This document shows, in pieces, positions 1 through 64,000 of a stretch of DNA of 64,000 nt. The position numbers were made by a program, and so were the translations under genes. The notes under the pieces are model-generated. The model did no database searches. It was not told the DNA's origin and saw only the letters and a list, made by a program, of their open reading frames with translations. This DNA comes from Longimicrobiales bacterium (lineage in GTDB: Bacteria; Gemmatimonadota; Gemmatimonadetes; Longimicrobiales; Gaopeijiaceae). Location: positions 3,488,001-3,552,000 of the forward strand of contig OZ250165.1 in the NCBI GenBank assembly GCA_965238005.1. Direction: 5' to 3'. How positions within the stretch are numbered: position 1 is the first letter of the stretch; every line of letters starts with the position of its first letter.

Positions 1-138
1 CAGAGTGGTGATCCAGAACAGCCTCGGGTGGGAGAACGCCAGGCCGGTGAACAGAAGAAAGACGAAGGAAAGGCCAACGACCCAGTGCAAGACTCGCTCA
101 GCGTAGGTGAAGCGCTGAATCTCCCCCTGGGCGCTCAT
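1..138 (-). CDS. fdnI: Formate dehydrogenase gamma subunit (cytochrome b556), 5' part; runs off the window edge
   Basis: Hand translation from ATG at 138: MSAQGEIQRFTYAERVLHWVVGLSFVFLLFTGLAFSHPRLFWITTL (RF..ER..HW plus a TM helix). ATGA overlap with the fdnH stop. Not in the ORF track. Confidence 0.88.
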   Translation of the reverse strand, partial: MSAQGEIQRFTYAERVLHWVVGLSFVFLLFTGLAFSHPRLFWITTL

Positions 139-1130
139 GCGTCGCCTCCCACGTCACCTCCCACGCCGCGGCCATCTCCGTGGGCACCCGCTCCGGAGCC
201 CGACCCGACTCCCGATCCGGCCCCGGCGGGCTCGGCCGGCGGAACTCCCGGCCCGGAGTCGAGGTCGGCGTGCTCGGGCTCCGGCTCTTGAGGTCCGAAC
301 CCGAGATAGTGAAGGGCCGTGACAAGGAGCCCGATGCCCAGTGCCGAGGCGCCGAGCTGCCTGAGCCCCACGAGGGCGGCTAGCGCGCCGGGGCTCGCCG
401 TGGGATCCGCCGGCAGATCGTACTCGTCGAGCTGATCGCCGTGGGGCACCACGTACATCATGTGGGTCCCGCCCACACCCGCCGGATCATAGAGGGTGGC
501 GTGCTCGAAGCCACGGGCCTGCAGCCCCTCTACCTTCTTGGCCGCCAGCGCCTGCATGTCCTCCTTGGTCCCCCAAGAGATCGCGTCGGTTGGACACGTC
601 TTCACACACGCGGGCTCGAGGCCCGCTTCCACCCGGTCGACGCACATGTTGCACTTGTAGACCTTGCGGGTCGCCGGATTGAAGCGCGGGATGTCGAACG
701 GGCAGCCGGACACGCACATCTGACACCCGATGCACTGATCCTGATTGAAGTCGACGATCCCGTTCTCGTACTGGACGATGGCTCCGGGGGCGGGGCACGC
801 GTACAGGCACCCGGGCTCTTCGCAGTGGAGGCAGGCGTCCTTCTTGATGAGCCACTGGAGGTCGCCCCCCACCTCGATCTCGTTGAAGCGCATGAGGAGC
901 CAGGTGTCGGGCGACAGGTCCCGGTGGCTCTGCATGCTGCCGAAGTTCTCCGTGGGCTCCACTCCGAGCTCGTTCCACTCCTTGCACGCCACCTCGCAGC
1001 CCTTGCAGCCGATGCAGCGCGAGATGTCCACGAGCTTCGAGTACTCGGGACCCCGCCGGATTCCCGGCGCCGGATCGGGCGATGCGGAGATCCGCTTGAT
1101 GGCGAGACCGTTTTGCGGAAGCTGGGCCAT
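135..1130 (-). CDS. fdnH: Formate dehydrogenase beta (4Fe-4S) subunit
   Basis: CIGCKGCEVAC, CLHCEEPGC, CIGCQMC and CNMC..C motifs; C-terminal TM anchor; TGATG overlap with the fdnG stop. Confidence 0.93.
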   Translation of the reverse strand: MAQLPQNGLAIKRISASPDPAPGIRRGPEYSKLVDISRCIGCKGCEVACKEWNELGVEPTENFGSMQSHRDLSPDTWLLMRFNEIEVGGDLQWLIKKDACLHCEEPGCLYACPAPGAIVQYENGIVDFNQDQCIGCQMCVSGCPFDIPRFNPATRKVYKCNMCVDRVEAGLEPACVKTCPTDAISWGTKEDMQALAAKKVEGLQARGFEHATLYDPAGVGGTHMMYVVPHGDQLDEYDLPADPTASPGALAALVGLRQLGASALGIGLLVTALHYLGFGPQEPEPEHADLDSGPGVPPAEPAGAGSGVGSGSGAGAHGDGRGVGGDVGGDA

Positions 1131-4120
1131 CACACCTTCTCCAGATTCACGAGGAAGGCCTTGAACTCGGGGCAGCTGGTGTTCGCGTCACCGACGAAGG
1201 GCGTGAGGTTGTTGGCCATGGATCCGGTGGTGATCCCCTTGAATCCCCAGTGGACCGGAATGCCGACCGTCCAGCACTTCTTGCCGTTCACGGTCAGGGG
1301 CTTGATGCGCTTGGTGACCACGGCCACCCCCTCCACCTCCCCGCGCTTGGACCACACCCGGACCCGCCCTCCGTTCTCGATCCCCTTCTCGGCGGCGAGT
1401 CCTTCGGGCACCTCGACGAAGAAGTCGGGCATGAGCTCCACGAGGTACGGAACGTGTGACGTCACGAAGTGCTCCCGCTCCACGACCCGGTAGACGGTAC
1501 AGGCGTAGGGATACCCGTCGCTAGGCTTGGCCAGCGTCTCCCGCACCCCGTCGTACCAGCGGATGAGCGGGTTGGTGGGAACCTCTTCGTGGAGGATGTT
1601 GGGGGTGGGGCTCTCGACGGGTTCGTAGTGTTCGGAGAACGGCCCGTCCACCAGGTAGGTGGTGAAAAGCCGTGCGACGCCCTCCTCGGTCATGATGAAT
1701 GCGCCCGCCTGGTCGGGCGGGGTCGTCGGGCCGTAGTCCGGCACGTCGCCGATCCACTTGCGGCCAGTCCACCGGATGCCCGAGCGGTTCGAGTCCCAGG
1801 GCACCCCGTCCCCGTCGGCCGAGGCCCGGTTGTAGAGGACCCGCCGGTTCATGGGCCAGCTGAACGCCCAGTCGTGGTGGTAGCCCATCCCGCTGGGATC
1901 GTCGGTCCCCCGGCGGGCCATCATGTTTCCTTCCTCAGTGAAGCTCCCGGTGTAGAGCCAGTTGCCCGAGCTGGTGGTGCCGTCGTCCCGGAGTTGGCCG
2001 AACGACGACAGCAGCCGGCCTGTGCTCAGGTCGTAGCCGTTGATCTCCATGGCCAGCTCCTCGAGGATGGGCTCCCGTGGGTTCAGATAGTTCCACTGGA
2101 GGTTGAGCAGGGGCTCATGGTAGGCGCCGCCCTCCTCTTCATAGAGCTCCCTCACACGCCAGAAGAGCTCCGAGAGTATCCAGGTGTCCGAGCGCACTCC
2201 GTCGGGGGCTTCGATGGCCTGTTCCTTCCACTGGGCCCATCGGCCCGAGTTGGTGAAGGAGCCGCTCCGCTCCACCCAATGCGTCGCCGGAAGGTAGAGG
2301 ACCTCGGTGTCGATCTCGCTCGGATCCACGTCCGGGGCTCGCCAGAACTCGGCCGAGTCCAGCATGAACGGATCGATGACCACCTTCCACTTCAGATTCG
2401 CCATGGCCCGGAGGAGCCGCGGGACGTCGGGCCCAGCCAGCAGCGGGTTGAAGCCCAGAGCGACCAGCCCCTCGAGGCGGCCCTGGTGGGCCTGGTCCCA
2501 CATGGAGAGCCAGGTGGCGTCGTCGGCCGGCTTGCCCAGGTAGTGGTAGCCGAACTCGTTCTGGGGTCCCACCGCGTCGCCGAACCAGGCCTTGAGCTGG
2601 GAGACCAGGAAGCGGGGGTAGTTGCCCCAGTAGTTGACGGTGTCGGGGACCAGCGGGCGTGGCGTCGACTCGCGCAGGTGCGTGGCCAGCGACGACTGGC
2701 CGGGATTGGGCACGTGCAGATAGCCGGGAAGGATGCCGGCCACGATGGCGTGGTCCGTGGCTCCCTGGACGTTGGCGTGACCCCGGAGCGCGTTGATGCC
2801 CCCACCTGGTCGGCCGATGTTGCCGAGGATGAGCTGGAGGATGGCGGCGGTGCGGATGATCTGGCTCCCCACCGTGTGCATGGTCCAGCCCACCGCGTAC
2901 ATGATGGTCCCCACCCGGTCGGCCGTCCCGGTGGAGCAGACGATGTCCGCCATGGCGAGGAACTGCTCGGCGGAGCACCCGGCGATCTGCGCCACCACCT
3001 CCGGCGTGTAGCGGCTGTAGTGGCTCTTCAGGAGCTGGAAGACGCAGCGCGGGTGCTGGAGCGTCATGTCCCGGCGCACGAAGCCGTCGGCACCGCGCTC
3101 GTACTCCCAGGCCGTCCGGTCGTAGGCACCTTGGGCCTGGTCAAAGCCCGCGAAGAGCCCGTTCTCGAAGCCGTAGCCCTCCTCGATGAGGAAGGAGGCG
3201 TTGGTGTGGAGCCGGACGTAGTCCTCGTGGAAGAGGCCCTCGTCCAGCACCTTGTGGATCATCCCACCGAGGATCGCGATGTCCGAGCCCGGACGGATCT
3301 GGAGATGGTGGTCGGCCACAGCCGACGTGCGGGTGAAGCGCGGATCTACGGTGACGAGCTTAGCGCCCCGGTCGTCTCTGGCCTCCAGTGCCCACTTGAA
3401 CCCGCAGGGATGGTTCTCCGCGGGGTTGGCCCCCATGACCAGGACCACGTCCGTGTTCTTGATGTCCTTCCAATGGTTGGTCATGGCGCCCCGACCGAAC
3501 GTTGCGGCCAAACTGGCCACTGTGGGGCTGTGTCATATTCGGGCCTGATGATCGATGTAGACCAGGCCCATGGCGCGCATGGTCTTGGTGATGAGGTAGG
3601 CGTCCTCGTTGGCCACCGTGGCGCTGCCCACCCAGCCGATGCCCTCGCAGCGGTTGACCGTCCGGCCCTGCTCGTCCCGCTCCACGAAGGTGGCGTCTCG
3701 CGAGTCCTTGAACTTCCGGGCGAACCACTCCATGGCCCAGTCCCAGGTGACCTCGGTCCACTCCGACGCTCCCGCCGCCCGATGGCGGGGCCCCTTCTCG
3801 AGCCGGGGGCTCATGGCGAGCTGCATCTGGGCTGCGCCCTTGGGACACAACGTGCCGCCGTTGATGGGGCTGTCCGGATCGCCCTCCACGTGGATGATGG
3901 AGTTCACCGTGTTCAGGCCACCGCTCCCGTGCACGTATGCGATGGCCCCGCAGCCCACCGCGCAGTACGGGCACACGGTCTTGTACTCCCGTGCGTTGGA
4001 GATCTTGAGCTCACGGGAGGCAGCGTAGGCGGGCTTCAGGTCGAAGCCCAGGGTGCTGATGAGCGTGCCCCCTCCGGCGAGGGCGGAGAACTTGAGGAGG
4101 TCTCTCCGAGAGATGTCCAT
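1130..4120 (-). CDS. fdnG: Formate dehydrogenase-N type alpha subunit; Tat-exported molybdo/tungsto-selenoprotein (Sec UGA at 3535-3533)
   Basis: ORFs 3533-4240 and 1130-3520 are in one frame: HQARI-TGA-HSPTVASLAATFGRGAMTNHW. Tat signal MDISRRDLLK with a GGAGG RBS; CPYCAVGC Fe-S motif; ALRGHANVQG motif. Confidence 0.95.
3504..3535 (-). promoter_or_regulatory. Bacterial SECIS element of fdnG
   Basis: UGA, then 12 nt, then hairpin GUGGCCA-GUU-UGGCCGC. The loop G/U fall at positions 23/24 counting the U of UGA as 1, as in E. coli fdhF. Confidence 0.88.
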
Positions 4121-4507
4121 GGCCGGCGTCCTCCTCCCCACGTGCGTGGCGGGTCCGGGGCAGTGCTGTGGCGCTGGACTGATAATAGGGAGAGCGCGGG
4201 CCGCGCGCCAAACCTCCCGATTGGCGTTTCCCCTCCTCAAGCGTATTGTGTCCGCCGAAAACCCTCCGGCGCGACCGCCGAAGCGACCTGGAGCCCCTCA
4301 GGACGATCCTGCCGAGCTATTCGGAGCCACGCACCACGCCTGGTTCGGACGTAGGCCGGCGGGATGACCTGCGAGCCGCACACGGTGTGGGCTCTGCAAC
4401 GTCACCTAGTGCTGCACAAAGCTCTGCCCCGAGGGTATCACGATCACCGACAACGCCATCATTCCGCTCAAGGAGGGGTCGTTGTGGGACGTTCGAAGGA
4501 TTGATCT

Positions 4508-5011
4508 ATGGAATTCGAGCTGAAAGCCATCTCGCCGGACAGTATCGAGGCGGCGAAGGAGAAGGCGGTCCGATACCGGCTACTGAACGAGCCGGCCCTA
4601 GCCGAGAGTATCTGTCGCGACGTCCTGGCGGTCGCGCCCGACGATCGTGAGGCCGGGATCACCCTCCTCCTGGCCCTCACCGACCAGTTCACGTCTCCCA
4701 GGGGATCCCGGGTTCGTGAGGCGACCGAGCTCGTGGAGCACCTCGAGAGCGAGTACGACAGGCGCTACTACTCGGGCATGATCTGCGAGCGTCGAGGCCT
4801 GGCGTCCCTGACCCATGCGGGACCGGGCTCGGGGCCCATCGCCTACGACTGGCTGCGTAGGGCCATGGACCACTACGAGTCGGCCGACGACGTTGGGTCC
4901 GAAGGCAACGAGGAGGCGCTCCTGCGCTGGAACACGTGCGCCCGGGTGATCATGCGCGACCGCAACATCCGGCCTCTGCCGGATGAGCGGGTCAATACGA
5001 TGCTGGAGTAG
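4508..5011 (+). CDS. Hypothetical all-helical (TPR-like) protein
   Basis: 167-aa ORF with protein-like composition ([20 protein letters not shown]); divergent from fdnG. Confidence 0.7.
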
Positions 5012-5035
5012 CGCCCTCACGAGCGCACCCGTACA

Positions 5036-5428
5036 CTACGCTTCTCCTGCGCTCAGGTGCTGTAAATCGAACACCGCAGCGGCCGCCACGCCGCCCAGGA
5101 TAGGCCCCACCAATATAGATCCACAGGCTGGCCAGGGACCCGTCACCGGCGAAGGAATCGACGAGGATCGGGCCCGTTCCCACCGCCGGATTGAAGACGC
5201 CGCCCGAAACAGGTCCTACGGCGAAGGCGCCCACCATGACCGTGAATCCGATGGCGAGACCATAGAAGGAGTTACCGGCGGTGGCGTTGTCCGTGGCCAC
5301 GTTCAGGACGACGATGGCCAAAGCCGACCCGATTGCCAGAGGAGCGAAGGGCGTCCCGTCCAGCACCGTCAGGCCGATGGTGAGTACAGAAAGAAGGTTC
5401 CGATGGCTTCGGTCAGGTAACGGCTCAT
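5036..5428 (-). pseudogene. Aquaporin/MIP family pseudogene (internal deletion and two frameshifts)
   Basis: [14 protein letters not shown] shifts frame into [35 protein letters not shown]. Only one NPA motif; about 130 codons, roughly half an aquaporin. Confidence 0.85.
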
Positions 5429-5584
5429 GGTACGGATGCTCCATCCTTGAGGGGGTGTGCGAGTCTCCTCCGTCCCGGACACGGACTGCGCGGCGGGGAT
5501 CGAGTGGGCAGTTTGCGCGCCGGCCCGTTGCCCGGCAACCTTCGGCATGAAGCCATCGTCTGCAAGCCTAGCGCGGGTCTCAGC

Positions 5585-6736
5585 GTGCTCAAGTTCGGCG
5601 GCACGTCGCTCGCCGACGTCGCGCTCGTCAGGAGGGTCGCCGCCATCGTGGCGGCACAGTCTGCCAGCGGTCCCACCGTCGCGGTCGTATCCGCCTTCGG
5701 GGGTGTCACCGACGACCTGGCCGACGCCGCGGCCTGGGCCGAGCAAGGCGATGCCCGCTCCGCCGAGAAGCTGGAGCAGATCAGGGAGCGTCACCGAGAC
5801 GGCGCCGCGGAGCTGGTGTCGGAGGGCGAGCTAGTCGCCGTGACCGAGGCCGTGGAGGCGCTCCTGGACCGGCTGGAGGAGCTTCTTCAGGGCATTTCCC
5901 TCGTCAAGGAGTGCAGTCCGCGCACCAGGGACAGCGTCCTCAGCATCGGCGAGCGCCTCTCGTCGATCCTCGTGGCAGCGGCCCTCAGGGTCCAGGGGAC
6001 GGACGCCGCACCGTGCGACGCGGCGAACCTCATACTGACGGATGCGAACTTCGGGCGTGCATGGGTGGACATGGAGGCGAGCCGCTCCCGGGTACTAGAG
6101 CACTCGGTCGGGGCAGGTATTCCCGTTCTGCGGACCATCGAGGACCTGGTCTCCACCGGCGACACCATCCAGAGCATCGAGGGGGTCCTCTCAGGCACCT
6201 TGAGCTTCATCTGCGACCGCCTCATGGTGGGCACGCCCTTCAGCGCGGCCCTGCGGGAGGCCGACGAACGCGGCTTCACCGAGCCCGACCCCCGGGAAGA
6301 CCTGGGCGGCCGGGACGTGGCGCGGAAGCTCGTGATCCTGGGGCGCATGGCGGGCTTCTCGCTGGAGATGGACGACGTGGAGGTAGAGCCGCTCCTCCCG
6401 GACGCGCCGTGGGTGACGGGGCCGCTGGAGGCCTTCTGGGAGAAGCTCCCCGAGGTGGACGCGGAGTTCGACGAGCGCCGCGCGGCCGCGGTGGCCGACG
6501 ACACGGCACTCGTCTACCTGGCCTCGGTGGAGGACGGCCGAGCCACCGTGCGCATGACGGGCGTGCCGGCCGACCACGCCTGCAGCGGACTCTCCATCAG
6601 TGAGAACCTGATAGCCATCACCTCCCGCCGTTATGCGGAAACGCCGCTGGCGGTACGGGGTCCCGGCGCCGGTCCGGAGGTGACGGCGGCCGGAGTGTTC
6701 GCTGACGTCCTCCGGGCTCTGGCGGAATCGTCATGA
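5585..6736 (+). pseudogene. thrA: Bifunctional aspartokinase/homoserine dehydrogenase with a large in-frame internal deletion
   Basis: VLKFGGTS and VVSAFGGVTD (AK N-terminus) join at about 6100 directly to VGAGIPV..IEGVLSGTL..TEPDPREDLGGRDVARKL..GPGAGPEVTA (HSDH C-terminus). The true start is uncertain; the frame is open from 5447. Confidence 0.85.
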
Positions 6737-7683
6737 GCGACGCGACCCAGGTCCGAGCCTTCGCGCCGGCCACCGTGGGAAACGTCCTGTGCGGTTTCGA
6801 CGTCTTCGGCTTGGCCCTCGAGCGCCCCGGCGACGTGGTCGAGGCCCGGCGGCGCTCCGCGCCTGGGGTGGCGATTACGGCGATCCACGGGGACGGGGGG
6901 CGGCTTCCCACCGATCCGGACCACAACGTCGTGGGCGTGGCCGCGGTAGCCGTGATCGAGGCGGCGGGATTGGAGGGGGTGGGAGTCGAGCTCGAGGTGT
7001 GGAAGGGCCTGCCCCTGGCGGGCGGGATGGGAGGCAGCGCCGCTAGCTCGGTGGCGGCCGTGGTGGCCACGAACGCCCTCCTCGGCGCCGGGCTGAGCAA
7101 GGAGGACCAGCTGCTCTGCACGCTGGAGGGGGAGCGGCGGGCCGCCGGAGTCACCCACTCGGACAACAGCGCCCCTTCCCTTCACGGAGGCATCGTCATG
7201 GTGCGGCCCGAGCGGCCCGGTGTGGCCATCCCGCTCCCCGTGCCGGACGGCCTCTCGGTAGCGCTGGTCCACCCTCCCTTGGAGCTGGAGACGGAGGCGA
7301 TGCGGCAATCTCTCCCAAAGGAGGTGCCCCTCGAGCGGGCTATAGCCCAGTGGGCCAACTGCGCCGCCCTCGTCGTTGGTCTGTACGAGGAGGACTGGGA
7401 GCTCGTGGGCCGAGCGCTGGTGGATGAGATCGCGGCGCCACACCGGACCCCCCACGTGCCCGGATTCAGTGAGGTCTGCTCCGCGGCCCTGGAGGCGGGC
7501 GCGGTGGGCGCGGGCCTGTCCGGATCCGGCCCTTCTATATTCGCGCTCGGTCGGAGCATCGGCGATGCCACCGCCGCCGCGGACGCCATGACGCACGCCT
7601 TCTCGCAGGTGGGGCTGGACGGCGCCGACCGCTATGTATCCCTGGTGGGGAGTGGTGCACGCGTCGTCGAGGACCTCCCTTGA
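6733..7683 (+). CDS. thrB: Homoserine kinase
   Basis: APATVGNV.CGFDVFG; GHMP motif PLAGGMGGSAAS; SGSGPS; ATGA-coupled to thrA. Confidence 0.95.
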   Translation: MSDATQVRAFAPATVGNVLCGFDVFGLALERPGDVVEARRRSAPGVAITAIHGDGGRLPTDPDHNVVGVAAVAVIEAAGLEGVGVELEVWKGLPLAGGMGGSAASSVAAVVATNALLGAGLSKEDQLLCTLEGERRAAGVTHSDNSAPSLHGGIVMVRPERPGVAIPLPVPDGLSVALVHPPLELETEAMRQSLPKEVPLERAIAQWANCAALVVGLYEEDWELVGRALVDEIAAPHRTPHVPGFSEVCSAALEAGAVGAGLSGSGPSIFALGRSIGDATAAADAMTHAFSQVGLDGADRYVSLVGSGARVVEDLP

Positions 7684-8975
7684 GGCTCCTGAGCACCAAC
7701 GGACGAGCTCCCGCCACCGACCTGGGAACCGCGCTGCTGGAAGGACTCGCGCCCGACGGCGGCCTTTACCTGCCCGAACGGTTCACACCCATAGCGGACG
7801 GGACGCTTAAGGGCCTGCGGGGCCGGTCCTTCTCGGAAGTAGCGAGGGAGGTGGCGCGCCACCTCATGGGGGCCGAAATCGCCCCGTCCGACGTGGACGC
7901 TCTGGTGGAGTCGGCGCTGGACTTCCCCGTGCCCCTCGTGGAGCTGGAGCCGGACGTCTACGTCCTCGAACTCTTCCACGGACCGACCTTGGCCTTCAAG
8001 GACGTGGGAGCTCGCTTCATGGCGAGACTCCTAAGGCATGTCCGAGAGGAAGGCGAAGAGGCGCTCACGGTCCTGGTGGCCACGTCCGGCGACACAGGCA
8101 GCGCGGTGGCCCACGCGTTCCTCGACGCGGCAGGCGTCCGGACCGTCGTCCTCTTTCCTAGCGGAAAGGTCAGCGCGCTACAGGAGCGGCAGTTCACAAC
8201 CCTGGGCGGCAACGTCCGCGCCCTTGAAGTCGACGGCACCTTCGACGATTGCCAGCGGCTGGTGAAAGACGCATTCGCGGACGAGGAGCTCAGGGCTCAG
8301 GTTCGCCTCACCTCGGCCAACTCCATCAATGTCGGCCGTCTTCTTCCGCAGATCTTCTACTACGTCCACGCGTGGGCCCAACTCCCGAAGGGGCTTCCTC
8401 CCGTCTTCTCCGTCCCGTCCGGCAACTTCGGGAACCTCACGGGCGGGCTCATCGCGAAGAGGCTGGGGCTCCCGACCCGCGGGTTCGTGGCGGCCACGAA
8501 CGTGAACGACACGGTGCCCGAATACCTATGTACCGGGGTGGTAAGGCCCCGGGCCTCCGTACAGACGATATCGAACGCCATGGACGTAGGAGACCCGAGC
8601 AACCTGGCTCGCATCCTTGCGCTCTACGACGACGACCTGAGCCGCCTCAGCGCCCACGTGGTGGGAAGCGTTCACGACGATCACGAGACCCGGCGGGCGA
8701 TCCGTGAGGTCTTCGAGGTGACGGGCTACGTGCTGGATCCCCACTCGGCCGTGGGCTACCTGGGTCTGGAGGCGGGCCGGGTGGCCTTCGGAGACGGGCC
8801 CTCAGTGTCTCTGGCCACGGCCCACCCGGCGAAATTTCGGGAAGCGGTAGAAGCAGAGATCGGAGCACCCGTACCCGTGCCCGACCGGCTATCCGCCTGC
8901 TTGAAGGCGGAGCGTCACGTCACTCCGATGGGGGCACGACTCGCGGAGCTTCGGGAGCTGCTGCTGGAGGGATGA
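7680..8975 (+). CDS. thrC: Threonine synthase
   Basis: GLAPDGGLY, ELFHGPTLAFKD (PLP lysine), ATSGDTG, SANSIN, VPSGNFGN, TAHPAKF. Confidence 0.96.
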   Translation: MRLLSTNGRAPATDLGTALLEGLAPDGGLYLPERFTPIADGTLKGLRGRSFSEVAREVARHLMGAEIAPSDVDALVESALDFPVPLVELEPDVYVLELFHGPTLAFKDVGARFMARLLRHVREEGEEALTVLVATSGDTGSAVAHAFLDAAGVRTVVLFPSGKVSALQERQFTTLGGNVRALEVDGTFDDCQRLVKDAFADEELRAQVRLTSANSINVGRLLPQIFYYVHAWAQLPKGLPPVFSVPSGNFGNLTGGLIAKRLGLPTRGFVAATNVNDTVPEYLCTGVVRPRASVQTISNAMDVGDPSNLARILALYDDDLSRLSAHVVGSVHDDHETRRAIREVFEVTGYVLDPHSAVGYLGLEAGRVAFGDGPSVSLATAHPAKFREAVEAEIGAPVPVPDRLSACLKAERHVTPMGARLAELRELLLEG

Positions 8976-8980
8976 GCTGC

Positions 8981-9469
8981 TTATCGTCCCGTCGGTGCAT
9001 CAGGCCACAGCGGGAGAGCCCTCATGGTATTCCGATCCGGGGTGAGCTCCGCGGTCCCAGGCGGATATCCGTTGAGTTCGAGAATGTAGGCGACGATGTC
9101 GGTGTAGGTCTGAGCGGGCAGGCCTCCCGGATTATCGTCGGGCATGCTGTACGCGATGTTCCCGTACAGGTCCCGGACCGTCCGACCGCGCCACTGGCGC
9201 TCGAAGGCAGAGCCACGGAACTCGCTGGATGCGTGGCACGAGAGGCAGGTCTCTCTGAAGAAGCCCTCGCCTCGGGCCGCCTGATCGGCGGAGTAGTACC
9301 CGGGGAGGGCCGGGGGGGCTGCATCCGCTTCGGGGCTCATGTCCGCAGTGGTGGACGTCAATGGTCCGGGAGCGCTGGTGACGGTCCCCTCCGGGGTCGT
9401 GCCACAGCCGGAGAGTGCGAGCGCCGCCAGCATCGCCCAGGGCTCTATCAACCCCTTCAATCCCTTCAT
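8981..9469 (-). CDS. Monoheme cytochrome c lipoprotein
   Basis: Lipobox LSGC; heme motif CLSCH; distal Met in MPDDNPGGL. Confidence 0.85.
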   Translation of the reverse strand: MKGLKGLIEPWAMLAALALSGCGTTPEGTVTSAPGPLTSTTADMSPEADAAPPALPGYYSADQAARGEGFFRETCLSCHASSEFRGSAFERQWRGRTVRDLYGNIAYSMPDDNPGGLPAQTYTDIVAYILELNGYPPGTAELTPDRNTMRALPLWPDAPTGR

Positions 9470-9613
9470 GAACGTCCTTTTCAACGAGTCCCCAGACGTC
9501 ATGCCTACCACGGGTGGGGGCAAGGGTCCCTAGCTGACACACACGACAGCGTCAACGTTGAGGATCGACACCAACTGCCCGAGCACCGATGCCCACCGCT
9601 GAGGAAGACGGCA

Positions 9614-10069
9614 CTAAAGATCCGGCGGCACGCACCAGGTCAACTCCCATCTCCCTTCGCCACCCTCGAGGCAAACGATGCCGGCGTTGGTGAAGCGGAC
9701 GGGAGTCGCCTCAGGCGAGCCGGTCAGCAGAAATGCGGCTAGGCGGGCGAGGAACGGCAGGTGCCCCACGAGCATGACGGTGTCGTCCTCGCCGCCCAGC
9801 GCTTCGGCCACAGGCCGGACGTCGTCCAGGGGGGCCAATCCCGGCGCCACCTTCACCCCGAGCGCGGGCTGAAGGTGGTCGCCCAGGATCTCGGCCGTCT
9901 CGGCGGCTCTCCGCTTGCCACTGTGGCGGATCTCGTCGACTCCGAGACCCCGCTCCGCGGCCCAGGCTCCCATGCGGGAAACGGTGTCGGCCCCGTCGGG
10001 GCGGAGGGGTCTGTCGGGATCCTCGTCCTTCGACATGGCCACGCCGTGTTGAACGAGAAGAAGCCTCAT
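9614..10069 (-). CDS. sixA: Phosphohistidine phosphatase SixA
   Basis: LLLVQHG, DRPL, HSGKRRAAETA and VMLVGHLP motifs. Confidence 0.9.
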   Translation of the reverse strand: MRLLLVQHGVAMSKDEDPDRPLRPDGADTVSRMGAWAAERGLGVDEIRHSGKRRAAETAEILGDHLQPALGVKVAPGLAPLDDVRPVAEALGGEDDTVMLVGHLPFLARLAAFLLTGSPEATPVRFTNAGIVCLEGGEGRWELTWCVPPDL

Positions 10070-10483
10070 TCAGCCTTGCACGGGGGCGTCGAGGTTCCAG
10101 CAATCCGTGGCCAGACGCCAGCGGCCCCCCTCCTTGCGGTAGGTGGCCAACCACTTGCCCACCATCCGGGCCTCACCCTCATCCGTCTCCACAGTCATGT
10201 CGAACGCGTCTCGTAGCTCCGCATGGTCGGCGCGCCCGTCGGCGCCGTCGATGCTGGTTCTGAACCGGGTCATGGTCGGAAACGCCTCAAGAAAGTGGGC
10301 CACCGCCGTTTTGCCTATGACCGTCGGCTCGTCTGGAGGCAAGAAGACGACGTCATCCGTCAGCCGCTCCACCAGCGCGTCCCAGTCCCGGTCGAGGCAA
10401 TGACTGACCCACTCGTCGATATACGCCTCGAGAGCGTCCCTGTCCCCAGACGACAAGCCGATGGGTTGAGGTTGCACACTCAT
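10070..10483 (-). CDS. YybH/DUF4440 NTF2-like (SnoaL-fold) protein
   Basis: DWDALVERLTDDVVFLPP...GKWLATYRKEGGRWRL; GGAGGA RBS before the ATG at 10483. Confidence 0.8.
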   Translation of the reverse strand: MSVQPQPIGLSSGDRDALEAYIDEWVSHCLDRDWDALVERLTDDVVFLPPDEPTVIGKTAVAHFLEAFPTMTRFRTSIDGADGRADHAELRDAFDMTVETDEGEARMVGKWLATYRKEGGRWRLATDCWNLDAPVQG

Positions 10484-10790
10484 GATGTCCTCCTGATCGT
10501 GGGTTCCACATGGATCAACCGTGCCGGCCGAAATCCCTCTGCACGGAGGGTACTGCGGGGGTAGAGCGAGAACGGACTCAACGTAGAGACCGGTCCAGGG
10601 CGGAGCAACGTTTGGCCTACTTTGGCCATCCAATAGTCGGACCTCGGAAATCCGCGTCGGCATTCGGTGTGGAGGTCCCGAAACCGAAGGGATTCCGTTA
10701 ACGTATCAACCGTAGGATTTGCTGCGAGGCTTCTGCACCGAAGAGGAGTGGAGAGGCCTCGTTTTTCAGTAACCATTAGACGGGGAAACT

Positions 10791-13157
10791 GTGAGGGTTC
10801 TAAACGTGATATGGACAGCGGTGGCCGTGAGCGTCTTGATGGCCACGCCTCTCGCCGGCCAGGGCTACGGACAGTCCGTAGCCGTTGGGGATGGTGAAGT
10901 GATCGTCGGGGAGTCGTTGAACAAGATGGCCCCCGGATACGTGTATGTGTACCGGAAGGACGTCGGTGGAGAATGGACCGAGGTCCAGCGCCTCGAGGCT
11001 TCCAACTCGGCCAACGGCGACCACTTCGGCCGCTCTCTCGCCCAGACCGGGAACCACCTCCTGGTGGGCTCGACGACCCTCGAGACGGTCTACGTCTTCG
11101 AGAACGACGCGAGCGGCGCCTGGCGGGAGACCCAGAAGTTGCAGGCAAGCGACGGCACCGACGGTGACTACATCGGACGGCTCGCCGCCGTGGGCGGTGA
11201 CAACGTCCTCATGGCCACCTGGGCCCATGCCGAAGGCCGAGGCGCGGTGTACGTCTTCCACCGCGACAACTCCACCGGTCGCTGGAGCGAATCCGCCAAG
11301 CTCATGGGGAGCGACATCGAGCCCAACGATTGGTTCGGGATGTCGCTGGCCATCGAAGGCGATGTGGCGCTGATCGGCTCACCCCGGAAGGACGGCAATA
11401 CCGGCGCCGTGTACGTCTTCCGCCTCGAAGAGACGGGCGCGTGGACGGAGCAGGCCAAGCTGACGGGGGCGGGCACCGCCCCAAACAGCCGCTTCGGCTC
11501 GTCGGTGGCCCTGAGGGCCGGTCGCGCGTTCATCGGCGCGGCCACCCATCAGCAGGGTGTGGGAACGGCCTTCGCGTACACCTTCGATGAGGACTCGGGT
11601 GAGTGGGAGCCGGGACCGACGCTGAAGCCGTTCGACGGCGGAACGCCGGGCACGCAGTTCGGGGCCTCCGTCTATTACGGCGAGGACGAGGTGTGGATCG
11701 GCGCCCCCGGAGCGTCCGGCTTCGAGGGTCGGATCTACGCCATGACCCAGGACGCCACCGGCGAGTGGACGAACGCCACGAAGATGTCAGCGGGCGAGCT
11801 CAACGGGGGCGATCAGTTCGGTGGCACGTTCGCCGTCAGCGGCGACGTTGCCGTGGTCGGCGTCGTCGGAGACGACTATGGCTTGGGCACGGCCACGATC
11901 TTCGAGCGGACCGATGACGGATGGTCCGAGGCCGCGAACGTTTTCAGCGAGCCCGTCGGCTTGGAGGCCGTCACGGGAGATCAGGTGGATTGCTCGGAAG
12001 GCACCGCAACCCTCTTCGACTGCAGCGACATCGACATGCTCTCCTTCGTCCCCGTCCAGGATTTGGGTGGGGGACGGGGCGTTCAGGTGAACGACCTCTG
12101 GGGCTGGACCGACCCGGAGTCGCGTCGGGAGTACGCCCTGGTCGGCCGCTACGACGGCACATCGTTCGTCGACGTGAGCGACCCCTCCAACCCCCGGTAC
12201 CTCGGGAATCTGCCTTTGACGGAAGGGGCCCAGGGCAACTCCTGGAGAGACATCAAGGTCTTCGACAATCACGCCTTCATCGTCGCCGACGGCGCCGGGC
12301 AGCACGGCATGCAGGTCTTCGACCTGACGAAGCTCAGGAACGTGAACGACCCGCCCGTGACGTTCGAGGAAGACGCCCATTACAGCCGCCTCGCGAGCGC
12401 CCACAACATCGTCATCAACGAGGACACCGGCTTCGCCTACGCGGTGGGAGTCAACTCGGGCGGCGAGACGTGTGGTGGTGGTCTCCACATGATCAACATC
12501 CAGGATCCGCTGACGCCTATCTTCGCGGGGTGCTTCCAGGATCTGTCGACGGGGAGACGGAGCACCGGGTACAGCCACGATGCGCAGTGCATCACCTACC
12601 AAGGGCCCGATGAGGAGCATCGGGGACAGGAGATCTGCCTCGGGGCCAACGAGACGGCGCTGAGCATCGCCGACGTGACGGACAAGGCAGCCCCGGTTGC
12701 ACTGTCCAAGGCCACCTACCCCAACGTCGGGTACACGCATCAGGGCTGGATCGATGAGGAGCACGAGTACTTCTACATGAACGACGAGCTCGACGAGATC
12801 GGCGGTGGCGTCGAGCAGACCAGAACTCTCGTGTGGGACATCAAGGATTTGGACGACCCGATCCTGGTCAAGGAATACTTCGCCGACAACACCTCGTCGG
12901 ACCACAACCTCTACATCCGCGGTGACCTCATGTATCAGTCCAACTACGTGAGCGGACTGCGGATCTTGGATATCTCGGATCGCGAGAACCCCGAGCTCGT
13001 GGGATTCTTCGACACGGTCCCGTGGTCGCCCGACGCCCCCGGATTCGACGGATCGTGGAGCAACTATCCGTACTTCGGGAGCGGTATCATCGTGGTGAAC
13101 AGTGGGACCGAGGGGATGTTCATCCTGCGCAAGCGGGAGCGGAACCTGATCCCATGA
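10791..13157 (+). CDS. Choice-of-anchor B family secreted protein with N-terminal FG-GAP-like repeats
   Basis: Signal peptide; repeated D.FG.S.A / GAVYVF units; NDLWGWTDP, WRDIKV, SAHNI, YTHQGW, NDELDE, DHNLY, WSNYPYF. Confidence 0.88.
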   Translation: MRVLNVIWTAVAVSVLMATPLAGQGYGQSVAVGDGEVIVGESLNKMAPGYVYVYRKDVGGEWTEVQRLEASNSANGDHFGRSLAQTGNHLLVGSTTLETVYVFENDASGAWRETQKLQASDGTDGDYIGRLAAVGGDNVLMATWAHAEGRGAVYVFHRDNSTGRWSESAKLMGSDIEPNDWFGMSLAIEGDVALIGSPRKDGNTGAVYVFRLEETGAWTEQAKLTGAGTAPNSRFGSSVALRAGRAFIGAATHQQGVGTAFAYTFDEDSGEWEPGPTLKPFDGGTPGTQFGASVYYGEDEVWIGAPGASGFEGRIYAMTQDATGEWTNATKMSAGELNGGDQFGGTFAVSGDVAVVGVVGDDYGLGTATIFERTDDGWSEAANVFSEPVGLEAVTGDQVDCSEGTATLFDCSDIDMLSFVPVQDLGGGRGVQVNDLWGWTDPESRREYALVGRYDGTSFVDVSDPSNPRYLGNLPLTEGAQGNSWRDIKVFDNHAFIVADGAGQHGMQVFDLTKLRNVNDPPVTFEEDAHYSRLASAHNIVINEDTGFAYAVGVNSGGETCGGGLHMINIQDPLTPIFAGCFQDLSTGRRSTGYSHDAQCITYQGPDEEHRGQEICLGANETALSIADVTDKAAPVALSKATYPNVGYTHQGWIDEEHEYFYMNDELDEIGGGVEQTRTLVWDIKDLDDPILVKEYFADNTSSDHNLYIRGDLMYQSNYVSGLRILDISDRENPELVGFFDTVPWSPDAPGFDGSWSNYPYFGSGIIVVNSGTEGMFILRKRERNLIP

Positions 13158-13222
13158 ACTACTCCATGTGAACGACTAAGCCGCGCTGCATGGATGCCTG
13201 TCCCTGCGAGGCTCTCCTCGGC

Positions 13223-13750
13223 TCACTTCGCATTGGCGAGAGCCTCGATGATCTCGTCGACGACGCCGTCCGCTTTTTCACGCATCTCGTCATCCGTGGC
13301 ATCTTGAATCGGGTGTGGAACTTGGATGTGTTTGGCTTCCGGCAAGCCGAGGGCCTCGGCCTGTACCGTGGCCGCGCCCGTGAACTCTGCCGAGGTCACG
13401 GCCACAGCCGGAACACCCTGAATCTCGAACCATACCGTGTCGTGCAAACTGCACGTTGTGCATGAGCCTCAGTCGGCGAGGGCTTCGATTACGAAGCCGC
13501 AGTCCTCTGCGATCCGGCGTCTCAGGTCTTCAGGCGCGGGCCGCGCGAACGTCCGTTTTCGGTAGCGCTTGAACTCCACTCCGGGTAACCGCTCGCGCAG
13601 GACTGCCTCCAACCGGTCGATGAACACGTCCCCCCGGGGCTTCGAGATGTCCAAAAGCGCCACGCGACCGCTGATGACGTCCGGGCGATGAGTCAGCTCG
13701 CGCCGGATCGGGGTTTGCTCGCTCGTGGGATCCAAAATCTGCGTCGTCAT
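13223..13750 (-). CDS. UGSC-motif selenoprotein, 175 aa (Sec UGA at 13471-13469)
   Basis: The two split ORFs are in one frame: ...VIEALAD-TGA-GSCTTCSLHDTVWFE... A SECIS hairpin follows the UGA. ATG at 13750 lies just after the upstream gene's stop. Confidence 0.9.
13440..13471 (-). promoter_or_regulatory. SECIS element of the UGSC selenoprotein gene
   Basis: UGA, then 13 nt, then perfect stem CGUGCA-GUU-UGCACG, in the same register as the fdnG SECIS. Confidence 0.85.
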
Positions 13751-13752
13751 TG

Positions 13753-15267
13753 TCAATCCCCGATCTTGCGACTCGTGGGCGTGGAGCCGAGTTCTCGCAC
13801 CCATCCCTCGAACACCACCGTGAACTTCCCCGCTTCGCCTCCGGCCACGACTACGTGGACGTACTCGGGCCCGGGGAACTTGGGCGTCGCGAGGTCCGGA
13901 TGTCCCAGCCCGGAGGAGGTGGCCGACTGTATCGCCTCGCGCAGGTCGTCCTTCGTCCATCCGTCGCGGTGGAGCGTGTCCACATGCTCCGGGCTCACCA
14001 CCACCAGCACGTCACCCCGCGCCTTGGCGCGGGGATCTTGGATCCCCTGCACGACCAGCGCGATGCTGGTTGCGAGGGACTCCGCCGTGCGGGACTTATG
14101 GTCGACCACCAGAGACGGCCCCCCGCTAAGCGCGTAGACGGTGACCACCGAATCATCGGGTAGGAACCCGCGCTCCACATGCAGGGGCGCCCACGGGCTC
14201 CGCTCCTCCCATTCGGCGAACGCGAGCGTGAACTTGGACGGCGACCCGAACGTCGAGCGTTCCGTGCCGCCGGGCTTGGCGCCACCGACGTTGCGCAGCA
14301 CGAGCCGAAGGGCCCGACCGATCGTCGCGTTGGCGCGTGTACCTTGCCCGAGACATCCGAGTCCCATGTTGATGCCCAAGCGGTGGCGGATCGGCCCGTT
14401 GACCACCACCACGGGCGTAGCACCCATGGTCGTCGCCATGACGCCGTGAATGTTGAACTCGTCCGTACACACCGCTTCGATCGAAGCGATCACCACAGGC
14501 ATGTACTCGGGTCGACAGCCGGCCATGACGGCGTTTATGGCGATCTTTTCGACCGTCAGAGGCGCCATGTTCGGGGGCACCGTGGCTACCACGTCCTGCG
14601 GGTGGCGCTGCGTCCCGGACAGCATGCGCAGGACCCGCTCCGGCGTCGGAGGAACCACCGGAAGTCCATCCGTCAGATCCTGATCGAACAGAAACTCCAT
14701 GACGTCGTCACCGTCCGCGATGTCGACTCGCCGGGCCTGGAGCGGACTTTCCGCCGCATCCGCGCTGAGACGCTCGTAAACACCCGGCTCCATCGAGCGC
14801 GACCCGCATCCCGGCCGGGATGCGGGATACGTGCCCCAGTCGAGCGTGAGTGGATCGCGATCACTCAGGGACGCGAGCCGGTCAACCAGACCCCGCCAGT
14901 CGTCCCGAACGAATCCCCACCACCGGCCGAGCTCGTCGCCACGACCATCGGCCAGGATCATCGTCGGTACGGTCTCGATTCCGTACCTCCAGGACACGCT
15001 CAGCGAAGAGTCGTCCACCACGGGCATCGAGGTCCCGTAGTCCTCGAGGAGCGAACGGCTTCCCTTCGGGTCCTGGCCCACGGCCCAGACGTCGATGGAG
15101 TCCCCGAAGGATTCGTGAATCCGCAAGAGTAACGGCATCGAGAGCTCACAGGTGGGACAATCACGTTTGACGAAGCACAAGATCGTGGGTCGCCCGGTAG
15201 GGAATGAACGCTCCGACCCCGAACCGTCGGAAAGCCGGAATTCAGGAAGATTCGTCCCTGTAGCCAT
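13753..15267 (-). CDS. Redoxin (TlpA/AhpC-like, CPTC) domain fused to a DGLPVVPPT-type domain; UGSC partner protein
   Basis: N-terminal thioredoxin fold FVKRDCPTC...VPT; PGCGS linker; DGLPVVPPTPERV, TVEKIAINAVMAGC, RANATIGRALRL. The start codon is uncertain. Confidence 0.8.
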   Translation of the reverse strand: MATGTNLPEFRLSDGSGSERSFPTGRPTILCFVKRDCPTCELSMPLLLRIHESFGDSIDVWAVGQDPKGSRSLLEDYGTSMPVVDDSSLSVSWRYGIETVPTMILADGRGDELGRWWGFVRDDWRGLVDRLASLSDRDPLTLDWGTYPASRPGCGSRSMEPGVYERLSADAAESPLQARRVDIADGDDVMEFLFDQDLTDGLPVVPPTPERVLRMLSGTQRHPQDVVATVPPNMAPLTVEKIAINAVMAGCRPEYMPVVIASIEAVCTDEFNIHGVMATTMGATPVVVVNGPIRHRLGINMGLGCLGQGTRANATIGRALRLVLRNVGGAKPGGTERSTFGSPSKFTLAFAEWEERSPWAPLHVERGFLPDDSVVTVYALSGGPSLVVDHKSRTAESLATSIALVVQGIQDPRAKARGDVLVVVSPEHVDTLHRDGWTKDDLREAIQSATSSGLGHPDLATPKFPGPEYVHVVVAGGEAGKFTVVFEGWVRELGSTPTSRKIGD

Positions 15268-15385
15268 GAAGTCATCTACCCTCGTTCCCAAAGTCATGTC
15301 AACCGCCGTGCTCCGCGAAAACCTCATCCGCCTTGCCGGGGTTGACGTTTCGGCCTCCGCCACCGGACCGTGGGATCATGATCTC

Positions 15386-15560
15386 ATGGCTCCTTCTGGT
15401 CTTCCGTGCCTCACTGGCACGGCTCGTTCTCGCACCTCCTTGGCGGCTGAGAACGCCGTTCTCCGTCACCAACCAGCAGCGCACATCGAGCGGTTCATGG
15501 GAAGCCTCCTGAGGGAGTGCCTGAACCACTTCATCTTCCTGTCGGAGGACCACCTTCGCC
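15386..15560 (+). pseudogene. Collapsed integrase-core (rve) transposase remnant
   Basis: RSRTSLAAENAVLRHQ (N-terminus) joined directly to AHIERFMGSLLRECLNHFIFLSEDHLR (C-terminal end of the DDE core). Confidence 0.72.
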
Positions 15561-15816
15561 CGGGAGTTCGAGCGGATGGCTCAAGGTTGAGGCTCCGGCT
15601 TGACGGGCGAGTGCTCAGGCTGGCCGAGCGCGCGGCGGCAGCGAGACAGTAGGCGGGGTCCTACCGGCGTTGGCGAGGAACCCGTAATGACGGATGCGCA
15701 CGAAGCAAGAGGAGGTTCTTGGGGTGTCTCGGCTCGCTCAAGCAGGGTGCCGGACTCGAAAAGGGCTTTTGACCATCCTTCGCTCAGGAGGACGAGGCTC
15801 GGTAGAGTGGAAAGTG

Positions 15817-17112
15817 TCACGCACGATCTGCTTGGGTGGGCATCAGCCTGGCATCGCGCCTGCCTACCTGATGCGGGTCACGAGGATCCTTCTCCAACGA
15901 GGTGCGAAGAGCTGCTACCGCCGCAGACGCTGCGGCCGCGAGCACCAGGGGCTCGGAGGCCGTCACCCGGTCGAGAGCGGCGCTCAGATCGGCCACGAGG
16001 TCCTCCGCGGCCTCGATCCCCACGGAAAGTCGCACCAGGCTGTCCCCGACGCCGGCGACGGCCCTCGCCTCCTCGTCCATGGCGGCATGGGTCATGGTCG
16101 CCGGATGACAGACCAGGCTCTCGACGCCACCCAGCGACTCCGCCAGGGTGAACAGCTCCAGGCCGTCCAGGAAGGCCTTCACCTGCTCCCTTCCGCCCTC
16201 CAGCTCGAAGCTGACCATCCCGCCGAAGCCGGATTGCTGGGATGCCGCGATGCCGTGCCCCGGGTGGTCCTCGAGGCTGGGGTGATAGACGCGGCTCACG
16301 GCCGGATGCTCCTTCAAGGCACCCACGATGGCACGGCCGTTGGTCTCATGCAGCCGCATACGGGCGTGCAGGGTCCTGATTCCCCTCATGGTGAGAAACG
16401 AGTCGAAGGGCGAACCGGTCACGCCCAGGGCGTTGGCCCACCACGCCACCTCCTCGGCCAGGTCCGCCGTCCGGGCGATCACGGCGCCACCGACGACGTC
16501 CGAGTGCCCGTTCAGGTACTTGGTCGTCGAGTGGACGACCAGGTCGGCCCCCAGCTCGATGGGCCGCTGCAGCACCGGCGAGAGGAAGGTATTGTCGACC
16601 ACCACCAGGGCGTCCACGGTGCGGGCCCGCCGAACGATGTCCGCGATGTCGACCACTCGAAGCAAAGGATTGCTCGGCGTCTCCACCCAGATCATGCTCG
16701 GCTCGTCCGCGAAGGCCTCGTCCAGCCGGCTCGGGTCGGTCTGATCGATAAGCTCCAGCCGGAACTGGCCCTTCCGCGCCAAGCTCGTCAGGAGCCGGTG
16801 GGTCCCTCCGTAACAGTCGTGGGGCGCCAGGATGAGGTCGTCCGGTCCCAACAGCTGCAGGACCGTCGTCACCGCCGCCATGCCCGAGGCGGTCACCACG
16901 GCGCCGTGACCGCCCTCGAGATCGGCCAGCGCCTCTCCCAGGATGTCCCGCGTGGGATTCCCCGAGCGGGTGTAGTCGTACCGGCGCTGTTCTCCCAGTC
17001 CCACGAAGGAGAAGGTGGACGAGAGATGGATGGGCGGGATCACGGCTCCGTGTTCCCGGTCCACGGCCACTCCCGCACAAGCGGCACGGGTCTCGCTGCG
17101 GCGCTCAGGCAT
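15817..17112 (-). CDS. metB: Cystathionine gamma-synthase
   Basis: YDYTRSGNPTR, WVETPSNP, VVDNTF, HSTTKYLNGHSD (PLP lysine), AESLGGVESL. Confidence 0.92.
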   Translation of the reverse strand: MPERRSETRAACAGVAVDREHGAVIPPIHLSSTFSFVGLGEQRRYDYTRSGNPTRDILGEALADLEGGHGAVVTASGMAAVTTVLQLLGPDDLILAPHDCYGGTHRLLTSLARKGQFRLELIDQTDPSRLDEAFADEPSMIWVETPSNPLLRVVDIADIVRRARTVDALVVVDNTFLSPVLQRPIELGADLVVHSTTKYLNGHSDVVGGAVIARTADLAEEVAWWANALGVTGSPFDSFLTMRGIRTLHARMRLHETNGRAIVGALKEHPAVSRVYHPSLEDHPGHGIAASQQSGFGGMVSFELEGGREQVKAFLDGLELFTLAESLGGVESLVCHPATMTHAAMDEEARAVAGVGDSLVRLSVGIEAAEDLVADLSAALDRVTASEPLVLAAAASAAVAALRTSLEKDPRDPHQVGRRDARLMPTQADRA

Positions 17113-18085
17113 GATGAGCCTCCACGTCGAGGACGTTACGGACCAGACGGCTCACCACCTGGTGCTCCTTGAGGAATGCGTCGTGACCGAAGTGGGATGC
17201 GATCCTGATGGCCCGGCCCGAGCTCGGCAGTCTTCGCGCCAGCTCGGCCACCAGCCAGGGCGGTACGAGCGTGTCGGAGTCCACCGAAACGACGGTCGTG
17301 GCAACGGTGATGTCCTCAGGCTCCACCCGATGAAGGTCGAGTGACTGGGACAGGATCCCGAAGGCGTTCGCGTCGAAGCGACGGCTGAATCTCTCGCCCT
17401 GGACGTCGAGGTACTCCTCCACGGCGAATCGCGGGAGGCCATCCTCCCAGCTGGGTGAGGACACGAAGCGCTGCTCGAACTCCTCCGGAGTCCGATAGGT
17501 CGTCATGGCCAGGGCCCTGGCCAGAGCCAGTCCCTCCGTCTCCCGGCCCGCCTCCGCGGAGAGAGCGACGATACGGCGCTGGAGCACCCGGAGGCCCACG
17601 GCCATGGGATGCGAGCGGTGGGCCGCACAGAGCATCAGAAGTCGTTCGACCCGCTCCGGGTAGAGCACACCCAGGGCCAACCCCACCATTCCTCCGTACG
17701 ACGCGCCCACGAAGCCGTGGAGCTTCTCGATCTCCAGGTGGTCGAGCACGGCGGCCACGGCCCGGGCCTGATCCTCCGTGGTCACGACGGGGACGCCGGA
17801 CTCGATGGGAGAGGGGCCGCCGGAGTCCCCCGCACCGCCGAGCCAATCGATGCCCACGATGCGGTACCGCTCCGGATCCAGAGCGACGCCCGCACCTACC
17901 ACGCCCGGCCACCAGCCCTCGGTCCCGTCCGGCTTGCCGCAGACGAAACGATGGGCCGAGATGCCACCGAGCACGAAGACGGCAGCAGCCTCTTCCGGGC
18001 CGTACGAGGCGTAGGCCACCATGTCTCCCGCAGCGGAGCCGTGGAGGGCCACCGTCCCGAACGGCGGCGCCGCCACGACCCTCAT
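17105..18085 (-). CDS. metX: Homoserine O-acyl (succinyl/acetyl) transferase
   Basis: VLGGISA, GWW, GASYGGM nucleophile elbow, FGHDAFL; lies between hom and metB. Confidence 0.9.
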   Translation of the reverse strand: MRVVAAPPFGTVALHGSAAGDMVAYASYGPEEAAAVFVLGGISAHRFVCGKPDGTEGWWPGVVGAGVALDPERYRIVGIDWLGGAGDSGGPSPIESGVPVVTTEDQARAVAAVLDHLEIEKLHGFVGASYGGMVGLALGVLYPERVERLLMLCAAHRSHPMAVGLRVLQRRIVALSAEAGRETEGLALARALAMTTYRTPEEFEQRFVSSPSWEDGLPRFAVEEYLDVQGERFSRRFDANAFGILSQSLDLHRVEPEDITVATTVVSVDSDTLVPPWLVAELARRLPSSGRAIRIASHFGHDAFLKEHQVVSRLVRNVLDVEAHHA

Positions 18086-19134
18086 GACGGCCTCCCCGAG
18101 CCCACGGGGAAGCGCGCCTGGAGATCGACCAGGACGGCCTCGGCCGTCGGTCTCGCTCCGAGTCCCTTGCCCTGGTGCGTACAGACCTCGCCGTTGGCCA
18201 GGTGATAAGTGTACGCGACCTCGTCACAACGGACGTCCAGCGTGCTGCCCTTGCGCACCGCCCTGTAGCTCAGCGTGCTGGGCCCACCCCTGCGCGCTCG
18301 TCCCACCAGGCGCGTGGTGAGTTCTTCCCCTGCCCGCTGTCTGACGACCTGGGGATCCACGTCACGGAGATCCTGGGCCGCCACGAGCTCTGCGGGACAA
18401 CCGGTCAAGGCCGCCTGCACCACCGACAGCTTCACGGCAGCGTCTACACCTTTCAGGTCGAGCTCCGGATCCGCCTCCAGGAATCCACGCTCGTCGGCCG
18501 CGGCCAACCCGTCCTCGAAGGAGCCTCCCTCTTCCATGACCTCGATGATGGCCGTGGTAGAGGCACTGCCGGCGAAGGCGGCCTCGATCCAGTCGTCCCT
18601 GAGCTCGTCCACCGACTCGAGGAGCTGTCGGCCGGTGCCACCGAGAACCGCGTTGATTCCGACCCGTCCGTCCAGAGCCGGATCGCTCCAGCGGTCGATG
18701 TGCGAGGCCGCAGCGTCCTTGGCTGCCAGGATGAGGCCCTTGCCGCGGCGGACCACCGCCTCGTCGAGGATCTCACCCCACTCGTGGCGGCCGAAGTCGG
18801 TCGCCGTGATGTCCACGACCACATCGGCATCGACCTCGAGGAGTGCGGCGTCCAGAGGCAGAGGTCGGCCTCCGCAGGCCGAAGCGAGGGTCTCGCCGGT
18901 CTCCTTAGCCGCGATCACCGCCTCGCGGTCCAGCCCGTCGGCTCGGCTGACCGTCCCACTGCTGTCGGTCACACCTGCGAGCGTGTGGCCCGTGTGGCCG
19001 AGGAGGCCCAAGAAGGCGCACCCTACGCGACCTGGTCCGAGCAGGTGAACGGTGGGCGAAGGTCCGGTGGTCCGGTAGGCGTCGAGGGTCGCTGTCGACA
19101 AGCGACGGCCCGAGACGCCGATCTGCTGGCTCAT
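18082..19134 (-). CDS. hom: Stand-alone homoserine dehydrogenase (divergent)
   Basis: LLGPGRVG Rossmann motif; GFLEADPELDLKGVDAAVKL; GKGLGARPTAEAVLVD; AGGAG RBS. Confidence 0.8.
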   Translation of the reverse strand: MSQQIGVSGRRLSTATLDAYRTTGPSPTVHLLGPGRVGCAFLGLLGHTGHTLAGVTDSSGTVSRADGLDREAVIAAKETGETLASACGGRPLPLDAALLEVDADVVVDITATDFGRHEWGEILDEAVVRRGKGLILAAKDAAASHIDRWSDPALDGRVGINAVLGGTGRQLLESVDELRDDWIEAAFAGSASTTAIIEVMEEGGSFEDGLAAADERGFLEADPELDLKGVDAAVKLSVVQAALTGCPAELVAAQDLRDVDPQVVRQRAGEELTTRLVGRARRGGPSTLSYRAVRKGSTLDVRCDEVAYTYHLANGEVCTHQGKGLGARPTAEAVLVDLQARFPVGSGRPS

Positions 19135-19235
19135 GCTTCTCACTCCTGTTCCATGACCGTGGGGAACGAGGAGCGCTGGCGGATGATCCGATCGCACCGG
19201 AAGCCACGACCAGGGAAGGTCGGGGACTCGGACGC

Positions 19236-19358
19236 GAGTTCATCTTTCGGTGAACCTTGGTTCCCGCAGGACTTGGCACCGTTCCGAGGGCTGCGTAATC
19301 CCCCGAAGGTTGCCCCGGCGTCGTAGGGCCTGCCCCTCAGCCGGTCTCGATGATGACC
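19236..19358 (-). ncRNA. SAM-I (S-box) riboswitch
   Basis: Minus strand reads UCAUC-GAGA-CCGGC-UGAGGGGCAGGCCCU-ACGA-CGCCGG-GGCAACC...ACGGUGCCAAGUCCUGC...GAAA-GAUGA; about 100 nt upstream of the met operon. Confidence 0.92.
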
Positions 19359-19439
19359 CGGAGGATATACGACGTGCTGGGATACGTCAACGGGGATGAA
19401 TTTTCTTCCAGCCGTTCAGTCAATGGTGTCGTATTATTC

Positions 19440-19580
19440 GGCGCCGCCACCTTCGGTGATGACGACATGGTCTCTACGGTGGATGACATGTTGGCATTCG
19501 ATCAGGCGCTACGCTCCGGTCAACTCCTGACTTCCGAGACCCTGGAGCGTGCGCTCACCCCCGTGATTCTCAAGAGTGGT
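19440..19580 (+). pseudogene. Serine hydrolase/beta-lactamase family fragment
   Basis: STVDDMLAFDQALRSGQLLTSETLERALTPV resembles the class C beta-lactamase-like C-terminal region; no SxxK motif. Confidence 0.5.
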
Positions 19581-19704
19581 AGAGCTCGAGAACGCCTGGA
19601 CGAGCGAGCACGCGACCCTGGTGATAGCTCTCGGACAAATGCCACCGGCCGTAGCAACCTTTACGGCGCCGCCCCTCTTCACGATCGCGCCCACGAAGTT
19701 CACG

Positions 19705-20103
19705 GGCCGGGATGTGGACCGAGGCATCGATGCTGAACCCGCCGGAGGCTTGCCAAGTGAGCATGTCGTCGGTGACGTGGCGTTCGAGCAGACCGTGGCG
19801 GTGGAAGTAACGGAGCACGCGCGAGGTGGTGCTGGACCAGCGGGTAGAGCGGCGTCTGAGTGGGACGGCGCCGGCGGTAGACGGGCCCACAGTTTGGTGC
19901 GGTGGGCCGAAGGGGCGGCCCTGATCGAGAGCGGACCCGAGTGCGCCGCGACGTGGGGTGCATCCCGGACGGTGAGTACAGTCCGGTGGCGGCAACATGG
20001 CGCGGCAGGCCTAGCTATCGTACGTATACTCACGACATAAAGATACGTATACATCCGAAGAGCACCTTGGCGAGCATCCTATCGAGCGATCGGCTGCGGA
20101 CAG
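19705..20103 (-). mobile_element. Internally deleted ISCR/IS91-family rolling-circle transposase with its upstream end region
   Basis: GPVYRRRRPTQTPLYPLVQHHL (N-terminus) joined out of frame to RVLRYFHRHGLL..MLTWQASGGFSIDASVHI. Confidence 0.75.
19948..20103 (-). repeat. ~155-bp dispersed repeat, copy A
   Basis: Aligns by eye, inverted, to 56778-56932; identical 32-bp core TCGTGAGTATACGTACGATAGCTAGGCCTGCC. Confidence 0.9.
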
Positions 20104-20320
20104 CCTCACCATCGTGGCGGAGGAGGACACCGCCCCCATCTGTGCCCCGCCGGAGACCGCCAGATCGCCGCTCGGAACGACGGCCGCGCCTTTACCAGGC
20201 GAAGTGGGTGGTGAGCAGCATGATCGACATGCCGGACTGATCGCGGGACGAGGCCGCGCGACGTCTGCTGCGCTCTCGGTGGGGCGGTGGCCCCGTCCCG
20301 ACCCCCCGTCTGCCCGTGCC

Positions 20321-21076
20321 TCAGATCGTTTCGAGCACCTCTACGCGGACCCAGCCGACCTTGCCATCCTCCAGAACCACCTCGGCCCATTCTTCGGCAC
20401 GGCGGTCCACCCTTACCTTGGTGCCTTCGTGGACCGTGAAGATCGTGAGTGTCTCGTCGTCGACGGGAGCGCTCATGACGTCCACCTGCGGCTCCAGGAC
20501 TACCGCCTCTTCCGCCTGACCGATCTCCAGCTCCCGGATGGCCAGATTGAGCCCCAGGACCAACAGGACCCCACCGGTACCGAGCGCCACGCGTCCGCCC
20601 CAGACCGCGGAAGGCGCTCCGCGCCTAAGGATGAGCACGATCACACCGCTCATGGCGGCGACGTACGCCGAGACCACCAGAAGGACGAGGAGTGATCTGG
20701 GCAGGAGGTCGACCCACCAGCTCCAGGCGTCCAGCACCCAGAACCTCGGGAGAGGCTCGATCTCGTCGGCCGTGAGCGACCGGGCCAGATCCAGGTTCGC
20801 CCGCACGTCCTCGTCACGGGGGAGGAGGCGCCGGGCCCGCTCATAGTAGAGGATGGCGCGTGCCAGATCGCCGCCCTTGAAGTACGCATTCCCGATGTTG
20901 TAGTAGACCTGTCCGCTCTCGAAGCCGGCCTCGACCACCCTCAGGTAGCTGGAGAGGGCTCCCTCGAAGTCGCCCTCCTGATAGAGCCGGTTGCCCTCCT
21001 GGTAGAACTCCACCTGAGCGGATCCGGCCCCGGGAACGAAGACCGCCAGAGCAGAGAGCAGCAAAGCGGCCCTCAT
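20321..21076 (-). CDS. batE: BatE-like TPR + SH3 protein
   Basis: TPR segment YYNIGNAYFK..AILYYERA; two TM helices; C-terminal SH3b VHEGTKV..GWV. Confidence 0.85.
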   Translation of the reverse strand: MRAALLLSALAVFVPGAGSAQVEFYQEGNRLYQEGDFEGALSSYLRVVEAGFESGQVYYNIGNAYFKGGDLARAILYYERARRLLPRDEDVRANLDLARSLTADEIEPLPRFWVLDAWSWWVDLLPRSLLVLLVVSAYVAAMSGVIVLILRRGAPSAVWGGRVALGTGGVLLVLGLNLAIRELEIGQAEEAVVLEPQVDVMSAPVDDETLTIFTVHEGTKVRVDRRAEEWAEVVLEDGKVGWVRVEVLETI

Positions 21077-22917
21077 GACAGCCCCTCCTGGACGGCGGTC
21101 ATGGCCCTGGCCGCCCGCTCGAAGAACGCGGCCCGCTCCTCGTCGCCGGAGCCCGGGGGAGCGAAGCGCGCCCGGTCGCACGCGCCCAGGCACTCCAGGT
21201 ATTCCTCGACCGCATCCGGTGAAACCCCACGCTCGCGGAGCTCGGACTCGGCGCTGTCGGACATGAAACCGGCCTCGGCGACGTTGAGCTTGTCGGCGAG
21301 GAAGCCCCGCAGGGCCCGCTCAACCTCCGCGTAGAAGCCCCGTGCATCATCCCCGGACATGGCCGACTGCGCCCGGGCCAGGCGCTTCCTCGCTACGCGG
21401 CTGGCCCGACGCCCCCGGGCGTACGCCACGTCGCCTTCCAGGCGGTCCTGGTGCCACCTGATGCCCAACGCCCCGATCATGGCGACCAGGGGGAGCAGTG
21501 TCACCATCCAGAAGCCCGGAGAGTCGAAGATCGAGCTGTGGGCCACGGCGAAGCGCGGCGGGGCGATCTGGATGAACCGGATATCCTCCCGAAGCGTCTC
21601 CACGCCGGTGCGTACATCGGGCGCGATCACCACGGCGTCCCCGGTCACCTCCAGAGCCAACGGGTCGGTCGCTGCCGTGGCGTAGCGCCCACTCCCCGCA
21701 TCGAAGTAGCCCATCTCGATGGAGGGGATCGTCTTCTCGCCCGGCGTCCTAGGGATCAGAACGTAATCGTAGGTCCTGGTCCCGCTGATGCGAGTCCCGC
21801 TTCGGTCGATGGACTCCGACACCTCCGGAGGGAAGACCTCGAAGTCACGGGAGAAGTCGATCGTGGGCGCCGCGAGCGCTCGCAGGTTCCCTTCGCCGGA
21901 GACCGTAACGGACAGCGTCACCGCCTCGTTCGTCTCTACATCGGTTCGATCGACGGAAGCCGTGACGTCGAGCCGGCCCACCAGACCGGTGAAGCTCTCG
22001 GGCTGGCCGGCCTCGGGCAGCGGCAGCACCTCGATGTCCACGGGGTCGGACGCCACCACAGTGGGCACCAGTGAGCCGAACAGAGAGCTGCGGTTGAAGA
22101 AATCCTCGAAGGGGTCCCGTGACCGCTGCTGCACCCTGATCCTGGCTTCCACGCTGAGGGGCTCGACGGTCTTGGTTCCGGGCCCCGTGGGGAAGAGCAC
22201 GACGTGCCTGAGGACAGCCGTGGCGTACTGTGTTCCATCCCTCACCACCTGCTCAACCTGGGGGCTCTGCGTCTGGGGAACGTCCTCCACCCAGAAGCCC
22301 TCGCTCCCCGCAGTCTGCGTGATGCTGTAGGAGCTGACGTTGACGCGCGTGAAGAGGCGGTACTGCACCACGACGGGCTCGTTCTCGTAGACCCGGCGCT
22401 TGCTGACCTCGGCCACCACGAACAGGTCCTCGGAGCTCACGCCGGAGGGGTCCTCGGGGGGAGGGCCGGCACCCGGCGGAGGTGGCGGGGCGGCGGACAC
22501 GGTGAGCGTCACCGGCTCGGTCCCGAGAACCCGTCCCCCCGCCCGAACCGTGACGGGGCCGATGTCGAAGGTGCCTTCCTCGACGGCCTGGTAGCGATAC
22601 TGGACGATCAGCGAGACCGTGGTGACCCCGTTGATCATCTGCATGTTGGTGGAGCTGCTGGCGCCCAGGTAGCGGGCGAAGCTCCCCATGACCGGAAGCT
22701 CCGGATCGCTGTCGGTCCGCTGCGTGCCCGTCACCTCGACGTTGAGCACGAACTGCCTGTTGAGGCCCACCGTGGTGGGGGTGAGGAAGGCTCGGGCAGT
22801 CACTTCCTGGGCCACAGTGTGGGCCGGGGCCAGCGTGGCAAGAAGGAGCGCGACCCCCAACAAGGGCCACGATCCCTTCCTCGAGATCACCCACGACACG
22901 GTGTGAACCACGCTCAT
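21073..22917 (-). CDS. batD: BatD protein (currently in frame with upstream batC)
   Basis: Signal-like segment; SSSTNMQMING, GEGNL, YVLIPR, EDIRFI; TM helix; internal ATG at 22917. Confidence 0.85.
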   Translation of the reverse strand: MSVVHTVSWVISRKGSWPLLGVALLLATLAPAHTVAQEVTARAFLTPTTVGLNRQFVLNVEVTGTQRTDSDPELPVMGSFARYLGASSSTNMQMINGVTTVSLIVQYRYQAVEEGTFDIGPVTVRAGGRVLGTEPVTLTVSAAPPPPPGAGPPPEDPSGVSSEDLFVVAEVSKRRVYENEPVVVQYRLFTRVNVSSYSITQTAGSEGFWVEDVPQTQSPQVEQVVRDGTQYATAVLRHVVLFPTGPGTKTVEPLSVEARIRVQQRSRDPFEDFFNRSSLFGSLVPTVVASDPVDIEVLPLPEAGQPESFTGLVGRLDVTASVDRTDVETNEAVTLSVTVSGEGNLRALAAPTIDFSRDFEVFPPEVSESIDRSGTRISGTRTYDYVLIPRTPGEKTIPSIEMGYFDAGSGRYATAATDPLALEVTGDAVVIAPDVRTGVETLREDIRFIQIAPPRFAVAHSSIFDSPGFWMVTLLPLVAMIGALGIRWHQDRLEGDVAYARGRRASRVARKRLARAQSAMSGDDARGFYAEVERALRGFLADKLNVAEAGFMSDSAESELRERGVSPDAVEEYLECLGACDRARFAPPGSGDEERAAFFERAARAMTAVQEGLS

Positions 22918-22925
22918 CGCTTGGC

Positions 22926-23658
22926 CTACCAGGGTTGGTTTCTTCGGCCGGCGACCCCGGGCGGGTTGGGCCGGGCGTCGGTTCACATCGTCCGGATCTT
23001 CCTGGACGGCTTGCAGCAGCCGCTCAGCTTCCTCCTGGCTCATCTGGCCGGGAGCCTCCTGAGGCTGTTGCTGCGCCTCCTCCTCGGACTCCTGCTCCTC
23101 GGGAGAGTCCTGCGGTGGCTGCTCCTGACTCTGATCCTGGGGGTCCTGCTCTCCCTGTTGTTGCTGGTCCTGATCCTGGTCCTCGGGCTCTCCTTCGCTG
23201 TCCTGCTGCTGGTCCTGTTGCTGCTGTTGAAGCTGCTCCAGGACTCGCTCCAGGTTGTGCTTGTAGTCCGCCTCCCCGGGGAGGATGCGGAGGGCCTGTT
23301 TGTAGGCTTCCAGGCTCTCTTCCAGCTGTTGGCCGCGATAGAGGGCGTTGCCGAGGTTGTACCAGGCCGGTCCTGCCAGGGACGGGTCTCCGCTCTCGAT
23401 GGCCTGGCGATAGGCGTCGAGAGCCCTCTGGTACTCCTCGGTCTGGTAGAGGGCATTGCCGTCGTTGAAGATGACCAGGGGCGAATTCGGCGCATCCCGT
23501 AACGCCTCGAGATACCTCTCGTGCGCCTCCTCGAAGAGACCCTCCTCGTAGAGACGGTTGCCTTCGTTCACCTGGGTACGACCCCGTTGGGCGGCTGCTC
23601 CGGAAGGCAATCCTGCAAACAACACAGCGGCCGTCACGAGTCCAAGGCTCAGCCTCAT
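22926..23658 (-). CDS. batC: BatC TPR protein; natural stop shifted out of frame by a 4-bp duplication
   Basis: Signal peptide, TPRs, Q/E-rich linker, MSQEEAERLLQA. Removing one AACC restores the ending ...KKPW-TAG. Confidence 0.82.
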
Positions 23659-24686
23659 GAGAACCTCCCCGCCCATGCCTCTTCCTTCCGTCGTCGGTCA
23701 GACACGAGGCCCTCCGCCAACAGAAGCAGTAGCGCCATCCCGAGGAAGATCTGGAACTGCTCCTCGAATTGAGTCACCTCCCGGGCCTCCAGCTCCCGGC
23801 CATCGCCGCCTGTGATCACGTCGATGAGGGGGTCCAGATTCGCCCCAGGACCCGCGGCCGGGAAGTACCGGCCCCCGGTGGCCCGGGAGATGCGCTGCAG
23901 CGTCGCCTCATCAAGACGGGTGGTCACCACGTTCCCCTCGGCATCCCGCTTGAAGCCCCTCCGTACTCCAGCCTCGTCCACCTCCGGGATGGGGACGCCC
24001 TCCAGGGACCCGATCCCCACCGTGTGAATCTGAACCCCTTCCTGCACCGCGCGCTCCAAGGCGCTGTCGACCTCACCCTCGTGGTCCTCGCCGTCGGTGA
24101 CGATCAGCAGAACCCGGTGGTCGCGGGTGCCCTCCTCGAAGGCGTCGAGGGCCACCGTCAGGGCCTCACCCAGGTCGGTTCCCTGGATGGGAATCAGGCC
24201 GGGCTCCATCGAGTTCAGAAACATGGCCGCCGCACCGTAATCCACCGTCAGAGGTGCTTGCACGAAGGCGTTCCCGGCGAAGGCAACCAGGCCGATGCGG
24301 TCACCATCCAGGCGCAGGAGAATTCGCATGATCTCGAGCCGGGCCCTCTCCAACCGGTTCGGGGTGACGTCCTCGGCGAGCATGGACAGCGATACGTCAA
24401 GGGCCACCATCACGTCCTGCCCCTGGCTTCGAACGGTCTCTACGCGGGTCCCGAACTGGGGCCGAGCCAGTGCCAGCACCAGGAACGCCACGGCAACCAA
24501 CAACAGGACGCTCTTGGCCGTCCTACCCCGCCGGCTCACGGTCGCGCTCAGCTTCCGAACCAGCTCCAGGTCGCCGAAACGTGCCAGGGCCTGTCTGCGT
24601 GCTTTGAGCGCTCCCCAGAAGAACGCAGCCAGAGCTGGGACCAGGAGCAGTCCGAAGAGCGTCTCGATGGATGCGAAGCGGAACAC
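23655..24686 (-). CDS. batB: VWA domain protein BatB
   Basis: ALARPQFG; MIDAS DVSLSM; PLTVDY; TDGEDH; GTG start. Confidence 0.88.
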   Translation of the reverse strand: MFRFASIETLFGLLLVPALAAFFWGALKARRQALARFGDLELVRKLSATVSRRGRTAKSVLLLVAVAFLVLALARPQFGTRVETVRSQGQDVMVALDVSLSMLAEDVTPNRLERARLEIMRILLRLDGDRIGLVAFAGNAFVQAPLTVDYGAAAMFLNSMEPGLIPIQGTDLGEALTVALDAFEEGTRDHRVLLIVTDGEDHEGEVDSALERAVQEGVQIHTVGIGSLEGVPIPEVDEAGVRRGFKRDAEGNVVTTRLDEATLQRISRATGGRYFPAAGPGANLDPLIDVITGGDGRELEAREVTQFEEQFQIFLGMALLLLLAEGLVSDRRRKEEAWAGRFS

Positions 24687-24696
24687 CTGTCGTCCC

Positions 24697-25686
24697 CTAC
24701 GGCAGCTTCCGGAGAACCGTCTGACCCAAGCCCACCTCCAGGACCAGTAGAAGGAGCCCCGCGGCCAGCGGGTAGTGGAATAGCTCCCCATACCTGGTGA
24801 AGTTCTGAACCTCGATCTCGGTCGTCTCCAACTCGTCGATCTCGCGGTAGATCTCGGCGAGGCTCTCCGTGTCCGCGGCCCGGAAGTATCGGCCACCGGT
24901 GAGCGTGGCTATCTCCTGGAGCGTGGGCTCGTCCACGTCCACCTGGATGTTCACGTAGCGACGACCCAGGGTGGGATCGTTCACGGGCACCCGCGCCGTC
25001 CCGCGGCTCCCTGCACCGATGGTGTAGACCTTCACCCCCAGGGCCCGGGCCATCTGAGCTGCCGTCACCGGGCCGATCTCCCCCGTGTTGCTGCGTCCGT
25101 CGGTGAGGAGGACGACCACCTTGGACTCTGCATCTGAGGCCCGAAGGCGCTTCACGGCGGTGGCGAGCCCCATCCCCACGGTGGTCCCGTCCTCGATCAT
25201 GCCCACCTCCATCTGCCCCAGGAGGTCCGTGACGACGGAGTAGTCCAGCGTCAGAGGTGCTTGCGTGAAGGCCTGTCCGGCGAACACCACGAGCCCGATG
25301 CGATCGTTCCGCCGGCCCAAGACGAAATCGGCCGCCACGGCCTTGGCCGCCTCTATCCGGTTGGGGTCGAGATCTTCGGCCAGCATGGAACTGGAGATGT
25401 CGATGACCAGGACGATGTCGATGCCCTCGGCCGTGACCGTCTCGCTCGTGACCCCAGTCTGCGGGCGGGCGAAAGCGACGATGAGGGCGCCGAAAGCGAT
25501 CACCCGAAGGACGAATAGGCCATGGCGGAATCGGCCCGTCCTCCCGACATCCGATCGCCTCAACGACTCGACGTTGGAGTACCGAATGGTCCCTGACCGC
25601 CGCTTCCGGCGTGCCACGAAGCCATACACCATGACGGGGATGATCAGGAGCAGGATCAACAGCCAGGGATCTTCGAATCGGTACAT
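24697..25686 (-). CDS. batA: VWA domain protein BatA
   Basis: FEDPW, ARPQ, MIDAS DISSSM, LLTDG, VYTIGAG, TGGRYFRA. Confidence 0.9.
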   Translation of the reverse strand: MYRFEDPWLLILLLIIPVMVYGFVARRKRRSGTIRYSNVESLRRSDVGRTGRFRHGLFVLRVIAFGALIVAFARPQTGVTSETVTAEGIDIVLVIDISSSMLAEDLDPNRIEAAKAVAADFVLGRRNDRIGLVVFAGQAFTQAPLTLDYSVVTDLLGQMEVGMIEDGTTVGMGLATAVKRLRASDAESKVVVLLTDGRSNTGEIGPVTAAQMARALGVKVYTIGAGSRGTARVPVNDPTLGRRYVNIQVDVDEPTLQEIATLTGGRYFRAADTESLAEIYREIDELETTEIEVQNFTRYGELFHYPLAAGLLLLVLEVGLGQTVLRKLP

Positions 25687-26777
25687 CAGGCCCCCTCGGC
25701 TCCCGCCGTCTCGAGGACCGGCCCCTCAGGGTCCCGGAGATCGTCGGGTCCCTCGGAGTCCTGCGAACCCGCCTGGGCACGGTCGTCCCCCTCGGCACCC
25801 AACTCGCCCGACATCGGCGCGGTGGTGAAGTCCTCGACTCGTGGCCGCGTGCGATCCACCAACTCGCGGGCCGCCACAATCACCCGACGGCAGTCGTCGG
25901 GGGCCGGCCGAAGCTTCGCGAATTTCACCAGGTCGCATCGGCCCAAGAAGTCGGCGAAGGCGGCCAGCGTATCGTCGGCGAGTCGGGTCTCCCCGAGGCC
26001 GTCCATCACTTCCCCCGTGGTCATTTCCAGGGCAAAGACGTCGAAGCGGCCCTCTACGTAGGTTCGGATGATCTCCGACACGAGGATGTGGTACTCCTTG
26101 ATCTCCCCCCGCTCCAGCAGATTCGAGCTGTCCAGGCGATCGAGGGCCTCGTACGCCTCCTCGTGGGGAAGCCGGGGAATGATGACCGGCCGCCGGCGTG
26201 TGGCCTCCTCCCCTCGGCTCAGCCTCCGCCAGAGCCAGAACGCCACAAAGCCCAGTGCCACCAGCAGGAGAAGCCAGGGCAGGAAATAGAGGACGCTGAT
26301 AGGGATCCCCAGGGGTCCCCGGATGGCCCGGATGTCTCCCCCCTCGTCCAGGCCGACGCTGTGCACGGCCACCCCGTACGGATCGGTGGACACGAGCGTG
26401 GAGGATCCGTCTGGAGCCTCCACGCCAAAGTCGAAGGCGGGGACCTCCAGATCGCCGAGCTCGAAGACCGTCAGCGTGAATCGAGCGCCCGTGACAATGC
26501 GGCCCTCGACGCTGTTGGGGGCCAGGAGCTCGGCGCCGAGGATCTCGAAGGGATCCAGGGACAGGGAGTCGGGCCAGACCACTGTCTCCTCGGGAGAGTG
26601 CTCCACCGTCACCCTGAGCTGTAGTCGGTCACCCACACTGACGAGCGTCGTGTCCAAAGACGTGCGTACACGCGGCGCCTGGGCTGTGGCAGCGCTCGGC
26701 GCCTGGGCTGAGGTGGCGCTTGGCGCCACCGCCGCAAGCGCCGCCGCCAAGAGGAGTGCCGACCCGCGCGCCCTCAT
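25686..26777 (-). CDS. Bat-operon membrane protein (signal peptide, Ig-like domain, TM helix)
   Basis: DIRAIRGP, TM helix, ALEMTTGE, CDLVKFAK; sits between DUF58 and batA. Confidence 0.8.
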   Translation of the reverse strand: MRARGSALLLAAALAAVAPSATSAQAPSAATAQAPRVRTSLDTTLVSVGDRLQLRVTVEHSPEETVVWPDSLSLDPFEILGAELLAPNSVEGRIVTGARFTLTVFELGDLEVPAFDFGVEAPDGSSTLVSTDPYGVAVHSVGLDEGGDIRAIRGPLGIPISVLYFLPWLLLLVALGFVAFWLWRRLSRGEEATRRRPVIIPRLPHEEAYEALDRLDSSNLLERGEIKEYHILVSEIIRTYVEGRFDVFALEMTTGEVMDGLGETRLADDTLAAFADFLGRCDLVKFAKLRPAPDDCRRVIVAARELVDRTRPRVEDFTTAPMSGELGAEGDDRAQAGSQDSEGPDDLRDPEGPVLETAGAEGA

Positions 26778-27652
26778 CGGAACCGCCTCTCCCGCTCCTT
26801 GAAAAAGCGCATGAGGGGCTGGACGTAGGACTCGTCCGTCTGGATGTCGATGACGTCGACCCGGCTACGCCGGAAGGTGCGCTCGAGGCCCTCCCGGACC
26901 CTGGCCGACCGCCCCTCGAACGCGGTGCGGAAACGCGCGTCGGAGGTGTTCACCAGGAACAGCTCGCCCGTCTCGGCATCCTCGAACTCCACATATCCGA
27001 GTGGCGGGAGCGACTCCTCCCGCTGATCGCCCAGGCGCACGGCGATGAGATCGTGCCGTCTCCCCGCCACCGACAGGGGCTTCTCGAACCCCTCGGACAT
27101 GAAGTCGGATACGAGGAACGCCACCGCCCGGCGCCGCACCACGTGAGTCAGGTATTCGAGTGCTCCGGCGATGTCGGTCCCCCGGCCCTCGGGCCTGTGG
27201 TAGAAGAGCTCCCTGAGCACGCGGAGCACGTGGGCGCGGCCCTTCCGGGGAGGCACGAACTTCTCGATGCGGTCGCTGAAGATGATCAGGCCGACCTTGT
27301 CGTTGTTCTTGATGGCACTGAAAGCCAGGAGTGCGCAGATCTCGACGGCGATCTCGCCCTTCATCCGCTCCCGGGTTCCGAAGTCGCCCGAGGCGCTCAC
27401 GTCCACCACCAGCATGACGGTGAGCTCGCGCTCCTCCTCGAAGACCTTCACGAAGGGGTGTCCGGTGCGGGCCGTGACGTTCCAGTCGATGCTTCGGATG
27501 TCGTCTCCGTACTGGTACTCCCGGACCTCGGCGAAATTCATCCCACGGCCCTTGAATACTGAATGGTACTCGCCTGAGAAGACCTCGTTGACGAGGCCCC
27601 GGGTGGTGATCTCGACCCGGCGGACCTTCTTGAGGATGTCTCGCGGGATCAC
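26774..27652 (-). CDS. DUF58 domain protein
   Basis: GEYHSVFKGRGMNFAEVREYQYGDDIRSIDWNVTAR; EEERE. Confidence 0.93.
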   Translation of the reverse strand: MIPRDILKKVRRVEITTRGLVNEVFSGEYHSVFKGRGMNFAEVREYQYGDDIRSIDWNVTARTGHPFVKVFEEERELTVMLVVDVSASGDFGTRERMKGEIAVEICALLAFSAIKNNDKVGLIIFSDRIEKFVPPRKGRAHVLRVLRELFYHRPEGRGTDIAGALEYLTHVVRRRAVAFLVSDFMSEGFEKPLSVAGRRHDLIAVRLGDQREESLPPLGYVEFEDAETGELFLVNTSDARFRTAFEGRSARVREGLERTFRRSRVDVIDIQTDESYVQPLMRFFKERERRFR

Positions 27653-28692
27653 GGCACTTCGATGTTGTCCAGGACCCGGGTGACCACGTCCTCGGCCGTG
27701 ACCTCTTCGGCCTCAGCCTCATAGGTGAGGAGCACCCGGTGACGCATCACGTCCAACCCCACCGCCCGAACGTCCTCGGGGGTCACGTAGCCCCGGCGCC
27801 GCAGGAAGGCGTGGGCACGAGCGGCCTTGGCCAGATTGATGGTCGCCCGAGGCGATGCGCCGAAATCGATGAGCTCCACGAGATCGTCCAGGCCGTGGTT
27901 CGCCGGCTCGCGGGTGGCGAAGACCAGATCGACGATGTACCGCTCGACCTGGCTGTCCATATAGATCATCTGGACGGCGCTCCTCGCCCGGAGGATCTCT
28001 TCGGGCGTGATGACGGGAGACACCTCGGGCATGGGCCCTCCGGCCACCCGGCGCAGGATCTCCACCTCTTCGTCCTTGTCCGGGTAGTCGACCGAGACCT
28101 TGAGCATGAAGCGGTCGACCTGGGCCTCGGGCAGGGGATAGGTCCCCTCCTGCTCGATGGGGTTCTGGGTGGCAAGGACGAGGAACGGGTCGTCCAGCGG
28201 GAAGGTGTTCTGTCCGATGGTGACCTGGTGCTCCTGCATCGCCTCCAGCAGGGCCGACTGTACCTTGGCCGGCGACCGGTTGATCTCGTCGGCCAGGATG
28301 ATGTTCGTGAAGATGGGTCCCTTCTTCGTCTGGAATTCCGAGGCCCTGGGATCGTAGATAAGCGTCCCGATGAGGTCCGCCGGCAGCAGGTCGGGCGTGA
28401 ACTGGATGCGTTGGAAGGACGTCTCGATCGCCTTGGCCAGAGTGCTGACCGTAAGGGTCTTGGCGAGTCCGGGAACACCCTCCATGAGCACGTGCCCGTC
28501 GGCCAGCAAGCCGATGAGCAGGCGCTCGACCATATAGCGCTGGCCCACGATCACCCGGGCCACTTCGTCCTGCAGTCGGCTGACGAACGCGCTCTCCTCC
28601 TGGATCTTCGCCTGGATCACTTCGATGTCCGCGTGCATGGCAGGGGCCTGCGGTGCTTCGGTAACGGTCTCCATTGCGTCTCGATCTTCCAT
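27649..28692 (-). CDS. moxR: MoxR-family AAA+ ATPase
   Basis: GVPGLAKT, RIQFTPDLLPAD, LADEINR, ATQNPIEQEGTYPLPEAQVDRF. Confidence 0.95.
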   Translation of the reverse strand: MEDRDAMETVTEAPQAPAMHADIEVIQAKIQEESAFVSRLQDEVARVIVGQRYMVERLLIGLLADGHVLMEGVPGLAKTLTVSTLAKAIETSFQRIQFTPDLLPADLIGTLIYDPRASEFQTKKGPIFTNIILADEINRSPAKVQSALLEAMQEHQVTIGQNTFPLDDPFLVLATQNPIEQEGTYPLPEAQVDRFMLKVSVDYPDKDEEVEILRRVAGGPMPEVSPVITPEEILRARSAVQMIYMDSQVERYIVDLVFATREPANHGLDDLVELIDFGASPRATINLAKAARAHAFLRRRGYVTPEDVRAVGLDVMRHRVLLTYEAEAEEVTAEDVVTRVLDNIEVP

Positions 28693-28815
28693 CGGGCTCG
28701 TCCGGCTGTTTGAAATCGATGCTTCAACAGCCGAGAAATATACCAAACGACGCGCTCAGTGGGACTCCCCGGGGGAGGTAGAGAGGTTCCAGGGAAGGCC
28801 CACGACGCGTATGAG

Positions 28816-28831
28816 TCTTACAGATGTAAGA
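28816..28831. promoter_or_regulatory. Palindrome TCTTACA-GA-TGTAAGA (BlaI/MecI/CopY-type TACAnnTGTA box)
   Basis: AT-rich 7-2-7 perfect inverted repeat about 125 bp upstream of moxR. Confidence 0.55.
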
Positions 28832-28912
28832 TCAGGGAAGTTGCCGGGAGGGTTTACTCGGCTCTCGGGGCTCGATTGGCCGGCCGAACTGCGCTGGGAT
28901 CCGGGCCGACTC

Positions 28913-29060
28913 CTACTCCGTCTTCAACGCCCGCACCGGATCCACTCGGCTGGCCCCCCTGGCGGGCACGTAGGGGCACGTAGGCGGCCAGGAGAGCCAC
29001 GCCCGCCAGCGCCAACGGAACCACCGTGAAGGTGAAGGGATGCATGGGGTTAAATGAGGC
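28913..29060 (-). pseudogene. C-terminal remnant of an ABC (ADOP/FtsX-like) permease
   Basis: PFTFTVVPLALAGVALLAAYVP..ASRVDPVRALKTE; broken by a 10-bp tandem duplication (GGCACGTAGG x2, 28965-28984). Confidence 0.75.
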
Positions 29061-29259
29061 CACGAAAGGCCACTCACGGAGGACACTACGGGGGGTCGAC
29101 GAAAGTTTCGAGTGGCCGCGACAGGCCAGCCAATCTCCTGGGGCATACACCGGCAACCGCCGGCGGGCGTAAGCCTGGGTCTGCGGCCGGTGGCTCCCGA
29201 TTCCCCTGGGCGCTACACTACGCGAAGCCCTCAGGAACACCCACCGAGCCCCTGGATCC

Positions 29260-30101
29260 GTGCCAGAAGACACCGACCTCAGACCTCCCGTAGACGCCTC
29301 GTCAGCGCGGCATAAGACCTACGAGATCATCTTCGGACACGAGACCTGGGCGGGTCGCGCCTTCGATGTGCTCCTGATGGTAGCCATCCTGGCGAGTGTG
29401 GCCGTGATCATGCTGGAGAGCGTGGCATCGATCCGTGCCGAGCACGGCCGGCTACTGCGGGGAGCGGAGTGGTTCTTTACCGCGCTCTTCACGGTGGAGT
29501 ACGTGACCCGCCTCTGGTGCGTGGGCCGACCCGGCGTGTACGCCCGGAGCTTCCTCGGAATCATTGACCTCCTGGCGGTGCTTCCCACCTACATCTCCTT
29601 GCTATTCCCGGCGGACAGGTCATCACGGTGGTTCGCATCCTTCGAGTGCTCCGGGTCTTCCGCATCCTCAAGCTGGCCCGGTACGTCGGGGAGGCCCGCG
29701 TCTTGGGCCAGGCCCTGAGGGCGAGCCGCTACAAGATCACGATCTTCGTGATCACGGTGGTGAGCATCACCGTGATCGTTGGATCGCTCATGTATCTGGT
29801 GGAGGGCCCGCCCTCGGGGTTTACCAGCATCCCTCGGAGCGTCTACTGGGCGATCGTGACCCTGACGACCGTCGGGTTCGGCGACATCACGCCGCAGACG
29901 CCCCTGGGCCAGGCTCTCGCGAGCATCGTGATGATCATGGGCTACGGGATCATCGCCGTGCCCACGGGCATCCTGACCGCCGAGTTCGTGGAGACGGCCC
30001 GAGCCCAGCGGGGAGCCCAGTGCCCCGAGTGCGGGCGGAGGGGCAACGATGGGGACGCGAGCTACTGCAAGTGGTGCGGTGGAACGCTGGCGAGCACCTG
30101 A
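29260..30101 (+). CDS. Voltage-gated K+ channel (ion transporter); -1 frameshift near 29610
   Basis: S1-S3 in the first ORF; S4 [13 protein letters not shown] and filter TTVGFGD in the second; C-terminal CxxC Zn ribbon. One extra G restores FPGGQV. Confidence 0.85.
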
Positions 30102-30145
30102 CCAACACACACTGACCTAGACCTCACACAAGGAAAGGACGGACC

Positions 30146-31293
30146 ATGACCGGGTCGTTCGACATGGCGACGATTCAAAGGGGAGCACGGCTTCGGAGGT
30201 CGCCCTACTTCAACGCGACTCTGAGACAGGGCTGCCAGGCGTATACCGTCTACAACCACATGTTTCTTCCGACTCGCTACGACGATCTCGAGGCGGAATA
30301 CTGGAAGCTCCGAAACGGAGTGACGGTGTGGGACGTGAGCGTCGAGCGGCAAACCGAGATCACTGGCCCGGACGGCTTCGCCTTCACGAACCTGCTCACG
30401 CCCCGCGACCTGACGAAGTGCGAGGTAGGCCAGGGCAAGTACGTGGTCATCACGGCGGAGGACGGAGGGATCGTGAACGACCCGGTCCTGCTGCGCCTGG
30501 CGGAGAACCACTTCTGGCTCGCCGCGGCGGACAGCGACCTCCTGTTGTGGCCAAGGGCGTCGCCTACAACTCAGGCATGGACGTGGAGATCCGGGAGCCG
30601 GATGTGTCACCCATGCAGGTCCAGGGGCCCAAGTCGAAGGACGTGGTCCAGGCGCTTTTCGGAGACGAGGTCCTCGGCCTCAAGTACTACTACTTCCTCG
30701 AGACCGAGCTCGACGGGATGCCCGTGGTCGTCACGCGCACAGGGTGGAGCGGCGAAGTGGGATACGAGATCTACCTCAGAGACGGAAGCCGGGGAGAGGA
30801 GCTCTGGGACCGGGTCATGAGCGCGGGCGAGCCATACGACATCGCCGCCACCGGTCCCTCGGACATCCGCAGGATAGAGGCGGGCATCCTCAACTACGGC
30901 ATCGACATGACGCTGGACACCAACCCCTACGAAGTAGGCCTGGACTGGCTCGTGGACCTGGAGCAGGAAGCCGACTTCGTTGGTAAGGCCGCGCTCCCCG
31001 AGATCATGATGCGCGGCGTGGACAGGAAGCTGGTGGGTGTGGAGATCTCCGGCGAGCCCCTGGACCTGAACATGACCGCCTGGGAGGTGACTTACGATGG
31101 CGATTACGCCGGGGAGATCACCTCGGCCGTCTACTCACCCCGGCTGGAAAAGAACATCGGGTACGCCATGCTGTCCTTGGAGCTCACCCAGGAGGGCACG
31201 ACCGTGACGGTAGACGGGCCTTCGGGCGAGGTGGGGGCCGCGGTGGTGCCCAAGCCGTTCGTGGATCCTACGAAGGAGATTCCCAAGTCGTAG
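30146..31293 (+). CDS. GcvT-family aminomethyltransferase, DmdA-like; -1 frameshift near 30550
   Basis: RLRRSPY, YTVYNHM, WDVSVERQ.EI.GPD, NDPVLLRL, RTGWSGEVGYE. One extra G restores LLWAKG. Confidence 0.85.
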
Positions 31294-31323
31294 TGGGGGG
31301 GAGCGTTCCGTGTCAGGGGAGCG

Positions 31324-31770
31324 TTGGAGAGGGTGCCCTTCGACAAGGCGGAGTGGACACCACACGAGAAGTCCATGACGCTGGGTCGCCTGGCCGGTCA
31401 CATAGCGGAGATGCCGGGCTGGGGAGCGGCCGTGCTCACGACGGAGGAGTACGACATGAACCCCGTGGACGGTGAAGGCTACCAACCCCCTGAGCCGCAG
31501 TCGCTGGACGACATCCTTTCGACCTTCGATGCCGGCGTGTCCGCCGTGGAGGCCACTCTGCCGGGCATGTCCGACGAGGCACTGGGCGTCCACTGGAGCT
31601 TGAAGTCGGGTGGCGAGGAGATCATGGGTGCTCCCCGAGGTACGTTCCTTCGGGACATGATCACGAGCCACGTCATCCACCATCGTGCGCAGCTCGGCGT
31701 CTACCTCAGGCTCCTAGACGTACCGGTCCCGGGGATGTACGGACCCTCAGCCGACGAACACGAGCAGTAG
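31324..31770 (+). CDS. DinB family protein, apparently missing its first helix
   Basis: PHEKSMTLGRLAGHIAE, HVIHHRAQLGVYLR, VPGMYGPSADE; TTG start. Confidence 0.78.
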   Translation: MERVPFDKAEWTPHEKSMTLGRLAGHIAEMPGWGAAVLTTEEYDMNPVDGEGYQPPEPQSLDDILSTFDAGVSAVEATLPGMSDEALGVHWSLKSGGEEIMGAPRGTFLRDMITSHVIHHRAQLGVYLRLLDVPVPGMYGPSADEHEQ

Positions 31771-32176
31771 TCACGTAGAACCCTCTCCACGGTAGCGACC
31801 GCGCGCACCCAGAGGCGTAGGGCACCCCGTAGTCTCCTTGGTGAGCCAGTAGGTGCCGTCGCTCCTGAGCGCGGCTCCGTCCACATGGACGGGGGCCGCG
31901 TTCCTAGCCGCCCGATGCGCCCCATCGGCGTCCGCCGTAGGATCGGCCACACGGTGCCGAGTTGAGCACTTATTTCCAGCTTCGCACCGGACCGAAGAGG
32001 CCAAATCGCCCGATCCGGGCCGGATTCCAGGCCGTTCGGGCCCCCGGACCCCACGGTTCGTGGCACGAGCCTTGCGATCATTAGGTCCTAAGCTCTCCGA
32101 GGGGTGTGCAAGAAAACGGCCTCCGAACGTCCCCTTCCGAGACAGCAGCAAGACGAATCATGACCTGGAGAAAACG

Positions 32177-32782
32177 GTGCGTAAGATCTATCTACTCGGA
32201 CTGCTTTACGTTGGCTTGAGCTTGGCGTACCTCATGAGGACCCGGGAGCCTGTGGCCATCCCCGACGATCCTCCCGTCACGGTCACCATCCAGGTCCAGC
32301 CCGACGTCGATCCCGTCGTCGATCCCGATGACGCAGTGGCCTGGTTCCACTCCATGAAGGCCTACTGCAACCCGGTGGAGGTGGAGACCCGGCTCACCTG
32401 GAGCCCCGCACCTCGATCCGCCGATGGCACCGCGTACGAGGCCGCGTGCCTCGCGCTGGCCGGACGCGTCGACACGGCACGGGAGCTGATTCTCGAGCTG
32501 CCCGAGGAGCTACGGTGGCACGCGGCCGGAGTGGTCTTCAACGTCGGACATCCTGTCGCCGATGCCGGGGACGACCTGGCCGCCGGCCCCATCATGGAAC
32601 TCGTGGTGGAGTTCTGGCCCAACCACTACATGGCTCTCTATCACGCCGGTGCCGCCCGCTACGAACTGGGCGATCATGGACCCGCCCATGAGTACCTGGT
32701 GCGCTTCCTCGAGCACTACGATCCCGACGACGGCTGGCGTCGGAGCGCCCTGAGCATGATCGCGGAGATCGAGGCTCTATGA
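32177..32782 (+). CDS. Hypothetical membrane-anchored TPR-like protein
   Basis: GGAG RBS plus GTG; N-terminal TM helix; C-terminal PNHYMALYHAG..A..YL TPR-like unit. Confidence 0.7.
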   Translation: MRKIYLLGLLYVGLSLAYLMRTREPVAIPDDPPVTVTIQVQPDVDPVVDPDDAVAWFHSMKAYCNPVEVETRLTWSPAPRSADGTAYEAACLALAGRVDTARELILELPEELRWHAAGVVFNVGHPVADAGDDLAAGPIMELVVEFWPNHYMALYHAGAARYELGDHGPAHEYLVRFLEHYDPDDGWRRSALSMIAEIEAL

Positions 32783-33771
32783 AGAAGTTGACGTTTCCGG
32801 CAGGCGAGATCGGATCCTGCGTGCTCTGCAACGGCCCCGACCCCCTCGACCTTGCGGTCTGCCTGGATTGCGCGAGTCGCACGGGTGACGGTCTCGTGTT
32901 CGTGCGCCAATCCATCCGGAAGGCCGAGCGCGCGAAGGTGGTCGAGCGTCTGCACGGAATCCTGCCTCCGGGGGTCGAGTGGGAGGCGTTCGATCTGGCA
33001 GCCAAGGGCTATTTGCCGCTGGCTTCGGTGCCTCTCACCGCCGCCGAGCAGGTTCTCGGGGCCTTCGCCCACGAGAACGTGCCCGCCCACGTGATTCCGA
33101 AGCACTGGGGAGTGGCTCCAATTCCGCCCGCCCTGGGTCTTCTGCTCGTGTCCATGCTGATAGCGGCCTCCCTGGTAGGTCTCCTTTCGGGTCACCTGTT
33201 CTTCCTCGGGAGCCCCCTCTACGCAGGCCTTCTCTGGATCCTGGCCCAACTCCATCTCCGGAGACCAGCCGCATGCGAGGGTAGGAGCGATCCTTGGCTC
33301 CCCCGCGACGTCGAGGAGCGGTTAGTGACCGCCCTCGTGAGCTTGCCGGTAGGGACCACGCGCACTCTCCTTTCGGATGCCGTCCGCCTCGGACGTCTCC
33401 TGTGGGAGAGAGCGGCGGTGACCGGAGACGTCGACATCGTAAAGGACACATCCCAGCTCCTGGCCCTCGCCGCCGACGCCGCGACGGATCTGGGGCGGGT
33501 CGAAGAGGCCGGCCGGGTGCTGGCGAGCCAGAGGGCCGAAGGCGCGGCGGCCCACGTCACCCGCACCGAGGCCCTGGACGCCATCGAAGTGTCTCGTCAG
33601 CGACTCCACGACCTCCTCCTCGACGCCGTTCGGGCCATGGGCGGCGCCAATCAACGGCTGCCCGAATCCGGAGGCCAGGGTGCCGAGCTGGCTCGCCTGG
33701 CCGACGCCATCGAGACCAGTCGAGTGGCCCAGGTCGGAGCCGTCGCCGAGGTGAAGCAGCTGCTGGCGTAG
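32779..33771 (+). CDS. Hypothetical protein with CxxC-CxxC, two TM helices and a helical C-terminus
   Basis: CVLC..CLDC; hydrophobic hairpin; ATGA overlap with the upstream gene. Confidence 0.68.
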   Translation: MKKLTFPAGEIGSCVLCNGPDPLDLAVCLDCASRTGDGLVFVRQSIRKAERAKVVERLHGILPPGVEWEAFDLAAKGYLPLASVPLTAAEQVLGAFAHENVPAHVIPKHWGVAPIPPALGLLLVSMLIAASLVGLLSGHLFFLGSPLYAGLLWILAQLHLRRPAACEGRSDPWLPRDVEERLVTALVSLPVGTTRTLLSDAVRLGRLLWERAAVTGDVDIVKDTSQLLALAADAATDLGRVEEAGRVLASQRAEGAAAHVTRTEALDAIEVSRQRLHDLLLDAVRAMGGANQRLPESGGQGAELARLADAIETSRVAQVGAVAEVKQLLA

Positions 33772-34081
33772 CCCCCTTACACCCCCGCCTCAGCCTTCCC
33801 GGGGGTGCAGGACTCCTCGATGCCCATCCGGGTTCGCCCTTCGTCGGACCCTGCAGCCCCTCAGATTCTTGCGGCGCCGGATAGCGCACAGCCACTCCAT
33901 GGCAGACTTGGGCCGGCCATCAGTTGACAATCTGGCGCGACCGCCCAACTCCTAGGACCATACGAGTGGGATCTTCGAGAGGAAGAGGGAATGACACGCT
34001 TATCCACGGGCGACCTTCTCACGCGAGAGAACTTCCGCACTTGCTACACGGAGCTGCTCCGGCGTGCCATGGCGTACCGGG

Positions 34082-35374
34082 GTGGCTGAGTCGCCGCGGG
34101 AGGATGGCACGGGGGGGGGACACCCGAACCGCCCGGCAGGTCGCGACGAACCCCGCACGCTCTGGGCCCGCTATCGCGGGCTCTCCCTGGGCTCGAAGAT
34201 CCTGCTCTACATGGTGTTGGGTGGGATCGTGGGCATGGCGTTGGGCGAGCGAGCGGCCGTGGTGCAGCCCCTCGGAACCCTGTTCATCCGGCTGCTGATC
34301 ATGGCGGCCATCCCCCTGGTCTTCTTCAACCTCCTGGCCGGCATCACGAGCCTGGTCGATCTCAAGACGCTGGGGCGGCTGGCTACGAAGATCCTCTCAT
34401 ACTACGTCCTGACGACCATCCTGGCGCTCGTCTTCGGGCTCACGTCCATGCATCTGCTAAGGCCGGGGCTCGGGATGACGCTCACTGAAGAGCCCGATGC
34501 GTCGGTGGGAGCGGTGCCCGGTTTGGCCGACGTGATTCTGGATCTGTTCCCGGAGAACGCGTTCGAGGCCTTTGCCACCGGGAACGTCTCTCAGATCGTG
34601 GTCTTCGCCCTTTTCCTGGGAATCGCCACAGTCCTCCTTCCGGAGGAGCGCCGCGGACCACTGCGCTCGGGATTCAGCCTGCTGGCCGAGCTCCTCAGGA
34701 AGCTGGTAGACGTCATCATGTGGTTCGGGCCCATCGGCATCGGGGCTCTGGCCGCGGCGACGCTGGGCCAGTACGGATCACCGATTTTCGGTCCCCTGGC
34801 CGTCTTTATCGGCGGAATGTGGCTGGCCCATGTGGCCATGGTGGTGGTGTATATGACGCTCCTCACTGTGCTGACGCCCCATTCCCCGGTGGGCTTCCTG
34901 AAGCAGACCGGTACCTTGTGGGCCACGACCATCGCGACGTGCAGCAGCCTGGCCAGTCTCGCTGTGGCCTTCGAAGTGGCGGAAGATCACCTGAAGCTCC
35001 CTCGGCGGATCTACTCGTTCACCTTGCCGTTGGGGGCACAGCTCAACAAGGACGGCACCTCGATCATGCTGGCGGGCGTCCTCCTCTTTACCGCACAGGC
35101 GGCGGGAGTGGAGTTCGATCTCTCCTCGCAGATCAGCATCATCCTCGTCGGGCTGATCCTCTCGGAGGGCTCGGGTGGGATTCCGGCTGGGGGCTTGGTG
35201 ACCGCCCTCATCTTCGTCCAAGCGTTCGGCCTACCGCTGGAGATCGCCGCCATCGTGGCGGGCATCTACCGGCTCATCGACATGGGGAACACGACCGTCA
35301 ACGTCATGGGGGACATGGTGGGAACCGCAATCGTATCTCACTCCGAGCGACATCGTGCAGAGGCGCCGGCATGA
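34082..35374 (+). CDS. Dicarboxylate/amino acid:cation symporter (DAACS)
   Basis: FIRLLIMAAIPLVF, TCSSLASL, LPLGAQLNKDGT, TTVNVMGD. The start is approximate. Confidence 0.92.
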   Translation: MAESPREDGTGGGHPNRPAGRDEPRTLWARYRGLSLGSKILLYMVLGGIVGMALGERAAVVQPLGTLFIRLLIMAAIPLVFFNLLAGITSLVDLKTLGRLATKILSYYVLTTILALVFGLTSMHLLRPGLGMTLTEEPDASVGAVPGLADVILDLFPENAFEAFATGNVSQIVVFALFLGIATVLLPEERRGPLRSGFSLLAELLRKLVDVIMWFGPIGIGALAAATLGQYGSPIFGPLAVFIGGMWLAHVAMVVVYMTLLTVLTPHSPVGFLKQTGTLWATTIATCSSLASLAVAFEVAEDHLKLPRRIYSFTLPLGAQLNKDGTSIMLAGVLLFTAQAAGVEFDLSSQISIILVGLILSEGSGGIPAGGLVTALIFVQAFGLPLEIAAIVAGIYRLIDMGNTTVNVMGDMVGTAIVSHSERHRAEAPA

Positions 35375-36556
35375 GCGACGATCTCTTCGCCGACTTCCGG
35401 TCCAACTTTCCGGGCACTGGGGACGGGGTCTTCACCAACGTGGCCCAGCGGGGGCTCATGCCTGTTCAGGTGCGGGACGCGATCACGGAGTATCTGGACA
35501 GGCGGACCGGACTGGACTGGAGCAAGGAGGAGTCCTTCGACCTCGTGGAGCGCACCCGCGTCACCTTCGCGAAGATGGTGAACGCCCACCCGGACGAGAT
35601 CGCGTTCGCCAAGAACGTCTCGGACGGGCTGAACATGATCGCCGGAGGCATGCGCTGGCAGACCGGAGACAACATGGTCCTGTGCCCCGAGCTCGAGCAT
35701 CCGGCCAACGTGTATCCCTGGTACAACGCGGCCCGACGACATGGTATCGAGGTGCGCGCGGTGCCTCCGGACGCCGGACGGGTGAACCTCGACACGCTCA
35801 TGGCGGCGGTGGATGAGCGCACGCGGCTGGTGTCCGTCTCGACGGTGACCTTCTCGCCCGGATTCGTGACGGACGTCCCTGCCCTGTCGGCGGCGTGCGC
35901 GGAGCGGGGTGTTCGAATCGTCGTGGACGCCGCCCAATCCATCGGCATCCTGCACACGGACGTGGAGCAGCTCGGCATCGACGCCCTCGCCGTGGCCACA
36001 CAGAAAGGACTGCTCTCGTGCTACGGGATGGGCTTTCTCTACTGCCGAAGGAAGTTCGCCGAAGAGCTGGAGCCCGCCGCCCTGGCCCGCTTCAGCGTGA
36101 CCTTCGACGAGGGCGCCCACGAAACAGCTCTCACGGGGGAGAACTTCACGTACGCCCTGGCTGCTAGGCGCTTCGACGGAGGCAACTACAACTACCTGGG
36201 GATCGCGGCGGTGAAAGCGGCCCTGGACCTGCTGAACCAGCTCGGCACCCCGGCCATCGATACGTATGTTCGCGAACTAGGTATACGTATGGCCGAGGGA
36301 TTCCTGGAGGTGGGGCTGCCCGTCTGCGGAGGGTCACCCGGGCCCCATCTCGGCAACATCGTAGCCCTGGGCGAGATTGGGGGGGGGCCGGCACTACACG
36401 GCGGACGACCCGGCCCTGAACACTCTTCACGACGTGCTGACGCGTGAGGGGGTCCACCTCTCCATCCGGAAGGGCGTGCTGCGGTTCTCCCTCCACGCAT
36501 ACAACAACGAGGAGGACGTCGACCGGATCCTGGAGATCGCGAGGATGGGGGGGTAG
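35371..36556 (+). CDS. Class V PLP-dependent aminotransferase/C-S lyase-like enzyme; frameshift in the G9 run near 36380
   Basis: LEHPAN, VDAAQSIG, ATQKGLL. After the G run another frame gives LRFSLHAYNNEEDVDR-stop. ATGA-coupled to the symporter. Confidence 0.82.
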
Positions 36557-36562
36557 GAGGAG

Positions 36563-37000
36563 CTACCTACCGAAGGCCACCTCGAAGCGCTCGATTAGCA
36601 CGATGGCCGCGGCATCTGTGCCGTCCTCTCCCTGATCGCCTGCCGCATTCGTGACGGTGAAGAGCCCGAAGTCTCTCCCCGGTGCCAGCCACAGTCGGGC
36701 GAACCACCTCCCGTTGCTCCCGTTGTGAGTCAGGGCCCCACCACCAATCCATGACTGTTCCACCAGGGCCCAACCCTGGGCGTACGCAGTGCCCGGAGCA
36801 GCTGTATCTGGCGCACCATCACGCCGGCGAGAGCCGGCAAACCGTGCGCCTCCCGCACGAACTCCAGAGCTTCGGCCAGTGTGCCGTCGCCGGCTCGTCC
36901 CGAATCGTCGGGAACGACAGGGTCACTTCCGCACGCCAGAAGGAGGGCACAGAGGAGGAGCGCCAGGAGGCGAGCCGGCCTTGGCAGCGTTGCTATTCCT
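36563..37000 (-). pseudogene. Serine hydrolase (beta-lactamase-like) lipoprotein collapsed by deletion
   Basis: Lipobox LLACG and REAHGLPALAG joined to YAQGW..LTHNGSNGRW..TN; the SxxK core is absent. Confidence 0.75.
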
Positions 37001-37097
37001 CGTCGTCGCGCCTGACCCACGCCTAACGGCGCGGGTACCCCGGATCCGGCGCCTCGGCACTCTCGGTGGCTCGCGAACTTCTGTAACACCACACTAG

Positions 37098-38698
37098 GAG
37101 TCTGCGCCGCAGAACCCTGCGGCGGCTATCTTTGGTGGTAGCGAAGGCATTGGGAAGGCTTGCGGATCACCGAGGGGGGTGAATGGGAACGACATTTCGA
37201 CCGTACGATCCGGAGCAGATGTTGTTGCTGCCTCCGGATCTTCGGGAGTGGGTGTCGGAGGGTCATTTGGCGCACCATGTGAGCGACCTGGTGGACGCGG
37301 TGGAGCTGAGCGCGTTCTACGGGCGGTACCGGGGGGACGGGCGGCGCAACTCGCCGTACGACCCTCGGATGATGGTCAAGGTGCTGATCTACGCGTATGC
37401 GACGGGCACCTTCTCGTCGCGGAAGATGGCGAGGAAGCTGGAGGAGGATGTCGCGTTTCGGATGCTGGCGGCGGAGAACTTCCCGAAGCACCGGACGCTG
37501 TGCGAGTTCCGCAAGCGCCATCTCGGGGATTTCCGGGCGGTGTTTGTGGAGGTGGTGATGCTCGCGCGGGCCTTGGGGCTGGCGGGGCTTGGCAGGGTGT
37601 CGGTGGACGGGACGAAGGTTCGGGCGAACGCGAACAAGCGCAAGGCGATGAGCTACGGCCGGATGGTGACCGGGGAGCCTCGGCTGGAGGCGGAGATCCG
37701 GGGGCTGTTGGAGAGGGCCGAGGCGGTGGACGAAGCGGAAGACGAGCGCTACGGCGAGGAAGCATGCGGAGACGAGGTGCCGGAGGAGCTCAAGCGGCGC
37801 GAGGACCGGCTGGCGGCGATCCGGGAGGCGAAGGCGCGCCTGGAAGCCGAGCAGAGAGCGGCGGACGACGCACGGGGCCGCAAGCCGGGGCAGACGCGCA
37901 ACCCGAAGGGCGGCAGGCCCTACAAGCGGGAGTACGGAGAGCCGGACGAGGCGGCGCAGAGCAACTTCACGGACCCTGAGAGCCGGATCATGAAGACGAG
38001 TTCGGAGGGGTTCCAGCAGTGCTACAACGCACAGACGGTCGTGGAGGGGGAGAACCAGCTGGTGGTCGGGGCCGAGGTGACGGACAACGCGAGCGACCAG
38101 GGCCAGCTGGTGCCCATGGTCGACGCGGTGGCGCAAGCGTACGGCGAGACGCCGGCGCAGGTGCTGGCGGACACGGGCTATTGCAACGAGCGGGATCTCG
38201 AGGAACTGGAAGAGCGAGACATCGACGGGTATGTGGCGCTGGCCCGGGAGGGCAAGGCCGCCCCCACGGTTGACAAGGAGGAATATCCGGCGAAAGTCCG
38301 CATGGCGGAGAAGCTGGCGAGCGAAGATGGCCGCAGACGCTACGCACGGCGAAAGTCGCAGGCCGAGGCGCCCATCGGCTGGATCAAGGAAGTGATGGGC
38401 TTTCGACGATTCAGCTTCCGGGGCCTCGAGAAGGTCCGGGCCGAGTGGACCCTCGTGTGCCTGGCACTCAATGTGAAGCGGCTGCACACCCTTCAGGCGG
38501 CATGACTGCACGAGGGTTCACCCGCATCTGCCGGCGCGAGGGCTCTCGTAGCTCTCTTGCCCCCCCAACGCATCCATTCCGCTCTCCCGATCCGTCGCAG
38601 ACACAAGTCCTCAACCTCCCAATCACCCGGATCCGCCTCGCCGCGGACGGCTCGATGACCATTCGGCTCAGTCAGCTGTGCTTCTGCGGCGCAGACTC
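37098..38698 (+). mobile_element. Complete IS1182-family insertion sequence (1601 bp)
   Basis: Perfect 17-bp terminal inverted repeats GAGTCTGCGCCGCAGAA (37098-37114 and 38682-38698); CTAG on both flanks. Confidence 0.93.
37183..38505 (+). CDS. IS1182-family DDE transposase
   Basis: YDPRMMVKVLIYAY..SSRK, VDGTKVRANA, NFTDPESRIMK, YNAQ, LADTGY, FRRFSFRG. Confidence 0.95.
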   Translation: MGTTFRPYDPEQMLLLPPDLREWVSEGHLAHHVSDLVDAVELSAFYGRYRGDGRRNSPYDPRMMVKVLIYAYATGTFSSRKMARKLEEDVAFRMLAAENFPKHRTLCEFRKRHLGDFRAVFVEVVMLARALGLAGLGRVSVDGTKVRANANKRKAMSYGRMVTGEPRLEAEIRGLLERAEAVDEAEDERYGEEACGDEVPEELKRREDRLAAIREAKARLEAEQRAADDARGRKPGQTRNPKGGRPYKREYGEPDEAAQSNFTDPESRIMKTSSEGFQQCYNAQTVVEGENQLVVGAEVTDNASDQGQLVPMVDAVAQAYGETPAQVLADTGYCNERDLEELEERDIDGYVALAREGKAAPTVDKEEYPAKVRMAEKLASEDGRRRYARRKSQAEAPIGWIKEVMGFRRFSFRGLEKVRAEWTLVCLALNVKRLHTLQAA

Positions 38699-40021
38699 CT
38701 AGCTGGCGTTCTCGATCTCGTGGGCGACGCGCTGGACTTCGTCCAGCACTCTGAGGATGTTGCCGCTCCAGAGCATGCCGATCTCCTCTTCCGTGTATCC
38801 TCTCCGGACCAGCTCGAGGGTCACGTTGAAGGTCTCCGCGGCAGAGTTCCAACCGGTGACCCCGCCGCCTCCGTCGAAGTCCGAGCTGATCCCCACATGC
38901 TCCAGGCCGATGAGCTCCACCAGGTAGTCGATGTGGTTGACGAAGTCCGCCACATCCACGGGCGGTGCAACGGCGTTGACCTCGGCCTCTTCTCTGGGGG
39001 TCGCCAGCTCACGAACCTCGGCCATCTTCGCCTCGTAGGCGTCCCTCTCCTCCGGGCTCATCCCTCGGCGCGCGCCCCGATCGAGGAGCTCGAAGCCCAG
39101 CCCTTCCGCGAGCTCGGCGTAGAGCGCGTCCTGCGCCTCGCGATGCGCGGCGTTCTTCTCCGGGTTGACGTAGCTGCGGAAAGCGACGGTCTGCACCACC
39201 CCGCCATTCTCTTTCAGCGCCAAGAGCTGCTCGTCGTCCAGGTTGCGGCTGACGTCACCGAGAGCCCGGGCAGCGGAGTGGGAAGCCATGACGGGGGCCC
39301 GGGACAGCTCGAGCATCTCCATGATGGCCGGCTTGGACGGGTGTGAGATATCGATCATGATGCCCCACCTGTTCATCTCCGCCACGGCCTGGCGACCGAG
39401 GTTACTCAGCCCGTTGTACAGCCAAACGCCGTCTCTCTCACCCGTGTTGGAGTCGGAGAACTGGCTGTGCCCATTGTGGGCCAGGGACATGTAGCGGCCA
39501 CCAAGCTCCTGGAACTTCCGGATGTTGTCGAGCTCCAGGCCGACCTGATACGCGTTCTCGATGGCTATCATGGCTACCTTCTTGCCGGAAGCCGCAATTC
39601 TCCGGACGTCGTCCGAGGTATACGCGATCTCGATGCGATCGGGAGCCTTTTCCTCGGCGAGCCAGTGGATGGCATTGAACTTGTCCATCGCCGCCTGGTG
39701 GGCCTGAGCATAACCCTCGTCGGTCAGCGGGCCCTGGCCCACGAACACCACGGGCCATGTCACGTCCAATCCGCCCTCCTCCATCTTGGGGAGGTTGACC
39801 TGCGTGGACAGGTCCATGGTGTAGTTTCGCTCCTCCGTGAAGTTGGCGAGGCTGATGTCGTTATGGGTGTCGAGGGTGATGACGCGGTCGTGGATGCCCC
39901 TGGCCCGCTCGATCAGCTCCGCCTCGGACTCCTGACTCGAGTCGGCCGTACCGCACGATACGAGCGCGAGCATCGAGCAAAGGAGCGCCAGCCTGGGGAG
40001 GTGCCTCTTCGTATTCATCAT
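38699..40021 (-). CDS. Membrane dipeptidase (peptidase M19) lipoprotein
   Basis: Lipobox LVSC; DTHND, IEN, DISH, ASHS, SSDFDGGG. Confidence 0.92.
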   Translation of the reverse strand: MMNTKRHLPRLALLCSMLALVSCGTADSSQESEAELIERARGIHDRVITLDTHNDISLANFTEERNYTMDLSTQVNLPKMEEGGLDVTWPVVFVGQGPLTDEGYAQAHQAAMDKFNAIHWLAEEKAPDRIEIAYTSDDVRRIAASGKKVAMIAIENAYQVGLELDNIRKFQELGGRYMSLAHNGHSQFSDSNTGERDGVWLYNGLSNLGRQAVAEMNRWGIMIDISHPSKPAIMEMLELSRAPVMASHSAARALGDVSRNLDDEQLLALKENGGVVQTVAFRSYVNPEKNAAHREAQDALYAELAEGLGFELLDRGARRGMSPEERDAYEAKMAEVRELATPREEAEVNAVAPPVDVADFVNHIDYLVELIGLEHVGISSDFDGGGGVTGWNSAAETFNVTLELVRRGYTEEEIGMLWSGNILRVLDEVQRVAHEIENAS

Positions 40022-40179
40022 GGTTCCTGCCGGGTGTGGTCGTGGCGCACACCGGATGGCCCCACTCCCCTGACCGCCCCGTGACGTCGCTGGTACGGCG
40101 AGGAGTGCGTGCCGTGTCGGTTTTTCGAGATGAGATTGTACATGTTGATGATCACGGACGCGAGTCGGCTGGCCTACCC

Positions 40180-40776
40180 TCACACCTCCAGGACATGACC
40201 GTCCGGGCCTGCATTGAGGATGGGCGTGGATCCCAGGGTGGAACGTTGCCCCCAGCAGCCGTGGATGTGACCGCAGACGACCAGGCGGGGCGACACTCGC
40301 TCGATGGTGTCCAGGACCGCGTGGGTCCCGAGATGCGCTCCCCCGGTTTGATCCACGTGTCCGTAAGGCGGTGAATGGCTGACGAGAACGGCGTCCGCAG
40401 GGCAAGGCGCCAGCAGAATGTGCGCCTCTTGTTCGCTCAGATCGAAGCTCCAGGATCCGAAAGGCGTGATGGGGATGCCGGCGCCGATTCCGAAGAACTC
40501 GATGCCGTCGATGGTCACGAGGTCCCCGTGGAGCACGTTTGCCGTCTCCCATCCCCGGCACGCCGCACGGAGCTCGTCGTCGGACTCGCCGTTTCCGGGG
40601 ACCAGAACGGTGGGCCGGTCGATCTCCCTCAAGATGTCCATCACGTCCTCGATGCCCTCCCGCATTACGGCGAAATCCCCCGCTCCGACGACCACATCCA
40701 CGTCTTCGGCGCGGTCGACGATGGAGCGGGCCGCGGCCTTGCCGCGGTGGAGGTCACTGAAGACCAGAAGTCGCAT
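40180..40776 (-). CDS. Metallophosphoesterase (calcineurin-like)
   Basis: SDLH, GAGD, PGNGE, HSPP, CGHIH. Confidence 0.88.
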   Translation of the reverse strand: MRLLVFSDLHRGKAAARSIVDRAEDVDVVVGAGDFAVMREGIEDVMDILREIDRPTVLVPGNGESDDELRAACRGWETANVLHGDLVTIDGIEFFGIGAGIPITPFGSWSFDLSEQEAHILLAPCPADAVLVSHSPPYGHVDQTGGAHLGTHAVLDTIERVSPRLVVCGHIHGCWGQRSTLGSTPILNAGPDGHVLEV

Positions 40777-40804
40777 ATCTCTTGCCTTTGTTCGGTGTGC
40801 CTGC

Positions 40805-41300
40805 TCACCCACTGCGCAGGTAGTGATGAAACCAGTGCGCGAACGCCAGAAGAGGCCATGCCAGTTCCGTGCCTCTCGGGCTTTCCAACACGTGGCTCGT
40901 GAGCCTTGCCGGGTCGAACCACGCCTCGATGCCGGCTGGGAGCAAGGCCTCCTTCAACGCCGCGGCCGGCTGGGCCTGAACCCAACGGTGCTTTGGCACG
41001 GTGAAGCCCCGCTTCCGCCGATCTCCAAAGTTCTCACCCATGAGCTGCTCTGGCAGATAGGTCAAGATGCCGCTCAGGCGCGAGACGCAGCCCGGGCCCC
41101 ACCGCTCGTAGGCGGGCGGGAGCACCTCGGTGTCACTTCGCGTGTGGAACCGTCGTCCCTTCCCTTCCAGCTCGACCCGGAGCTCACGGAAGTTGTAGAT
41201 CTCGCCGTCGTAAACGAGGCGATAGCGACCGTCGCTCCCCACTATGGGCTGCTGCCCTCCCTCCAGGTCGATGACCTTGAGGCGCCGGTGGACACGATGA
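40805..41300 (-). pseudogene. asnB: Asparagine synthase (glutamine-hydrolysing) remnant
   Basis: HRRLKVIDL..GQQP..GEIYNFRELR..SDTEVL joined to the far C-terminal RRKRGFTVP; no N-terminal Cys and no synthetase core. Confidence 0.82.
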
Positions 41301-41502
41301 CGAGGAACCCGCACATGGACTCTGGAGCTTGAGACGTCTGGAGGAGTTGCCTCAAAACTATCGGACCTGGAGACGCGGTCCAGTTGGAGGCGACCCGTCA
41401 CCCCCGGGCGCCATTCTTCGGAACCCAGACGACCAGTACCTCGACGCGGTCATCCCGGACAGGCCTTCGGGCTCACCGTACGGAAGGGGAGATAGGTCGA
41501 GG

Positions 41503-42171
41503 TCAGCCGTGTGAGGGGCCCAGCGAATCGCCGTACCGGAGCGAGTTGGTCAGACGCCCCAGCTCGAACGCCTCGGACAGCGTGAGCATGAACGTTCCCT
41601 CTCCCCGGTTCGCCACCCATTCCTCTCCCACCTCCTGTGAGGCGAGGAAATGGATGTAGTTGCAGAAGCTGGAGATGACGCGGTTACCCTCGACGTCGCA
41701 GCTCTCGGGCTCCAGGAGCGACATGACGGTCTCTGCGGGTGAGACTTCCTCTACCCCTTCCGGACCAATTCTCAGGCGGATTTCTTCTCCCGTGGCTGGA
41801 CACGTCGAGACCACGTCGGCGGTCTTTCGCAGGATCCCCGGCAGGAAGAGCGCGTCCCAGGCGCACCAGGTGTATAGCTGTCGGTCTCCCAACCGGAACC
41901 GGTGAGGCATTTCGGAAATCGCCAGACCCCAGAACCCGATGAAGTCGCCGTCTTCGTTCCGATAGACGCCGGGCCAGTCACGGGTGAGGTCCTGGACTTC
42001 GTCGGAGGTCATGTCCAATTCGCGCCCCACATCTGAGTCGCTCACGGGAACGCCGTTCGCCAGGAGTCGATGAATGACGAGGGCCGCTCTCGTCTCGGTG
42101 GTGCTGAGGGCGCCGAAGCGACTGTGTATCCTCTCGGCTAGGCCCCGTAGATCGATGGTCGTTGTGCTGAT
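41503..42171 (-). CDS. merB: Organomercurial lyase MerB
   Basis: LYTWCAWDAL (catalytic Cys/Asp), STCPATG, SFCNYIHF. The likely start is ATC at 42171 behind a GGGAG RBS; the frame is open to 42273. Confidence 0.85.
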   Translation of the reverse strand: MSTTTIDLRGLAERIHSRFGALSTTETRAALVIHRLLANGVPVSDSDVGRELDMTSDEVQDLTRDWPGVYRNEDGDFIGFWGLAISEMPHRFRLGDRQLYTWCAWDALFLPGILRKTADVVSTCPATGEEIRLRIGPEGVEEVSPAETVMSLLEPESCDVEGNRVISSFCNYIHFLASQEVGEEWVANRGEGTFMLTLSEAFELGRLTNSLRYGDSLGPSHG

Positions 42172-42360
42172 GTGGCTTCTCCCTTGCTCTCCAGCCTCCG
42201 TCGATGCCGAGGCACCGATGATGATCGATTGGTTGATGTATCCCCAACCCCCCCAGGGGGAGATTGGTTCCACCGAAGATCGTACAGATGTGAGGTCAAC
42301 GCAAGGAAGGGAGACCCCACCCCGGGAATGCCCGGTTGGCGCCGCGGGTGGGGTGCCGTG

Positions 42361-42672
42361 TCAGGTCTGCTTCAGCATGGTGGCGAGGACGCGGGTCAGC
42401 CGGTCGATTCTCTCCTCCTGCTCCTGGGGGTCCTCGCATTGGGAGAGACAGGCCTTGAGCTCATCCTCCACCAGAGTGGAAGCAAAGCGGTTGAGTGCAC
42501 CTTTTACGGCCGTCACCTGGAGCAGGATCTCGTCGGCCCAATCACGCTCGTCAACCATCTTGGAGATGGCTCGGACGTGGCCCTCGACTCGAGCCAGACG
42601 GGCCAGGAGAGCCTTCTTGGACTCGTCCGTCAGATAGGGACTGCCCACGTCCGCATTCGTGCTGTCGCTCAA
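42361..42672 (-). CDS. CsoR/RcnR-family metal-sensing repressor
   Basis: LLARLARVEGHVRAISKMV..EILLQVTAVKGAL..C; TTG start with a GGAG RBS. Confidence 0.82.
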   Translation of the reverse strand: MSDSTNADVGSPYLTDESKKALLARLARVEGHVRAISKMVDERDWADEILLQVTAVKGALNRFASTLVEDELKACLSQCEDPQEQEERIDRLTRVLATMLKQT

Positions 42673-43044
42673 GTCTCCGCCTCCGTTCGAATACGCCGCA
42701 CCGCACCGGCCGAGGTCACCCACGGGCCGACGAACGGCTCCGGAGGTTGTCCTCCGGGGCCGGGCGAGCGACGGCACCGGCGGGCCTCCCGTACCCGGGC
42801 CGGTCTTCCCGGAAGCGCCCTGGGCGGCTCCCGGCCTCGCGGGCCCGACAAGGTAGCACCCGGAGCACGGGTGGACACGGGTGCCGTCGGGCCACCGACC
42901 GTACCCCGACAGAAGGAATCCCCTCGTTCGTTTCGTCGGTGATGGACCGAGCGAGATGGGCTCAGATGACGGCCGGCCTCTCCTTCGCGGTCGGTGGATG
43001 ATGGGGAAGCGGGGTGGCGGAACGGCCGCCACCCCGCGGTGCCC

Positions 43045-43959
43045 CTAACGGATGCTCGCGGCACCCGTGGGCAGTGAGCCGAGGTTGCTCCCCAGGGAAT
43101 ACGTCGTGTGGTCCACGGCGCTCGCCGGTATCATGCCCACCAGGGGCTTGAGGGTGAACGGCGTGCTGGCGTCGTCGGGATCCGGCTCGATGGAGATGAC
43201 CGCAGTGCCCCCCGCGAGATCCGTGGGGAAAGCAAGACCTGCCGGAGCGTTGACGAGGTAGTCCTCACCGGGGAACGGGGGACCATCCATCGTTCCGCTG
43301 AACGGGGCACCATCGTCGACCATGTCCACCGCGGTGAAGGTACCGGACGTCACCGGAGTACCACCCATCACCGCCCATCCCTCGTACTTCCACCCCGCTG
43401 GTAGCGTGGGAAGCGTCAGGCCCGCTGCCGGCGCTCCGGAAGCCAGACTCAGAAACCAGATCCCGCTGTTCTCGTCGTTGTCCGCCCCGTTGGTCGGGGT
43501 CGCGAGAATGTAGTCGCCGGCCGCGCCGGCGAAGTCGTTCCCGAGGGCCGCGGCATGTCCCACGGAGAGGGTCGCGAACTGGTTGGACACGCTTCCTGCC
43601 GCGATGTGGGTGTCCGCCGGGACGGCATCCGTGTCACCGGCGGGCTCGATAGTCAGGACGATGGCGGTGGCGGTGGACAGGTCCATCCCCGTCGAGAAGG
43701 TGCTGCCGGGGATGCTCGCGCCCGAAATGGTCACGAGTCCGCCGTCCGCATCGATGTTGAACTTCCCGGTAGAGACCGGCGCTCCCCCGATGATCGCCCA
43801 GCCCTCGTAGTGGAAGCCGTTCATCAACTGCTCGAATCCCGTCAACGTCAGCTGGAGGTTCTCCATCAACGGCACCATGGGATCGTCGTCGTCGTCGCTG
43901 CAGGCCGCGCCCATGAATACCGTAAGCGCCAGGGCGGCCACCAAGGTGGATCTCTTCAT
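43045..43959 (-). CDS. Lipoprotein with two repeated YEGW domains (often labelled anti-sigma-K-like)
   Basis: Lipobox GAAC; YEGWA..PV.TG.F..TIEP/SIEP occurs twice; GAGGAG RBS. Confidence 0.75.
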   Translation of the reverse strand: MKRSTLVAALALTVFMGAACSDDDDDPMVPLMENLQLTLTGFEQLMNGFHYEGWAIIGGAPVSTGKFNIDADGGLVTISGASIPGSTFSTGMDLSTATAIVLTIEPAGDTDAVPADTHIAAGSVSNQFATLSVGHAAALGNDFAGAAGDYILATPTNGADNDENSGIWFLSLASGAPAAGLTLPTLPAGWKYEGWAVMGGTPVTSGTFTAVDMVDDGAPFSGTMDGPPFPGEDYLVNAPAGLAFPTDLAGGTAVISIEPDPDDASTPFTLKPLVGMIPASAVDHTTYSLGSNLGSLPTGAASIR

Positions 43960-44046
43960 TGCTTTCTCTCCTCGTTCGGATGTGAATCACCGGAATGACG
44001 GCCCCTTGGGTGTCCGTGGGCCGTCCGTCCACGGCAGATCCGGACT

Positions 44047-44062
44047 TGCATGAGGCGTGCGA
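44047..44062 (-). promoter_or_regulatory. Degenerate sigma-54 -24/-12 promoter candidate
   Basis: TCGCACGCCTCATGCA versus consensus TGGCACG-N4-TTGCA (two mismatches, one in the conserved GG); about 90 bp upstream of the lipoprotein gene. Confidence 0.35.
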
Positions 44063-44374
44063 GGGATCCTGGCGGACGCGGGTACGGCTCTTCGGGAAGG
44101 CAGGCGGCCGTTTTTCCGCGGGTCGCGCCTCTCGGGCGGATGCTGCCTCCACGTTCCACGGAACACCGGGGCCGCGTTTCATGCCCTGCCTTTGAAACGG
44201 ACGCCTCCCGCCCCAGGGCCCGGAAAAGCCCGCAATCCGGACCTTTGGACGGAGGGAACGGTTTGTGCATGAGGGGCACGACATCATTCGAAGCACCAAA
44301 GTGCGGCCTTGGCGGTACCTGGATCATCCATTAGCGTGAATCCGCGCCGGAGAGCCGGCCGAAGGAGTAGATTC

Positions 44375-46131
44375 GTGACGCTACAGCGCTCACTCATGGC
44401 CCTTGTGGCCATCGCCCTCTTCGCAGGACTCATGCCTCTGGCCGTGGTCCTCGACCAACGTCTCGAGACGGCGCTCGAGCAGAAGGCTCGCGACGATCTG
44501 GAGCTGGCTCCGCTCGTCCTGGAGAGCCGCGTCCGGGATCTGGCCGGAGGCCGGATGATGCACGCCAAGGAGCTGAGTGGAACGCCCGGCCTCGCCGCCG
44601 CCCTGGCGACCGGCGATCACGAGCGCGGCGAGAGCCTGCTCGCTGCCGCCCCGGGTTATCCGGGTGAGCGTCCCCTCTTGGTAGGTCCTGGGGGCGAATC
44701 CGTGATGGGGCCGCTGCCGCCGACCGCGCTCTTGGATCAGACGCGGGACGGGGGCATGCCCGTCCAGGTGATCCTCCTCGACGACAGCCTCCTCGCAACG
44801 GTTGCCATCGCCCCGATCATGTATGACGGCAGTTGGGTCGGCTCCGCCGGCATCTGGGCCCCCGTCGACATGGACGAGTCCGCCCACCTGGCCGCCCTGA
44901 CTCGGACCAACGTCCTGATCTCCTTCGGCGACGGAACGTTGGGCCCGTACTCGGGCCAGGGTGAAGCGGCCATGGGCCTCCAGGCCACGCTGATGGATCG
45001 AGGATCGCCGGAGGGTCAGGTCGTCGAGCTGGAGTGGGAGGGCGATCGGTACCTCCTGCGCACCGCCCTCATGGATGATGCCCGGGTGACGTTCGTGAGG
45101 AACCTGAACGACGAGATGGCCATCGTCCCCGAGCTTCGGCGGGCGGGCCTGATGTTGTTGATGGCCACCCTCGCGTTCGCCCTGGTAGTGGGTGGAGCGT
45201 TCGCCTCCCGGCTCGCGAGGCCCATCGGAGCCCTGGCGTCTGCCGCGGATCGGCTCGCTGCGGGCGACTTCGACACGCCGGTGCCCGGCTCCGCGATTCG
45301 GGAAGTCGAGCAGGTCCGAGAGGCCTTCAACGTCATGCGGATCGCCCTGGCGGAGCGCATGCAAAAGCTTCAAGAGGCGAACCGAGAGCTCGCCGACGGT
45401 CAGGCTCGGCTCGGCGCGCTCCAGGCCGAGCTGATCCAGCGGGACCGGCTGGCCGCAGCCGGACGGCTTCTCACGACGCTGGCCCACGAGATACGCAATC
45501 CGGTGGCGAACGTGCGCAACTGTCTGGAGATCCTCCGCCGCCGCGTCTACACCGATTCGGAGGCCCGGGAGTTCGCCGACATGGCCATCGACGAGCTTCT
45601 GCGCATGCACGAGCTGGCCGAGCAGATGCTGGACCTGCACCGGCCGCGCGATCCCACCGAGACCGAATGCGACGCCGGAACGGTGGCGCAGGAAGTAGCC
45701 TCACTGATGCGGGTCGGACTGAGAGACCAGGAGATAGCTGTGTCGGTGACGGCCGAGGGATCCGCCGAAGCGGCCCTGCCACCCGACACGCTAAAGCAGA
45801 TCCTCCTGAACGTGACACAGAACGCCTGCGAAGCGATCCGAGCAGCCGGTGACGTTCATCTGGACGTGCATCGCGAAGCCCAGGCGGTGGTGGTGGAGGT
45901 GCAGGATACCGGGCCCGGAATCCAGTCCGAGGTCCTGCCCCGCATCTTCGATCCGTTTTTCACTACCAAGGCGTCGGTGGACGGGGTTGGTCTCGGCCTG
46001 TTCACGGCGGAGGGCCTCCTGCGGGGCGGCGGCGGTCGCATGACCGCCCGCAACCGCGACGACGGCACGGGAGCGATCTTCCGGATCGAGCTTCCTGCGG
46101 CTCCCGTCGAGCAGGAAGAGGCAATGGCCTG

Positions 46132-46132
<1 letters not shown>
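44375..46132 (+). CDS. HAMP-domain sensor histidine kinase
   Basis: Two TM helices, HAMP, H-box LAHEIRNP, N box, DTGPG, PFFTTK, GLGL; AAGGAG RBS plus GTG. Confidence 0.93.
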
Positions 46133-47496
<1,364 letters not shown>

Positions 47497-47566
47497 CCGG
47501 CGAGGAGTCCCACCGCCGAAATCGAGGAACGGGCGGAGGTGGCCGTGGCCTACGAGGAGGTCAGCC

Positions 47567-48364
47567 CTACCGCGGGAAGAGCCCCGACAGGCCCAACGTG
47601 AACCCGAAATCCGGGGCCTGGTCCGTGACGCCCACGGCAGCCGCCGCGTCCAGTTGCCATCGCGGGTTCAGCAGAAAGGTGCCCCCGAAGTCGACGAAAC
47701 CGACGTTGCCGCCGTACTGGTCTTCCGCGATCTGTTCGAAGGCGATTTCGACGAAGGCTCGGAGCGAGTCGGTGAGCCCCTTCCCGACCACCGCACCGAA
47801 GATGCCCGACACGAAGCGCCGGCCGTCATCGCGATCGTAGAGGATCCCAGGCATGATCCCGATCCCCCAATCGCGCTCCAGCGCCCATTCCGCCACGAAC
47901 CGAAGCGACGGCCGCGTTCCGTTGCCGCGGAAATCGTCGGACCCGGTGGGCAGGTCGGCGTGAACCAGGACGGCCATAGCAGGCGCGCTGCCCGTCTCAG
48001 GAGCGAAGAACGCCCACTTCACACCGACCGCGAAGTCGGAGACGCCTTTGGTCGTGAGCTCGGGGGATTCCTCCCCCTCCTCGAGTGTGCTTCGGATGAA
48101 CCAGTCCGACTCCAGGCGCAGCTCCCAGGCGTCGGCGATACCCACCCGGAAGAGGAAGGGAGTGGCCCAGTTCTCGACCTCCGTCCCGAGAATCTCCGTT
48201 TCGTCGAACGCGACGGAGCCTTCGACCTGGACGCTGCCCTTACCCACTGTCGAGCTGGACTCGACGAAGTCGGGCCGATCGGTCCCGATGGACTGGGAGA
48301 GGACCATCCCCGGGACAACCGCTGGTGTCAGTGTAATGAGAACGGTGGTGCGAAGGCGAAACAT
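47567..48364 (-). CDS. Outer-membrane beta-barrel 'transporter' (phenol-degradation MetA-like family)
   Basis: Signal peptide, TDRPDF motif, amphipathic beta strands, aromatic residue near the C-terminus. Confidence 0.78.
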   Translation of the reverse strand: MFRLRTTVLITLTPAVVPGMVLSQSIGTDRPDFVESSSTVGKGSVQVEGSVAFDETEILGTEVENWATPFLFRVGIADAWELRLESDWFIRSTLEEGEESPELTTKGVSDFAVGVKWAFFAPETGSAPAMAVLVHADLPTGSDDFRGNGTRPSLRFVAEWALERDWGIGIMPGILYDRDDGRRFVSGIFGAVVGKGLTDSLRAFVEIAFEQIAEDQYGGNVGFVDFGGTFLLNPRWQLDAAAAVGVTDQAPDFGFTLGLSGLFPR

Positions 48365-48387
48365 GGCGACCCCAAGTGGCGAGTAAA

Positions 48388-48429
48388 TTTAGGCTAGCCT
48401 AAAAATACCTAGAATCACCGATTTGCCAA
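48388..48429 (-). promoter_or_regulatory. Sigma-70-type promoter overlapped by a DtxR/MntR-like operator
   Basis: Perfect palindrome TTTAGGCTAGCCTAAA (48388-48403); TTGGCA-N16-TATTTT directly upstream. Confidence 0.7.
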
Positions 48430-48511
48430 GGGCCGTGGGGTTAGCCGCCCGCCATCCGGGCGCTTCCAGGGTGGGCCCGCGCGCCCCCGGGGCTCGGCCC
48501 GAAGCGGATCG

Positions 48512-49366
48512 CTACTCCGAGACCTCGCCGCCCTCGGGCTCCGGTTCCCCACTGGCGGCTCGTCCCCCGTAGACCTCGGGCACCCAGTTCATGCTTTCGA
48601 GCAGTGGGCGACGGTAGTTGGGATCCCGTTGGAGGTCGGGAAGCTCGATGGGATCCTCCGGGAGATCCTGATACGGAATCGTTTCCAGGAGGTGGTGGAT
48701 GCAATTCAGCCGCGCGTGACGCTTCACATCGGCTTTCACCACGTACCAGGGGGCCACGTCGATATCCGTATAGGTGAACATGGCGTCCTTGGCTCGGGAG
48801 TAGTCCGTCCACCGGGCGCGTGAAGCCACGTCCACAGGGCCGATCTTCCAACGCTTCCGCGGATCGTCGATGCGACCGCGGAGCCGCCGCTCCTGCTCCT
48901 CGGCGCTGATGGCGAACCAGTACTTGATGAGAATCATCCCCGAATTCACGAGCATTCTCTCGAAGTCCGGACAGGACCGAAGAAACTCCCGGTACTCGTC
49001 GTCGGTGCAGAACCCCATCACGCGCTCCACCCCCACCCGGTTGTACCAGCTCCTATCGAACAGGACCATCTCTCCGGCGCCAGGCAGATGGGGCGCGTAC
49101 CGCTGGAAGTACCACTGGCTCTTCTCGCGCTCCGTGGGGATGCCCAGTGCCACGACCTTCACGACGCGAGCGTTCAGCCGCTGGGTGATCCGCTTGATGA
49201 CTCCGCCCTTACCGGCGGCGTCGCGGCCCTCGAAGATGATGGCCACCCTCATCCCCGTGTGCTTGATCCAGTCTTGAAGGCTCACGAGCTCTTCCTGCAG
49301 CCTGAGGAGCTCGTTCTCGTAGTACTTCTTTTCGACTCGCCCGTCCGGCCTGTATCGCTCCGTCAT
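48512..49366 (-). CDS. ppk2: Polyphosphate kinase 2
   Basis: FEGRDAAGKGG, WYFQRY, FDRSWYNR. Confidence 0.95.
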   Translation of the reverse strand: MTERYRPDGRVEKKYYENELLRLQEELVSLQDWIKHTGMRVAIIFEGRDAAGKGGVIKRITQRLNARVVKVVALGIPTEREKSQWYFQRYAPHLPGAGEMVLFDRSWYNRVGVERVMGFCTDDEYREFLRSCPDFERMLVNSGMILIKYWFAISAEEQERRLRGRIDDPRKRWKIGPVDVASRARWTDYSRAKDAMFTYTDIDVAPWYVVKADVKRHARLNCIHHLLETIPYQDLPEDPIELPDLQRDPNYRRPLLESMNWVPEVYGGRAASGEPEPEGGEVSE

Positions 49367-49483
49367 TGTGTGCCTCTCCGATGAGATCGCATCGGTAGGG
49401 AGACTCGCGCCTCAAATACGCGGACTACTACTTCGGAGGCAACCACGCGGATCGACCAGGTGGAGGAGCTGCGGCCGGAGTGG

Positions 49484-50635
49484 CTACCTCCTGGCGTGCC
49501 AGGCCGCCAGGACTTCCGCTTCCCGCTCGGCCGAGATGCCGGCCCGAAGTCGAGCCTGGCGCTCTGGTGGCCGGGAGAAGTGATAGTCGAGCGTGTCCCT
49601 GGCTGTGATCGCCAGGGGCCGGAACGTCAGCCCGGCCTCCACCTCAGCCGAGAGATCGAAACGGGCGAAGCCTTGTCGCCCCTCGATGGGAGGCATCCAA
49701 ACGGGCATGTGGGAGTAGGGGCGGATGCCGATCTCGGTGAGGAACTCGTAGTTCACCCACGTGAACGTCGTCTCGGCCGTTGTGACAGCGCGGATCCCGT
49801 AGAGAAGCTCCGAAATGGGACGAGGCGTGGCCGGGCCCACCCCGTTGAACACGCCGGTGTGGCCCGTCTCCGCCATGCGGATCATCCACTCGGTCAGGTC
49901 CCGGACGTCGATGATCTGCACGGGATCGGACGGATCGCCGGGTGAGAGCACCTGCCCGCCCCGATGGATGCGAACCGGCCAATAGGTGAACCGGTCGCTC
50001 TCGTCCCCGGGGCCGATGATGAGGCCGGGCCGCACGATGTTCGTACGCCCCAAGAAGATCCGTTGTGCCTCTCGCTCCGAGAGCGCCTTGGCGAGCCCGT
50101 ACGGCAGTCGTTCGGCGCCGCGGGCCACGCCGGCGGTCTCGTAGGTGAATGTCGGAGCAGCGGCCGTCATGGGGATCCGGCGCGTGTCGGCGTACGCGGA
50201 TCGAGACGAAACGTAGAAGTAGCGATCCACCGAATCCTTTAGCAGCTCGGCGGACATGCGCACCCAGCCGGGGTTGGACCGCGAGTTGTCGATCACCACG
50301 TCCCAGCTCCGCCCCCTGAGGGCATCCAACTGTCCGTTCCGGTCCCCGATGAGCTTCTCGACCTCCGGAAAGAGGTCCCGGTTGGTGCGACCGCGGTTGA
50401 AGAGCGTGACCGTATGGCCCCGCTCCAGCGCGTACCGGACCTGAAAGGGGCCGATGAACCCGGTGCCGCCGAGGATCAAGATCCGAAGGGCTGTCCGGGA
50501 GTCCCGCTGCGGCGGCAGCGGTTGGTGCAGCGGGGTAGCTGTCGTCGCCCCGATCAGGCTTGGTGTGATTCCCAGGCCAAAGGCCCCACCGGCCACTGCA
50601 GAGAGTCGCAGAAAATCTCTTCGATCGGTCGTCAT
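49484..50635 (-). CDS. Tat-signal NAD-dependent epimerase/dehydratase (atypical SDR)
   Basis: DRRDFLR signal; ILGGTGFIG; YGLAK; RFTYWP. Confidence 0.88.
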   Translation of the reverse strand: MTTDRRDFLRLSAVAGGAFGLGITPSLIGATTATPLHQPLPPQRDSRTALRILILGGTGFIGPFQVRYALERGHTVTLFNRGRTNRDLFPEVEKLIGDRNGQLDALRGRSWDVVIDNSRSNPGWVRMSAELLKDSVDRYFYVSSRSAYADTRRIPMTAAAPTFTYETAGVARGAERLPYGLAKALSEREAQRIFLGRTNIVRPGLIIGPGDESDRFTYWPVRIHRGGQVLSPGDPSDPVQIIDVRDLTEWMIRMAETGHTGVFNGVGPATPRPISELLYGIRAVTTAETTFTWVNYEFLTEIGIRPYSHMPVWMPPIEGRQGFARFDLSAEVEAGLTFRPLAITARDTLDYHFSRPPERQARLRAGISAEREAEVLAAWHARR

Positions 50636-50819
50636 GGATTCCCTCCGGGTAGACGCTCGCTCGTCTCTGGTGCTCGCGACCTACAACCTGCGGCGGGCGG
50701 GACCTCCAATTCAAGCTCCGGCGGGTTGCGGCATCGTCCACCAACCCCCTAGCATCGGTCTGCACGTCACACCGAAGAGCGGGACATGCAGATGGCCTAC
50801 CACGATATGGGAGTAGATC

Positions 50820-51905
50820 ATGAGTAGTGAGCGATCGGGGATCGATCGGCGGGATTTCTTCCGCCACAGCGTGGGGATAGGGGCGGGGGCCATGGCTCTC
50901 GGCCGCCTGCCCGAGGGTCTCGCCCGCCCGAGGAGCGGGGCCGCCGGCACCCCCCTCATCATCACGAGCCACTCCAACGAGACGGGACAGGAAGCCATGC
51001 GTCAGGCATGGGAGATCTTGAACGGCGGCGGCACGGCCCTCGATGCCGTGGAGCGCGGCGCCAACGTCATCGAGGTGGATCCGGAGGACTCGAGCGTCGG
51101 CTATGGTGGTCTTCCGAACGAGGACGGAGTCGTCCAGCTCGACGCGTCCATCATGGATGGCAAGACCTACAGCGCCGGCTCCGTAGCTTCTCTGGAGAAC
51201 ATTAAGACGCCCGCCTCGGTGGCTCGCCTCGTCATGGAGCGCACAGACCACATCATGCTCGTCGGCGAAGGTGCTTTGGAGTTCGCCCGTTCATTCGGGT
51301 TCGAGGAGGTGGACCTCATGACCGAGAAGTCGCGGGAGCGGTGGCTCCGCTGGCGGGAGAACCACAGCGACCGGGACGACTGGGGACCGCCCGACCACCT
51401 CCGACGGCCCATCGGAGAGGAGATGGGGAGCTGGGAAGAGAAGGTCGACTTCCACTACGGCACGACCAACGTCCTGGCCGTGGACTCGAACGGAGACGTC
51501 TCCGGCATCACGACTACGAGCGGGCTGAGCTGGAAGGTCGATGGACGCATCGGCGACTCCCCCGTCATCGGGGCCGGTCTGTACGTCGACAATGACATCG
51601 GGGCCGCAGGCGCCACCGGTCGTGGCGAGGACGTCATCAAGTGCTGCGCTTCGTACTACATCGTCATGCGCATGGGCCAGGGATGCTCGCCCGAGCAGGC
51701 GTGCGAAGACGCGTGCGAGCTCATCGTACACAAATACCGGAACGTGAACCCGAGCTTCTTCCCGTCGGAGAAGTTCGTTGCCATCAACAGGGACGGGGAG
51801 TACGGCGCAGCCTCGATGGGCAATAACCGGGGCCGTCCCAAGATGACCGTGCGGCACCCGCAGGGGCAGGAGATCTACGAGGGCAGTACGCACTACACCG
51901 GGTGA
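50820..51905 (+). CDS. Tat-signal N(4)-(beta-N-acetylglucosaminyl)-L-asparaginase family (Ntn hydrolase)
   Basis: DRRDFFR signal; SVGYGGLP, LDASIMDG, G-T cleavage site, GRIGDSPVIGAG. Confidence 0.88.
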   Translation: MSSERSGIDRRDFFRHSVGIGAGAMALGRLPEGLARPRSGAAGTPLIITSHSNETGQEAMRQAWEILNGGGTALDAVERGANVIEVDPEDSSVGYGGLPNEDGVVQLDASIMDGKTYSAGSVASLENIKTPASVARLVMERTDHIMLVGEGALEFARSFGFEEVDLMTEKSRERWLRWRENHSDRDDWGPPDHLRRPIGEEMGSWEEKVDFHYGTTNVLAVDSNGDVSGITTTSGLSWKVDGRIGDSPVIGAGLYVDNDIGAAGATGRGEDVIKCCASYYIVMRMGQGCSPEQACEDACELIVHKYRNVNPSFFPSEKFVAINRDGEYGAASMGNNRGRPKMTVRHPQGQEIYEGSTHYTG

Positions 51906-51914
51906 CGGCACGCG

Positions 51915-52130
51915 TTGGAGATCGAGATCCTACCGGGTATCGCCAGGAAGGAGATCCCTGGCTACCGGGGAGCGGGAGCACACCTCGTGCGCCGCACGCT
52001 CGACCAGGAGGTCGAGTTCATCACCCTCCTCTGGTTCGACTCGCTCGACTCGGTACCGTCCTTCATGGGGGAGGACTACGAGGTTGCCCGCGTTCCGGAC
52101 GCGGCCAGGGCGGTCCTGGCCCGTTTCCGG
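51915..52130 (+). pseudogene. Antibiotic-biosynthesis-monooxygenase-like fragment
   Basis: EILPGI..IPGYRGA..EVEFITLLWFDSLD..F.GEDYE; both ends missing; 6-bp duplication GGGAGC x2 (51968-51979). Confidence 0.7.
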
Positions 52131-52180
52131 TTCCGTTGTCGAAGTTCGCGAGCCACCAAGAGGGTCGGGGCACCGTGGGA

Positions 52181-53023
52181 TCAAGGTCTCGGTGCCGTAT
52201 AGTCGAACTCCACCTCGGATGACTCCCCGGCGCCCAGCGTCAGGCTCTGCTCCCGGCTCCCCAGGAAGGGGTGCCAGATCTTGAGGGTGAATTCCCCCGG
52301 GGGAATGTCGTCGATCTCGAAGGTGCCGTCTTCCCCGGTGACAACGGCGTAGGGGCTGTCCGCCGCGAAGATCCACCCCTGCATGAAGTCGTGGGCATCA
52401 CACTCGAGCCTGATCTGATTCCCTCTCCGAGGCCGAACCGCCTGGGTGATAACCTCCTTTTCCGGGGGCTGGCCCAGGTTGAACAGTGTCCGGCCGCGAT
52501 CTCCGATCCGCTCCCAGGCGTGGATGTTGTGAAGCACTGGGTCGCTGTTCACGATGTCGATGTCGGCCCAACGGGGCATGACCAGCATGTTCGGCTGGAA
52601 AATACAGTCTCTTTGGTCCACCATGTGGCGCCGGTCGCTGTCGGGCCACGCCTTCCCCTCCGTGACTCCCTCGATGAAAACGACGGCGCCCTGAAGCTCT
52701 CCGGCCTCGCCGACGACCACGTCGTGGCGCTCGCGGTAGCCGAAGCCGCACACCTCTTCGTCCTTCGTGACCAGGAGCCTCCTGGCCGGCGGCACCTCCC
52801 CGTTGAATACGGCCCGACCGGAGAGGGTGGCCCCGTCGGTCACCGACACGACCTCGTAGTCGCTCTGGGCCGCCACAGCCCCGGGATCGTGGGCGACGGC
52901 CAACAGTGAGAGGGACAACCCACATGCGACCCCCCGGCTGCCGGCCAGGCTCACGAGATGTTTGATGACGCGCTTCGCAACCGCGCCGTCGTGGTGAATG
53001 GGCAATCTATCCATCGGCACCAT
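52181..53023 (-). CDS. Secreted carboxypeptidase-regulatory-like / cupredoxin-like protein
   Basis: DQRDCIFQP, NSDPVLHNIH, CDAHDFM (C-x2-H-x2-M), PPGEFTLKIWH. Confidence 0.78.
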   Translation of the reverse strand: MVPMDRLPIHHDGAVAKRVIKHLVSLAGSRGVACGLSLSLLAVAHDPGAVAAQSDYEVVSVTDGATLSGRAVFNGEVPPARRLLVTKDEEVCGFGYRERHDVVVGEAGELQGAVVFIEGVTEGKAWPDSDRRHMVDQRDCIFQPNMLVMPRWADIDIVNSDPVLHNIHAWERIGDRGRTLFNLGQPPEKEVITQAVRPRRGNQIRLECDAHDFMQGWIFAADSPYAVVTGEDGTFEIDDIPPGEFTLKIWHPFLGSREQSLTLGAGESSEVEFDYTAPRP

Positions 53024-53237
53024 GGACTCTCTTCGTTCGGTCGGGTGATGCCGTCAGGGACCGAGGATCGCCGCACGCCAAATGGGTTCGGCACGACATG
53101 CTCCCCCGGCGCCACTCCGGTGTACACCAAGATATCGCTGATCTTGGACGGAAAGTTCCAAAACGATTGAGGTTCGTCGCGAGCGAGTCGGAAGGCGCCG
53201 TCCTCATGATTTCGCCCGTTTTCTCTGGAGAAGTGAA

Positions 53238-54689
53238 GTGAAGGCCAATACTGGTTTTCTGCTCTGCATATCAGGCCTGGGAGCCGCCCTGGTGGTCGCC
53301 GCAGCCGAACGGGCGCCGGTCGAGCCCGGGGTCGAATGGACTCCCCCGGAGGCCACGGTCCAGTACGACGGAGTCCGGAGGGTCTTCGAGGCCAAGTGCG
53401 TGAGCTGCCATACGGGATCGGACGCCGCCCGGGGCCTTCGTCTGGACTCGTGGGAGAGCACCATCGCCGGTTCGGACGAAGGTGAGGCCGTCATCGCGTA
53501 CGACGCCGCTCGCTCGCTACTCATCGAGCTGACGACCAAGCTGGTGGGTGGCCCCCACCCGGTCGAGCTCGACGCCGAAGGACTCACAGAGGACGAGGTG
53601 TCGCTCCTGAGCGCATGGATCGACGAGGGAGCCCCGTCGGAATCCGGAGAGATCCCGTATGCCGACGCGAACCAGCTCCTCTATGCCGCCAACCAGAGCG
53701 AGGCCACGGTCTCGGTCATCGATATGGAGACCAACCAGGTCATCCGGATCGTCGACCTACAGACGCTGGGCCTTCCGGAGAACGCCTGGCCTCATCACAT
53801 CGCCGTGGAGCCCGACGGATCGTACTGGTATCTGTCCGTTATCGCGGCGAACCAGATCCTCAAGTTCGATCGCCAAAACCAGCTCGTGGCAAGAATCGAC
53901 TTCGTCAGGCCGGGTCTGCTGGCGCTGGATCCCGAGGGTGAGAATCTCTACGCCGCCCGCTCCATGGCTGCCGTTTCCCCGCCCCAGGAGATCGGAGTGA
54001 TCCGCCGCTCGGACATGAGCTTCGAGGAGGTTGGCATCTTCATCCCGAGACCTCACGCCCTGGCCGTCCAGCCCGGTACCGGAACCGTCTATACCGCCAG
54101 CTTGGCCGCCAATCAGATCGCGTCCTTCTATCCGGAAGACGAGGCGCTGGAGCTCACTGACCTCGGGGGCGACCGGCCCCACACCCTCATCGGGTTCGCG
54201 ACGTCGCCAGACGGTCGGTGGATGGTGGGCACGACCGAGTTGACGGCAACGGTCTTCGTGTTCGATCTCGAGCGGGCACCCGACATGACTCCGGTGGACA
54301 CCATCGCCGTGAATGCCGCTCCCTGGCACCCGGTGTTCACGCCCGACGGCCGCTGGGTCTACGTGGGGAACAACTGGGACAACACGGCTAACGTCATCGA
54401 CATGGAGACACGGACTCTCGCGAAGGTCATCGAGGGTAACGGTCTGGCCCAGCCCCATGGGGCCGCGGTCTCGCCGGACGGACGCTTCGCGTACATCGCC
54501 AGCCGGAACCTCGAAATGCCCGAGGGCCACAGCAAGTACGGCCACATGTACACGCCACGCTACGACACGGGCGACAACGCGCGGGCGGGCACCGTGGTCG
54601 TGATCGACACCGAGACACGGGAGATCGTGAAGGTCATCGAGATCGAAGGGTACGGTGCCGGGCTGGGGACCGCGGCCCGGATGCCCTGA
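53238..54689 (+). CDS. Secreted cytochrome c domain + YVTN/YncE-like beta-propeller protein
   Basis: Signal peptide; CVSCH..WIDEGA cytochrome domain; YAAN..VSVID and P-x-G/H propeller repeats. Confidence 0.85.
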   Translation: MKANTGFLLCISGLGAALVVAAAERAPVEPGVEWTPPEATVQYDGVRRVFEAKCVSCHTGSDAARGLRLDSWESTIAGSDEGEAVIAYDAARSLLIELTTKLVGGPHPVELDAEGLTEDEVSLLSAWIDEGAPSESGEIPYADANQLLYAANQSEATVSVIDMETNQVIRIVDLQTLGLPENAWPHHIAVEPDGSYWYLSVIAANQILKFDRQNQLVARIDFVRPGLLALDPEGENLYAARSMAAVSPPQEIGVIRRSDMSFEEVGIFIPRPHALAVQPGTGTVYTASLAANQIASFYPEDEALELTDLGGDRPHTLIGFATSPDGRWMVGTTELTATVFVFDLERAPDMTPVDTIAVNAAPWHPVFTPDGRWVYVGNNWDNTANVIDMETRTLAKVIEGNGLAQPHGAAVSPDGRFAYIASRNLEMPEGHSKYGHMYTPRYDTGDNARAGTVVVIDTETREIVKVIEIEGYGAGLGTAARMP

Positions 54690-54744
54690 GCCGGGCGGCG
54701 CCGATCGCAGCCCCACCCCAGCGTGGCCGAGCCAGAAGGCTAGC

Positions 54745-56637
54745 CTACCGCATCACCCCCAATACCAAGTGGGACGGATTCGCAGCAGACCGGTAGACGG
54801 TCTGGGTGGCCATCTGATAGTCCTCTGGCTGGGCATGATAGATGTCCACAAAGGTCTGTGGGTTCCGGTCATATGCCGGGAACCACGAGCTCTGCACGTG
54901 CACCATGATGCGGTGCCCGGCCAGAAACGTGTGGTACTTGTCCTTCAGATCGATGTCGATCCGGGTAACCTCTCCGGGTACCATGGGCTCCGGATGCTCC
55001 ATGCTGTTCCGGAACTTCCCTCGCATGATCTCTCCGGCCACGTGCATCTGGAAGCCGCCCATAGGGACGTCACAGGACTCGCTCGTGGGTGCGTCCCCCG
55101 GATAGACGTCGACGAGCTTTACGATCCAGTCCGAGTCGGTGCCGGTGGTGGAGACGTAGATGTTGGCCAGGATGGGCCCGGCGATGGTCAGATCTTCGGT
55201 CAGGGGCTCCGAGACGTAGGTCAGGACGTCCGGCCGGCTCGACGCGAAGCGCTGATCCTCGACCTTCCACAGATGCCCAAGCGTAGTCCTAATCTCCGCC
55301 GAGAAGGGAACCGGGTGATTCGGATCGCTCACGTAGCTGTCGGACGCGGCGGCGCCTGTCTCGGTCGGCTCGTCGAAGGAAAGGGTGCCGTCCACACGCA
55401 GGTAGAGGTTCGTCTGGCTGATGCCCGGCGGGGGCCAACGGTCGAGGATCCTCCACTCGTTGCGTCCGGTCTCGAAGACGACAGCCTCGGGGGCGCTCCA
55501 GGTCCCCTCGCCCTTCAGGTGATAACTGAAGAACGGGTGCTGCACCTCGCTCTGGAAGTCCAGGGACGTGGGCGTGTCGAACTCGATGCACCCCAGGTAA
55601 TCGCCGTCCATGCTCCTCCATCCACCGTGGAGCCAGGGCCCCACGGCAAGGGTGTTCTGGCTGGCGGGGCTCATCTCCTCGATGGTCCGGTAGATCGACA
55701 TGGGGCCGTAGTAGTCCTCGGTGTCGAACCACCCCGCGACGTTCAGGACCGCGTGATCGATGCCGTCCAGGTGGAGCAAGGCATTCTGCCGCTGCCAGTA
55801 CTCGTCGTACGTCCCGTGCTCCATGAAGTCGTTCCAAGCGATCACGTCGCCGTGGAAGTACCTGTCATCGATGTTGGCCGCCGACCCCGCTTTCAGGAAG
55901 AACTCGTATCCCCAGGGGGTGCCGTAGTCGAAGCGTCCCGATCTCGACTCGGAGGGGCCCGTCCGTACCCGAGCGTTGGAGGAGAGCCAGCTGAAGGCGT
56001 ACATGATCCGGAAGGCTCCGTTGTGGTGCCAATCATCTCCTATGAACATGTCCGAAGGCGAGGCCTGTGGGGACGAGGCGACCAGTGCCGGGTGCCGGTC
56101 CACCATCCCCATGACGGTCTGCCACCCCGGGTAGGAGATGCCCCACTGCCCCACCTTGCCGTTGTCGTTGGGGAGATGATCGAGGGCCCACTCGATGGTG
56201 TCGTAGTTGTCCGTGCTCTCGTCCGCATCGCCGGACCCCGGCCGATCCCGGGCCAGCGGCTTGATCACCTCGAACTCCCCCTCTGAGCGGAACTTCCCGC
56301 GGACGTCCTGAAAGACGTAGATGTATCCCTCCCGGTCGAACTCGGCCGTGGGCCCGAGGGGCGATCGGAAGCGGTCCGGCTCGTACGGCCCGATGGAGTA
56401 CGGCGTCCGGAAGAGCATGACCGGGTATTCCTTGGTCTCGTCCTTGGGGGCGTACACGATGGTGTAGAGCCGAACGCCGTCCCGCATGGACACCATGTGC
56501 TCCGTCTTGGCGTAGCTCTCGCGGAGGTAGTCCTCGTGGCTCTGCTGGGGGGTCCGAGTGCTGTCGTCGGCGCTCCAGAGAACCGAGGCGGGAAGCAGCA
56601 GCACCGAGGCCGACAGGAGCGCGTGCGTGGTCTTCAT
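54745..56637 (-). CDS. CocE/NonD family hydrolase (alpha-amino acid ester hydrolase-like)
   Basis: MRDGVRL, RTPY, QDVRG, GISYPG, GWFDTED, GPWLHG, SSWFP. Confidence 0.92.
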   Translation of the reverse strand: MKTTHALLSASVLLLPASVLWSADDSTRTPQQSHEDYLRESYAKTEHMVSMRDGVRLYTIVYAPKDETKEYPVMLFRTPYSIGPYEPDRFRSPLGPTAEFDREGYIYVFQDVRGKFRSEGEFEVIKPLARDRPGSGDADESTDNYDTIEWALDHLPNDNGKVGQWGISYPGWQTVMGMVDRHPALVASSPQASPSDMFIGDDWHHNGAFRIMYAFSWLSSNARVRTGPSESRSGRFDYGTPWGYEFFLKAGSAANIDDRYFHGDVIAWNDFMEHGTYDEYWQRQNALLHLDGIDHAVLNVAGWFDTEDYYGPMSIYRTIEEMSPASQNTLAVGPWLHGGWRSMDGDYLGCIEFDTPTSLDFQSEVQHPFFSYHLKGEGTWSAPEAVVFETGRNEWRILDRWPPPGISQTNLYLRVDGTLSFDEPTETGAAASDSYVSDPNHPVPFSAEIRTTLGHLWKVEDQRFASSRPDVLTYVSEPLTEDLTIAGPILANIYVSTTGTDSDWIVKLVDVYPGDAPTSESCDVPMGGFQMHVAGEIMRGKFRNSMEHPEPMVPGEVTRIDIDLKDKYHTFLAGHRIMVHVQSSWFPAYDRNPQTFVDIYHAQPEDYQMATQTVYRSAANPSHLVLGVMR

Positions 56638-56777
56638 GATGGGCCTGCTTCCGCTTGGCTTGGTTTAAATATGATAGTGGGCAGCCACGAAGAGGGGAGC
56701 TTTCTAGAAATCTAAGCGACTGCTGCGCCGCCCAATCTGGTGATCGCAAGCGAAGCGCGCGACCTCGATGCTCATCC

Positions 56778-56932
56778 TGCTTCCAGCAATCGTTCGATGG
56801 GAAGCTTGCCGAGATGCTCTTCGGAGACGCGTACGTATCTTGATATCGTGAGTATACGTACGATAGCTAGGCCTGCCGAGCCATGTTCCCGCCACCGGAC
56901 CTTACGCACCGTCCGGGATGCATGCCACGTCG
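56778..56932 (+). repeat. ~155-bp dispersed repeat, copy B (solo)
   Basis: Inverted homologue of 19948-20103, including the CCGGAC-N10-GTCCGG stem. Confidence 0.9.
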
Positions 56933-57233
56933 TGGGCCGGTGGCGGCTACGGAATATGGGCCGTCTTCATCGCCATGGCGCTGAATCGGCGCGAGGCACG
57001 CATCCGGAAGGAACTCGGCCTCTAAGCGTCACCCCGAGGACCCGGTCCGAGCCATTCGCGGGCCGCTTCTTCGTCCGCAAATAGGTTCACCTCGCCTCCT
57101 CTCGAGGTCTCGCCGGGTACCGCTGGCTTTGGTCGTGACGACCCCTCGATCGGGGTCGATGGAGTAGGAGAGAGGCATGGCGGGGTTTCGAGACAGAGGC
57201 GAAGAGGCCGGATCCAGGGTCGCACTCCGGCAC

Positions 57234-59693
57234 TCAGGTTATGGGCTGCTTTTTTTTCAAGATAAAGAGTCCCTCGTCATTACTCGTGAGTATGACGATT
57301 CCACTCTCGAAGAACGGATAGTTGCTCCACGAGCCGAATCCCATTCCCGCTGAGTTGTCCCCATAGGGAACGGTATCGAAGTATCCGACTTCGACCGGGT
57401 TCTCGCGATCGCTGATGTCGAGCACGCGCAGTCCGCTGCGGTAGTTGGACTGGTACATTAGGTCACCGCGGATATAGAGGTTGTGGTCGCTACCCGCTTG
57501 AGTACCGAAGTGCTCCTTGACCAGCTGTGGATCGTCCAGGTCGGTGAGATCCCAGATCAACGTGCGGGTCCTGGGGAGACCGGCGATTTCGTCCAGTTTG
57601 TCGTTCGTGTAGAAATACCGATGGTCCTCCGTGAGCCACCCCTGGTGGGTGAACCCGAGGTTGGGGTAGCTGACCCGTGAGATCGCTACCGCGTTGGCCG
57701 GGTCGGTCACGTCCGCGATGCTGAGGGCGGTCTGATTGGAGCCCAGGCAGATCTCCTTGCCACGGTAGTCCTGATCGGGTCCTCGGTAGGTAACGCATTG
57801 CGCGTCGTGGGTCGTCCCGGTGTTGGCCCGTCCGGTGAGCGGATCGGCGAAGCACCTGGCAAAGGTCGGTTTTGTGGGCTCCCTGATGTCGATGATATGG
57901 AGGCCGCCTCCGCAGGTTTCGCCGCCGGCCTTGTTCCCAACACTGTACGCGAAGCCCGACTCCTCGTTGATCACGATGTTGTGGGCACTGGCAATCCCGT
58001 CGTAGTGGGCGGTCTCCTGGAACGTGATCGGCTCGGTGACGTCGCGAAGCTGCGTCAGATCGAACACCTGGACGCCGTGCTCCCCGGCGCCGTCCGCGAC
58101 GATGAAGGCGTGGTCCGCGTAGACCTTGATGTCCCGGTGGACGCTCGGTGGGGATCCTTCGGTCCGGAGGAGTTGGCCTACATACCGGGGGTTGGCCGGA
58201 TCGCTGACGTCGACGAACGACGTTCCATCACGTCGGCCGGCGAGGGCGTACTCGCGTCCGGTCACGGGATCGGTCCACCCCCAGATGTCGTTCATCCTCA
58301 CGCCGCGAGGGCCACCAAGATCCTGGACGGGCATATAGGCGACCAGATCGTATTCGCTGCAATCCCAAGCCGCGACCGTACCGCCCGAGCAGTCGATCTG
58401 GCCACCACGGACAGCGTCGAATTGTTCGACGTTGCCGATGATGGTTTGAGCCTTCCGCCAGGCCCCTTCGTCGCGCTCGTATATGATCGCTCGCCCCATT
58501 CCGTAGTCGGCTCCCGTCATACCGACAACCGCGATTGGACCCTTCACGTGCACGCTCGAGCCGAAGGCGTCCCCGCCGAGCAGCTCGGGACTGACCCTCC
58601 TGGATTGACGCTCGTCGCCGGGTGTGGCGGAATAGACGTAGGCAGCCCCTCTCCGATCGTCGGCTCGAGGAGCTCCCGCCCAGATCTGACCGTCGTTGGC
58701 CGCCAGGGACGTGCCAAACCCATCGGAGGCTTCGCCCTGGATTGGGGAAAGCTCTTCGACCTGGCTCCAGGCACCGACCTCCTCATCCAAGGCGAACACG
58801 AACACGGAGCCCCTCGCACCGTCACGTCCGGGAGCCCCCACCAGCGCTCGGCCACCGTCGAGGCTGACGGAGGCTCCGAACGCATCATTCGGGTCGAGCC
58901 CGACCACCGTCAGCATACCCGCGTGCTCCCATCGACCTGCCGCACGCCGGAATTCGTGGACCACTCCGGATCGACCCTCTCGAGGAGCCCCGACCAGGAC
59001 ACGGTCTCCGTCGATGGCCACACTCGCCCCGAAGCCACTCGGACCTCCCCCGAAAACGAGGCGTTCCCCGGCCGACCAGCTGTCACCGTCGAGCTGGAAG
59101 ACGAAGACGGCCTCTTCACCGTCCTCCCCGGATCTCCCCCTGCTTGCCACAGCGCGCGGCGCACCGACCGCGGCGAAACCGTCTCGGATCGCCAGGCTGG
59201 CTCCGAAGCTCGGGAGAGGTGCCGCACTCCAGGCTGAGAGTCGGCCGGCCTCTCGCCAAGCTCCCCGCTCCGTCTGCCGGAAGACGTACACGATCCCGAC
59301 ACCCTCAGGCACGGCGCCCACCAGCATACTGGACTGATCCACGGCCAAAGTGGAGCCGAAGCCGTCCCCGGGGGAGCCGTCGGACGCTTCGAATCTGGCC
59401 GTCTCGGACCACTCGCCCAGGACCTTGTGGTAGACATACACGGCGCCCGGCCTCATGATGTTGCCCGCCTCGCCGACGAACACCGCCTGGGAGTCCACCG
59501 CCCGGGAACCGACCGCCCGGGAACCGACCGCCCGGGAACCGACGGCCTCGGAGCCCACCGCCACAGAGGTGCCGTAGCCGGCCAAGGGGCCACCCGTGGC
59601 CATGTCCTGACTGAGCGCCTGGGCACTCCGTGGGACCGATCCGAGGGGCGCCAGCACGAGCGTCAGCGAGAGAAGGAGACTGGAAGGATTCAT
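57234..59693 (-). CDS. Second choice-of-anchor B family protein with FG-GAP-like repeats
   Basis: Paralogue of 10791-13157: NDIWGWTDP, RDIKV, SAHNI, THQGW, DHNLY, WSNYPFF. Confidence 0.86.
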   Translation of the reverse strand: MNPSSLLLSLTLVLAPLGSVPRSAQALSQDMATGGPLAGYGTSVAVGSEAVGSRAVGSRAVGSRAVDSQAVFVGEAGNIMRPGAVYVYHKVLGEWSETARFEASDGSPGDGFGSTLAVDQSSMLVGAVPEGVGIVYVFRQTERGAWREAGRLSAWSAAPLPSFGASLAIRDGFAAVGAPRAVASRGRSGEDGEEAVFVFQLDGDSWSAGERLVFGGGPSGFGASVAIDGDRVLVGAPREGRSGVVHEFRRAAGRWEHAGMLTVVGLDPNDAFGASVSLDGGRALVGAPGRDGARGSVFVFALDEEVGAWSQVEELSPIQGEASDGFGTSLAANDGQIWAGAPRADDRRGAAYVYSATPGDERQSRRVSPELLGGDAFGSSVHVKGPIAVVGMTGADYGMGRAIIYERDEGAWRKAQTIIGNVEQFDAVRGGQIDCSGGTVAAWDCSEYDLVAYMPVQDLGGPRGVRMNDIWGWTDPVTGREYALAGRRDGTSFVDVSDPANPRYVGQLLRTEGSPPSVHRDIKVYADHAFIVADGAGEHGVQVFDLTQLRDVTEPITFQETAHYDGIASAHNIVINEESGFAYSVGNKAGGETCGGGLHIIDIREPTKPTFARCFADPLTGRANTGTTHDAQCVTYRGPDQDYRGKEICLGSNQTALSIADVTDPANAVAISRVSYPNLGFTHQGWLTEDHRYFYTNDKLDEIAGLPRTRTLIWDLTDLDDPQLVKEHFGTQAGSDHNLYIRGDLMYQSNYRSGLRVLDISDRENPVEVGYFDTVPYGDNSAGMGFGSWSNYPFFESGIVILTSNDEGLFILKKKQPIT
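59482..59556. repeat. 15-bp in-frame tandem repeat (AVGSR)n
   Basis: ACCGCCCGGGAACCG, three perfect copies (59497-59541), flanked by two degenerate units. Confidence 0.9.
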
Positions 59694-60134
59694 GAAGTGC
59701 TCAACGGGCGACGGAATCGATGGAGACTCCGATATCATAGAGGCACCCGGGACGCCACGCACGCGGGCCGACATCGGAGCAGTCGAAATACCGGCTCAGC
59801 CCGTCTCTCCATTACAACCCTGAGCGCGGCCTCGTGGGTTCTTCCATTATCTGCATGTACGTTCATGACTGGAGCATCGTGACTATACCGGGATGCGTGG
59901 ATGGGCGGCAGGAGTCAGGAGAACTCGTGATCGCGGGCGAGAGCCATCTTTGCGCTGGGGCGGGCCGTTCACCGATCCCGTTCCCGTATGCTCCATCCTC
60001 TCCCTTCTCGATCTTCCCACCCGACCCCCTCGCCTGTCTCCCGCTCGGGTGCCGGCCCAGGGCATCTTCTCTTGTTTCGCCTATCCTTGTGAGTGGTCTT
60101 CATGATGGGCCTGCCTCTACTTGGCTGATGCCAC

Positions 60135-61030
60135 CTAGCTGATGTCACGAGTCTTGGTTGCGTCCAGCTCGGCTTCTTTCTTCGGGGCGGCGTCCAGCTC
60201 CGCTTCGGCCTCCGCCACGGCCATGCGCACCTTCAGGAGGGTGTCCGGCGTGACGGACATCGAGGTGATGCCGCTACGGACGAGGAAGGCCGGGACCTCA
60301 TCGGGGTGATCGGAGGGCGCCTGCCCGCAAATCCCTATGGACAGCCCCTTGGACGTGAACTCCTCGATGGCACGCTGGATCATGCGCTTCACCGCCGGCG
60401 AGCGCGCGTCCACCGGGTAGGCGTAGTCCTCAAGGTCGTCTCTCGACACGGCGTACACGGTCTGGACCAGGTCGTTGGACCCGATGGATCCGCCGGTGAG
60501 CTAAGTCCCCTGACGTTCAGGTACGAATCGTACTGGCCCGCGAACGAGGCCAGCTCCGAATCCTCGCGAGTGGCCGAGGAGCGCACGGCTGCGTCGACGT
60601 CACTACCGTATTCGAGGCACAGGGCCTCGTACCCTTCGGCGAGAGCGTCCTGAATGGCGCCCGGCACGGGCGTGGCCTTCACCAGGTCCCGCGCCAACTC
60701 GGCCCGGGCATGCATCTCCACGTCGTCGTCGAGGCGGGCATCTCGAAATAGCACCTCCAGTGCGGTCCGGAGCGCGGCCGACTGGAGCGCCTTCGAGGCC
60801 TCGCGGCCCAATGACTCGTGGCCGGTGACCTCGTCCCAGGACTCCGGGGAGACCGAAGCGCCGAGGAAGGACGCGTACGCATGGGCCGTGGTGGCGAATC
60901 CGTTGGGAACCCGGACCCCCTTGCCGTCCAGGTTTTGGTACATCTCCCCTAGAGAAGCCGCCTTGCCGCCGACGATCGGGCCGTCCTCGGCGGTGATCTC
61001 GCTGAACCAGCGCACCAGCACATCGGTGCC
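60135..61030 (-). pseudogene. ppsA: Phosphoenolpyruvate synthase collapsed by an internal deletion
   Basis: VGGKAASLGEM, VRSSATRED..SFAGQYDSYLNV joined out of frame near 60500 to SIGSNDL..GICGQAPSD; the phospho-His domain is absent. Confidence 0.88.
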
Positions 61031-61464
61031 CCCCTCAGGCGGCGGATGCGGAGGCGGATCGTCCTCAGGAAGCCCGTCCTCTTCGGGGGGGGGCAGCGCC
61101 GGTGCCCGCTTCCGTGGTCTCCGCGATCGGGGTGGCGACACCGGCCGCGGCCAACTCTTCGGGCGGAATCGTGGATTCCGCCTCATGCGACTCTTGCTCG
61201 GACTCACTGCCGAACAAGTCGTAGTGGGAAGCTTCAGGGTCCAGAGGTCGGCGGCTCACAGCTGTATGGAGGCTCGGCTCTCGGGGTGTGGCAAGGTGAG
61301 TGCGCGGGGCAAGTTGACGGCTGGGGGGGTGCCATCGCAACTCCCGGGTCAAGCCCAACCTCACCAGGCCCCACCAGTACGCTATGGAGGCCGCCCCCCC
61401 AGCTCGTGGGGAGCGGCCTCGCAGTGCCGCACCGAGGCCGCCGCCGCGGCGGACCTTCGGCAGA

Positions 61465-61797
61465 CTAGCTGAACAGCGCCTCCAGCTGGTTCAGGCAGCT
61501 CCCCTCGAGCTGGCTCTCCCAGTACCGTCGGTATCGCTCGACCCAGGCCGCCGCTTCCTGCATGGGAGCCGCATCCAGCTCACAGCGGCTGATCCGTCCG
61601 TGGGGCGTCCGGCTCACAAGGCCTGCCCTCTCCAGGACTCGCAGGTGCTTCGAGATGGCCGGTCGCGACACGTCGAAGGGCCGCGCCAGCTCTCCCACCG
61701 TCGCCTCGCCCTGGGCGAGGCGTGCGAGGATAGCCCGCCGTGTGGGATCCGACAGGGCACCGAACGTGAGGTCGAGCTTCCTATCATTGGTAATCAT
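61465..61797 (-). CDS. ArsR/SmtB-family transcriptional regulator
   Basis: FGALSDPTRRAIL, SRPAISKHLRVLERAGLV. Confidence 0.9.
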   Translation of the reverse strand: MITNDRKLDLTFGALSDPTRRAILARLAQGEATVGELARPFDVSRPAISKHLRVLERAGLVSRTPHGRISRCELDAAPMQEAAAWVERYRRYWESQLEGSCLNQLEALFS

Positions 61798-61834
61798 ATG
61801 GTTACCAATAGGCCCCTAGCACGACCTGGGTCAA
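61786..61834 (-). promoter_or_regulatory. Autoregulatory palindrome over the arsR start codon, with a possible leaderless promoter
   Basis: ATTGGTAA-TCATATGG-TTACCAAT (61786-61809, one mismatch); TTGACC at 61834-61829; no RBS. Confidence 0.65.
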
Positions 61835-61864
61835 GAGCGCGGTCGAGTCAGTATGCTCTCGGGG

Positions 61865-63454
61865 TCAGCCCCTCCCGTCTCTGAGGATCTCCCGGGCCGC
61901 GTTGTGTCCGGGGAATCCAGTAACTCCGCCTCCGGGGTGCGTACCCGCACCACAGAGGTAGAGACCCCCGATGGGCGTGCGATAGCGGGCGAACCCGGGA
62001 ACCGGGCGCATGAAGAACAGCTGATCCAGCGTGTGCTCTCCATGGTAGATGTTCCCTTCGGAGAGCCCGTAGGTCTCCTCCAGATCCAACGGAGTCAGCA
62101 CCTGTCGGTGGAGGATGGCCGACTCCAGGTTGGGCGCGTATTCAGACAGCGTCCCCACGACGGCGTCCCCGAGCCGCTCTCGGGCGGCGGCGTCCCACTC
62201 GCCCTCTTTGAGCCGGTAGGGCGCATACTGGGCCACGATGGACATGACGTGCTTCCCCGACTCGGCCACGTCCGGGTCGGTCACGGAAGGGATGGACACC
62301 TCCAGGTAGGGGCGTCGGGAAGCTGCTCCGTACTTCGCGTCATCGTACGCCCGCTCCAGGTACTCCAGGCTGGGACTGATGGAGATGACGCCATTCAGAT
62401 GCGGGCCGCCCTCCGGGACCCCGGCAAAGCGGGGCAGCTCCGCCAGCACCAGATGAACCTTGGCGCAGGCGCCCTTGAACCGGATGTTCTTCACCTTGCG
62501 AACGAGCTCCGGCTCGAGCTCCGTCGGCCCCACGAGGTCGAAGAACGTCCGGCGGGGATCGGCGTTGGAGACGACGCGGGCCGCCCGGAATTCCTCACCG
62601 CTGGAGAGAGCCACGCCCGTGGCCCGGCCGTCCTTCACGATCACGCGCTCGACGGGCTGGCTCGTCCTTATGTCGACGCCGTGTCCTCGGGCCGCTGCCG
62701 CCAGAGCTCTGGTCAGCTCGCCCACACCACCCCTCACCCGAGTGGTCGGCCGGAGAACGCCGTCCCCGGCCCCGACGTGGTGGTGCAGGAGCGCGTATAC
62801 CGTTCCAGCGGCCATGGGACCCTGGAACATCCCGGCTATGCCGGCGGCAGCCAGGGTCCCCTTGAGGACGTTGCTCTCGAACCAGTCCCCCAGGAGCTCG
62901 GACACGGCCATGGGGAGGATCCGCATGACCTCGACCATGTCCTTCTTGCCCAGCCGCCGAAGGCCGGCACCCAGCTTCAGAACGGACCAGAGATCCCGTA
63001 GGTCGTTGCCGGTCACATTGGGGGGCGTGGCGGACCAGGCGGCCTGGAGAACCGCTGCCGCCTTGCCGATCAGCTCACTGAAAGTGATCCAAGCCTCGGC
63101 GTCCGCCGGTGAGATCTCGCGCACGGCTTCCACGGTCCGCTTCGGGTCCCGCCAAAGCAGGAGATGTCGTCCGTCGGGGGCCGGAGCAAAGACGGTGGGA
63201 TCGGCCTGGACGACCTCCAGGCCGTGGCGCTTCAGATCAAGATCCCGGACCACCGCCGGATGGAGCCCACCGATTCGGTGCGCGGCCGTGTCGAACTTGA
63301 ATCCTGGAAACACCTGCTCGGTGACGGCGGCTCCGCCGATCACCTCCCACCGCTCCAGAACCAGCACCTTGAGGCCGGCCCTGCCCAGGTACGCGGCCGT
63401 CACGAGGCCGTTGTGGCCCGCGCCGATGACGATGGCGTCGTACGGGCCCGTCAT
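61865..63454 (-). CDS. Phytoene-dehydrogenase-like NAD(P)/FAD oxidoreductase
   Basis: IGAGHNGL, GGAAVTE, GNIYHGE, LCGAGTHPGGGVTG. Confidence 0.9.
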   Translation of the reverse strand: MTGPYDAIVIGAGHNGLVTAAYLGRAGLKVLVLERWEVIGGAAVTEQVFPGFKFDTAAHRIGGLHPAVVRDLDLKRHGLEVVQADPTVFAPAPDGRHLLLWRDPKRTVEAVREISPADAEAWITFSELIGKAAAVLQAAWSATPPNVTGNDLRDLWSVLKLGAGLRRLGKKDMVEVMRILPMAVSELLGDWFESNVLKGTLAAAGIAGMFQGPMAAGTVYALLHHHVGAGDGVLRPTTRVRGGVGELTRALAAAARGHGVDIRTSQPVERVIVKDGRATGVALSSGEEFRAARVVSNADPRRTFFDLVGPTELEPELVRKVKNIRFKGACAKVHLVLAELPRFAGVPEGGPHLNGVISISPSLEYLERAYDDAKYGAASRRPYLEVSIPSVTDPDVAESGKHVMSIVAQYAPYRLKEGEWDAAARERLGDAVVGTLSEYAPNLESAILHRQVLTPLDLEETYGLSEGNIYHGEHTLDQLFFMRPVPGFARYRTPIGGLYLCGAGTHPGGGVTGFPGHNAAREILRDGRG

Positions 63455-64000
63455 CGCGGCCGATCCTGGAGGATCTTCAACGCGGCCAGCCTGCCGGACG
63501 CGCCCGTGATACCCCCGCCGGGATGGGTGCCCGACCCACACTGGTAGTAGTTCCTGACGGGTGTGGTGAAGTCGGCCCACCCCGCCGCGGGGCGCAGACA
63601 GAAGAGCTGATGGAGCGTCAGCTCCCCATGGAAGATGTTGCCCTCGGTCAGCCCCATCTCGCGGTCGATATCCCACGGGGTCAGCACCTGTCGATGCAGG
63701 ATCGCCCCGGGGAGGTTTGGCGCGTACTGGGCCAGCGTGTCGACGACGGCGTCCCCGAACGCCTCACGCTTGGTCGCGTCCCAGCCTCCGTCGAGATCCG
63801 ACGGAGCGTACTGGACGAAGATGGACATGACGTGCTTCCCCGGAGGTGCCATGCCCGGATCGATCATGGAGGGCAGGATGATGTCCATGTAGGGCCGCCT
63901 CGAGAACCCTCCGTACTTGGCGTCGTCGTACGCCCGCTCCAGGTAATCCACGCTGGGGCTGATGGAGATGGCGCCGCGCAGGTGGGGCCCAACGCCGGGG
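63451..64000 (-). CDS. Second phytoene-dehydrogenase-like oxidoreductase (3' part only)
   Basis: YLERAYDDAKYG, GNIFHGE, CGSGTHPGGGITG; ATGA overlap with the downstream paralogue. Confidence 0.88.
   Translation of the reverse strand, partial: PGVGPHLRGAISISPSVDYLERAYDDAKYGGFSRRPYMDIILPSMIDPGMAPPGKHVMSIFVQYAPSDLDGGWDATKREAFGDAVVDTLAQYAPNLPGAILHRQVLTPWDIDREMGLTEGNIFHGELTLHQLFCLRPAAGWADFTTPVRNYYQCGSGTHPGGGITGASGRLAALKILQDRPR

Follow-up and report, generated by a model that had tools for sequence, protein, structure and literature searches.

The window, a stretch of 64,000 nucleotides from the genome of a Longimicrobiales bacterium, carries two selenoprotein genes on its minus strand (Table 1). 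One is fdnG, encoding the alpha subunit of formate dehydrogenase-N, whose start was set at the Met preceding the twin-arginine signal MDISRRDLLKF. The other is a UGSC-family gene. Both products score above the equivalog cut-offs of their NCBIfam models, 814.2 bits for the curated TIGR01553 and 125 bits for NF041046. The UxxC motif of the NF041046 family is present here as ALAD-U-GSC, and nothing is unusual about the gene relative to that family. The TGA of fdnG is retained in every orthologue examined, and one TGA is carried by 44 of 44 UGSC matches of the phylum. An annotation that does not read UGA as selenocysteine (Sec) would wrongly show both genes as truncated or split. The UGSC family has been described as one of the selenoprotein families that abound most in ocean metagenomes, where 255 forms have Sec and 21 have Cys (PMC2398784).

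Table 1. Features of the two selenoprotein loci and their neighbours (positions in the window).
Feature	Coordinates	Strand	Evidence or remark
fdnH-like 4Fe-4S subunit	135..1133	-	Fer4_11 and other 4Fe-4S domains; adjoins fdnG downstream
fdnG, formate dehydrogenase-N alpha subunit, selenoprotein	1130..4120	-	TIGR01553, 1344 bits, residues 42-1035
Rfam RF01989 SECIS_3 match, fdnG element	3480..3538	-	covers model positions 1-59, the full model
fdnG SECIS upper helix and loop, GUGGCCA-GUU-UGGCCGC	3504..3520	-	fold and covariation
fdnG Sec codon UGA (ARI-U-HSPTVASL)	3533..3535	-	in-frame TGA at U position
UGSC-family selenoprotein gene, start approximate	13223..13750	-	NF041046, 159.1 bits
UGSC SECIS upper helix and loop, CGUGCA-GUU-UGCACG	13441..13455	-	fold, orthologues and covariation
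UGSC Sec codon UGA (ALAD-U-GSCTTCSLHD)	13469..13471	-	in-frame TGA at U position
536-aa ORF, AhpC/TSA domain	13753..15363	-	directly upstream of UGSC gene, same strand

It was proposed, in a reading of the sequence only, that the two genes share the element UGA-N8-CACA-N5-CAGUUUG in the same register. The sequences confirm this: the fdnG element (minus strand, 3535-3504) is TGACACAGCCCCACAGTGGCCAGTTTGGCCGC and the UGSC element (minus strand, 13471-13440) is TGAGGCTCATGCACAACGTGCAGTTTGCACGA. The pattern TGA-N8-CACA-N5-CAGTTTG has two matches in the window, compared with none in 100 shuffles, and the entire genome (4,839,169 bases, 4.84 Mb) contains the same two matches and no others. Both lie directly 3' of a Sec codon. 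The shorter pattern TGA-N17-CAGTTTG has three matches among the 154 CAGTTTG sites of the genome. The third, at genome position 1787213, was rejected because its reading frame is implausible.

RNAfold places helices with a GUU loop at both sites. Each helix is 6-7 bp long, starts about 11-13 nt past the UGA and is capped by G23-U24, the loop being G23 U24 U25 (numbering from the U of UGA). The upper helix and loop occupy positions 16-32 in fdnG, with G23 and U24 at 3513-3512, and positions 17-31 in the UGSC gene, with G23 and U24 at 13449-13448. The fold energies did not distinguish the two hairpins from shuffles (z of -0.36 and -1.08). The fdnG element matches the Rfam model SECIS_3 over its full length with 54.5 bits (E 1.3e-10, 11 kb searched), which is significant but falls short of the gathering score (63 bits). 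No Rfam model matched the UGSC element at E values up to 10.

Position 17 is part of the helix in both elements. In fdnG it forms a U17-G31 wobble and no bulge is present. The UGSC copy had been described as being without a bulged U, and position 17 is indeed a C there, paired as C17-G31. Among the screened rows of the phylum, all 47 formate dehydrogenase (FDH) rows have a U at position 17 and all 35 UGSC rows have a C.

The stem pairs listed in the sequence-only reading (+14/+28 U-G versus C-G, +16/+26 G-C versus U-A and +17/+25 C-G versus G-C, counted from the first base after UGA) are correct. Their interpretation as covariation is not, since a difference between two non-homologous hairpins is not phylogenetic covariation; true covariation was observed only among orthologues. 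We compared 20 distinct FDH and UGSC SECIS of the order. In the helix 16-22/26-32, 98.6% of 140 cells are paired, four of the seven helix pairs are changed on both sides (slid controls, 30-50%), and the covariation score was reached by none of 500 shuffles. Positions T1 G2 A3, C21, G23, T24, T26 and G27 are invariant in this set. Examples of compensatory changes are G18-C30 to C18-G30 in the fdnG of the related genome G022, and G18-C30 to A18-U30 in UGSC. The FDH and UGSC genes across the phylum keep the register with true compensatory changes.

Both elements very probably belong to the canonical, already described type of bacterial SECIS hairpin found in E. coli fdhF and fdnG. SECIS hairpins are short RNA structures through which a stop codon is decoded as Sec. 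In both elements, a helix at approximately 16-32 from the U of UGA presents G23 and U24 in the apical loop, which is small. In E. coli, such a loop is bound by SelB-GTP-Sec-tRNA(Sec), and Sec is thereby brought to a UGA that precedes the helix by about 11-13 nt. We infer that SelB would bind both hairpins here in the same way, resulting in read-through. The same register would be found in two unrelated genes because of a requirement for the spacing between UGA and helix. The heptamer CAGUUUG would then combine the invariant C21-G27 closing pair and the invariant G23, U24 and U26 with a variant loop, AGUUU, that alternates with GGUCU in the phylum. The machinery is encoded in the same genome: a tRNA-Sec (selC) with anticodon tca was found, together with selA (555.9 bits), selB (327.6 bits) and selD (370.9 bits), the last with a TGA of its own.

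The codons ACA, AGT and TTG had been noted as scarce, and the counts over 689 long ORFs agree: they make up 5.4% of Thr, 5.2% of Ser and 7.6% of Leu codons, respectively. The use of the rare AGU and UUG would follow from their being imposed by the RNA requirement. The CACA block of the shared string is not a conserved feature. The orthologue codon varies between ACA, ACG, ACU and GUA, and CACA reads as a Thr codon with a varying third base, preceded by a C, that lies outside the signal.

The sequence-only reading went further and took CAGUUUG at a fixed distance from UGA as the lineage's own SECIS consensus, serving as a genome-wide search pattern. We consider this very improbable. Both genome matches of the longer pattern are true Sec sites, the codons used are rare in the genome, and the heptamer is kept in the fdnG of 10 and the UGSC gene of 5 genomes of the phylum (protein identity 48-53%), all of which would be expected of such a consensus. 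However, the genome contains at least 15 selenoprotein genes including fdnG and the UGSC gene, and the other selenoprotein genes, 13 of the 15, lack the pattern. This inventory comes from our own coding-potential screen combined with Pfam, and may miss genes or include a pseudogene. In each of the 13 further genes, one Pfam domain spans an in-frame TGA at the site of the catalytic Cys; TGA-N17-CAGTTTG follows none of these 13. Their hairpin loops include GGA, CGGGA, CGUGAUCA and others, and begin at distances of 18 to 30 nt, measured from the U of UGA. Evidently, one SelB copes here with loops of at least three types, namely RGUNU, GGA-type (OsmC, Grx) and CGGGA-type (AhpD), and with spacings more than 10 nt apart. 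The SelB that would act on the fdnG and UGSC hairpins must in addition handle at least ten further SECIS of different loop and spacing.

Searches with the pattern lead to the same result. Genome scans with its exact and loose forms yielded no further selenoproteins. A covariance model built from the 20 FDH and UGSC SECIS retrieved, genome-wide and below E=1, only the two known sites (2/15). With the filters off it retrieved 3 of the 15 selenoprotein sites, the extra one (1/13) being weak. In 71 genomes of the family, TGA-N17-CAGTTTG has 103 matches compared with 58 for the reversed control, indicating mostly background; nine of the 103 are fdnG or UGSC. Among 30 of these matches that were examined, no new selenoproteins were detected and the helix is present in one, the fdnG of G022. 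A relaxed hairpin rule (helix of at least 5 bp and RGUNU loop) recovers 4 of the 15 selenoprotein sites. Applied to the whole genome, it returns 309 hairpins, of which 54 have a TGA 17-33 nt upstream, spread evenly at 1-10 per position. Only four are Sec sites. Seven other candidates from this rule were translated and appear to be non-coding. The shared element is a real but ordinary observation, and the pattern is no useful search tool. The element is a feature specific to FDH and UGSC genes, to which DUF3179 genes can be added approximately, and does not constitute a genome-wide signature.

The loop itself occurs in few forms. We screened the phylum for rows that combine a TGA in frame, G23/U24 and at least 5 bp of helix, and the resulting 82 rows, a few of them fetched twice, contain GGUCU in 64, AGUUU in 17, AGUCU in one and no other pentamer. 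GGUCU is the usual loop of the phylum and AGUUU a variant. Codons +7 and +8 of the UGSC gene are Ser-Leu (AGU UUG) in this clade and Gly-Leu (GGU CUG) in most of the phylum. GGUCU is found in 28 UGSC genes and in all other FDH groups, and G022 combines an AGUUU fdnG with a GGUCU UGSC gene; both observations also speak against a consensus belonging to the lineage.

It is possible, though we think it unlikely, that outside G23/U24 the heptamer reflects coincidence and amino-acid constraint, with A22 and U25 under no selection at the RNA level. Codons +7 and +8 encode Ser-Leu in both genes, CACA is clearly unconserved, and the loop is AGUCU in E. coli fdnG and in one phylum member (G063). The in-register identity of the two elements, 15 of 29 bases, compares with 8.8 +/- 2.5 for random coding pairs, about 0.5% of which reach 16. 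The 15 SECIS form about 100 non-paralogous pairs, of which the fdnG/UGSC pair has the highest identity without being extreme. The codon usage points the other way. UUG is a minor Leu codon here, CUG and CUC being dominant, yet the codon that follows AGU is UUG in 10 of 11 fdnG-type genomes and in all five AGU-type UGSC genomes, while CUG follows GGU in 64 of 64 GGU rows. The linkage of UUG to AGU and of CUG to GGU argues for some RNA-level preference joining positions 22 and 25, with few independent events, about two, behind it.

A further proposal is that the SelB-binding loop of register-23 SECIS has essentially two forms in the phylum, GGUCU and AGUUU, and that positions 22 and 25 switch jointly (G/C to A/U) in the unrelated families fdnG and UGSC as a functional coupling, undescribed for the lineage. 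We regard this as improbable. Such a coupling could be a cross-loop 22:25 pair with G23/U24 flipped out, or a preference of SelB. The AGUAU loops in two DUF3179 genes of the genome weaken the case for the cross-loop pair, as does the AGUCU of E. coli fdnG, of Rfam SECIS_3 and of G063. The AGUAU and AGUCU loops are all compatible with a 22:26 pair instead.

The two genes are located only about 9 kb apart, as might be expected if the SECIS had been copied from one to the other by recombination or gene conversion, or if both had arrived on one transferred segment. The identity is however confined to 7 + 4 bases, four helix pairs differ, and the DNA between the genes encodes, on the opposite strand, threonine biosynthesis and further housekeeping functions. 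In genome G011, fdnG and UGSC are about 550 kb apart, and each gene family retains its own element throughout the phylum. Gene conversion and a shared island were rejected on gene context, and we judge any such copying or joint arrival to be extremely improbable.

The finding is of little importance beyond annotation. It provides a useful negative result, in that a narrow SECIS pattern derived from two genes fails to generalise even within one genome. The variety of loops and spacings served by SelB agrees with the view in the literature that bacterial SECIS are too diverse for one motif. With its at least 15 genes the genome is rich in selenoproteins, which is of some interest for the phylum.

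Compared with known systems, both elements resemble the SECIS of E. coli fdnG and fdhF in being located in the coding region directly past the Sec-UGA, with the helix at approximately nt 15-32. Recognition of SECIS by SelB has reportedly been described structurally by Fourmy in 2002 and Yoshizawa in 2005, and the loop of E. coli fdhF is GGUC. The assignment of G23/U24 to the SelB-contact register of E. coli stands: the RefSeq record of E. coli fdnG reads A22 G23 U24 C25 U26, in a register identical to that of both elements. The geometry is not specific to the lineage, contrary to what had been suggested, but matches E. coli fdnG and, for the fdnG copy, Rfam SECIS_3. The loop does differ, being AGUUU here and AGUCU in E. 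coli fdnG, and the consensus loop of SECIS_3 is CAGUCUG instead of CAGUUUG. The E. coli upper stem-loop, as described in a review, comprises nt 15-31 at 11 nt from the UGA, with U17, G23 and U24 as fixed bases (PMC8659212). The bulged U17 contacted by E. coli SelB is absent from both elements, where position 17 is paired. The bSECISearch model of Zhang and Gladyshev describes a general bacterial consensus, and all 15 sites of the genome fit this loose description, of which the CAGUUUG pattern is a far narrower subset.

Read with UGA as selenocysteine (Sec, U), the fdnG product is the alpha subunit of formate dehydrogenase-N (FDH; TIGR01553, 1344 bits, cut-off 814), and the gene at 13471 encodes a selenoprotein of the UGSC family (NF041046, 159.1 bits, cut-off 125). 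In both, the TGA occupies the established Sec site. The minus-strand sequence is UGA CAC AGC CCC ACA GUG GCC AGU UUG GCC GC in fdnG, starting at window position 3535, and UGA GGC UCA UGC ACA ACG UGC AGU UUG CAC GA in the UGSC gene, starting at 13471. The sequence-only reading had described these segments as sharing one register, TGA-N8-CACA-N5-CAGTTTG. This pattern is matched twice in the window, by fdnG and UGSC, compared to no match in 100 shuffles, and the whole genome (4,839,169 bases, 64.8% G+C) contains only the same two matches. RNAfold places a helix at G16-C32 to A22-U26 in fdnG and at C17-G31 to A22-U26 in UGSC, each closed by the loop G23 U24 U25 (counted from the U of UGA), and the stem pairs named earlier are correct. 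The genome encodes the full Sec machinery, with tRNA-Sec, selA (555.9 bits), selB (327.6 bits) and selD (370.9 bits), which carries an in-frame TGA of its own. Both elements are genuine SECIS of classical type, each in a gene from a known selenoprotein family.

The UGSC gene is found in 4 of 60 relatives, with a TGA in all four, and in 44 of 401 genomes of the phylum, with exactly one TGA in each. Thirty UGSC loci were read; four contain CGUGCAGUUUGCACG and 26 contain C(G/A)UGCGGUCUGCA(C/U)G. The fdnG-type genes, with the motif VASL, contain ..CCAGUUUGG.. in ten genomes and AGUCU in one (G063); one further gene of this type (G456) came from the pattern scan. Two additional FDH groups from the order have GUCGCC-GGUCU-GGCGGC and GUCCCC-GGUCU-GGGGAC. 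In an alignment of 20 distinct FDH and UGSC sequences, UGA, C21, G23, U24, U26 and G27 are invariant. Of 140 cells in helix 16-22/26-32, 98.6% are paired (30-50% in slid controls), both sides have changed in four of its seven pairs, and its covariation score was reached by none of 500 shuffles. The helix is thus well supported. The covariation is real among the orthologues, and what distinguishes the two window genes, on which it was originally claimed, makes up just a part of it. Conservation does not extend to the CACA block, where positions 13-15 read ACA, ACG or ACU in fdnG-type genes and ACA, ACG or GUA in those of the UGSC family. At position 17, U stands in 47 of 47 FDH rows and C in 35 of 35 UGSC rows, a few loci being represented twice.

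By analogy with E. coli, SelB with Sec-tRNA(Sec) would bind the loop via G23 and U24, and the helix would give it the proper spacing to the UGA occupying the A site. Serine would have to be encoded as AGU to provide G23 and U24, and a leucine codon ending in G would be needed for the C21-G27 closing pair. The codons noted as scarce are indeed rare in 689 long ORFs (ACA 5.4% of Thr, AGT 5.2% of Ser, TTG 7.6% of Leu codons), and this RNA requirement would explain the rare AGU and UUG codons. AGU is followed by UUG, not the far commoner CUG, in 10 of the 11 genomes with an fdnG-type gene and in each of the five AGU-type UGSC genomes, while CUG follows GGU in 64 of 64 GGU rows. This bias hints at a link between loop positions 22 and 25. 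Few independent events lie behind it, and we consider such coupling improbable. A simple 22:26 pair better suits the AGUAU loops of DUF3179a and b and the AGUCU loops of E. coli, Rfam and G063.

All 43,668 in-frame TGA sites with open frames on both sides were screened, and the translations were read for the 311 sites where the coding score was highest in the TGA frame both upstream and downstream. In 13 further genes, all outside the window, one Pfam domain spans the TGA at a catalytic Cys site: selD, DUF3179 (three), OsmC (two), CMD/AhpD (two), glutaredoxin (Grx), AhpC/TSA peroxiredoxin (Prx), redoxin-TPR and Methyltransf_31 (two). Several of these form paralogue sets whose members share the codon position of the TGA, making pseudogenes less likely. 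Together with fdnG and UGSC, the genome contains at least 15 selenoprotein genes. The hairpins of the 13 differ widely in loop and position (see table), with at least three loop types: RGUNU, GGA-type and CGGGA-type.

The shared pattern had been proposed as a lineage-specific means of finding selenoproteins, and it occurs in none of these 13 genes. Loosening the rule to any hairpin of at least 5 bp with an RGUNU loop yields 309 candidates genome-wide, of which just four lie behind a coding-consistent TGA, namely those of fdnG, UGSC and two DUF3179 genes. At E<1, a covariance model trained on the 20 sequences detects two sites in the whole genome, fdnG at 49.4 bits and UGSC at 39.8 bits; with filters off, it detects DUF3179c alone among the 13 loci, and weakly (13.8 bits, E 0.038). 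Across 71 genomes of the family, the loose form TGA-N17-CAGTTTG gives 103 matches and the reversed control 58. The 103 include nine fdnG or UGSC copies, and among 30 inspected, a helix with long open frames was found only in fdnG of one relative (G022). The sequence-only reading had itself said that lack of the pattern in other known selenoprotein genes of the lineage would refute its proposal, and this is the case here. Taken together, these results do not support a lineage-specific search pattern.

Coordinates of features and loops of candidate SECIS (window or genome positions; loop positions from the U of UGA)
Feature	Location (strand)	Loop	Loop position
fdnG Sec codon	window 3535-3533 (-)	GUU	23-25
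UGSC gene	window 13223-13750 (-)
UGSC Sec codon	window 13471-13469 (-)	GUU	23-25
AhpC/TSA-domain ORF, 536 aa	window 13753-15363 (-)
SAM riboswitch (RF00162)	window 19237-19356 (-)
In-frame TGA	window 51903, genome 3539903 (+)
selD (578551+), Sec-UGA region	genome 578551-578610 (+)	CAUGU, or GUC	18, or 37
Twelve other selenoprotein genes	genome 296274-, 1111092-, 3212601+, 4721260-, 3999067-, 2420275-, 2121131-, 4353883-, 1349100+, 1630105+, 3644359-, 1138568+
DUF3179a, b		GUA	26
DUF3179c		GGUCU	25-29
OsmC (two genes)		GGA	30
Grx		GGA	24
One methyltransferase		GGA	21
AhpD (two genes)		CGGGA(A)	20 and 28
Redoxin-TPR		CGGGU	27
Prx		CGUGAUCA	25
TGA inside Pfam domain (five genes)	genome 1701956-, 2618414-, 1767506-, 3773940+, 4262051-
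Multi-copy element (at least five copies)	genome 2804251+, 4826480-, 510637+, 999381-, 667739-

Two adjacent hairpins, each a candidate SECIS, lie 3' of the selD Sec-UGA: AGCUCGG-CAUGU-CCGAGCU, with GU at positions 21-22, and GGCGCAG-GUC-CUGCGUC, with GU at 37-38 and a GCAGGUC core resembling E. coli fdhF. Five other genes carry an in-frame TGA inside a Pfam domain at positions that we take not to be Cys in their families. The expected residue is presumably Trp in a molybdopterin oxidoreductase, an MsrP-like protein and a sigma-54 activator lid (D-x-PGNVRELEN), and Arg in an Old Yellow Enzyme (QLWHVG-x-ISH); the fifth gene is an ABC ATPase. These are probably pseudogenes or sequencing errors, and three TGA-for-Trp cases within one genome are worth a look. 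The multi-copy element, with a frame of ~170 aa (..TWGVTLREI.GERFVVLP..AVKLSRE), an in-frame TGA and a coiled-coil-like frame of ~60-80 aa (RSYMTELERQLT..), probably represents two adjacent ORFs of an insertion sequence. The TGA at window 51903, with strong coding signal over 362 codons upstream and 98 downstream, most likely separates two adjacent same-frame genes.

The fdnG and UGSC genes are separate and form no single unit. An fdnH-like 4Fe-4S subunit gene follows fdnG, threonine-biosynthesis genes lie between the two on the opposite strand, and in one relative (G011) they are ~550 kb apart. The UGSC gene begins immediately where the AhpC/TSA-domain ORF on the same strand ends, which suggests a co-transcribed thiol-redox pair. 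The SAM riboswitch scores 71.3 bits, above its gathering score.

The fdnG element aligns to all 59 positions of the Rfam model SECIS_3 (RF01989; 54.5 bits, E 1.3e-10) but does not reach the gathering score, which is 63. The consensus loop of the model, CAGUCUG, is one base apart from CAGUUUG, and the RefSeq record of E. coli fdnG has A22 G23 U24 C25 U26 in exactly the same register. In a review, the E. coli element is given as an upper stem-loop of 17 nt (nt 15-31) at a distance of 11 nt from the UGA, with U17, G23 and U24 fixed (PMC8659212). Bacterial SECIS are characterized as a hairpin 3' of the UGA whose small apical loop includes a G (PMC1088965), and UGSC-containing proteins as a well-known, abundant selenoprotein family (PMC2398784). 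The fdnG and UGSC elements agree fully with this picture, and their common register, matching that of E. coli, is therefore the canonical one and not a peculiarity of the lineage.
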